Below are positions 1 to 37,298 of a stretch of 37,298 bases of DNA, piece by piece. A model generated the notes under the pieces. The model saw nothing but the letters and a program-made list of their open reading frames with translations, had not been told where the DNA came from and searched no databases. Origin of the DNA: Candidatus Aenigmatarchaeota archaeon (lineage in GTDB: Archaea > Aenigmatarchaeota > Aenigmatarchaeia > GW2011-AR5); contig JAPLUZ010000049.1 of NCBI GenBank assembly GCA_026397375.1, positions 1 through 37,298 of the forward strand. Reading direction: 5' to 3'. The stretch's first letter is position 1. The number at the start of each line of letters is the position of its first letter. The translations under genes were made by a program, and so were the position numbers.

Positions 1-671
1 GAGTTGAGGAGGACGTGATAAAAACGCTGAAACCGTTTGTGCTTGGTGATTTCCGTTTGGACGGCCCAACGCTACGCGAAAAAGGCATAAACCGCATCGG
101 CAATATCCTCGTGCCAAACGACCGTTATATAGAATTTGAAAAAGTGTTTACACCGTTGCTAAAAAAGCTCTATGAAGAACAAAAAAAGACCGGGAAAATA
201 GTGACACCTTCTGAGATATGTAAAAGACTTGGGGAAATGGCAGACGAGACTTCGGTCCTGTACTGGTGCAACAAAAATAATATTCCAGTTTTCTGCCCAG
301 GCATAACTGACGGGTCGATGGGGGATATGATATTCTTTTTCAAGACAGAAAATCCGGGCTTCAAAGTGGATGTTAGTGATGATATCGTAAAATTGACAGA
401 CATGGTTTTAGACGCAAAAGAAACAGGCGCGATAATTCTTGGCGGTTCTTTGCCCAAGCACCACATAATGAATGCGAACATGATGAGGGAAGGGACAAAA
501 TACACTATCTACATTAATACTGCTATGGAAGGAGACGGGTCTGATTCAGGGGCATTGCCGCAGGAGGCGCAGTCGTGGGGAAAGGCTGCTGCTGACGCTG
601 ATTTTGTGAAGATACAGGCAGACGCCACAATTGTATTTCCGCTTCTGGTGGCTGGCGCCTTTGTCGATTAA
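1..671 (+). CDS. dys: Deoxyhypusine synthase, C-terminal part (5' end lies outside the window)
   Basis: The frame is open from nt 3 to the TAA at 669-671, so the GTG at 15 used by the ORF track is internal. Ordered motifs [28 protein letters not shown] and [16 protein letters not shown] match my memory of deoxyhypusine synthases. The gene for its substrate, aIF5A, is also in the window. Confidence 0.85.
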
Positions 672-754
672 GTAAACATTTCAAAGGGCGCTTGTGCTGT
701 TTAAATATGTTTGGTACTAGTATCATATTGTATACTAATACGGAGGAGATAAAA

Positions 755-1315
755 ATGGATTTACCATGGGGAGATGAAAAGACGGTAAAATTTGCCACGA
801 ATGTGGGATTGATTACAAGCAACGGGCCAAACGGCCAGAACATAATGGCTGCTGAATGGACGCATCAGGTGTCGTATTCGCCGGGCATCATTGTCGTAAG
901 CATAGGCCTTGACAAGGCGACTGAAACTAATATAAAAAAGACAAAGGAATTTGGCGTGAGCCTGGCTGCTGCTGACCAGAATGTACTGGCGAGCGTGGCA
1001 GGCGGCAGCAGCGGAAAGGATGTGGACAAGATAAAGGTCCTAAAAGATATGGGTTTTGAATTCTGCAATGCTAAAAAAATAAACACACTGATGGTAAAAG
1101 GCGCTATACTGAACATAGAATGCAAGCTGATAAAAGAGGAAAAAATTGGCGACCATACGATGTTCATAGGCGAAGTCTTGGATGCAAGTGCTGCCGACAA
1201 AAAGCCGCTTATCTATCACGGACTGAAATACTGGACGCTGGGCGAGCAGATACAGAAACCAGGGCCGGACGTAATGGAAAAGATAAAGAAACTGAATGAG
1301 AAATATAAAAAGTAA
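755..1315 (+). CDS. Flavin reductase-like (FMN-binding split-barrel) protein
   Basis: ATG at 755 lies 8 nt after GGAGG (742-746); the track start at 692 has no such signal. The segment NIMAAEWTHQVSYSPGIIVVSIG followed by FGVSLAA resembles flavin reductase domain proteins. Confidence 0.6.
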   Translation: MDLPWGDEKTVKFATNVGLITSNGPNGQNIMAAEWTHQVSYSPGIIVVSIGLDKATETNIKKTKEFGVSLAAADQNVLASVAGGSSGKDVDKIKVLKDMGFEFCNAKKINTLMVKGAILNIECKLIKEEKIGDHTMFIGEVLDASAADKKPLIYHGLKYWTLGEQIQKPGPDVMEKIKKLNEKYKK

Positions 1316-1317
1316 TT

Positions 1318-2496
1318 TTATCTGGCCGCTTTTATTGAAATAACGTCGCCGTTCTTCAAGATATATCCAGAAGAGACATGCTTGCCGCTGCGGGCGTCGA
1401 CAGCTGCTACGAACTTCTTTCCTATATCCTCATGCACGGCAAAAGCAAGATCCAGGGCTGTCGAGCCTTTTTTCATGAGCAGTGCGTCAGGCAGGGCGTT
1501 GCCCTTGTGATCTGTGAACTTGTGCTCATTTTCCACAGGATAGACGACAATCATTTCTAGAATTTCAAAGACGATTTTGTCGACGATCTTTTGCACGCCG
1601 GTTGACCCGTACTTTTGCAGTACGTTGTTGCGTATGAAATTTAGTGCAAGCTTCTTTTTCTCGTCTATGTCGCTAATAACAGAAAAATCAGAATCGCCCG
1701 GCATGTAGCTTATCAGGCCGTGGTCAGATGCTTTTCTTAATGCTAATTCAGATTCGGCAGAGCACGGAATAAGGCTGTAGCCGATGTCTTTCAGTCTTTG
1801 GTAGTTTGCGTCTGATTCGCGCACGTCTATCTTGTTAGCGGCTATAACAATTGGTTTGGATTTTTCGCGGAGGATTTTTATGAAATCAAGTAATGTTAAT
1901 TCGTCGGCATTTTGGGCTAATTCGGTTTTGTTCATGGCATCCTCTACTTCTGCCAGCTTAATGCCAAGGCCTGCTAACTGCTGCTGCATAATTACGGAGA
2001 ATTTTTCCTTTGTTGACTCCATTTTCCTCAGCAGTGTTGACAAATTACGCTTGATTATTCCAAGGATCCAATAGTCGATTTCCTCTTCAAGGAATTTTAT
2101 GTCTTCCTTAGGGTCGCGCGTGCCCGGTTTTACTGAATTGCCTGTCTCGTCTGTTCCGCCGGATATATCGACAACATGAATAAGGGCGTTAGCTTCCATG
2201 ATGTCTGACAGGAATTGATTGCCTAAGCCTTTTCCCAAATGGGCACCAGGCACAAGGCCCGCCACGTCGGTCATTTTTATCGGCACATAACGCACACCAT
2301 TTACACACTTGGAGTTCTGCGGATTACACTTTACTTTCAGATCCTGACACGCGCAGCGGGCACGTACGTAGGTCACGCCTTTGTTGGGTGCTATTGTTGT
2401 AAAAATCCTATTGCTTATCTCTGCATCGACGAGCGTGGCGGCGCTAAAGAATGTTGTCTTTCCGACGTTGCTTTTTCCGACGACTCCGATCATCAT
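1318..2496 (-). CDS. Obg/YchF-superfamily GTPase (Ygr210-like) with C-terminal TGS-like domain
   Basis: P-loop GVVGKSNVGKTT at the N-terminus, then DVAGLV (G3) and NKID (G4). The C-terminal GDVISIK-type end is typical of TGS domains. Confidence 0.8.
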   Translation of the reverse strand: MMIGVVGKSNVGKTTFFSAATLVDAEISNRIFTTIAPNKGVTYVRARCACQDLKVKCNPQNSKCVNGVRYVPIKMTDVAGLVPGAHLGKGLGNQFLSDIMEANALIHVVDISGGTDETGNSVKPGTRDPKEDIKFLEEEIDYWILGIIKRNLSTLLRKMESTKEKFSVIMQQQLAGLGIKLAEVEDAMNKTELAQNADELTLLDFIKILREKSKPIVIAANKIDVRESDANYQRLKDIGYSLIPCSAESELALRKASDHGLISYMPGDSDFSVISDIDEKKKLALNFIRNNVLQKYGSTGVQKIVDKIVFEILEMIVVYPVENEHKFTDHKGNALPDALLMKKGSTALDLAFAVHEDIGKKFVAAVDARSGKHVSSGYILKNGDVISIKAAR

Positions 2497-2568
2497 CTTA
2501 AATAGACCCCCTTTTTATTTTCTTAATACGAACAATCTATTTATGCTCAAGTAGGAAATCGTGATAAT

Positions 2569-3030
2569 ATGAAACTCTGTTCAATGTGCATAAAGAGCGA
2601 CATGCTCTGCAACGCGTGCAATAAGCGGGTCGAATCAGGCCTTATCAGCAAGTCAGATGTAGCTGTATCCAGGGCGTTGCATAAGCTCCACTTTGACTGC
2701 GACTACATGAAATCCTTTGAAACAGACGGTACATTGGTCATACTTGCAGACAGGAAGGCGACCGGCCTGCTCATAGGCAAGGCTGGAAAAAATGTAAACA
2801 AATTATCTACGGCGTTAGGCAAGCAGGTAAAGGTAATAGAGCACATGACCGACGAAAAAAAATTCATAGAAAAAATCATAGGCGGGTCGGTGCTCGGCAT
2901 AAATAAAGTTTACGGGCAGAACGAGATCTACAAGATAAGGGTCGAGAACAGGATGAGAAAAAGAACACAAAACATGGCGCCGATAGTGAGCAAGGTTCTT
3001 GACAAGAACGTGAAGTTCGTTTTTGAGTGA
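2569..3030 (+). CDS. Zn-ribbon plus KH-domain RNA-binding protein (archaeal NusA-like KH)
   Basis: N-terminal CSMC...CNAC cysteine pairs. KH GXXG signature LIGKAGKNVNKLSTALGKQVKVIEH followed by DEKKFIEKIIG, a layout similar to archaeal NusA KH modules. Confidence 0.5.
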   Translation: MKLCSMCIKSDMLCNACNKRVESGLISKSDVAVSRALHKLHFDCDYMKSFETDGTLVILADRKATGLLIGKAGKNVNKLSTALGKQVKVIEHMTDEKKFIEKIIGGSVLGINKVYGQNEIYKIRVENRMRKRTQNMAPIVSKVLDKNVKFVFE

Positions 3031-3097
3031 TCAGATAGTTGCTAGGATTCTAATTCTTTACGTAACCATCTTCGGCATCGAATTCAAAAATAGTTTT

Positions 3098-3493
3098 CTA
3101 ATATCTTCTCTGTAAGCCGAGCTTGGATTCCATATTCTTTAGTCGCTCGTTAATTGTTTCGGTCATGCTCCTCACGGCGGAGAGTTGGCTTTCTATTAAG
3201 TTCAATCGATCAATAATTTCATAGTTTTTGCTTGGCTCTATTCTATTGGTATCACGCATGGGTTCTCTATTTAAATCATTACCGAAATCAGACGGCATAT
3301 TTTCCATGGACGGCGAGAAAGGCTCAAAGGCAGAGCGGGTTCTTGGGGTCATTTCGTCGTCAAACCGCTGGTCATTCGTTTGCGGCTGAAATTGCTCGGG
3401 CCTTGGCTCAGACGGCTCGTTAAGCACGTGCGATCGTATGTCGTCAAAGTCGTCGTCCTTTTTCCTTTTTAACCAGCCAAACATGGATACCAA
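3098..3493 (-). CDS. Hypothetical acidic Pro/Glu/Asp-rich protein with C-terminal coiled coil
   Basis: 131-aa ORF. Low-complexity middle region and a heptad-like C-terminus (IIDRLNLIESQLSAVRSMTETINERLKNMESKL). A TATA-like TTAAATAT lies about 25-30 nt upstream of the ATG at 3493. Confidence 0.4.
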   Translation of the reverse strand: MVSMFGWLKRKKDDDFDDIRSHVLNEPSEPRPEQFQPQTNDQRFDDEMTPRTRSAFEPFSPSMENMPSDFGNDLNREPMRDTNRIEPSKNYEIIDRLNLIESQLSAVRSMTETINERLKNMESKLGLQRRY

Positions 3494-3592
3494 TAAATCA
3501 TATGGGTTTGTTCAATATTTAAGCATTCTTGATTTGTAATGCATTTGTAATTTTACAAGTATGGGCAAGAATCTAATGGCGGTTTTTATCCT

Positions 3593-3636
3593 CAGATACA
3601 TTGAAAATTGATTTTTTCTGAAATACAATGTATCTG
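3593..3636. other. Perfect 11-bp inverted repeat (stem-loop with 22-nt loop)
   Basis: CAGATACATTG (3593-3603) is the exact reverse complement of CAATGTATCTG (3626-3636). Confidence 0.6.
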
Positions 3637-3643
3637 GTATGCT

Positions 3644-3690
3644 ATGCTCAAGGAAACCCACGTCTTTAGACGTGGGTTATATCAGAGCAT
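3644..3690. other. Two-tier stem-loop (6-bp outer stem, 10-11-bp inner stem)
   Basis: ATGCTC (3644-3649) pairs with GAGCAT (3685-3690). AACCCACGTCT (3655-3665) pairs with AGACGTGGGTT (3668-3678). It lies 37 nt downstream of the stop of the minus-strand gene ending at 3727, so it may act as a terminator. Confidence 0.6.
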
Positions 3691-3726
3691 ATCATTTGAG
3701 CCACTATTTTACCCCTACAAAATATA

Positions 3727-4215
3727 TTACACGGCTGGCGTTATGCCCAGTGTGTTCTGAAATATATTTCTCATCTTGTAGAGAAAGTCTTTGCCCTGCT
3801 CGATGTAGGCACGCCGCTGTTTGGAGTAGAAATATTTGTTGTAGAGAAGCCAGAAGGGCTTCTGGAAGGGATTGGTAAATTCGTATTCTGTCTGTACAAC
3901 GCCCCTTAGCTGTATCCTGCACCAGCCGGTTTTTTCTTTTGATTCCTGTTCGCCCTGAATTATGACTTCTGCGATGGTTTTTGTCCAGAAATCTTCCTTG
4001 CGCTTGCCCATCCACTTGCCGAAGAATTCTCTTGTCTCGCGGGTCGCATCCCATTTTATCTCTGTTTCCAAAACATCCTTGGACGTTACCTGCAGGACCT
4101 GGCGGAGCATTCCAGGCACCATGCTTGCTGCTGCAAAGGGATTTTTGCCCTGAAATCTAACAACAATGGTATCGGCAGGCGCCAGTAGATCATCTACAAC
4201 TGTAAACTTAGACAT
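3727..4215 (-). CDS. Hypothetical protein, tandem paralog B (about 162 aa)
   Basis: ATG at 4215 follows the upstream stop in the arrangement TGA-A-ATG; the track start (GTG at 4224) would overlap that gene by 8 nt. The protein is collinear with the upstream gene: W..[ED]...F...W...K..D, then G...I.....TEY, then a basic aromatic C-terminal helix. Confidence 0.6.
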   Translation of the reverse strand: MSKFTVVDDLLAPADTIVVRFQGKNPFAAASMVPGMLRQVLQVTSKDVLETEIKWDATRETREFFGKWMGKRKEDFWTKTIAEVIIQGEQESKEKTGWCRIQLRGVVQTEYEFTNPFQKPFWLLYNKYFYSKQRRAYIEQGKDFLYKMRNIFQNTLGITPAV

Positions 4216-4216
4216 T

Positions 4217-4732
4217 TCAAGCACCGTCTTTTCTGAGCTTTTCAGCGTACTTTTTTACGGAGGTTTCAAAGCTTACAAGTAACTCCTTGGCATAGTTTAG
4301 GTATTCTAGCCGCTTTCTTGTATAGAAGCGCGTATGCCAGAAGCGGCGGAACATTTCATATATCAGGTTCTGCTGCCAGACTGTGTCCTGGGGGTATTCT
4401 GTAATAAGGCGCGGCCTTATCCTAATATCAGCCTTTCCTTCACCGCCGGCTGAGAAGCCCTTTAGCGTAAGCTCAACAGTTATGTAAGAAAATGTGTCCA
4501 GAATTTTATTAACTTCCCACTCAATCTCAAATTTTTCAGATTCCTTGCCCTTTTCCCAATTATAGGTTTTCTCCTGAACATACGCGTCGGGTACGTTGAA
4601 AACAGCTTTTATCAGGTCCTTTACAGACGCATAAAAATTCTCAGGGTGAGGACCCATGTAGGATATATTTATGTCCTTAACAGGCTCGAATATGTAATCC
4701 CAAATAAGCAACTTGGTTCTTGCGAACGCCAT
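4217..4732 (-). CDS. Hypothetical protein, tandem paralog A (171 aa)
   Basis: GGTG (4742-4739) lies 6 nt upstream of the ATG at 4732. It shares the ordered pattern of the downstream paralog (TYNWEKGKESEKFEIEWEVNK...LKGFSAGGEGKADIRIRPRLITEY...FRRFWHTRFYTRKRLEY). I recognise no known family. Confidence 0.6.
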   Translation of the reverse strand: MAFARTKLLIWDYIFEPVKDINISYMGPHPENFYASVKDLIKAVFNVPDAYVQEKTYNWEKGKESEKFEIEWEVNKILDTFSYITVELTLKGFSAGGEGKADIRIRPRLITEYPQDTVWQQNLIYEMFRRFWHTRFYTRKRLEYLNYAKELLVSFETSVKKYAEKLRKDGA

Positions 4733-4775
4733 CTCTTACACCTTTTTTACCTTTATTTATTATGTGGTTAGACCC

Positions 4776-4783
4776 TATATAAA
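4776..4783 (-). promoter_or_regulatory. Candidate TATA box for the paralog A/B operon
   Basis: The minus strand reads TTTATATA, 44-51 nt upstream of the ATG at 4732. This fits a short SD-containing leader. Confidence 0.3.
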
Positions 4784-4815
4784 AAGAACCCATACAATCG
4801 ACAAAGCAATATAGG

Positions 4816-5373
4816 CTACTCCATCATTTTCAGCAGTGCACCCAGGGCAGACGGCACTTTTGTGATGCCTGCTTCATCTGTGTAGTGGCCTTTCCTGTTT
4901 TCTACAATTGTTTTTGCACCCAACTTCTTAAAAAAATCCACGTTTTCCACCGGCACGTAGGGATCGTTGTCAGAGAATATTGCAACAAATTTCTTGGTTG
5001 TTTTTCTTATCTTTGAGAAATTTATTGGCGTCTCCAGCCACGGCTTTGCTATTTCTTTCTCTTTGTCAGCGTCAAGGGTTAAAGTAAACCAGCCGGCGAC
5101 AAACACAACTCCGCCTGTTTTTTCCTGGGTTTGCAGATAACGCAGTACGGTCTGGCAGCCTATGCTGTGCCCGACAAAATATGTATCTCTGTCGGATTTT
5201 CCAACGAGGTTTGCCAGGAACGGCACCCACGTTTCTATTTTTGGATTATTGGTGTTGGGCATTTTCGGGACGAGAACCTTTATCTTTCTTTTTTTCAGTT
5301 CTTTCTTCAGCCACGGCAGCCAGCCTTCTCCCGGAGATCCGCCCCAGCCGTGTATTATGAATACGCGCTTCAT
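4816..5373 (-). CDS. RBBP9/YdeN-family alpha/beta serine hydrolase
   Basis: N-terminal IIHGWGGSPGEGWLPWLKKEL, nucleophile elbow GHSIG, and a size near 185 aa, all typical of this family. Confidence 0.75.
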   Translation of the reverse strand: MKRVFIIHGWGGSPGEGWLPWLKKELKKRKIKVLVPKMPNTNNPKIETWVPFLANLVGKSDRDTYFVGHSIGCQTVLRYLQTQEKTGGVVFVAGWFTLTLDADKEKEIAKPWLETPINFSKIRKTTKKFVAIFSDNDPYVPVENVDFFKKLGAKTIVENRKGHYTDEAGITKVPSALGALLKMME

Positions 5374-5409
5374 AGCTAATTTTATAAGGTGCAGGATATA
5401 ATAAGAATT

Positions 5410-5748
5410 ATGGTCTTTGATATTCTGCTTGGCGCGGTGCTTCTTGCATTCGGTCTCCTGGTCATATTTTTCTCGACAGAGAGCAAAGAAGAAGGGTCCA
5501 CGTTCTTGCTAATTGTTCTGGTAGGAATAGCAGCCATAGTTGGCGGCGGATGGATTTTAATAACGAAAATAAGCTTCGCAACACTTCTTACAAAATTAGC
5601 CGGCCTTATACTGGCCGCGCTGGGCATATTTTTGGCTGTGGAGTTTCCTGATATAGACCAGTACCAGAGAGAAGGCATGTCAAAAACGGGCATACTCATC
5701 GGCGTTTTCCTGATTATATTCGGCTTCTATTTGCTTATCTTTGCGTAG
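5410..5748 (+). CDS. Small integral membrane protein (3-4 hydrophobic helices)
   Basis: Hydrophobic segments throughout. The ATG at 5410 lies about 25 nt downstream of TTTTATAAGG (leaderless geometry); the track start is the GTG at 5389. Confidence 0.5.
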   Translation: MVFDILLGAVLLAFGLLVIFFSTESKEEGSTFLLIVLVGIAAIVGGGWILITKISFATLLTKLAGLILAALGIFLAVEFPDIDQYQREGMSKTGILIGVFLIIFGFYLLIFA

Positions 5749-5918
5749 TCGTTTCTGACAAATATAACAACACCAAATTCAGCATTATGCGTCGCAACTT
5801 AATTTAGAGAAATCTTAAAATATGGCTCTTGGACAAGAAGAATATAGTAATAGAGAAAAGATCACACGCTTAGATTAGAAAATCTATAAGCGCGGTTTGG
5901 ACATAATTAGGTGTTTTC

Positions 5919-7499
5919 ATGGCTGAAAAGAAAGTAAAAAAATATTTGCTTGAGGATTTTAGCAGGAACCCGGACGGTTCGCTGAAGGACAAGGTACTGG
6001 GTTACTATACGGGCCCTTTTTCGCCGTGGCTGGGTCATGCGCTGATGGCCGGACCTTTTGAAGCCCACGTTAATTTGGACTATACAGGCCCGCCCGGCGT
6101 TTCAACGGGAATTTACTACGGCCTCTGTTTTCAACTGGGCAAATGGGAACATACGGTTATGAAGGCTGACGAATGGATAGAAGTCAGCCCTGTTCACGCG
6201 CAGTACTACCAGCTTACACAAAAACAGAAAGAGGATCTAGAGGCAAAAATAAAATCCGGGCTTGCGTCGTCTGCACAATCTGTCGCTGATTTAGAACTGC
6301 TGTTGCACGATAAAAGAAAATATGAAGAAATGCTGCATTACATGGGCTATCAGAGCAATACGATAGACGCAACAGTGCAGATAGATTTTTCGACAGACGA
6401 CAAGGGAAGGCAGAAGAGGGTTGACAACCATTCGCTGAAGGCAATGTTTATCGACCAGATAGACATGCACACAGGCGAAGGCATATCAATGAGGTCCATC
6501 GTGGGAAGGTGGCCTACGCTCATATCCGACTTCATGAAAATGGATGACAATGACATCGACCCCGACAACGTGAGAAGAAAGCTAGACATTACCCGCGCCG
6601 AAGCTGTCGTTCTTATCACGAAAAACAAACTCTACAAGGAATGGAAAAATATATTTTTGCCAGAGGTGGCAAGCAGATACCAGCGCATAATGGAGCTGGT
6701 GAGAAGCAGGCAGCAGTCTGTTGAACAATATAAAGAATGGCTCAAGCCCTACATAGCCCGTCACAAATTGATAGAAGAAGGATTGTCTTCTTCGGCAACA
6801 AGAAAGCACATGAGAACTTTCTTCATAACAGGCATGGGACACGCTGTATCTTCGGCACAGATAGTTTTGTGGGTCTGGAAGGACTTCATGTCGCCGGAGT
6901 TACAGAAGGCAGGCGGCGAAGAATACGAGCTGCACAAGGTAAGGCCGGACGACGAGTGGACAAGAAAGAATTTGATATTTGACCAGAACCACGGACTTAT
7001 TGTAAAATACCCCTGGATAACCAAGGAGTGGGTTGACGAGCAGGTCGAGGATATCTGGGCAAGAAACTGGCTAACAAGAAAACTGTACTATTCCTTTTTG
7101 ATAATCACATTTATGCGCACGAACATGAAGTCGGCGACTGGCGCGGAGCTCGAGGACGGGCAGTTCGATGTAAATCTTATTTCAATGAGCCGGAATGTTG
7201 TTCTCACAAAGCTGCTGGAACTGAAGGCAAAACAAGAGGAACTGGACATGTACGTGGACACGCTGCTGGGCATACCGCACAAAATAAGCGGCAAGCCGTC
7301 TATATTCAAGCCGGAAAAGGAAAACAAAATAGGGGATCTCTTTGATAAACTTGGGATGAAATTCAACTTCATGAAAAGAGGCCCCTATGAAAGGGAATGG
7401 GATGAGAGGCTGACAAAATACTATTTCGCACCCATAGCAGGCGGAAGGTACGTACCTGTTGTCAATTTCATAAAACAGAGAATGGGGTATGGAAACTAA
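5919..7499 (+). CDS. Large hypothetical protein (526 aa), no recognisable domain or catalytic motif
   Basis: Long uninterrupted ORF. AGGTG (5909-5913) lies 5 nt before the ATG. No P-loop, no Cys clusters and no TM helices. Gly/aromatic-rich N-terminus and helical middle and C-terminal regions. Confidence 0.6.
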   Translation: MAEKKVKKYLLEDFSRNPDGSLKDKVLGYYTGPFSPWLGHALMAGPFEAHVNLDYTGPPGVSTGIYYGLCFQLGKWEHTVMKADEWIEVSPVHAQYYQLTQKQKEDLEAKIKSGLASSAQSVADLELLLHDKRKYEEMLHYMGYQSNTIDATVQIDFSTDDKGRQKRVDNHSLKAMFIDQIDMHTGEGISMRSIVGRWPTLISDFMKMDDNDIDPDNVRRKLDITRAEAVVLITKNKLYKEWKNIFLPEVASRYQRIMELVRSRQQSVEQYKEWLKPYIARHKLIEEGLSSSATRKHMRTFFITGMGHAVSSAQIVLWVWKDFMSPELQKAGGEEYELHKVRPDDEWTRKNLIFDQNHGLIVKYPWITKEWVDEQVEDIWARNWLTRKLYYSFLIITFMRTNMKSATGAELEDGQFDVNLISMSRNVVLTKLLELKAKQEELDMYVDTLLGIPHKISGKPSIFKPEKENKIGDLFDKLGMKFNFMKRGPYEREWDERLTKYYFAPIAGGRYVPVVNFIKQRMGYGN

Positions 7500-7510
7500 G
7501 GTGGAAAAAA

Positions 7511-7594
7511 ATGACCCAGACGTTCAGGATGAGAAAAACTCCAACAATCTGGATCACTGGTGTAGTAAATAAGAGTGATATTAATGCCGTATGA
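7511..7594 (+). CDS. 27-codon micro-ORF (MTQTFRMRKTPTIWITGVVNKSDINAV) bridging the two large genes
   Basis: GGTGG (7500-7504; the wider AAGGTGG stretch overlaps the TAA stop at 7497-7499) lies 6-7 nt before the ATG at 7511. Its TGA (7592-7594) overlaps the ATG at 7584 of the next gene by 11 nt. Found by hand translation; it is too short for the ORF track. Confidence 0.3.
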   Translation: MTQTFRMRKTPTIWITGVVNKSDINAV

Positions 7595-9287
7595 AGTAGG
7601 TGTTTCTTCCGGATTCTGGCAGATCGCAAAGGACCCGGCGCTGCTTGGCATGTCGCAGAAAGCAGGATTCATAGCAACAGCCGGCGTGACATTTAATCAG
7701 ATAGATATGGAAACAGTGGCGGAGTTTCTTGAGCCAAGGGTAAAGGAGAATGTAAAAAGAATACAGAAAGAGCTCGGATTAAAAATAGGCATGCACGCCG
7801 AGATAGGCAGCATGAGTGCATTGGAATCAGGCGAGCGCAGGATCTGGGACGAGGCGCACAAGAGGCTTGTATTGGCTGTCAAAAACGCGACGGAGATGAA
7901 CATAGTTTACATAAATTTTCACACGTCTTCCACAGGATTGCTGCAGTTCAACGAGGCGAGGATAAGGCCGTTCGGCTTCCAGTATCAAGTAGTGGCCCCG
8001 AACGGCAGGCCGTTCTACGAGTTTGCCGACAAGTCCGAGGGGGCAATAGAATACATAAAACAAATAATAACAGGTGGCCATATGAGGGACATGATAGCGC
8101 GCGAACCCCACTTCCGTGAAAAACTCAAGGCACTGGCTAAAAGATATGATGACCTTCTGAAGAAACGAATCGATGAGGCAATCAGAAAATTAGAGTCGTC
8201 CCCGGATTATAAATCGCTTCCACCGGAACAGCGGCGGCAGGTGAAGGAAAATGCGTCGATGCAGGTGTCAAGGGATGTAAATCAGGAGTTTGAGCAGGAA
8301 GAGAGGAAACTGGCGGGAAATGCAGACGAGCTTTATGATTCCTGGAAGCATTCTGATTTTGGACAGTATGTTATGGAGGCCGGCGAGATAGATGCATACA
8401 TGACCGTTGCGTCGGACATGCACAAGAACGGAGACATGCTCTGGACAAACATCGTCGGAAGCAAGAGCGCCGGAAAGGCTTATATCGAAGAAGAGCACGC
8501 GTTCAACGCGGCTGTCGCTTCTGCGTACATAATAGGGCATCTGACCGTAAAGAATAACAAGTACAACAGAGATATTTTAGACGGGATGAGCGTGCTGGAA
8601 TTTGTAAGCAAAAAGGGACTTATTCTCTGCTTTGAATTGCCTGAAGTGGAAAGAAGGGAAGACCAGGGAGAAGGACTGTACAGATTGTTTCATCCAAAGC
8701 ATACGCAGTGGTTTGTGAGAAAACTGAACTCGCCTTTCGTGAGGTTATGCATAGATTTCGAGCATATGCTGGCGCAGAACCTGGACCCATCCAAGGTACT
8801 GCCGGAACTGCCAAATGATTTTGGAAAATTAGTTTATTTGTTTCATCTGGGCGAACCGAAGCCCTACTGGGGCATGGCGCACATACCCATCCCACTTGGA
8901 AGTCATGCCCAGGAGATAATTTACGAATGGTTGTACATAATGAGGCAAAAAGGTTTCAAAAACGGCGTTCTTATTTTTGAAAGAGGCGGCGGACGGGCTG
9001 GCGGCCGCACAACCTTTGAAGTCTTTGAATTGTCTGTGCTGGCGCTAAAGAACATGGCCAAGTATCTTGAGCAGAACATAAAGCCGGATGAACTGCCATT
9101 AGACTTTTATGGCATATCGGAAAAGAATGAAGCCGTGTACGCCCGCGAGTTGGTGACGGTAAAGGAGCACGCGTGGGACCCACTGGAGGGCGTTCTGAGC
9201 ATACCGGAAGAAAAGCACACTTTCCTTAGCGGAGCAGCTATCGCAAAAAACAAGGGCCAGGAATGGGAGAAGAGAAAGTTCAGGTAA
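7584..9287 (+). CDS. Endonuclease IV / xylose isomerase-like TIM-barrel protein with a large helical insertion
   Basis: The ordered motifs MHAEIG, YINFH, LCFELPE, LCIDFEHM, LFHLGE, HIPIPLGSH and LIFERGG parallel the Endo IV series (LNFHPGS, IEN, CIDTCH, HLND, HxxLGxG, ILET) as I remember it. About 235 residues separate INFH from CFELPE. ATG at 7584; the track start is the GTG at 7575. Confidence 0.55.
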   Translation: MPYEVGVSSGFWQIAKDPALLGMSQKAGFIATAGVTFNQIDMETVAEFLEPRVKENVKRIQKELGLKIGMHAEIGSMSALESGERRIWDEAHKRLVLAVKNATEMNIVYINFHTSSTGLLQFNEARIRPFGFQYQVVAPNGRPFYEFADKSEGAIEYIKQIITGGHMRDMIAREPHFREKLKALAKRYDDLLKKRIDEAIRKLESSPDYKSLPPEQRRQVKENASMQVSRDVNQEFEQEERKLAGNADELYDSWKHSDFGQYVMEAGEIDAYMTVASDMHKNGDMLWTNIVGSKSAGKAYIEEEHAFNAAVASAYIIGHLTVKNNKYNRDILDGMSVLEFVSKKGLILCFELPEVERREDQGEGLYRLFHPKHTQWFVRKLNSPFVRLCIDFEHMLAQNLDPSKVLPELPNDFGKLVYLFHLGEPKPYWGMAHIPIPLGSHAQEIIYEWLYIMRQKGFKNGVLIFERGGGRAGGRTTFEVFELSVLALKNMAKYLEQNIKPDELPLDFYGISEKNEAVYARELVTVKEHAWDPLEGVLSIPEEKHTFLSGAAIAKNKGQEWEKRKFR

Positions 9288-9342
9288 GCTTTCTCCTTAG
9301 CCCAACAGAAAGCTTAATCAAAGATGACGCTTCGCTGTTCCT

Positions 9343-9549
9343 TCAGGTAAATTTATGCCTGGGATTTCTTGGGATTATAATCCACGCAAGAATGTAGAAT
9401 AAGATACCTATTCCATAGAACAGGACCAGCAATATCAGAATCAATCGGATTACAGTGGGGTCGACGTTCAGGTATTCTCCGACACCCCCGCATACACCAC
9501 CAAGGATATGATTTTTTCCTGACCTGTAGAGCACCTTTACTTTTTTCAT
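9343..9549 (-). CDS. PspC-domain membrane protein
   Basis: ILGGVCGGVGEYLNVDPTVIRLILILLVLFYGIGILFYILAWIIIP is the classic PspC domain pattern. Confidence 0.75.
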   Translation of the reverse strand: MKKVKVLYRSGKNHILGGVCGGVGEYLNVDPTVIRLILILLVLFYGIGILFYILAWIIIPRNPRHKFT

Positions 9550-9693
9550 TTACAATCACGTCTTAATAATACATTATTTACTTTTACCACGGTATAAATA
9601 AGAAAGACAAATTCGTACGATATTATAAATTAATCGTAATGCTGTAGCACTGCAATAAAGCTTTTATAAGGATGTGGTTAAAATTAGCATGGG

Positions 9694-10881
9694 ATGATAG
9701 TTATGCCTAAAAAAATAAAGAAAACAGCAAAAAAAGAAGTGCAAACGGACAAGCACAAGCACGATAAGCAATTAGAGGCAATAAGAAAGAGAAAAATAAA
9801 GCTGGCTGAGAAATTCAAGGACGAAGTTCTTAAGAAATATAAAAGTATGATCAAGGCCGTTGTTTTGTTTGGTTCTTTGACAAGGCAGGATTACCACGAA
9901 AAAAGCGACGTGGACATGTTAGTAATAATAGATGATGTTGTTACAAGGTTTACACCGGAAATGAAGGATGCATTTGATGACAAATTACACGAGATTGCTA
10001 AGTCAATCTCGGAAGATATTACAGTACAGCCGGCGTGGACGCTGTCGGAGTTCTGGGACATGGCGCGAATCGGACATCCGCTTCTTTACACGATCGTGCG
10101 CGACGGCTGGGCGCTTTATGATACTGGCTTCTTTATTCCTATCCGCAAGCTGCTGGAACTGGGCAAAATTCCCACCACTTTAGAAGCTGTGGAAAAATTC
10201 ATGGAGACTGCGCCACAAAAAATAAACAGAGTAGAGACAGCAAAATTGTACATGGTTGCTGAGGATCTTTATTACGCAATGCTGAACAGCTCGCAGGCTG
10301 TGCTGATGTACATGGGCTACAATCCGCCTTCACCAAAGCACACGCCCGTGGATGTGAAAGAATACCTAGTAGACGCGAAGCTGCTGGAACAAGAGTATTT
10401 AGATGATCTTAATTACATCATTGATTTCAGAAAACAGGTGGAGCACAAGGAAATAAAGGACATAACCGGCCAGCATTTGGACGAATTGATAGGCAAGTCA
10501 AAAAAATTCGTGTCACGCATGGAGCAACTGCTCATGCAGCTGCAAAAGAAGAAGAAGGAAACAATAGTAGAAAAGAATTATGAAGTAATGATAAAGGCGG
10601 CTGTATCGGCATTAAAGAAAATGGAAAAGCTGCCGCCTGATCCAAAGGACCTGCCAGGCGCGATAAAGTCCTATCTTATTGATACAAAGATGGTCGATTC
10701 CTATTTTGACGACATATTCAAGAAGGTAATAACCATGAGAAAGATGCTTGACGAAGACAAGATAAACGAGATACCTCAAAAGGACATAGAATTAACAAGA
10801 GAGTACGTGCGCCGCTTCGTTGAGGACCTGAGGCCTGTCATAGAGAAGCCCATAAAGAAGACAAGTTCTAAGAAGAAATAA
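9694..10881 (+). CDS. Nucleotidyltransferase (MNT) fused to a HEPN-like domain plus an extra C-terminal helical region
   Basis: Pol-beta-type NTase motif VVLFGSLTRQDYHEKSDVDMLVIIDD. A downstream helical domain has an Rx4H motif (DFRKQVEHKE). An alternative ATG is at 9703. Confidence 0.55.
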   Translation: MIVMPKKIKKTAKKEVQTDKHKHDKQLEAIRKRKIKLAEKFKDEVLKKYKSMIKAVVLFGSLTRQDYHEKSDVDMLVIIDDVVTRFTPEMKDAFDDKLHEIAKSISEDITVQPAWTLSEFWDMARIGHPLLYTIVRDGWALYDTGFFIPIRKLLELGKIPTTLEAVEKFMETAPQKINRVETAKLYMVAEDLYYAMLNSSQAVLMYMGYNPPSPKHTPVDVKEYLVDAKLLEQEYLDDLNYIIDFRKQVEHKEIKDITGQHLDELIGKSKKFVSRMEQLLMQLQKKKKETIVEKNYEVMIKAAVSALKKMEKLPPDPKDLPGAIKSYLIDTKMVDSYFDDIFKKVITMRKMLDEDKINEIPQKDIELTREYVRRFVEDLRPVIEKPIKKTSSKKK

Positions 10882-11003
10882 AGAGAAAGCGGCAATTTTC
10901 TAAACTATTCTTCCTTTTACATTACTATTCAATTACGTCTGCATTACAGAATAAAGCATAAAAAGACTCATTCTGTAGTAGTGACAACGAAAGGGTGTTA
11001 AAA

Positions 11004-11225
11004 ATGGGATTTGATTTTCATGTGCACGGTTTATGGATAATAGGTGCACTGTTCTTTTTCGTAGCAGGCATAATGGCTGGAAACCTGCACTGGGTTGAGG
11101 GCACAACGGAGTGGAGCTTCGGCGTGTCAGCTGTTCTCATATTTCTTCTGTTCTTAGTGGCTGCCATGTTCTGGATATCTGCTGCAGTGAACGCAAGACA
11201 CGAGGAATATGCAAGCAGAAGGTAA
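11004..11225 (+). CDS. Small membrane protein (2 TM)
   Basis: Two hydrophobic helices. ATG at 11004; the track start is the GTG at 10995. A T7 run at 11249-11255 lies downstream. Confidence 0.4.
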   Translation: MGFDFHVHGLWIIGALFFFVAGIMAGNLHWVEGTTEWSFGVSAVLIFLLFLVAAMFWISAAVNARHEEYASRR

Positions 11226-11279
11226 AAGTAAGACAGGAATTTCCGACAGTTTTTTTCACTATAATTCTAGAATCAGAAT

Positions 11280-11840
11280 TTAAACGATCTTTTTCTCGCC
11301 AAGAAGCTGCGTTCTGCGGATCTCTATGCCTGCGACGGGATAAACTTTGTTACACGTTTTTCTTATTTCGCTCTGGAGGCTGCCTTTGATCACGGCGTTG
11401 ATGAGGTCTTCAAAGGTCATCTTCTCGACGATTTCCTGGACTTGTTTCTTGGCTACAGCTCGGGTGGCGTCCTTCATTGACGTGCCTACCCGCTTCAAGA
11501 GGACGAAGACAGTTTTTACGCGTACTTTTAAGCCGTCCTTTGTTGTTACATCGTTGACAACGTCAACCCTGCGGCCGTGCCTTTGAACCATTCTATAGAT
11601 GCGCTCGGTCATTGTGTCGTGGCCTATAATTTTTGTGAATGCTTTCTGGCCTTCCACCTTGTCGATCCGCAAATTTAATTTGATATAAAATTTTGAGTAG
11701 TCCTTTATTACTTCCAACAGGTTGACTTCCAGTACGCGGCCGATAAGGTGCTTTGGCTCAACAGCCAGTGTCTCGCCTATCACGGGCTCGCCGAACATCT
11801 TTGGCGCAACGATTTCATACCACTGCTTTTTCAATGCCAT
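11280..11840 (-). CDS. rps3ae: 30S ribosomal protein S3Ae (eS1)
   Basis: KKQWYEIVAPKMFGE...IGRVLEVNL...YIKLNLRIDKVEG...TKDG..VRVK is the characteristic eS1 sequence pattern, and the length is right. Confidence 0.9.
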   Translation of the reverse strand: MALKKQWYEIVAPKMFGEPVIGETLAVEPKHLIGRVLEVNLLEVIKDYSKFYIKLNLRIDKVEGQKAFTKIIGHDTMTERIYRMVQRHGRRVDVVNDVTTKDGLKVRVKTVFVLLKRVGTSMKDATRAVAKKQVQEIVEKMTFEDLINAVIKGSLQSEIRKTCNKVYPVAGIEIRRTQLLGEKKIV

Positions 11841-11883
11841 AATAACCAGTCTTATTCACTTAATCAGAAAGATTTAAAAGAGT

Positions 11884-12537
11884 TTATTTAGGCTGCCTTC
11901 GGAACTCCGGAAACATCTCTTTCCATAATTCTTCGTCTTCGCCGACAAAGTCATCGGTTTCGTGACCGAATGCAACCCACGGCGGGTAGTTTTTCCCGTC
12001 GATCACCTTTCTGAAAAAAGGTTGCACAGAATAGTCAGGTTCCATGTCGGTCTCATTGGCTTCAGGCTTCACGTAGGGCGTTATTGTAAGGATATTCTTT
12101 CTGCTTATTGCCAGCAATCTTTTTATTTCACGCACGGTTTTACCCCTGTCAAATATGTCTTCTATGATTATGACTTCATCGTACTGCTTCAACAACTCAA
12201 GCGCCTGGCCTATGTCGTTCATGTCTATGTTGACTTCAGATTCCACGTTTATTTCTCCTGGCTTGTAACGGCTGGCTTTTATTGGAACGTAATCCAAATC
12301 TATCTTTCCGTTTTTCTGTAGACGCTTGCGAAGCTCGCCGCTGACAGGAAGAAACACGGCAGAGCCGCCTCTCATCACAGGCGCAAGGAGAGGCGGTTTT
12401 TTGTTATACTGGCCAATCTTGTCTTTTAGCACATCATCGATAAGTTCGTAGGAATCAGCATACAGTCCATTCGGATGTATAGGCACAATGTAGCAGCCGT
12501 CCTTGATATAAAACCCGTTTTTGCATTCGTACGCCAT
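11884..12537 (-). CDS. Phosphoribosyltransferase (purine PRT-like)
   Basis: PRPP-binding motif VIIIEDIFDRGKT. The N-terminal extension is longer than in a typical archaeal HPRT. Confidence 0.6.
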   Translation of the reverse strand: MAYECKNGFYIKDGCYIVPIHPNGLYADSYELIDDVLKDKIGQYNKKPPLLAPVMRGGSAVFLPVSGELRKRLQKNGKIDLDYVPIKASRYKPGEINVESEVNIDMNDIGQALELLKQYDEVIIIEDIFDRGKTVREIKRLLAISRKNILTITPYVKPEANETDMEPDYSVQPFFRKVIDGKNYPPWVAFGHETDDFVGEDEELWKEMFPEFRRQPK

Positions 12538-12558
12538 CTGATAAGAATAAAATCAATC

Positions 12559-12566
12559 TTTTTAAG
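12559..12566 (+). promoter_or_regulatory. Candidate TATA box for the DNA ligase gene (leaderless geometry)
   Basis: TTTTTAAG is centred about 28 nt upstream of the ATG at 12590, and no SD lies between them. Confidence 0.3.
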
Positions 12567-12589
12567 TACGTTAAAGCTGAATCTTAATT

Positions 12590-14251
12590 ATGAAATTCTC
12601 TGACCTGGTTGGCCTGTACAAGAAACTGGAGGCAACGCCGAAAAAGCTTGAGAAGACAGAAATACTGGCGGAGTTCTACAAAAAATGTTCTGAGGATGAT
12701 TTGTACAAAGCAGTTGTTCTGTCGATGGGCACTGTTTTTCCCCGCGGCGACGAGGATCTGGGCATAGCAGACGGCATGATAAAAAAAGTAATATCGAAGG
12801 TCACCGGCTATTCTAATGATAAAGTCATTAACATATTCAAGACAACCGGCGACTTGGGTCTTACCGCAGAGAAATTAATGCAGCACAGAAAACAAAAGCC
12901 GCTGACAAAGAGGGTAGTGACAATTGACTTGGTTTTTGACGACCTCAGAGGATTGCCTGAATTGACAGGTGCAGGCAGCCAGGAAAGGAAAATAGACCTT
13001 GTATCAGAGCTAATGACAAATTCAAGTCCGGAAGAGGCAAAATATATTGTTCGCATTTGCCTGTCGCAGATGAGGATAGGCGTTGCAGCTGGCCTGGTAA
13101 GGGACGCCATTGCCAAAGCGTTTGACCAGGATAAGAAAGAAGTAGAGCACATTTACAATCTTGTCGGCGACTACGGCAGCGTCGCGGAAAAGGCAAAAAA
13201 AGGCCACATGAAAGCAGAAATAGAGATAGGCAAGCCGATAAATGTTATGCTTGCAGATCGCGGCGGCAGCGACGTTGTTGCTGCTGTGAAGGAATTTGAA
13301 AAAGCCGCTATCGAAACGAAATATGATGGCTTTAGGTGCATCATCCACAAGGACGGAGAGAAAATAAAAGTCTTCTCCCGCAGGCTTGAAGATGTCACAA
13401 AACAGTTTCCTGACATTGTAAAATATGCAGCAGAGGCGTTGAAGGCAAAGCAGTGCATCGTGGACGGAGAAGCTGTGGCCTATGACTACGAGAGAAACAG
13501 GACATTGGCTTTCCAAAAGCTGTCAAGACGCATACAGCGCAAGTATGATATAGAAAAAACGGTAAAAGAAATCCCTGTGCAGGTCAACCTGTTTGATATA
13601 ATTTATTTGGAAGGCGAAAGCATGATGGATTTGCCATTGACAGAGCGATGGCCAGCGCTGAAAAAAATAATAAAGGAAACAAAAAGCATGAAGCTGGCAA
13701 CGCATTTGGAAACAAAGGACGGAAAAGAAGCTGAGAAATTTTATGAAAATGCTCTTAAGGACGGCCAGGAGGGCGTCATCGTAAAGAACATGGAAGCCAA
13801 ATACCAGCCAGGCCGCAGAGTTGGTTATTGGGTCAAGGTGAAACCAATAATGGAACCATTGGATTTAGTAATAACGGGCGCGGAATGGGGTGAAGGCAAA
13901 AGGGCAAAATGGTTATCGTCAATGATTCTTGCATGCAAAGCAGGCAATAAGTTTTTGGAAACAGGCAAAATGGCTTCCGGGTTCACAGAAGACCAATTAG
14001 AGGAATTGACAAAGAAATTGAAAAGTCTGACAATAGAAACAAAGGGCAAGGAAGTCAAAGTAAAGCCGGAGGTCGTCGTGGAAATAGGCTACGAGGAAAT
14101 ACAGGCGTCGTCCAAGTATGAATCAGGATACGCACTGAGATTTCCAAGATTATTAAGGATAAGAGACGCTAGCGAGAAGGGACCTGCTGACGCAGACACA
14201 CTACAAACAATAGAAAAACTGTACAAATTGCAGAGAGGAAGGAAGAAATAA
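12590..14251 (+). CDS. lig: ATP-dependent DNA ligase
   Basis: Adenylation motif I ETKYDGFR, later motifs EGVIVK and WVKVKP, and the 553-aa length typical of archaeal Lig. Confidence 0.9.
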   Translation: MKFSDLVGLYKKLEATPKKLEKTEILAEFYKKCSEDDLYKAVVLSMGTVFPRGDEDLGIADGMIKKVISKVTGYSNDKVINIFKTTGDLGLTAEKLMQHRKQKPLTKRVVTIDLVFDDLRGLPELTGAGSQERKIDLVSELMTNSSPEEAKYIVRICLSQMRIGVAAGLVRDAIAKAFDQDKKEVEHIYNLVGDYGSVAEKAKKGHMKAEIEIGKPINVMLADRGGSDVVAAVKEFEKAAIETKYDGFRCIIHKDGEKIKVFSRRLEDVTKQFPDIVKYAAEALKAKQCIVDGEAVAYDYERNRTLAFQKLSRRIQRKYDIEKTVKEIPVQVNLFDIIYLEGESMMDLPLTERWPALKKIIKETKSMKLATHLETKDGKEAEKFYENALKDGQEGVIVKNMEAKYQPGRRVGYWVKVKPIMEPLDLVITGAEWGEGKRAKWLSSMILACKAGNKFLETGKMASGFTEDQLEELTKKLKSLTIETKGKEVKVKPEVVVEIGYEEIQASSKYESGYALRFPRLLRIRDASEKGPADADTLQTIEKLYKLQRGRKK

Positions 14252-14253
14252 TC

Positions 14254-14949
14254 CTACTTTCTTTTCCTCAGGAATTCTTCCACTTTTTCGATGTCTTCAG
14301 GCTTTCCCAAGTCGATCCAGGTTTTTGCATGAATCACCCGGACCTTTTTCTTTTTTGCAAGAAGCATGATGGCGTCGGTTATCTCGTATTCGCCGCGGGG
14401 TGATTTGTGTATGGTCTTTATTGCTTCGAATATTTCTGGTGTGAATTTGTAGAGGCCGGTGTTAATCATATTGGAAGGCGGGTGGTCTGGCTTTTCAACT
14501 AGTTTTTCAACAAAGCCGTCTTTTTCAACGATTATGCCAAACCTTCTCGGGTCGTCGTGGTGATAACCGGCCATGTAGCAAAAATCATCGTCTTTTTTTA
14601 TCGACATGATGTCGTTTTCGGAATAAATGTTGTCAGCCATGATCACCAGAAAATTATCTTTGTTGACAAAGCGCTGCGCGCAACCAATGGCGTGGGCTGT
14701 GCCTATTTGTTCTTTTTGCTCGATTATTTTGCATTTCAAATTCTTGCTTTTCAGGAAATCAACTATTTTCTCTTTTTTGTAGCCAACAACTATGCCTATG
14801 TCCTTGTCAACAAAGCCGGAATTGTGAATAATCTCAAAAAGATATGCGAGAAATGGATGATTGTCAATCTCAATCATTGGCTTTGGCCTGTCCAGTGTCA
14901 GGTGGTTCATTCTCACGCCCTTGCCAGCAGCCAGAATAACTATTTTCAT
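14254..14949 (-). CDS. Sugar-1-phosphate nucleotidylyltransferase
   Basis: N-terminal KIVILAAGKGVRM...RPKPMIEI signature, and GTAHAI. Confidence 0.75.
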   Translation of the reverse strand: MKIVILAAGKGVRMNHLTLDRPKPMIEIDNHPFLAYLFEIIHNSGFVDKDIGIVVGYKKEKIVDFLKSKNLKCKIIEQKEQIGTAHAIGCAQRFVNKDNFLVIMADNIYSENDIMSIKKDDDFCYMAGYHHDDPRRFGIIVEKDGFVEKLVEKPDHPPSNMINTGLYKFTPEIFEAIKTIHKSPRGEYEITDAIMLLAKKKKVRVIHAKTWIDLGKPEDIEKVEEFLRKRK

Positions 14950-15012
14950 ATATTTCTCATCTGTCTATAATTGGAAAAACTTATAAGATGGTGCTGAAAT
15001 GCATTTGTTTCA

Positions 15013-15663
15013 TTATTTTCTTTCTTCTGTTTGCTTTTCCAGAAGTTCCCATAATTCGTCCAAGACAGATTTTGGTATATTCACATTTGTAATTTTTTTA
15101 AGATCCTCTAAAAAACAGCCTAATTCAAATATGGCTTTTGGTTTTCCGAGTTTAGTCTGGTTCTTAGCCTCTTCAATTATCAACGTCCAATCGATTTTCA
15201 TACTATCTATTATTTTTCTCACATCGTCTTTGTCTTTGACCCTTTCAGTCGCACATTTCATAAGAATAATATCGTGTAAATCCGCGATTTTTAATATCAA
15301 GTTTTCATCATACTGATATATCTGAACAGCTCTCTCTCGCATCTTTTCAGAAAATATGAAATCTATAACATTGACCACAAACAAATCAAATCTACTTTCA
15401 CCTAAAGTAAGCATTTCAGGAGAATCTCTTTTAACGCCGTATACGACGATAGGATCAATCGGCTGATACCCAATCGATTTAATAGCGTCTTTGAACACTT
15501 CTCTATCCTCATTGGTTTCAAAAACAAGATCTATATCAAGCGTAGTATCTTTAATGCCCAGAAATGTCATAGCGGTACCGCCTACTGCATATACTGTCAT
15601 CTTTTTTTTCAATTTTCTCGATACGTTAATGAACAATTTTTGCTGTTCTTCTAGTGTTATCAT
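15013..15663 (-). CDS. Minimal nucleotidyltransferase, AbiEii/DUF6036-like putative toxin
   Basis: VYAVGGTAMTFLGIKDTTLDIDLVF fits the GGTA...T.DiD NTase motif of AbiEii-type proteins. Its start overlaps the upstream wHTH gene by 4 nt (ATGA). Confidence 0.5.
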   Translation of the reverse strand: MITLEEQQKLFINVSRKLKKKMTVYAVGGTAMTFLGIKDTTLDIDLVFETNEDREVFKDAIKSIGYQPIDPIVVYGVKRDSPEMLTLGESRFDLFVVNVIDFIFSEKMRERAVQIYQYDENLILKIADLHDIILMKCATERVKDKDDVRKIIDSMKIDWTLIIEEAKNQTKLGKPKAIFELGCFLEDLKKITNVNIPKSVLDELWELLEKQTEERK

Positions 15664-16280
15664 CTGTAATCCTCCAGATCTTTTTGGTTAAATGGTAAGT
15701 AGACTTTCCATACCGTTTCGATATCGTTGAAGTCTTTAGATTTTAAATCCGGTACAATATAAACAAAATTATATTGTTCTTTTGGAAGAGCAGCAGTTCT
15801 GAATTTTTTTGTCATTCTTCTTGTTCTCATGATTTTTCTTGCTAAATCATACAAGGCCCCGACTTGTCTTTCGATACGATTTTCTTTGCTTAATCTATAC
15901 AATTCGCTCCAATTATTGATCTTTTTGAATAAAGCCAATGCGGCAAGAATTGTTCTGAGACTTCCTGTCTTGATAGCATAAATTAACGTTTCTTCCAAAG
16001 TTGGTTCTTTCCCGTAAATTTTGTATGTTTGCGCGGTTGATATTTTTACAGGAGAATATGTATTAATTATCTCACGATAATCAAAACCTTCTAATTTATT
16101 TTCGAAAGAAATATAATACACTCTTGTATTATTGTTCAATCTTTTCGTTTTGACATATCCCCGTTTTCTTAGTCGATATATATAGTAAATCGCCTTTCCC
16201 TTGCTTATACCAAGTGTATCCATCACAGTATTGATTGTATGGATTCCTTCAAGCCTTTTCAGCAGATTTTTAGTTTCCAT
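15660..16280 (-). CDS. Winged-helix regulator, AbiEi-like putative antitoxin
   Basis: The N-terminal TVMDTLGISKGKAIYYIYRLRKRGYVK looks like a wHTH. The ATG at 16280 sits about 25 nt downstream of a TATA box; the track start at 16298 is a TTG inside the repeat. Confidence 0.45.
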   Translation of the reverse strand: METKNLLKRLEGIHTINTVMDTLGISKGKAIYYIYRLRKRGYVKTKRLNNNTRVYYISFENKLEGFDYREIINTYSPVKISTAQTYKIYGKEPTLEETLIYAIKTGSLRTILAALALFKKINNWSELYRLSKENRIERQVGALYDLARKIMRTRRMTKKFRTAALPKEQYNFVYIVPDLKSKDFNDIETVWKVYLPFNQKDLEDYR

Positions 16281-16362
16281 AGTTAAATGTAGCCTCAATG
16301 ATATATAAAGATTACTGTAGTATCATGATTTAGAGTTAAATGTAGCCTCAATGATATATAAA
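16281..16362. repeat. Two perfect 29-nt direct repeats (16281-16309 and 16334-16362) with a 24-nt spacer; duplicated promoter/operator
   Basis: AGTTAAATGTAGCCTCAATGATATATAAA occurs twice. On the minus strand each copy begins with TTTATATA. Copy 1 abuts the ATG at 16280. Confidence 0.85.
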
Positions 16363-16717
16363 CTTAAATAATTTAGTATATATTGTATAATCTATATCGT
16401 ACAGGTGCTTTACTTCTAATGCTTAACAAATAACATGCTTTTTGTGCAAAGCCGGAGAACACTAGTTTGAATGGAAAAAACAGCTAAAAATGCCTTTATA
16501 GCCGCTATAAACGGGTTTTATTGCATTTTACCTGTTTCCACAGGCAGCATAGGTATTTAAAGCATACATAAAAAAGATAGAAACCCTTAAATACTTTACG
16601 CAATATAATAAATGGTTTAGTCACCGCGATGTTAAGTTACTTCGCAAAAGTGACACATGGGGTTTGTGGTGGTTCTCTTTTCAAAAAGGTCAAGGTACTG
16701 TGAAAGAGGTGTAGAAA

Positions 16718-17638
16718 ATGGATAAGTGTCCTGAATGCGGTTCAAATCATTTCTATAACGATCCGGAAAAGGCCGAGAAGGTATGTGCCAAGTGCGGCAT
16801 GGTTATAGAAGAGAGTATGGTTGACACAGGACAGGAATGGCGCGCTTTTGACCACGACCAGAAAGTCAAGCGGGCTAGAACAGGTGCACCTCTTACGCAC
16901 AAGAGACATGACAAGGGTTTGACAACAGAAATAGGCAAAGGTACCACAGAACTGTTCAAGGTGCCTGCTAAAAAGCGTTCCCAGTTCTTCCGCATACGTA
17001 AGTGGCAAAAACGTTTGCTTACAAGCAAGGACAGGAACATGAGCTTCGCTCTTTCTGAATTACAGAGATTGATCTCCTACTTAGGTTTACCTAAAACACT
17101 GCACGAGGAAGTAGCAAAGCTTTACGAAAGGGCTTTGCAAAAGAGCCTTGTTAGAGGAAGATCAATAGAATCAATTATAGCTGCGCTGGTTTACGCACTC
17201 TCAAGAGAGTATGAAACACCTAGAACACTGACAGAGATATCACAGGCATCAGGTATAGGCAAAAGAGAACTGGGCAGAACATACAGATATATATCAAGGA
17301 AACTGGATATCAGAATTCTACCGGCCCGCGCCGAAAGTTACATACCAAGATTCTCATCTATGATGAAACTATCTGACAGGACGCAAATGAGGGCAATAAA
17401 GATACTTAGGACTGCTAAAGAAAAGGACGTAATATCAGGAAAAGGCCCTACAGGCTGCGCAGCTGCTGCTATCTACATTGCTTCTGTTTTGGAGGGCGAA
17501 AGAAGGACGCAGCGCGAGGTAGCGGACGTGGTCGGCGTAACAGAAGTCACGATACGCAACAGATACAAAGAGATGGCCGAGGCGCTTGACATAGAAGAGG
17601 AAGTCGAGAAGAAAGCCAAGGAAGAAGAGACTTCTTAA
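16718..17638 (+). CDS. tfb: Transcription initiation factor IIB (TFB)
   Basis: N-terminal Zn ribbon CPECGS...CAKCG, two cyclin-like repeats, and the conserved QREVADVVGVTEVTIRNRYKE. Confidence 0.92.
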   Translation: MDKCPECGSNHFYNDPEKAEKVCAKCGMVIEESMVDTGQEWRAFDHDQKVKRARTGAPLTHKRHDKGLTTEIGKGTTELFKVPAKKRSQFFRIRKWQKRLLTSKDRNMSFALSELQRLISYLGLPKTLHEEVAKLYERALQKSLVRGRSIESIIAALVYALSREYETPRTLTEISQASGIGKRELGRTYRYISRKLDIRILPARAESYIPRFSSMMKLSDRTQMRAIKILRTAKEKDVISGKGPTGCAAAAIYIASVLEGERRTQREVADVVGVTEVTIRNRYKEMAEALDIEEEVEKKAKEEETS

Positions 17639-17710
17639 ATTTTTCTTATTTCTTATGGTGTAGGGAAGGCGGACAATTGAAAGAAATCAAGAGTCTGGAA
17701 GTGAGATGGA

Positions 17711-18163
17711 ATGTCAAATAATTTCTATTCGTACCCAATAAAACTGACACCTAGCATTAGGATGACCTATACGGATTCTCGCGTACATGTCGGCAGACTG
17801 AAAAATGCCGTCGATTTTATAACTAGAAAAAACACGCCGATAATGGCCGCTCTCGATGGAACCGTTGTCGACGTGAAGCAGGACTCGGATACAGGAGGAG
17901 ATACGGAATACTACGACAAATTCGGGAATTATATTGAAATACGGCATCCGAACGGAGAATATTCTATTTACGAACATATAAAAAAAGACGGATCACTAGT
18001 AAAGAAACGGGACAAGGTAAAAACAGGGCAAATAATCGGGTATTCGGGAGCAACGGGCTGGCTTGCCGGGCTAGGACCCCATCTCCACTTTGATGTGCAC
18101 AAATATTTTGGCGAAGGCCCTGAAGATTACGAGACCGTTGAAATAAGTTGGCAGCGTGACTAG
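17711..18163 (+). CDS. M23/LytM-family peptidase domain protein (no signal peptide)
   Basis: GQIIGYSGATG...GPHLHFDVH and IRHPNGEYSIYEHI align with the lysostaphin-type M23 core. The HxxxD motif reads KNAVD. Confidence 0.65.
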   Translation: MSNNFYSYPIKLTPSIRMTYTDSRVHVGRLKNAVDFITRKNTPIMAALDGTVVDVKQDSDTGGDTEYYDKFGNYIEIRHPNGEYSIYEHIKKDGSLVKKRDKVKTGQIIGYSGATGWLAGLGPHLHFDVHKYFGEGPEDYETVEISWQRD

Positions 18164-18186
18164 TTCTATCTCATAAATCTTTAAAT

Positions 18187-18208
18187 AATAGTTATACAAT
18201 AGTTATAC
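18187..18208. repeat. Tandem 2 x 11-nt direct repeat (AATAGTTATAC) upstream of mazE
   Basis: Copies at 18187-18197 and 18198-18208 are identical and end 12 nt before the ATG at 18221. Confidence 0.8.
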
Positions 18209-18220
18209 TTAGTGATTTTT

Positions 18221-18454
18221 ATGGAGACAGAGGCAAAGACGAAGAAGTGGGGAAATTCCATCGGAATTATAATACCAAAGGAAATTATTGACAGCAAAAA
18301 CATAGCTGTTGGTGACGAACTGATTCTTTACATAGAGAAGAAAAAGGACAAAGAAAAAGCGAAACTAATGAAAGAAGGCTATGAGGAAATGAATAAAACA
18401 CTTATGGAAACGCATAAAGAATGGGAAAAGGCTGATGCCGAATGGCCACAGTAA
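18221..18454 (+). CDS. mazE: AbrB/MazE/SpoVT-family antitoxin
   Basis: KKWGNSIGIIIPKEIIDSKNIAVGDEL is a swapped-hairpin AbrB-type motif, and the C-terminus is acidic. It overlaps the mazF start by 13 nt. Confidence 0.7.
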   Translation: METEAKTKKWGNSIGIIIPKEIIDSKNIAVGDELILYIEKKKDKEKAKLMKEGYEEMNKTLMETHKEWEKADAEWPQ

Positions 18455-18792
18455 TAAGACGCGGAGACATTGTACTGGTTAATCTTGAACCTGTATTAGG
18501 TTCTGAGCAGGGAAATACACGGCCTGCATTGGTGATACAAAATAACATAGGAAATGAACGTAGTAAACTCACAATAATAGCTCCAATAACAAGCAGAATA
18601 TATTCTAAGCAATTCCCTACAAATGTTGAGATAGACGAGACAAATTCTCCACTAAAGAAAAAATCAACAATACTTTTCAACCAGATCAGGACAATTGATA
18701 AGATAAGAATAATAAAAAATTACGGAAAGACCTCTTCAAATAAGATGAAAGAATCGGACGAAGCTTTGATGAACAGCCTGGGACTAAAGTAA
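18442..18792 (+). CDS. mazF: MazF/PemK-family endoribonuclease toxin
   Basis: RRGDIVLVNLEPVLGSEQGNTRPALVIQNN...IIAPITS is the canonical PemK/MazF pattern. Confidence 0.8.
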   Translation: MATVIRRGDIVLVNLEPVLGSEQGNTRPALVIQNNIGNERSKLTIIAPITSRIYSKQFPTNVEIDETNSPLKKKSTILFNQIRTIDKIRIIKNYGKTSSNKMKESDEALMNSLGLK

Positions 18793-18796
18793 TTCC

Positions 18797-19783
18797 TTAT
18801 TTCTTCAGTTCTTTCTTAGCAAAAGGCAGCTCTCCTAACTTTCTCGCATATGATAAGGCGCCGAAGCCGATGAACAGGACGAGCCAGAATGACAAAAAGC
18901 GGTCAACAAGAACAGCTGAAATGGCAATGGCTGGGGCTATGCCGAGCAGGATAAAGGCAGAAGTGGCGCCGAATTCCAATATGGCTAATGAGCCTGGCAA
19001 AATGGGCACAAACAAGAGCACGACCATGATTGCCCAGCCTACAACAGCAACGTTCATAGGCAAAGATATGCCTATAGCTGCAAAAACCAGCCATAGCCTG
19101 AGCATTTCCAGCACTTTTACAGAAGAAGATATGCAGAATACGCCTGCCAGTTTCCTTCTGTTATTTATGATGGATGCAAAGGCTTCCTGAAAAAGGGCAG
19201 GATAATCCACTTTATTGTTCTGGCTTTTTTCCACTTTTTTTACAATCCAACCTATTATTTTGTTCAGCCAGCGCGGCGTGAATAAAATCTTTAGCATCGT
19301 GCCCAGTATCAAGCCTATGGCAATCAGGAAGAGGACAAAAAACATGAAAAAGTTGCTGGGTATTGTTCCGATGAATAATACGACGACAACAAAAATAACG
19401 AATATAGATGCAATTATTTCCATCAGACCGTCTATGGCAACAACGGCCGACGACTTGCTGCTTCCTATGTTGGTGCGGAGCATGTACATCTTCAGAGGCT
19501 CGCCGCCTATCATGGCAAAAGGCGTCATAAGGCTGACAGCTGCGCCTGAGAGGGCGGTTCTCAGAACCTTTCTGTAGGAGATATAACCTTTATCATGGGA
19601 CAAAACCCTCAGACGCGCGGACTGCAGGCCTAAAATACCGAGCTGAATCAAGGCAGCAATTAAAACTAAGAAGATATTTGCACGGGACAACGCGCCGATA
19701 ACCTGGAAAAAGCCGAACGTATTGATTACGAGCAATACAAGCACAATTGCGAAGGCGAATATTAGTATCCTTTTCCAGGCCAT
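18797..19783 (-). CDS. Multi-pass membrane protein, UPF0104 / lysyl-PG synthase TM-region (flippase-like) family
   Basis: About 8 hydrophobic helices, and the N-terminal WKRILIFAFAIVLVLLV...ALIQLGILGLQSARLRVL pattern recalls that family. Confidence 0.5.
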   Translation of the reverse strand: MAWKRILIFAFAIVLVLLVINTFGFFQVIGALSRANIFLVLIAALIQLGILGLQSARLRVLSHDKGYISYRKVLRTALSGAAVSLMTPFAMIGGEPLKMYMLRTNIGSSKSSAVVAIDGLMEIIASIFVIFVVVVLFIGTIPSNFFMFFVLFLIAIGLILGTMLKILFTPRWLNKIIGWIVKKVEKSQNNKVDYPALFQEAFASIINNRRKLAGVFCISSSVKVLEMLRLWLVFAAIGISLPMNVAVVGWAIMVVLLFVPILPGSLAILEFGATSAFILLGIAPAIAISAVLVDRFLSFWLVLFIGFGALSYARKLGELPFAKKELKK

Positions 19784-19834
19784 AGGTAATCTAATTTACA
19801 CTGAGGATTTAAGGGTTTTACACAAATAAAATAT

Positions 19835-20041
19835 ATGTTGTCTCTGCTTTCTTTTGAGAGAATAGCAAAAAAGGTCGGAGTAAAGAGAATATCCAAGGAG
19901 GCTCTTGAGGAAATAAGGGACACGATTTCTGAAGAAGGACTCGAGATAGCTGAGCGCGCTTTCAAGATAAGCCGCCATGCCAACAGAAAAACCGTAATGA
20001 TAGAAGACGTAAAATTCATAATGCGGCACGAAAAAAAGTAG
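19835..20041 (+). CDS. Archaeal histone (histone fold)
   Basis: 68 aa. ERIAKKVGVKRISKEALEEIRDTISEEGLEIAERAFKISRHANRKTVMIEDVKF aligns with HMf-type histones. Confidence 0.8.
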   Translation: MLSLLSFERIAKKVGVKRISKEALEEIRDTISEEGLEIAERAFKISRHANRKTVMIEDVKFIMRHEKK

Positions 20042-20106
20042 GTTAGTAGGGTAAAAAAACGTGAATTCTTTCGCTTTCTAACAGAATAGCAATCGAATCT
20101 TTTACT

Positions 20107-20517
20107 TTAATCTGTCCCGCTTCTCTTGCTCTTTATCATAACATACTTGCCGTACTGCCAGGTCAGGACTTCGTCGCCTTCGACCAGCTGGCCTTTCAGT
20201 TCTTCTGGAATGTCGACGTCTGACATCTCGTAAGTCGTGAGGTCCATAATCTGGGCATGGTTTTCAGTCAGGGAAATGATCTGGGATGTTTTTTTTTCAA
20301 TTATTGGTATATCGACAGAGGAATCGCCGGGCTTGACTATGATCTTTTTCTGGTTGTCAAAAATGCCCCTGGCAAACAGACGGGCTTTTGAAGCGCCGTG
20401 CTTGCCTGATTTGCTTTTCTGCACTTTCTCAACAACGCAGGGCACATCATCAATGAGAACAAATCCACCGGATTTCAGTTTTTTTATTTCAGTCTGCTTC
20501 TTTTCGGACATGCTCAT
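20107..20517 (-). CDS. eif5a: Translation initiation factor 5A (aIF5A)
   Basis: Hypusine-loop motif SKSGKHGASKARL, N-terminal SH3-like and C-terminal OB-like layout, 136 aa. Confidence 0.9.
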   Translation of the reverse strand: MSMSEKKQTEIKKLKSGGFVLIDDVPCVVEKVQKSKSGKHGASKARLFARGIFDNQKKIIVKPGDSSVDIPIIEKKTSQIISLTENHAQIMDLTTYEMSDVDIPEELKGQLVEGDEVLTWQYGKYVMIKSKRSGTD

Positions 20518-20550
20518 AATTTTTCTTCTGAATATATAAAGGTAAAGTAG

Positions 20551-21162
20551 GTGAAAAACGATAGATTTTTCTATTCTAATTCTTACGAAAAACCTACCGT
20601 CAATTTAATTATACTTACTGCGATAAGTTCTATCATGCTAAAGATACCGAAGATAAAGGCAAAAAAAGGGCAGGAAAAACAGATCAAGGCATTGAACTTT
20701 CTCATAAGACTGCTGGTATGGGCAATACCGCTCTATATTATTCTCATCTTTGACCTTTCTCTCCCACAATTGCAATATGCCGTGGCAAACATAGTAACGT
20801 ACCTGCTTAATCTCGCTGGTATGCATCCTGTGCTGAATGACCTGTTCATAAGCATACCAATAAAAGACGGGTCGTGGGGAGCTTTTATAAACTGGGACTG
20901 CACAGCGTGGAAGAGCATGCTTGCTTTTCTTGCGCTGGTAATGGCTGTGGACAAGGGCAAAAAGGTCAAGGGACTTATCCTGTTTATACCGCTAATCTTC
21001 ATAGTCAATATTCTGAGAATATTCTTCATGTTCTACTTCGTAAAGACGTATGACTTGGCATACTTTGAGATTGTGCACACGCTGATATGGAGCTGGGGCC
21101 TTATTTTCACGGTCCTGATATTCTGGATAATCTGGCTGAAGTCTAAACATTTCACCAGTTAA
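20551..21162 (+). CDS. Exosortase/archaeosortase-family membrane protein (small form)
   Basis: Polytopic membrane protein with Cys, Arg and His in the family order: INWDCTAWKS, VNILRIFF, EIVHTLIW. The start is uncertain (GTG at 20551 or ATG at 20635). Confidence 0.55.
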   Translation: MKNDRFFYSNSYEKPTVNLIILTAISSIMLKIPKIKAKKGQEKQIKALNFLIRLLVWAIPLYIILIFDLSLPQLQYAVANIVTYLLNLAGMHPVLNDLFISIPIKDGSWGAFINWDCTAWKSMLAFLALVMAVDKGKKVKGLILFIPLIFIVNILRIFFMFYFVKTYDLAYFEIVHTLIWSWGLIFTVLIFWIIWLKSKHFTS

Positions 21163-21590
21163 ACTGTGATATTATGTGAAATGTTGGACGTAAAAAACGC
21201 CGCATTTATGCGATGGTTTTTCACGAAGTTCAGAAAGTAGGGAAAAGCGAATAGCGCCAGGTTCTTATTTCGAAATCAGGCGCTTGATTCCTTGCCTTAC
21301 TATCGGTTTCTTACACTACAAGGCTTTGGTTTCCCTGTTTCAGCAAGATTCTTAGAATGTCCTAGGAAATTGGTTATTTTCGATTTCCAGGGGCGGTATA
21401 GCAGAAAACAACCGAAAATTTGATAAGTTTCTATGCGTTTTTGTGTATTCCATTAAAATTGAAGAATTATGGGAAAAGGAGTCTGGTCAGGGTTTAGCAG
21501 AATGGGGGTTATTGTGCAAAGCCAAAGGTATGACAACAAATATATAGTGGGCCAATGAAATAGAATAAAGGTAACTAGCCTGTGGTAGCG

Positions 21591-22073
21591 ATGGCTGACA
21601 AGACAAAAGAATTAGAGCAAAGAATAGACAGGATTGAGAGCAAGCTCAAATCCACCTTCCTAGAGATAGAAAGGCGTTTTGCGCAAAAATCAGAAGGCGC
21701 GCCGCTGAATGTTGACGAGCGCCTGCAGGAGTTTGAGGACCTTATTCTTCTTATGCAACTGGAAATAACGAAGCTGAGGGAAAAGAGCGCCGTGGATCCG
21801 GACTTCGGCGTGAAGATGAGCCCGGACGTGGAGGAGAGACTGCGCAAATTAGAGGAAGCCGTGGCCAAAGATAGCCATATAGTTGTTTCGCGCCCGGTAC
21901 AGAATGTACATGAAGAGAAAAACATAGACGTGGAAAGAAAGATAAAAAATACGATGCCCCAGGATCTGGACGAGATAGAAAGACGGCTGAAAAAGATAGA
22001 ACAGGGAAGAACAGAAACAACGATATCCAGCAAGAGCGTGCTGGAGGATGTTAAAAAAATACTGAATGCTTAG
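21591..22073 (+). CDS. Coiled-coil protein (160 aa)
   Basis: Heptad-rich E/K/R/L sequence (QRIDRIESKLKS, EERLRKLEE, IERRLKKIEQ). ATG at 21591; the track start is the GTG at 21582. Confidence 0.5.
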   Translation: MADKTKELEQRIDRIESKLKSTFLEIERRFAQKSEGAPLNVDERLQEFEDLILLMQLEITKLREKSAVDPDFGVKMSPDVEERLRKLEEAVAKDSHIVVSRPVQNVHEEKNIDVERKIKNTMPQDLDEIERRLKKIEQGRTETTISSKSVLEDVKKILNA

Positions 22074-22081
22074 GTGTTTTC

Positions 22082-23581
22082 ATGCACGATACAGATAAAA
22101 TAGAGGAAATGGAAAAGTCGATAACGACGATAGCCGAATACGTCAAGTCCCAGATAGGCGAAATGAAGCGCAGCTTCGTGGGGAGAGATGAAGTTGAATC
22201 GCTAAAAGAAAAAGTGCATGGCAACGACTCAGAAGGTTTAATGAACAGGATACAGGACCTGGAAGATGAGATAAGAGATCTGAAAAGGATGAAGCCTGTC
22301 GAACAGGACGTAAATGAGCTGAAGAAGGAGATGCAAAGGGATATTTCTGACCTGAAATTTGAATACGACAAAAAAATGATGAGACACGACAAGGATCTTG
22401 AAGAACTAAACAATACCAGCAAAATCCTCGAGCCGGTAAACCGGCAGATCCGGGATCTGGAACAGGGGATAAAGGACCTGCGCGGCAGGCCAATGCCTTC
22501 GTTTTCTGAGATGAAGGATCTGCAGAAAAGGACAGAAAGCCTGGAAGGCATAATCAGGACTAATGACGTGCCCCATGAAAATGAAAAGTTGAATCAAATA
22601 GAAAATGAGCTGAGACTCATAAAGAAAATGGGCGACACCAAGCCGATAATACTTGCTTCTTTCAAGCAGGAAATGGAAAAGGAACTTATAAGATTAAGGC
22701 AGGACTTTGACGCAAGACTAAAGACGTATGAAGACAGAACGACTGGCGACATTACTTCTGACGACAAAAGACTGGAACAGGACATAGAAGACCTTCGTAA
22801 GAGAATACAGAATATTCAGAATAATGACGGCGTTGAAAAGCAACTGAGGGAACTGCGCATAAAGGTGCGCGGTCTGGAACAGATGCCCCACATTGTGCAT
22901 GATGGCGAAGACCTGAAAAGGTCTCTGGATGAGGAGCAGATAAACCGGATGTCGCTGGAAAAGCATGTGCAGGATTTAAGGAAAGAAATGGACGACATAA
23001 AAAGCACGCCAAGCACGGTTAATAATCCTAAAATAAGGCAGGAATTAGACGCACTAAAGAAAACGGTAAATGAGATGCGCTTTGCAGCTGGCAAGAAAAG
23101 CAGCGGCGCAAATGAAGAAGTTATAGACGACATTAATGATTTGAAGCACGCGATGGACGAGGAAATAGCAAACAGGATGTCCATAGACAAGCATTTACAG
23201 GATTTGCAGCAGCAGGTAAGGGAAGCGAAAAAGCCGACAGAGACAAACATAGATTATTCTAAAATTATTAAGCAGATGCAAGAAGACAAGCCGTTTTCTG
23301 ATGAGGTTGACAAAAAATCACGCCTGGAGACCATGAAACTCATAACAAAACAATTGGAGGAATATACAAGGATGCTGGAGAAAAGAATGCCAAACTTGGC
23401 TACGAGAGACGACCTGGTAAAAATGGAAAGAAAGATTGACCAAAGGCTCAGGCTGCCGATAAGGATGGAAGAGGAAACAATAGGCAGGCGCATGGATGAC
23501 CTCGAAGTGAGTATGAACACGCTTATTTCAGTCCTCAGGTCGCTGCAGAACTCAAACAAAAATCCGTTTGTGATAGAGTAA
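22082..23581 (+). CDS. Long coiled-coil protein (499 aa) with an internal duplication
   Basis: AGGTG overlaps the upstream TAG stop, and the ATG is at 22082. Recurrent xDLExxIxDL[KR] motifs. Residues 277-307 and 353-383 are 16/31 identical. Confidence 0.6.
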   Translation: MHDTDKIEEMEKSITTIAEYVKSQIGEMKRSFVGRDEVESLKEKVHGNDSEGLMNRIQDLEDEIRDLKRMKPVEQDVNELKKEMQRDISDLKFEYDKKMMRHDKDLEELNNTSKILEPVNRQIRDLEQGIKDLRGRPMPSFSEMKDLQKRTESLEGIIRTNDVPHENEKLNQIENELRLIKKMGDTKPIILASFKQEMEKELIRLRQDFDARLKTYEDRTTGDITSDDKRLEQDIEDLRKRIQNIQNNDGVEKQLRELRIKVRGLEQMPHIVHDGEDLKRSLDEEQINRMSLEKHVQDLRKEMDDIKSTPSTVNNPKIRQELDALKKTVNEMRFAAGKKSSGANEEVIDDINDLKHAMDEEIANRMSIDKHLQDLQQQVREAKKPTETNIDYSKIIKQMQEDKPFSDEVDKKSRLETMKLITKQLEEYTRMLEKRMPNLATRDDLVKMERKIDQRLRLPIRMEEETIGRRMDDLEVSMNTLISVLRSLQNSNKNPFVIE

Positions 23582-23673
23582 TTGCCAAGGCGTATTTCTT
23601 AGGGCGTATATAATTCCGATGAAACCACGCGTTCTGCATTACTTATTTTATACACATCCGACAAATATTCAGC

Positions 23674-24456
23674 ATGATCGAGTTCATAATAATAGCTCTG
23701 ATTGGCAGCATAGCAGCAGGAATATGGGACCTGAAGACGACAGAGGTGCCTGATGAAATTCCAGCGCTGATGATTGTACTGGGTTTATTTCTATGGCTTG
23801 TCGAAGGAGATTTCTCTTCGCTTATTTTCTCGCTGATAACAGGAACGATTCTCCTCGCCGTCGGCATGCTTATGTACAAAACAAAGCAGTGGGGCGGGGC
23901 GGACGCGTGGATGCTTGCGGCTATTGGCTACTTGATCCCATTTTTTAACGGACACATGTTCATGGCTGATTTTCTTCCGAATTTTCTTGTCGTGGCTGTC
24001 ACGTACATGGTTATTTATTCTATAATTTTAGGCTTCAGAAATAAGGGCATTTTTGTGCATTTTGTCACTAACATAAAAATCAGGTGGAAAATAGTTTTCC
24101 TGGTGCCTGCTGCTTTCGGACTATTCTTTTTCCTGCTTTCCGCTTCGTTGGGCACGTCATTAATTCCTGCCAGCTTTATAACCTTGTTCGTATTCCTGCT
24201 CATGGTTTTCTGGGCTTACGCCAAAACAATAGAAAAATACGTTTTCAAGAAAAAAATACCTACAAGCAAACTGAGGATAGGCGACGTCTTGGAGGAAATG
24301 GAGTGGAGGGGAATAACAAAAGAGGAATTGATAGAAGTAAGAAAAAAACACAAATTCGTGACGATAAAAGAAGGCGTCAGGTTTGTACCTGTTTTCCCGA
24401 TAGCCCTTGCCATTACGCTGCTTTTTGGGAATCTGCTGCTGGCACTACTATTTTAA
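23674..24456 (+). CDS. A24-family class III signal (prepilin/preflagellin) peptidase with C-terminal extension
   Basis: Polytopic membrane protein with a first Asp region (GIWDLKTTEVPDE) and a second catalytic motif (WGGADAWMLAAIG). Confidence 0.7.
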   Translation: MIEFIIIALIGSIAAGIWDLKTTEVPDEIPALMIVLGLFLWLVEGDFSSLIFSLITGTILLAVGMLMYKTKQWGGADAWMLAAIGYLIPFFNGHMFMADFLPNFLVVAVTYMVIYSIILGFRNKGIFVHFVTNIKIRWKIVFLVPAAFGLFFFLLSASLGTSLIPASFITLFVFLLMVFWAYAKTIEKYVFKKKIPTSKLRIGDVLEEMEWRGITKEELIEVRKKHKFVTIKEGVRFVPVFPIALAITLLFGNLLLALLF

Positions 24457-24487
24457 AAAGACTGCTTCTAAGTCCTAAAGTGATAAT

Positions 24488-24793
24488 ATGCCAAGTAGAA
24501 GTTATGAAATTAAGAGCACTAAAGAGTTTGACGAACTAAGTCCAAGTCAACGACTGGGATATCTGAAAAGCCTTGAAGACAGCATGTTCCAGGAGATTTG
24601 CACACTTGCTCTTAAGCCTGAATCTAGTGTGAGCTCCGCAGATACGTATTTGGCAAATAAGCAATACGAAAGTCTAATGACTCTTGTTGAGTATGCAAAA
24701 CTAGACGGAGATAGCTCAGTAAGTCAACGGGCGAAGATTCTAGATATTCGCATCATGTTGTTTAACAAATTTGCTCTAAAAATAGAAGAGTAA
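24488..24793 (+). CDS. Hypothetical protein (101 aa)
   Basis: ORF only; no motif recognised. Confidence 0.35.
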   Translation: MPSRSYEIKSTKEFDELSPSQRLGYLKSLEDSMFQEICTLALKPESSVSSADTYLANKQYESLMTLVEYAKLDGDSSVSQRAKILDIRIMLFNKFALKIEE

Positions 24794-25564
24794 TTATTTC
24801 TTCTTCTTGCCGGCCTGCTTGATGGCGTAGACAAAGGATTCTATTGTTTTCTTTGGATCACTGGTTTTCTCGGCTGCTGTGCCTATCTGGATCCAGTCAG
24901 CGCCTGCGGTGATGATATCGGCTGCCTGCCTTGGTGTGCGTACGCCGCCTGCTACGAGGTAAGGCACGTCTATTGCTTTTCTAACAGCTGAGACCATATC
25001 TAGTTGCACGGGCTCATAAGCTGCAGAACCGGCGTCTGTAAAAATAATTCTGTTTCCATTGTACTCGCCTGCCAGCGCCAGCGCGGCTGCGATATGCGGC
25101 CTATTGCGGGGAACAACGTTTGCATCACCAACCCAGCCGACTGTTCCGCCTGGTTCGACAACTATGTAACCGATAGGCAGCGGTTCTACGTTGAGCTGTT
25201 TTATCAGAGGCGCAGCCAATGTTTGTGCTTGCGAGATCCAATAAGGATTTCTGCTGTTGAGCAGAGACATAAAATAAATTGCGTCGGCAAAAGGCGTGAT
25301 TGTTGCTATGTTTCCCGGGAATAAAACAACGGGTATGTCAACCTTTTCCTTTATTGATTTTGTAACAGTATCCAGCAACCTGCCTTGGGCGCCTATGGAT
25401 CCGCCTACGGCAATAATATCAACGCCTGCCTTGTGGGCTACTACTGCGGTCTCTATTGCCTTTTCCGGATTGGGATAGTCCACAGGGTCAATAATTACGG
25501 AAAGTATTCCACCGTCATCCTTTGTCTTCTTGTTTATGTAATTTTCAACTTTTCCCGGTTTCAT
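24794..25564 (-). CDS. Geranylgeranylglyceryl phosphate synthase (GGGPS/PcrB family)
   Basis: IIDPVD, GVDIIAVGGS, PVVLFPGN, ADAIYFMSLLNSRNPYWI and VAGGVRT match the GGGPS TIM-barrel pattern. Confidence 0.85.
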   Translation of the reverse strand: MKPGKVENYINKKTKDDGGILSVIIDPVDYPNPEKAIETAVVAHKAGVDIIAVGGSIGAQGRLLDTVTKSIKEKVDIPVVLFPGNIATITPFADAIYFMSLLNSRNPYWISQAQTLAAPLIKQLNVEPLPIGYIVVEPGGTVGWVGDANVVPRNRPHIAAALALAGEYNGNRIIFTDAGSAAYEPVQLDMVSAVRKAIDVPYLVAGGVRTPRQAADIITAGADWIQIGTAAEKTSDPKKTIESFVYAIKQAGKKKK

Positions 25565-26541
25565 GGTTTCACCTTGCTTAAGTGCGCCAAATCTTCGTCT
25601 GAATATCCAAGTCTAGCAATTTGAAGATATTTAATGGTTTCTCTTATCGCATGGGGGGTTGTATATTTTGGATGGAAAGCAAGGATTTTTCCCGCCTTTT
25701 CTATAGAAAGTATTCTGTTCCTTACAAGGCGATCAATACTGGATTTCATTTTTACCAGCTTCGGCTTTTTGCCTGACAGATTGCACGACAAAACATGCAT
25801 GCGGGCTGACAGCAGGGCAATCTTTACGGGTATATGCTTGGTGGGCACAGGTACCCTTAACTGCTCTGCAATCATCTGGTATACTTCTTCATAGGTGGGC
25901 GTGTCTTTTGTTGCTATGTGGAAAACCTGGTCGTAGGCTTTTTTGTTTTGTTTCACTATAGTGAGCAGATCAATGACATCGTCTATGTACACCAGATGAA
26001 AATAATTCCTGCCCGAGCCGATTATTGGATAACCGCGCCTGGCTGCTTCAAAGATGGAAGCCCAGATTGCATTGGGACCTATGATTATTGTGGTCCTGAC
26101 TATGGTATAGTGAACACCGCTGTTTTTTATTATCTTTTCTGCTTCTGCTTTTGACCTCTCGTATTCTGTTTTCGGGTTATACGGCATAGTTTCCTTTGCC
26201 GCCTTATTTGTCTCGCCCAGCACGCCAGAAGAGCTCATGAATATCAGTTGCTTGACTTTCTGCTCCTTGCACAGTTCTGCGACGTTCTGCGTGCCTTTTA
26301 CGTTGATATCCCACAGGTCAGGATTAGCTTCGTCCAGACATGCGGCAAGATGATAAACAATATCCACTTTGGAAAAGACTTTTCGCAGTTCAGCCTTATC
26401 CCTTATGTCGCCGGCTACAACCTTTACTCCCAGATCCTCCGGCTTGTCGCTAAATACGACTACTTCGTCACCCTGGCTGACAAGCTTTTTTACAAGCCTC
26501 ATGCCCAGGAAGCCGGTGCCTCCCGTTACCAAAATTCTCAT
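25561..26541 (-). CDS. NAD-dependent epimerase/dehydratase (extended SDR)
   Basis: Rossmann motif ILVTGGTGFLG. The YxxxK region is present (YERSKAEAEK). It overlaps the GGGPS start by 4 nt. Confidence 0.75.
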   Translation of the reverse strand: MRILVTGGTGFLGMRLVKKLVSQGDEVVVFSDKPEDLGVKVVAGDIRDKAELRKVFSKVDIVYHLAACLDEANPDLWDINVKGTQNVAELCKEQKVKQLIFMSSSGVLGETNKAAKETMPYNPKTEYERSKAEAEKIIKNSGVHYTIVRTTIIIGPNAIWASIFEAARRGYPIIGSGRNYFHLVYIDDVIDLLTIVKQNKKAYDQVFHIATKDTPTYEEVYQMIAEQLRVPVPTKHIPVKIALLSARMHVLSCNLSGKKPKLVKMKSSIDRLVRNRILSIEKAGKILAFHPKYTTPHAIRETIKYLQIARLGYSDEDLAHLSKVKP

Positions 26542-26625
26542 AGGAAAAGCTTTATCAGAAGCAGTTAAAAGGTTATTAAACTAATCTTTACAAAGTATTT
26601 TTATATATCAAAACAAGAAGATGAT

Positions 26626-27339
26626 ATGGATATGATACCCAATCATATAGGGCTTATAATGGACGGTAACCGTCGCTTCGCTAGGGAGCTGGTCAAGAGG
26701 CCATGGGAAGGGCATTTATTTGGATTAAAAAAATCCCGTGATGTCCTGCAGTGGACATGCGAAGCGGGCATAAAGTACATGACGATCTATACGCTTTCTC
26801 TGGAGAACATAAGCACAAGACCGAAAAGGGAATTACAGATAATTCTGAAATACCTGGGCGAAGAAGCGGACAACGTGTTGAAAAACAAAAATCATCCGAT
26901 ACACAAATTCAACGTAAAAACGAGGTTCATCGGCCGCATCCACGTACTGCCCGACTACCTGCAGGCAAAACTGAAAAAAGTCGAGGAAGCAACGAAAAAC
27001 TACAAAAACCACATATTGAATATAGCTGTTGCGTACGGCGGCCAGCAGGAAATAATAGACGCTGTCAAGGAAATAATGCTCAAGGGACTGAAGGGCATAA
27101 TAAAGCCGAGCGATGTCGACGAAAAAATAATGAAGGAACATTTGTACACGAATGGCCAGCCGTATCCTGATCTTATAGTACGCTCGGGCGGGGAAGTACG
27201 TTTGTCAAATTTCCTGCCTTTCCAGTCAGTCTACAGCGAGCTCATATTTACAAACAAAAAGTGGCCAGAGCTGACAAAAAAAGATTTTGACTCGTTTCTT
27301 GTCGAATTTGCGAAACGGCAGAGAAAATTCGGGAAGTAG
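26626..27339 (+). CDS. uppS: Undecaprenyl/di-trans,poly-cis-prenyl diphosphate synthase (cis-IPTase)
   Basis: HIGLIMDGNRRFA and IRSGGEVRLSNFLPFQSVYSEL are signatures of cis-prenyltransferases. Confidence 0.85.
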   Translation: MDMIPNHIGLIMDGNRRFARELVKRPWEGHLFGLKKSRDVLQWTCEAGIKYMTIYTLSLENISTRPKRELQIILKYLGEEADNVLKNKNHPIHKFNVKTRFIGRIHVLPDYLQAKLKKVEEATKNYKNHILNIAVAYGGQQEIIDAVKEIMLKGLKGIIKPSDVDEKIMKEHLYTNGQPYPDLIVRSGGEVRLSNFLPFQSVYSELIFTNKKWPELTKKDFDSFLVEFAKRQRKFGK

Positions 27340-27340
27340 G

Positions 27341-27784
27341 CTAAAGGTCGCTATCAGAAATAACCTTTATTTTATTTCTCTTTAACAAAGCTGTTGTAAC
27401 ACCGTCACCTTTTATTAATTTTTTCGAAAAAGTCCCGTCGTATATTTGCCCAGAACCGCACGAAGGACTTCTCTGGGTCAAGATCACTTCTTTTATGTCG
27501 TGCAATTTGGCCATTTTCAGGACCTCTTCTGCGCCTTTGACAAAATATTTGGTAACATCATTGCCGCCGGGTTCAATAACCTTGGCTTTTCCATCCAGCA
27601 CGCCTGACCCATCACCACCACTAATTTCAGCGTTGGGTCTTGGCGTGGATTGGCCGCCCAACTGCTCTGGGCATACCGGGATCAGTGTTTCCTTCTTGGA
27701 AATTGCAACTATTTTTTTGTTTAAGTTGTCCTTTCCGTCGTATCTGCATTTTATGCCCAGCAGACAGGCACTACAAAGTCTCAT
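27341..27784 (-). CDS. DUF523 (YbbK/TudS-like) protein
   Basis: SACLLGIKCRYDG...PVCPEQLGG..TPR is the pattern characteristic of DUF523. Confidence 0.7.
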   Translation of the reverse strand: MRLCSACLLGIKCRYDGKDNLNKKIVAISKKETLIPVCPEQLGGQSTPRPNAEISGGDGSGVLDGKAKVIEPGGNDVTKYFVKGAEEVLKMAKLHDIKEVILTQRSPSCGSGQIYDGTFSKKLIKGDGVTTALLKRNKIKVISDSDL

Positions 27785-27835
27785 TAAAATAAATTAGACC
27801 AAGTGTTTATTAGTCTTTCTTTCTAACTATAATCC

Positions 27836-28570
27836 ATGAAAAAAGTAGGGAAAATAATGCTATTGGGAAAAAGGAATTTCCTTGTTGACAGCGGGAAGCA
27901 GATAAACACGGAATTTGGTCTGATAGATCTGACAAAAGTAAAAAAGTACGGCCAAGTTGTCAGAACAACGACAGGAGAAAAATTTATTGCGGCCGAGCCG
28001 ACGATAAAAGACCTGCTCTCAAAATGCAAAAGAATACCACAGATAGTGACGGCAAAGGACGCTGCTCAGATACTGGCTGTCACAGGCCTGCAGGCAGGAT
28101 GGAATTGCCTGGATCTGGGCGGGGGTTCGGGATTTCTGACAATATTTCTTGCAAACTACGCGCAGCCAGGTTCTGTCGTTACATATGAAAAAGACAAAAA
28201 AAATGCGGAAAATATTGGGAACAATGTGAAGTTCTGCGACCTTAAAAACGTCACAGTAAAAAACAAGCCAGCTGAGAAATTCACAGAAAAAGATCTGGAT
28301 ATCATAACTACTGACTACGTTAATGCAGAAAAGAATGTGAAAAAATTCTTTGCCGCGCTGAAACCAGGAGGCTGGTTAGTAATGTACAGCCCGCAGATAG
28401 AACAGCACCAGAAGTCAAGAAAGGAAATAAACAAAATGAATTTCGATTACGTCAAGACAATAGAAACCGTGCAAAGAGAATGGAAAGTGGACCCGCGCGG
28501 CTTTACGCATCCTATACACACGCAACTGGTGCACACGGGTTTCATGACGTTTGCAAGGAAGAAGATGTGA
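27836..28570 (+). CDS. trmI: tRNA (adenine-N1)-methyltransferase TrmI/GCD14-like
   Basis: N-terminal beta domain, RIPQIVTAKDAAQI, and SAM motif CLDLGGGSGFLT. Confidence 0.7.
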   Translation: MKKVGKIMLLGKRNFLVDSGKQINTEFGLIDLTKVKKYGQVVRTTTGEKFIAAEPTIKDLLSKCKRIPQIVTAKDAAQILAVTGLQAGWNCLDLGGGSGFLTIFLANYAQPGSVVTYEKDKKNAENIGNNVKFCDLKNVTVKNKPAEKFTEKDLDIITTDYVNAEKNVKKFFAALKPGGWLVMYSPQIEQHQKSRKEINKMNFDYVKTIETVQREWKVDPRGFTHPIHTQLVHTGFMTFARKKM

Positions 28571-28607
28571 ATAGGAAAATTGAAGAGTTAAAAGAAAACT
28601 AATAATT

Positions 28608-29138
28608 TTATACGCTATTTAACACGTTTGTGAATAGTGATTTATCTATAGGAATTTCTTGTGTTGGTATTGTTTGCGTATACACATCTTCTTCCGTATA
28701 AGGAATTAAGCCAAACATAATTTTTACTGTTGCTTTGTACCTTACTGAAATGCTGTAAGCAGATATGCTGGGGACGAGCCTGAAAGGATTTTCTTGAAGT
28801 GTGTATATGGATGGTATACCTTTGAACTTCACTGAAATGTTCATAATTTGTTTTGAAGGAATAGTTATACTGTCACCATAACCACTAACTGCCTTTATTG
28901 TACCATCTTTTAATTTTGCCGTTATAGTTGCGCTTACTATATCTATTTTTATAATGTCGCTTCTTGTGTTATTAACTGGGACTGAAATATTCGCATCAAT
29001 GCTGAAGCCTATTGTATTTGGATTTACGCTGTAGGGCGTGCCAAGCTGGACACCAGGCTTGCCTATGGTTGGGGCTGTTGTATCAACACAACCAGCTATG
29101 AAAACTATCATGAGCAATAAAGCAAGGATTTTCATCAT
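28608..29138 (-). CDS. Putative lipoprotein with LEA2/beta-sandwich-like domain
   Basis: Signal peptide ending in a lipobox-like IAGC (MMKILALLLMIVFIAGCVD). The remainder is beta-rich. Confidence 0.5.
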   Translation of the reverse strand: MMKILALLLMIVFIAGCVDTTAPTIGKPGVQLGTPYSVNPNTIGFSIDANISVPVNNTRSDIIKIDIVSATITAKLKDGTIKAVSGYGDSITIPSKQIMNISVKFKGIPSIYTLQENPFRLVPSISAYSISVRYKATVKIMFGLIPYTEEDVYTQTIPTQEIPIDKSLFTNVLNSV

Positions 29139-29201
29139 AAAAATAGGCTTTTCACCATATTTAAAAAGACTTCTTCGGACATATTTATTAGGTGTGGGTT
29201 A

Positions 29202-30002
29202 GTGAACAAGTACATAGTAGGTATGACGGTAATTGCATTTTTATTTGCAATTTCTGCAGTACACGCACAGACGGCTACAGCTAGTTGGGATTCTTCGACG
29301 TATTATCAAGGAGATGGTGGTACTTTAACAGTAACCGTGTATAATAGTCATTCTTATCAGATTTGTCCAAAACAAGTTTATCTGCAATTTGATTGGCAGC
29401 AAGCACAAAATACGGTGTATCCTTCACCCAATACAGCATGTATTGCAACAGGTCAAAGTCAGCAATTCGTCATTTCATTTGGCATACCATCAAGTACAAC
29501 TATAGAACAACATTTGTACAATGTAAAATGGATTGATAATGGTATCTTAATTGGTAGTCCTACACTAAGCTCGGGGTCTTTGATGGTACATGATGCGTAC
29601 GAAAAAGTTTATCTAAATCTTGTATCAACAGTACAACCATCTATTACGCAGGCTCAGAATTCAAACTATCAAAGTCCAACAGCAGTTACCGACCTTAATC
29701 AAGCAGTATCATATTTCAATCAAGCAGCAACTCTGGCAGGTCAAGGTCAATACCAAGGAGCAGTTAATAATTTGAATCAGGCACAGGCATCGCTTTCAGC
29801 AGCAATTACTGCGGAACAGTCTTACCAACCTCCCCTATTAGGTGGTGGTAAATCTAATCTAAATATTGGAGGAGGTAGTGGTTCACCTGATAGTGGTATT
29901 GGTATAATTGTCGTTATAATAATTATAATTGTAGTGGCAGCTTTTTGGTTAAATAAAAAGAAGGCTCAACCTAAAAGTAAAGCAAAATCCAGAAAGAAAT
30001 AA
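29202..30002 (+). CDS. Secreted beta-sandwich (CARDB-like) protein with Q-rich helical linker, Gly-rich spacer, C-terminal TM and basic tail
   Basis: GTG start 7 nt after AGGTG. Signal peptide AISAVHA/QT. GGTLTVTVYN-type strand. The C-terminus reads GGGSGSPDSGIGIIVVIIIIIVVAAFWLNKKKAQPKSKAKSRKK. Confidence 0.5.
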   Translation: MNKYIVGMTVIAFLFAISAVHAQTATASWDSSTYYQGDGGTLTVTVYNSHSYQICPKQVYLQFDWQQAQNTVYPSPNTACIATGQSQQFVISFGIPSSTTIEQHLYNVKWIDNGILIGSPTLSSGSLMVHDAYEKVYLNLVSTVQPSITQAQNSNYQSPTAVTDLNQAVSYFNQAATLAGQGQYQGAVNNLNQAQASLSAAITAEQSYQPPLLGGGKSNLNIGGGSGSPDSGIGIIVVIIIIIVVAAFWLNKKKAQPKSKAKSRKK

Positions 30003-30052
30003 ATAATTATTTATCAATTTCTATGAATTAGACCGAACTAGCCAGAAACATC

Positions 30053-30385
30053 TTAAATTAATGTCAATATATTATTCAAACAAAAAGTAACAAAAGTCCA
30101 TATAAATATGCCGACTCCAGCACCGCCGACTATCCCAGTTATAAATCTAGAATAATTGTTTGAAACTATTTTGAAATAACTTTGAATTAGCCAGTCTAGA
30201 AACATAATGCCCATACAAATCACTGCAATAATTAAACTTGGTAGGTTTCCTGATAGAAATAAGACAAACGATAAGATATGTCCTATGCTACATCCAAGAC
30301 ATCTTGCACAGAATGGCATCGGTTTTCCATTAATTTTAAAGCATCTTTCAGGTATCCCGTGACATGAAATATATTTTCTTAGCAT
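30053..30385 (-). CDS. DUF2085-like membrane protein
   Basis: CHGIPERCF....PFCARCLG followed by TM helices. Confidence 0.6.
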   Translation of the reverse strand: MLRKYISCHGIPERCFKINGKPMPFCARCLGCSIGHILSFVLFLSGNLPSLIIAVICMGIMFLDWLIQSYFKIVSNNYSRFITGIVGGAGVGIFIWTFVTFCLNNILTLI

Positions 30386-30618
30386 TATGTCCAGCTATGA
30401 TTGCATTTTAAACAAGTCTTTTTAATTTTATTTGCTCCCGATTGCCCACAAAGAAGACCAAGTGGTCCGGCTATCAATGCACCACAACATCCCCAGCCGG
30501 CGCTATACCCTTTTTTATCAACATGGATTTGTGTCGACCCGCACTTAGGACATCTTATTTTATCTTCTTGCTCTTCTTTTGCTACTTTACGATGTTCGTC
30601 CTTTTTTCTTTTAGGCAT
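30385..30618 (-). CDS. Small Zn-ribbon protein with Gly-rich membrane-like segment
   Basis: CPKCGS...CLKCNH flank GWGCCGALIAGPLGLLCG. Its stop shares nt 30385 with the downstream start. Confidence 0.45.
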   Translation of the reverse strand: MPKRKKDEHRKVAKEEQEDKIRCPKCGSTQIHVDKKGYSAGWGCCGALIAGPLGLLCGQSGANKIKKTCLKCNHSWT

Positions 30619-30688
30619 AAAAATCTGTATTCTGCAAACTATAAATACCGTTCAAAAATAGAGGGTTATCTATACCCCGAAGTTGTAA

Positions 30689-30815
30689 TGGGCTTGGCAG
30701 GATTTGAACCTGCGTCACGGACTATTTCTGGAACCTTCCCTTTTTTCCTTTTGATTGAACTTTTGGGAAAAGTTCACCCGAAGCCCGGATTCTAACCAAA
30801 CTAAACCACAAGCCC
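30689..30815 (-). tRNA. tRNA-Pro (anticodon CGG) with an intron of about 53 nt after position 37
   Basis: Folded by hand. Acceptor stem GGGCTTG/CAAGCCC, D stem GTTT/GAAT, anticodon stem CGGGC/GTCCG, loop TTCGGG|intron|A, T arm GCAGG-TTCAAAT-CCTGC, discriminator A. CCA is not encoded. Confidence 0.7.
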
Positions 30816-30859
30816 TAACAATTGGTTACATTTATAAGGGAGCTAACGAATAAAAGATT

Positions 30860-31183
30860 ATGAAACATAACAAAAGGTTAATCATTTCTATAATTATTAT
30901 TGTAATTGTTCTCTCTATAATCACATCTGTATATTTTTCTAGCTTAAACATAGAATCACTAAATTCTTGCAATTCTGATACTGATTGCAAAATAGTAAGA
31001 CTTAATTATTGTGGTAGTGCTACAGCAATAAACAATCAGAATGAAAATTTATGGTTAAATCACTTGTATTTCGAAGATATATCAAATCATGGAGTGCTCT
31101 GCAAAACTACTCTGCCCCTGGATTATTTTACAGCAAGATGCCAAGAGAATAAGTGTATGGCAGTTCAGATCGAAAATCCTTAA
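30860..31183 (+). CDS. N-terminally anchored Cys-rich extracytoplasmic protein (107 aa)
   Basis: MKHNKR followed by a hydrophobic helix, then six Cys in the ectodomain. Confidence 0.4.
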   Translation: MKHNKRLIISIIIIVIVLSIITSVYFSSLNIESLNSCNSDTDCKIVRLNYCGSATAINNQNENLWLNHLYFEDISNHGVLCKTTLPLDYFTARCQENKCMAVQIENP

Positions 31184-31259
31184 GCAACAAATCACAAGCC
31201 CTAACGAATGAATCTAGTTTTCTTGTAAATTTATAAGGCTTCTATAAAATTCAAATAAA

Positions 31260-31691
31260 TTAGAACAGCGTGCTTTTCTTGTATTTAGCGTATTTATTGC
31301 CGAATTTTCTAAGCATCTCGCGTTCTTCTTTTCTGGCTTTGTAAATATGGAAGGGCACAAGCAATGCTATTACTAGAATAATCCCTATAAATGACTTGAA
31401 TAATAGAGCTAATCCAATGAAAAATAAAATTCTACCAGTGTAAACGGGATGTCTAATTTTTGAATAAATGCCAGATGTAATCAGTCTTTCTTTTTTAGAA
31501 ATGAATGCCTTGTCTATAGCAATTCTGCCGATACTTAGAAGTACAATACCTATGATAGCAATAATCAAAGATAATACACTGTAAATAGCATTTTTGAATA
31601 AGAATTGGTCTCTGAAAATAGCAATTAACGCCAAAATTACTATATGTATAAAAACTGATGATACTTTCTCTGTTATCATATTCGTCTTCAA
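31260..31691 (-). CDS. Isoprenylcysteine carboxyl / phospholipid methyltransferase-family membrane protein
   Basis: SGIYSKIRHPVYTGRILFFIG matches the ICMT/PEMT RHPxYxG motif, and the protein has 4 TM helices. Confidence 0.65.
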   Translation of the reverse strand: MKTNMITEKVSSVFIHIVILALIAIFRDQFLFKNAIYSVLSLIIAIIGIVLLSIGRIAIDKAFISKKERLITSGIYSKIRHPVYTGRILFFIGLALLFKSFIGIILVIALLVPFHIYKARKEEREMLRKFGNKYAKYKKSTLF

Positions 31692-31726
31692 TTATTAGTT
31701 GTTAAACGAATTAATAGAAACCGAAT

Positions 31727-32167
31727 TTACCATCCATGTTCGCTGTAAAACACCTTGTTATTTATTTTTTCTATCGCCTGTCTTATATACGGAATAGTAT
31801 TTTCAGGCAATTTTTCTATAGGAAACCATCTCATATTGTCGCACTTATTAGGTTCCATAATTTTTGGTTCGCTCTTCCATTTCCCTGCCTGTATGAAAAA
31901 ATCTATTCGTTCATGATCAGTTTTTCTGTGCATAACGTGAACGACTTCGAGATCCTTTTCTTCTATGTCAATTCCAGCTTCTTCCTTTGCTTCCCGGATC
32001 ATTGCCTGCAGGAAGGTTTCGTTTCCATCTAGATGTCCGGCAACAACGCTGTAGTTTCCATCCTGCCATCCTGTGTTGAAGCGTCGGGAGAGCAGTATTT
32101 TTCCATCTTTTATCAAAATAAGATGAGACGTTGGCACTAGCTTGAATCTTTCTTTCATGCAAATCAT
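31727..32167 (-). CDS. NUDIX hydrolase
   Basis: Nudix box GHLDGNETFLQAMIREAKEEAGI. Confidence 0.8.
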   Translation of the reverse strand: MICMKERFKLVPTSHLILIKDGKILLSRRFNTGWQDGNYSVVAGHLDGNETFLQAMIREAKEEAGIDIEEKDLEVVHVMHRKTDHERIDFFIQAGKWKSEPKIMEPNKCDNMRWFPIEKLPENTIPYIRQAIEKINNKVFYSEHGW

Positions 32168-34359
32168 CCTTTATTCTTTATCCTTCGGAATTTTTCTTCC
32201 CTGTCCTGGGTGACCTCGTCAATTATGTTTTGGGCAATCTTCTTGCCGAGGATGGATTCCAGTTTCTCTTTCTTTGCGGCCTTTACACCGCTTATGGTTC
32301 TTATCTTATTAGTGAACAATAAACGTGCACGGGCGCGACCGATGGTTCTCAGCATTACCAGTTCCAATAATTCTTCCTTTACGCCGTATTTTATTCTTAT
32401 GCGCAATTTGTTCAGCTTGTTTGCTATTTCTTTCTTATTTAATAAAAATGCCAGTTCTCTTGCAGAATAAACCATCCATTCAGCGTTCAGCGTCTTGTTG
32501 TAAAGCTCGCCAGGGGCAACGTCGTATTTTTCCAATAGTTTGTCCTCGCCTATTTCATTTGTCCAGTCTTTCAAAAGCAAGGAAGTTTTAAACGCCGACA
32601 AAAAGTCCTCGTATTCCATGTCCCAGACATCCGGTATCTTTATTCCCATTTTTCCCGGAGCAAGATCGTCGCCTTTCTTCACGCGCAGCGTAGGCCGCAT
32701 TTCCATGCACTGATTTATTACCGTAAGATATCCTAAATCATTGTTTGCATCTATGTTGTCTATGATGAGCTTGGCTGACAGCGGGTCTACATACAATTCA
32801 GCAACTCTTTTTCCTATCCGGGTTGCTTTTAATTTTATATCGGCTGTAAGGGAAAAGGCTGGGCGAAAATCACCAAGGAATTTTTCGTCATCACCGTACT
32901 GAATAAAGCTATAGGATCTTAATTCTTCTAAAATCTTTTCCACCTTGTTCATGACTTCTTCCATGTCCTTATACTGGTGTGCAAAGAAAGTCTGGGAAAA
33001 AAAGGTTTTCAATTCAGATTTTGTACGAACAGATTCGCTTGCTATCAGTGCAAGGGTGTGCATGCGCAGCGCCTGCTCTGTTGATAATTTAGAATAAATT
33101 GGCTCAATATCACCGTCGATGTATCTTTCTTTAAGATCCTGGGCTTCCCTGACGGACTTGGCAAGCAGAATGGCTTCTCCTTCGCTGTCGTACTTTGGCC
33201 GGCCTGCCCTTCCCATCATCTGGCATACTTCGAAATTAGGTATGAAATAGGAACCGTAATAACTGGAATCAAAACGTTTGACGTCGCGAATCAGAACACG
33301 GAAGGCAGGTAAATTTACACCAAACGACAAGGTGGGCGTGGCGACTATGAATTTTATCACGCCGGCTTTAAAAGCGTCTTCTATCAGCTTTCTTTGCTTT
33401 GCGATGAGGCCTGCGTGGTGAAAAGCAACGCCTTCTTTTACTATGTTTGCAAGGCGTCTACACTGCCTGGTTGGATTGGATAAGACGCTTTCTATTTCCT
33501 CTGCCAGAGGTTTCAGTGCCATCTTATCGTCATTGCTTAGCAGCTTGTTAATCTGCTTGGAAATTTTTTCAGCCGCGGACTCAGCACTTCTTCGCGTACC
33601 AACAAAGACAAGGGCCTGTTTTCCCTTGTTTAATGTATCAATACAAGCGGCTATTTCACCGTCATATTTCTGGTCTATTTTGTATTTTTTATCGGCGAAT
33701 TCAACTGTGTAATTATCCTGTTCCGGATACAGAACGCCCCGGCTGAGTTTTATCGGCCTGTAATCACTTTCAACTAATTTTGCTTTTAGCCATTTTGCCA
33801 TTTCATCAGAGTTTTTTATTGTGGCGGACAAGGCAAGAACCTGGCTGTTGGTTATGTTCATCAGCTTTGTTAAAACGACCTCCAGCGTCGGGCCACGGCT
33901 TACGTCGTTGAGCATGTGAATCTCATCGATAACAATGAGCCTTATGTCATTTATCCATTTTGCATTCCTGCGGAGCAGGGAATCCATCTTCTCATTGCTC
34001 AATATAACAAGGTCGTAGTTGCCTAGCCATTCTTCCTGATTGTCAAAGTCAGACGTTGACAGGGCAATGCGCATGCCAATGCTTTTGTATTTTTCCTGCA
34101 TGTCATCGTATTTCTCGCTTGCGAGTGCCTTGAGCGGAACAAGGTACACGGATTTTTCATTGGCAAGAAACTTCTTTATTATTGCAAGCTCTGCTATCAG
34201 TGTCTTCCCGGAAGCTGTTGGTGAAGCCACAACTAAGTTCTTCCCCTCAAGCAGACCATGCTTTACTGCTGCTACCTGCGGCGGGTTCAGCGCTTCCACG
34301 CCGGTTTTTCTTATTGCCGATATTATAGGGTCAGGAATATTAAGGTCTTCCAGCTTCAT
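32164..34359 (-). CDS. hel308: Ski2-like DNA helicase Hel308
   Basis: Motif I ASPTASGKT, DEIH box (VIDEIHML), SAT (LSATI), GRAGRP, 731 aa, and a C-terminal helix-hairpin-helix-like region. Confidence 0.88.
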   Translation of the reverse strand: MKLEDLNIPDPIISAIRKTGVEALNPPQVAAVKHGLLEGKNLVVASPTASGKTLIAELAIIKKFLANEKSVYLVPLKALASEKYDDMQEKYKSIGMRIALSTSDFDNQEEWLGNYDLVILSNEKMDSLLRRNAKWINDIRLIVIDEIHMLNDVSRGPTLEVVLTKLMNITNSQVLALSATIKNSDEMAKWLKAKLVESDYRPIKLSRGVLYPEQDNYTVEFADKKYKIDQKYDGEIAACIDTLNKGKQALVFVGTRRSAESAAEKISKQINKLLSNDDKMALKPLAEEIESVLSNPTRQCRRLANIVKEGVAFHHAGLIAKQRKLIEDAFKAGVIKFIVATPTLSFGVNLPAFRVLIRDVKRFDSSYYGSYFIPNFEVCQMMGRAGRPKYDSEGEAILLAKSVREAQDLKERYIDGDIEPIYSKLSTEQALRMHTLALIASESVRTKSELKTFFSQTFFAHQYKDMEEVMNKVEKILEELRSYSFIQYGDDEKFLGDFRPAFSLTADIKLKATRIGKRVAELYVDPLSAKLIIDNIDANNDLGYLTVINQCMEMRPTLRVKKGDDLAPGKMGIKIPDVWDMEYEDFLSAFKTSLLLKDWTNEIGEDKLLEKYDVAPGELYNKTLNAEWMVYSARELAFLLNKKEIANKLNKLRIRIKYGVKEELLELVMLRTIGRARARLLFTNKIRTISGVKAAKKEKLESILGKKIAQNIIDEVTQDREEKFRRIKNKG

Positions 34360-34388
34360 GCTTGTAGATTAATGGAAATAGATAAAAG

Positions 34389-35114
34389 CTAATGCAAAGA
34401 CTTTCCCTGTAGAACAAGTTTTATTTCTTTTAGGCACTCGTTATTATCGTAAACACCCCATAGGCCGTTTCCCAGCTCATCGTCCACGAGCTCTGCCTTT
34501 TTTGGATCAATCATTCTTAATACACTTGCATACTTTACTTCGTAGCATCTCTTGAAGCCGCCCAAAACCTTGCGAGAAAATATATCAAAAATCTGGTTTT
34601 CCTCGTCGTGGTAAGGCGCATTGTTGAAAATCATGTAAGTGAGTACATCCATCAGTCTTTGCGTGTTGAACCCATCCGGTTTCGGTTTATCGGTTAATCG
34701 TTTTACAATATATTTTACAGTTCTTGCGCCGGCTATCCTGTTAAGCGCCTTTGCAATGCGTTCGGCGTCTTGACCTTTCAAGGAGTAAATACTACTGTTG
34801 TCCACAAGAGCCATTAGTTTGGCATAGGCACGTCTGCCGCCCGCCCTGCCAAGCGCGTCTATGGCGTCGTCAAAATATTCTATAAACTCTCTATTATTCA
34901 TTATAGAAATCAGGCTGTCGGCCTTGTAGGATTCGCCTCGGTGAACATCCTTTACATACTTGCCAACATCCCGAACGTAAGCACTGTGTTCAGCCTTTTT
35001 TTCACCCCTCCTTATTTTTTCAAAATAGCTATTGATTTCCACAGCTGCGCAGACTGCGAGCCAGCCACCAACCAGAGCGACTGCTGTCCATTTTTTTGTG
35101 CTGTCTTTCATCAC
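34389..35114 (-). CDS. N-terminally membrane-anchored HEAT/PBS-lyase-repeat-like protein
   Basis: TM helix WTAVALVGGWLAVCAAV. AIDALGRAGGRRAYAKLMALV resembles HEAT-type repeats. It overlaps the upstream gene by 4 nt. Confidence 0.4.
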   Translation of the reverse strand: MMKDSTKKWTAVALVGGWLAVCAAVEINSYFEKIRRGEKKAEHSAYVRDVGKYVKDVHRGESYKADSLISIMNNREFIEYFDDAIDALGRAGGRRAYAKLMALVDNSSIYSLKGQDAERIAKALNRIAGARTVKYIVKRLTDKPKPDGFNTQRLMDVLTYMIFNNAPYHDEENQIFDIFSRKVLGGFKRCYEVKYASVLRMIDPKKAELVDDELGNGLWGVYDNNECLKEIKLVLQGKSLH

Positions 35115-36097
35115 TTTCGCCTGTTGACTATGTAGTCGGCAAAAAAGTCAAGGATTTCTTTCAGCTGGGCAGGCATCTTTCCTGCAATTTTCTTTGCGTC
35201 GCTGGCGTATTTTTCCGCCTTCTGTTTTGCATATTCTACAGAGCCATATTTTTCAAACAGGATTTTGGCGTAGGTAACGTCTTCATCGGTTGTTTTTTCC
35301 GGCTCTTTATTAATAATTGTTAACAATTTCTTCTTTTCGTCACCACCGCATTTGTTCAAGCAGTGGACGACAAGGATGCTGCGCTTGCCTTCTTTTATAT
35401 CCCGCCCGATTTCCTTGCGGCCCTTGCCTTCTGTAAGATCAAGAATATCGTCGGTTATCTGGAATGCGGGTCCAAGGTTCTTTCCAAAATCGATAAGTTT
35501 TGGTATCAAATCTTCCCTGTCCGCCATAATGGCTGCGCCCACCAGGGTGACTGTAAGATAGTGCGCTGTTTTGCCTATGACCATATCAAAGTATTGTTTT
35601 TCTGTTGGCTTGTCATTGCTACGGAGATTTATGTCCATTGTCTGGCCTTCTGCTGTGCGCAGCGACGTTTTTACCATGGCGTCAAGCAGCTTCATTACTT
35701 TGTCGTCGGAGACACCATAATCTTTTGAATGAAGAATTAATTCAAAGACTTTTTGGGCCATGTAGTCGCCCACGTTGACGCCGTGCGCAAGGCCGTATTT
35801 GACCCAGACTGCTGGCTTATCTCTGCGTACTTTGTCGCCGTCTTCTATGTCGTCGTGGACAAGGAACCAGTTGTGCAATAGCTCACAACTGGCGGCGAAG
35901 GGCAGTATTTTCTTTACGTCGCCGCCCAGGGCTTCGCACGCCAGTATTGCCAAAAGGGGGCGCAATCTTTTGCCGCCAGTATCCATATGGTAATTTATAG
36001 CGTCGTGCAAATTCTCGATACCTTTTTTTGGCAAAACCCTTTCTAATTCTTTGTCAATAAGATGCGCTTTTTCTCCCGTCTTTTCAAAGTCTATCAT
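35111..36097 (-). CDS. idsA: Polyprenyl (geranylgeranyl) diphosphate synthase
   Basis: First DDxxD region LVHDDIEDGD and second FQITDDILD. Confidence 0.85.
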   Translation of the reverse strand: MIDFEKTGEKAHLIDKELERVLPKKGIENLHDAINYHMDTGGKRLRPLLAILACEALGGDVKKILPFAASCELLHNWFLVHDDIEDGDKVRRDKPAVWVKYGLAHGVNVGDYMAQKVFELILHSKDYGVSDDKVMKLLDAMVKTSLRTAEGQTMDINLRSNDKPTEKQYFDMVIGKTAHYLTVTLVGAAIMADREDLIPKLIDFGKNLGPAFQITDDILDLTEGKGRKEIGRDIKEGKRSILVVHCLNKCGGDEKKKLLTIINKEPEKTTDEDVTYAKILFEKYGSVEYAKQKAEKYASDAKKIAGKMPAQLKEILDFFADYIVNRRK

Positions 36098-36278
36098 AGC
36101 TAGGATATTGCAAGAAGATTTATAAGCATAATCTATCGCGGGAAATTCTACACTATATCTGTGGATTATGCTATGCAGGAATAGGACCGGGCGTTATAAT
36201 CACAAAAGCTTAAAATATGAAGCCCGGGCAATATGGTAAATAGGAATAGCAATTGCTCATGCAATTACAACTTTAGAG

Positions 36279-36563
36279 GTGTTAGAAGTGGGAGCTCCAT
36301 ATAGAAGGACATATCAACATACGAAATCCAAAGGGCACGAATCTACGGTAAACTGCGGGTTCTGCGGAAGAATAGTACCAAGGTGGAAAACCTTTGTTCA
36401 GTACAAGAAATTCCGCATCACAGATCCGGTCATAAGGAAGCAGGTAGACCCCAGGTTCACGAGCAGTTTTGAAAGAAAGATTTACGTGTGCCCATCTTGC
36501 GCACGCTTTCGCGGTATAGTAGAGGTAGGCAGATCAAGAAAATCTCGTTCAAATCAGGGTTAG
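36279..36563 (+). CDS. rps26e: 30S ribosomal protein S26e (eS26)
   Basis: KGHESTVNCGFCGRIVPR and YVCPSCARFRGIV match the eS26 Zn-binding pattern. The start is a GTG at 36279 or 36288; there is no ATG. Confidence 0.7.
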   Translation: MLEVGAPYRRTYQHTKSKGHESTVNCGFCGRIVPRWKTFVQYKKFRITDPVIRKQVDPRFTSSFERKIYVCPSCARFRGIVEVGRSRKSRSNQG

Positions 36564-36566
36564 TTT

Positions 36567-37298
36567 ATGATGCAAAGGAAAATCGACCTGAAAGGCTACT
36601 TGTATAGGAAATTTAAGGAAAAAAAGAAGAGGCCTTCTACACGGGCAGGCATGCTCCTGGATAGCCTTAAAAAGAATTATCCAGAATCGGAATTTCCCAA
36701 ATTTGTAATTTCGCCCAATACAGGCCTGATAACACTGCCAAGAACGACTGAGATCAACATAAAGAGCGTAACTTACCCGCTAATCACGCCGTATGCGTAC
36801 GCCAATATAAGATACGATGAAGCAGAAAATATTCTTGCCTACAATGTAATGGAACCCACGCTGAGCGAATTTGAAGAGAATGTTTTTACAAAGGTAAAGG
36901 AAGGCCTGGTGCAGATAATTGACATCAGCCTGACCGATATACAAAAGCCGGGCGGCATATTCGAATTTTTAGAAAAAAACATAAGGCGCCTTCTCAATGA
37001 ATACAATTTCAAACTGACACAAAAAGAATACCTGAAGGTCATGTACTATGTCTACAGGGACTTTGTTGGACTGAACAAAATAGAGCCGCTGATGAACGAC
37101 CCGTATGTGGAAGATATAGGCTGCGACGGCATGAAAGTTCCTATTTATGTAGTGCACCAGAGGTTCGGCTCGCTGAGAACGAATATAATTTATAATAATG
37201 AAGAGGAACTGCGCGAATTTGTGATAAAGTTAGCAGAGCGCGCGGACAGATATATAAGCTATGCAGAGCCTTTGCTGGACGGAACACTGCGCGACGGG
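36567..37298 (+). CDS. FlaI/PilB-type type IV pilus/archaellum assembly ATPase, N-terminal part (3' end outside the window)
   Basis: Hand-translated; absent from the ORF track because the frame is still open at the window edge. YNVMEPTLSEFE, VMYYVYRDFVGLNKIEPLMNDPYVEDIGCDG and AEPLLDGTLRDG are typical of archaeal FlaI-like ATPases upstream of the Walker A motif. Confidence 0.75.
   Translation, partial: MMQRKIDLKGYLYRKFKEKKKRPSTRAGMLLDSLKKNYPESEFPKFVISPNTGLITLPRTTEINIKSVTYPLITPYAYANIRYDEAENILAYNVMEPTLSEFEENVFTKVKEGLVQIIDISLTDIQKPGGIFEFLEKNIRRLLNEYNFKLTQKEYLKVMYYVYRDFVGLNKIEPLMNDPYVEDIGCDGMKVPIYVVHQRFGSLRTNIIYNNEEELREFVIKLAERADRYISYAEPLLDGTLRDG

Follow-up and report, generated by a model that had tools for sequence, protein, structure and literature searches.

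The stretch of DNA analysed here (the window) comprises 37,298 nucleotides of contig JAPLUZ010000049.1 from a Candidatus Aenigmatarchaeota archaeon (assembly GCA_026397375.1) and includes a pair of long open reading frames (ORFs) on the forward strand, denoted A (5919–7499; 526 aa) and B (stop codon at 9287; 570 aa if translated from the GTG at 7575, 567 aa if translated from the ATG at 7584). An earlier note on this sequence had correctly described two long same-strand ORFs separated by 84 nt, or by 75 nt with the GTG start. Both ORFs are well beyond chance, with 106 homologues listed for B and 389 for A, all full-length and 26–72% identical. The homologue alignments of B begin at MxYKVGISSG, which places the start at the ATG rather than at the GTG; this ATG is preceded by a Shine-Dalgarno (SD)-like element, GAGTGAT, and gene B accordingly occupies 7584–9287 (+). 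The GC content of the pair (0.46–0.47, against a range of 0.33–0.47 across the window) is not atypical. A and B are genuine genes, and the pair has not been described previously.

The 84-nt spacer between the two genes (7500–7583, +) is A-rich, carries the SD-like element of B and contains neither a run of five or more T residues nor a TATA-like element; its length and sequence are not conserved among relatives. The 27-codon micro-ORF that had been thought to bridge this gap does exist mechanically (7489–7572, +), as does a second ORF of 27 codons (7511–7594), but no relative has an equivalent of either, several A–B gaps of similar length in relatives contain no ORF, and half of the loci leave no space for one. 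Thus, the micro-ORF is a chance ORF and not a conserved component, and the locus is a two-gene unit rather than a “three-ORF module”. Upstream of this unit, a TATA-like element (5885–5889, +), located ~30 nt 5′ of the A start, is a candidate promoter, and an SD-like GGTG is found at 5908–5911. Downstream, a perfect 9-bp hairpin with a 12-nt loop (AAGCTTTCT / AGAAAGCTT; 9286–9315, +) overlaps the B stop codon and may represent the 3′ end of the A–B transcript.

Conservation and inheritance of the A–B operon

The claim that A and B constitute one unit is borne out by the synteny and coupling of the two genes across the phylum. B lies directly 3′ of A in 74–75 of the 80 judgeable loci; across 66 loci, 32 have a gap no longer than 15 nt, and overlapping genes occur in 16. 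There are exceptions to this tight coupling: A lacks an adjacent B in 5 loci, and TA or other genes are sometimes inserted between the two. The same architecture is found where B identity falls to 26–28%, where A is represented by 400-aa variants, and in Nanohaloarchaeota, to which the pair extends. The mirror-tree correlation between A and B is 0.85, with a partial r of 0.51 once the signal of DNA ligase and S3Ae is removed. Furthermore, the divergence of A and B tracks that of these housekeeping genes (r 0.85–0.88), and the pair keeps its chromosomal place beside S3Ae and DNA ligase throughout the phylum. In nearly all Aenigmarchaeota, A–B is a vertically inherited, translationally coupled operon that belongs to the core genome.

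The pair had been delineated correctly, but it is only part of a larger conserved block that consists of two ~170-aa paralogues (S1 and S2), a small membrane protein, A, B and an MNT-HEPN nucleotidyltransferase (NT), and is situated in a housekeeping region with DNA ligase, S3Ae and TFB. S1 (4217–4732, −; 171 aa) is a basic, lineage-specific protein, divergent from A, with 32–78% identity across the phylum; the start of its paralogue S2 (3727–4224, −; 165 aa) overlaps the S1 stop by 8 nt. The membrane protein (5389–5748, +) has four hydrophobic segments and is encoded just 5′ of A in most relatives. NT (9694–10881, +; 395 aa) is of the MNT/KNTase type, with an invariant GS...DxD signature and HEPN-like helical domains containing an Rx4H motif; it is 70–88% identical within the main clade and is always found 3′ of B, Nanohaloarchaeota included. 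The most divergent loci retain A–B–NT without S1/S2 and the membrane protein.

Given that DPANN genomes are tiny, genes that are kept phylum-wide probably matter. An Aenigmarchaeota-specific module without any functional prediction has been identified in published protein-family surveys (PMC8204110), and the A–B unit may belong to this dark matter.

Proteins encoded by genes A and B

Neither protein contains a signal peptide or a transmembrane segment. A is basic (family median pI 8.7), and its confident AF2 model consists of beta-hairpins, sheets and very long helices (residues 94–141, 226–284, 425–450 and 494–522). Comparison of A with Pfam and NCBIfam yielded nothing above noise, and there was no match in the PDB by sequence, either with the single sequence or with a profile. 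Whole-chain Foldseek searches gave best hits with E 0.077 and TM below 0.1 against the PDB, and with E 4.7e-3 and TM of about 0.1 against BFVD. A scan of 1.84 billion representative proteins yielded only 240 relatives. In agreement with its original description as an orphan, A has no detectable fold relatives in the PDB, BFVD, Pfam or NCBIfam and falls into no well-characterised family, which makes it a good target for the discovery of a new fold, whichever substrate B has.

For B, a barrel of the Endo IV/xylose isomerase type had been proposed from seven motifs (MHAEIG, INFH, CFELPE, CIDFEH, FHLGE, HIPIPLGSH and LIFERGG), all of which are present in the translation. The AF2 model (pLDDT 89.7) shows eight barrel strands. 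Foldseek retrieved 73 PDB matches at E<=1e-3 with probability 1.00; the TM-scores normalised to the targets are 0.62–0.72, with 0.70 on barrels of ~290 aa. The Pfam family PF01261 is matched marginally, at 31.2 bits against a cut-off of 31.1 and over residues 342–469 only, and more strongly in divergent family members (55.6 and 67.5 bits). A Glu-Asp-His-Glu tetrad (E351, D391, H421, E466), located at predicted strand ends, is invariant across all 99 sequences. By fold, Pfam match and tetrad, B belongs to the xylose isomerase-like TIM barrel superfamily (PF01261, clan CL0036), as had been suggested.

Barrel strands 1–4 in the numbering of the model (residues 1–123; 7584–7952, +) contain the invariant G6, G10, K26, G34, E47, H71 (in MHAEIG) and H113 (in INFH). 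The INFH strand is followed by an all-helical insertion of ~220 residues (124–345; 7953–8618, +), in line with the large insertion reported in the earlier note: ~235 residues separate INFH from CFELPE, compared to 36 between H109 and E145 of E. coli Nfo. The insertion comprises a coiled-coil arm (~150–250) that is poorly conserved (column identity 0.20–0.27) and not basic, and a well conserved part (~250–345) with invariant W287 and H319. The second half of the barrel (346–500; 8619–9083, +) carries the invariant E351, D391, E393, H421, H433 and E466-R467-G468, with H394 being variable. The C-terminal tail (501–567; 9084–9284, +) is modelled with low pLDDT (46–63), yet is among the most conserved parts of B (0.73–0.78) and has a terminal W..[KR]..[FY]R that persists in distant homologues, suggestive of a partner- or substrate-binding motif.

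Conservation of the putative metal ligands, a check advocated originally, proved to be strict: H71, H113, E351, D391, E393, H421, H433 and E466 are invariant in all 99 sequences, whereas position 394 has H in 72 of them and Q in the other 27. With the insertion removed, B aligns to Nfo residues H69, H109, E145, D179, (H182), H216, H231 and E261, with the NFH and CID..H motifs in common, such that eight of the nine Endo IV metal ligands are matched by invariant or near-invariant residues. The full set of nine ligands of the trinuclear site is not present in B because D229 of Nfo has no counterpart, H433 being preceded by Thr/Met-Ala. The hhalign comparison of B with E. coli Nfo (E 0.037–0.086) is not statistically significant, the family profile of B matched, within the barrel, only Endo IV chains of the PDB and only weakly (E 0.2–0.7), and no NCBIfam nfo model was matched.

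Proposed function of the A–B unit

The strict invariance of eight residues of the metal-site type in 99 sequences, as well as in distant homologues, argues for catalysis. Furthermore, the three invariant His residues that B has in addition to the tetrad, at the positions of Endo IV H69, H109 and H231, suggest that two or three metals are bound, in contrast to the single metal of a mononuclear sugar-epimerase site. Our tentatively favoured hypothesis is that A and B are the translationally coupled subunits of one metalloenzyme, whose activity is probably that of a phosphoesterase on nucleic acid. B would be a catalytically intact metalloenzyme of the xylose isomerase/Endo IV superfamily, with the insertion positioned on the catalytic face as a conserved lid (containing W287 and H319) and a variable coiled-coil arm. 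A and B would probably be made in roughly equal amounts, and A would most likely bind B, possibly via the conserved, intrinsically disordered C-terminal tail, serving as a scaffold or a substrate-recruiting subunit. The likeliest chemistry would be metal-dependent phosphoester or phosphodiester hydrolysis on nucleic acid (a DNA lesion or end, or an RNA end), and B could work together with the adjacent NT.

The involvement of nucleic acid is suggested by the NT gene that follows B, by the proximity of Trm1 (after NT in two deep lineages) and NurA (in two loci), by the basic character of A, S1/S2 and NT, and by the housekeeping region; gene neighbourhood in small DPANN genomes is, in general, weak functional evidence. 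This reading is weakened by the mildly acidic nature of B itself (family median pI 6.3), by the absence of basic character in the arm and by the lack of any Endo IV among the best 50 Foldseek matches. Moreover, an Endo IV-like ligand pattern does not guarantee AP-endonuclease activity, as illustrated by PF1383, an Endo IV-like sequence that lacks it (PMC2770678).

The serious rival, which we consider somewhat unlikely, is that B is an isomerase, epimerase or dehydratase of sugars, sugar phosphates or small molecules, similar to ketose 3-epimerases, YcjR and IolE and employing one or two Mn/Co ions, with the insertion functioning as a substrate lid and A as a structural or regulatory partner in a lineage-specific step of carbohydrate, envelope or cofactor salvage metabolism. 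Indeed, in overall fold B is closest to this group, the best 50 PDB matches all being ketose 3-epimerases, YcjR and MJ1311 (E 5e-8 to 1e-5); the tetrad and the epimerase-like HxGE motif are invariant or common in B; several family members are annotated by JGI as “sugar phosphate isomerase/epimerase”; and sugar-nucleotide genes (NTP_transferase, GlmS) are encoded some kb away in some loci. The best PDB sequence match of a divergent B is MJ1311 (E 5.6e-4), deposited as D-tagatose 3-epimerase-like, although MJ1311 itself is recorded in the literature as a predicted Nfo homologue. Against this possibility, B matches none of the NCBIfam epimerase and isomerase models (D-psicose 3-epimerase, L-ribulose-5-P 3-epimerase, IolE, Hyi and others) at E<=1, whereas a canonical-size paralogue of 268 aa, which adjoins NT in one locus, matches ten models of this type. 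The three additional invariant His are, to our knowledge, not metal ligands in ketose 3-epimerases. A phylum-wide core operon with NT/HEPN and basic partners would also be an uncommon arrangement for sugar metabolism in DPANN archaea with reduced genomes.

A less likely reading still places A and B, together with S1/S2 and the membrane protein, in a larger assembly that is specific to the lineage and structural or regulatory in nature; the barrel would then serve mainly as a binding module, or act on protein or lipid instead of nucleic acid or sugar. The clustering of five co-conserved, lineage-specific and functionally uncharacterised proteins, one of them a membrane protein, the very long helices of A together with the coiled-coil arm of B, and the highly conserved but disordered tail of B are all compatible with such an assembly. 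The invariance of the metal-site-type residues, the lack of signal peptides and transmembrane segments in A and B, and the loss of S1/S2 and the membrane protein from the most divergent A–B–NT loci argue against it.

A barrel enzyme together with an obligatory partner and an ORF of 27 codons bears a superficial resemblance to MbnABC, and the ligand positions of MNIO enzymes coincide with those of Endo IV. The corresponding idea, in which B would be a multinuclear iron enzyme like MNIO/DUF692 and would, with A, modify the micro-ORF peptide in the manner of MbnB/MbnC/MbnA-type RiPP systems, is largely refuted: the micro-ORF lacks conservation and would not fit into most loci, B does not match PF05114, the candidate substrates lack conserved Cys (median count of 0 in the S1/S2 family), the genes are vertically inherited components of the core genome, A is unlike the known partner proteins, and the habitats of these archaea are mostly anoxic. 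Equally far-fetched is the role in defence that had been entertained for this locus, here taken as anti-virus defence, or a role as a mobile-element module. A nuclease-like barrel with an unfamiliar partner, the NT domain, common to candidate defence families (PDC-S09), and the occasional TA genes between A and B could be taken to point to it, but neither PADLOC nor PHROG gave a match for A, B, S1 or S2 (nor PADLOC-DB for the membrane protein), neither A nor B occurs on any of 2.9 million viral contigs, and the fixed housekeeping neighbourhood, the divergence in step with ligase and S3Ae and the ordinary GC content speak against it.

Returning to the phosphoesterase hypothesis, a bolder version, which we regard as somewhat unlikely, would have A, B, S1/S2 and the MNT-HEPN NT form an unrecognised essential machine for nucleic-acid end processing or repair, specific to the Aenigmarchaeota–Nanohaloarchaeota branch of DPANN. 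Its phosphoesterase, multinuclear and derived from Endo IV, would have gained a lid and arm made of helices as well as an obligatory partner with a new fold, possibly in place of a canonical AP endonuclease or an RNA 3′-end healing enzyme. In any case, a barrel of the Endo IV/xylose isomerase type with a 220-residue insertion, tied to orphan A and to the NT, makes a concrete, testable unit. If nucleic acids are its substrate, B would represent a new architecture of repair or processing nucleases in which an accessory subunit is obligate; if sugars are its substrate, the operon would encode a conserved metabolic step in organisms that are believed to have almost none.

Comparison with known systems

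CbiR, a phosphodiesterase involved in cobamide remodelling, shows that the PF01261 superfamily includes phosphodiesterases that do not act on DNA. B does not match the CbiR model (the 268-aa paralogue does so weakly) and has no cobamide context. MNIO enzymes (DUF692, MbnB-type) have a barrel of the same clan as B, with multinuclear ligand positions like those of Endo IV, and form heterodimers with adjacently encoded partners (MbnC, TglI and others). In contrast to these enzymes, B is accompanied by no conserved precursor peptide, A far exceeds the known partners in size and has no relationship to them, and the A–B locus belongs to the housekeeping core of the genome instead of to a biosynthetic cluster.

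Ketose 3-epimerases, YcjR and MJ1311, which share the E-D-H-E tetrad, are the best structural matches of B (E 5e-8, TM 0.70 on the target), but are only ~290 aa long and lack the insertion, the C-terminal tail and the partner gene. Endo IV (Nfo/Apn1; PF01261), a trinuclear-Zn AP endonuclease and 3′-diesterase, belongs to the same TIM-barrel superfamily, and its local motifs (NFH, CID..H, HL and the E on the last strand) are nearly identical in B. Compared to Endo IV, B lacks the D229 ligand, varies at the equivalent of H182 and is twice as long, with the helical insertion located between the equivalents of H109 and E145. Finally, Endo IV works as a partnerless monomer, in contrast to the genetic tie between B and A.

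The A–B gene pair

The genes A and B are inherited vertically as a pair and coupled in translation. The supposition that they stay together in related genomes was borne out by scanning a single genome for each GTDB species, which returned 80 loci, nearly all labelled as Aenigmatarchaeota MAGs. A is found in 88 non-redundant loci, 80 of them with enough sequence to judge, and in 74 of these 80 B, as detected by HMM, is the next gene after A, in the same orientation; hhalign adds a 75th pair, in Nanohaloarchaeota QJJ-9 (probability 97.9%, E 6e-13). The median gap between the two genes is 18 nt, with at most 15 nt in 32 of 66 loci and an overlap in 16 of 66. This order is kept down to 26–28% identity in B, with A variants of ~400 aa and with B variants of 499–825 aa. 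The order is broken in two rearranged loci and in a subclade whose A gene adjoins an RNA-polymerase subunit gene.

Both ORFs are real genes. ORF A, encoding the 526-aa orphan protein, occupies 5919–7499 on the plus strand and has 389 listed homologues; ORF B, encoding the TIM-barrel protein, ends at 9287 on the same strand and has 106 homologues among the matches listed (26–72% identity). The start of B is assigned to ATG 7584 (567 aa) because the homologues share the N-terminus MxYKVGISSG and the database holds a 567-aa entry for B; the alternative start, GTG 7575 (570 aa), was dropped on the same grounds. An SD-like element, GAGTGAT, lies upstream of ATG 7584. The gaps of 84 and 75 nt reported in the earlier note are both correct in the window sequence.

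The 27-codon micro-ORF that spans this gap (7489–7572, plus strand) is also present as described, but its proposed role as a third, bridging component did not hold up. It has no homologue in any relative's A–B gap, and a counterpart was found there for neither of two 27-codon ORFs of the window; the two genes have nothing between them in half of the loci, and the gaps of three relatives (L001, L011 and L027) are similarly long yet contain no ORF. These observations rule it out as a component, and the micro-ORF is a chance ORF. Nor are the genes that occasionally separate A from B an extra subunit: a MazE/MazF-like pair, a PIN-domain gene or a pentapeptide-repeat gene occupies the spacer in three relatives (L053, 11624–12221; L036, 11176–11544; L002, 9256–9930), and these are opportunistic insertions, showing that the spacer tolerates at least 1 kb. 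A further relative, L007, has a 204-nt spacer (11654–11857) with a long nested inverted repeat, CTCTGTAGAAA...ATGCAAGAGCATCGACGT / ACGTCGATGCTCTT...TTTCTACAGAG, possibly a structured RNA or else an inserted element.

A TATA-like box is located ~30 nt upstream of A in the window, and the A–B gap contains neither an oligo-T run nor a TATA-like element. A perfect 9-bp inverted repeat, AAGCTTTCT...AGAAAGCTT (9286–9315), starts inside the stop codon of B and may serve as a 3'-end or stability element common to B and the convergent PspC-domain gene.

The conserved neighborhood and other features of the window

The pair belongs to a longer conserved gene order, S2(-), S1(-), small membrane protein(+), A(+), B(+), NT(+); beyond it, at distances that vary, come S3Ae and DNA ligase. 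S1 (4217–4732) and S2 (3727–4224), both on the minus strand, encode basic proteins of ~170 aa that are distant paralogs conserved divergently upstream of A; the start of S2 overlaps the stop of S1 by 8 nt. Their distribution is essentially limited to Aenigmarchaeota: S1 has 789 database matches, those bearing an organism name are almost all from this group, and none of those listed is informatively named, apart from one evident mis-annotation. No relatives of S1 or S2 were found in Pfam or PDB, and a relationship to A or B was rejected by hhalign. The small membrane protein, with four hydrophobic segments (5389–5748, plus strand), is encoded directly upstream of A in most relatives and may be co-transcribed with A–B.

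NT (9694–10881, plus strand) is a nucleotidyltransferase of the MNT/KNTase type (395 aa) joined to HEPN-like domains; its GS...DxD motif is invariant, and 51 of 65 sequences have the HEPN motif Rx4H. NT is always located downstream of B, Nanohaloarchaeota included, and in the deepest lineages the order is B, NT and then Trm1. Within the main Aenigmarchaeota clade its identity of 70–88% exceeds the conservation of ribosomal protein S3Ae. Toxin-antitoxin and defence systems are the better-known setting of the MNT/KNTase-HEPN family, for which such conservation is unusually strong. A divergent Aenigmarchaeote (L004, 14441–17326) has two copies of NT (286 and 400 aa), after which comes a 268-aa PF01261 protein of canonical size, a second nucleotidyltransferase–TIM-barrel adjacency; this PF01261 protein weakly matches CbiR phosphodiesterase and sugar-phosphate epimerase models.

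Two genes, a Ser_hydrolase (PF06821) gene between S1 and the membrane protein (4816–5373, minus strand) and the PspC-domain gene between B and NT (9343–9549, minus strand), were not detected by tblastn in the related loci compared; they are specific to the window and inserted into the otherwise conserved block. The window as a whole is a housekeeping region that encodes deoxyhypusine synthase, a YchF-type GTPase, TFB, S3Ae and DNA ligase.

A mobile or defence origin of A–B is unlikely. PADLOC gives no match for A, B, S1 or the membrane protein, PHROGs give none for A or B, and both of these genes are absent from 2.9 million viral contigs in two scans; on these negative results the defence role raised in the earlier note was rejected, as was a phage origin. 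The pairwise divergence of A tracks that of DNA ligase (r 0.85) and S3Ae (r 0.88), and A and B co-vary (r 0.85; partial r 0.51 with the ligase/S3Ae signal removed), correlations that are supportive only, being drawn from 15 taxa with non-independent pairs.

Elsewhere in the window, a 216-aa DUF6036 nucleotidyltransferase gene overlaps a 212-aa ORF of unknown function (15013–16298, minus strand) in a low-GC segment (GC 0.34–0.36) that resembles a TA-like or accessory island. Lying where the purine skew is strong, a 499-aa ORF (22082–23581, plus strand), whose sole Pfam match is a weak one to intermediate filament (coiled-coil), may encode a long coiled-coil protein. Rfam identifies a tRNA missed by ARAGORN (30689–30815, minus strand; 127 nt, 48 bits), probably an intron-containing archaeal tRNA; it sits in a low-GC stretch (GC 0.33–0.34 at 30–32 kb).

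Structures of A and B and a possible activity

A represents a family without known relatives. The orphan status claimed for it was upheld in single-sequence and profile searches, with no match in Pfam, NCBIfam or PDB; when 1.84 billion representative proteins were searched exhaustively with the profile, no more than 240 relatives emerged, and ten distant ones, compared individually with Pfam, gave noise only. The AF2 model of A is confident (pLDDT 88) and consists of long beta-hairpins and helices of up to 59 residues. Whole-chain Foldseek searches yielded nothing credible in PDB (best E 0.077, TM<0.1) or BFVD (best E 4.7e-3, TM ~0.1). Members of the family are basic (median pI 8.7), with many invariant aromatic and charged residues.

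B is a TIM barrel with a large insertion, as proposed, AlphaFold2 and Foldseek agreeing on this point. The model (pLDDT 89.7, from a 99-sequence alignment) contains eight barrel strands, an all-helical region at residues 124–345 and a low-confidence tail after ~500. All seven motifs quoted in the earlier note were located, and the separation of ~235 residues between INFH and CFELPE is correct, compared with 36 residues between H109 and E145 of Nfo, the Endo IV of E. coli. The arm of the insertion (~150–250) is poorly conserved (column identity 0.20–0.27) and the remainder (250–345) is well conserved, with W287 and H319 invariant. The C-terminal tail has low pLDDT, yet its conservation (0.73–0.78) is among the highest of all regions, and distant homologs, too, end in W..[KR]..[FY]R; such a pattern is typical of a motif that would fold upon partner binding.

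The metal-site signature of this xylose-isomerase-like barrel is intact, and the insertion lies on the catalytic face. Across 99 sequences, H71, H113, E351, D391, E393, H421, H433 and E466 are invariant, as are R467 and G468; position 394 is His in 72 and Gln in 27. Three invariant histidines outside the common E-D-H-E tetrad fall on Endo IV positions, and B would for this reason use more than one metal. We hypothesize that A and B form a complex and that the substrate would be a phosphoester or phosphodiester on a nucleic acid, handled jointly with NT. The nucleic-acid substrate is suggested by the constant adjacency of NT, by the basic partner proteins and by the Trm1, NurA and ligase neighbors, and also by the bias of conserved genes in reduced genomes toward information processing. 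Taken as a whole, this reading is tentative, somewhat short of an even chance.

A serious rival, to which we give a lower probability, is that B is a sugar-type isomerase or epimerase. It is favored by the Foldseek ranking: of 73 PDB matches at E<=1e-3, the best 50 are all ketose 3-epimerases, YcjR or MJ1311. The TM score is ~0.70 on targets of ~290 residues and ~0.38 on the B query, as expected for a barrel with a large insertion. A larger structural or regulatory assembly is less probable still, a rather improbable reading. An MNIO/RiPP system is essentially excluded, given that B has no PF05114 match, that the micro-ORF is not conserved and that the S1/S2 family contains a median of 0 Cys; so is a defence system.

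B among the xylose-isomerase-like barrels

Pfam places B in PF01261 just at threshold (31.2 vs 31.1 bits, residues 342–469 only), and divergent family members score 56–68 bits. By sequence, the closest protein to one divergent homolog is MJ1311 (E 5.6e-4), deposited as a D-tagatose 3-epimerase-like protein and earlier listed as a predicted Nfo homolog of Methanocaldococcus jannaschii (PMC2770678); in the same study PF1383, a protein resembling Endo IV, lacked AP-endonuclease activity. Among the unusual homologs, a 617-aa protein (L093, 9263–11116) begins with a glutaredoxin-like domain in which the CxxC cysteines are missing, and the redox hint from this fusion was dropped. An 825-aa homolog from Nanohaloarchaeota (L092, 9534–12011) has ~480 N-terminal residues with no detected similarity to anything.

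Lineage-specific families of unknown function are common in DPANN. Our literature search found nothing specific on the A–B family, on an Endo IV/TIM barrel of Aenigmarchaeota or on DPANN xylose isomerase-like proteins, and the pairing is undescribed; B itself is a new variant within a known superfamily. A published survey reported an Aenigmarchaeota-specific module of protein families, without functional prediction (PMC8204110).

The earlier assignment of B to an Endo IV/xylose-isomerase-like barrel stands for the superfamily fold but not for membership of Endo IV. The nfo models of NCBIfam do not match B, and Endo IV chains in PDB reach only E 0.2–0.7 against the B family profile. This, together with the insignificant fit to Nfo and the closeness of a divergent homolog to MJ1311, means that B cannot be filed as Endo IV; it is a new, catalytically intact subfamily, intermediate between the nuclease-like branch of the superfamily and the sugar-like one. 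In hhalign, full-length B aligns with Nfo in the NFH strand alone because the insertion interrupts the alignment. With the insertion columns removed, a global alignment that is not statistically significant (E 0.086) puts residues of B on the Endo IV ligand positions H69, H109, E145, D179, H182, H216, H231 and E261 of Nfo, D229 being the only one with no counterpart in B.
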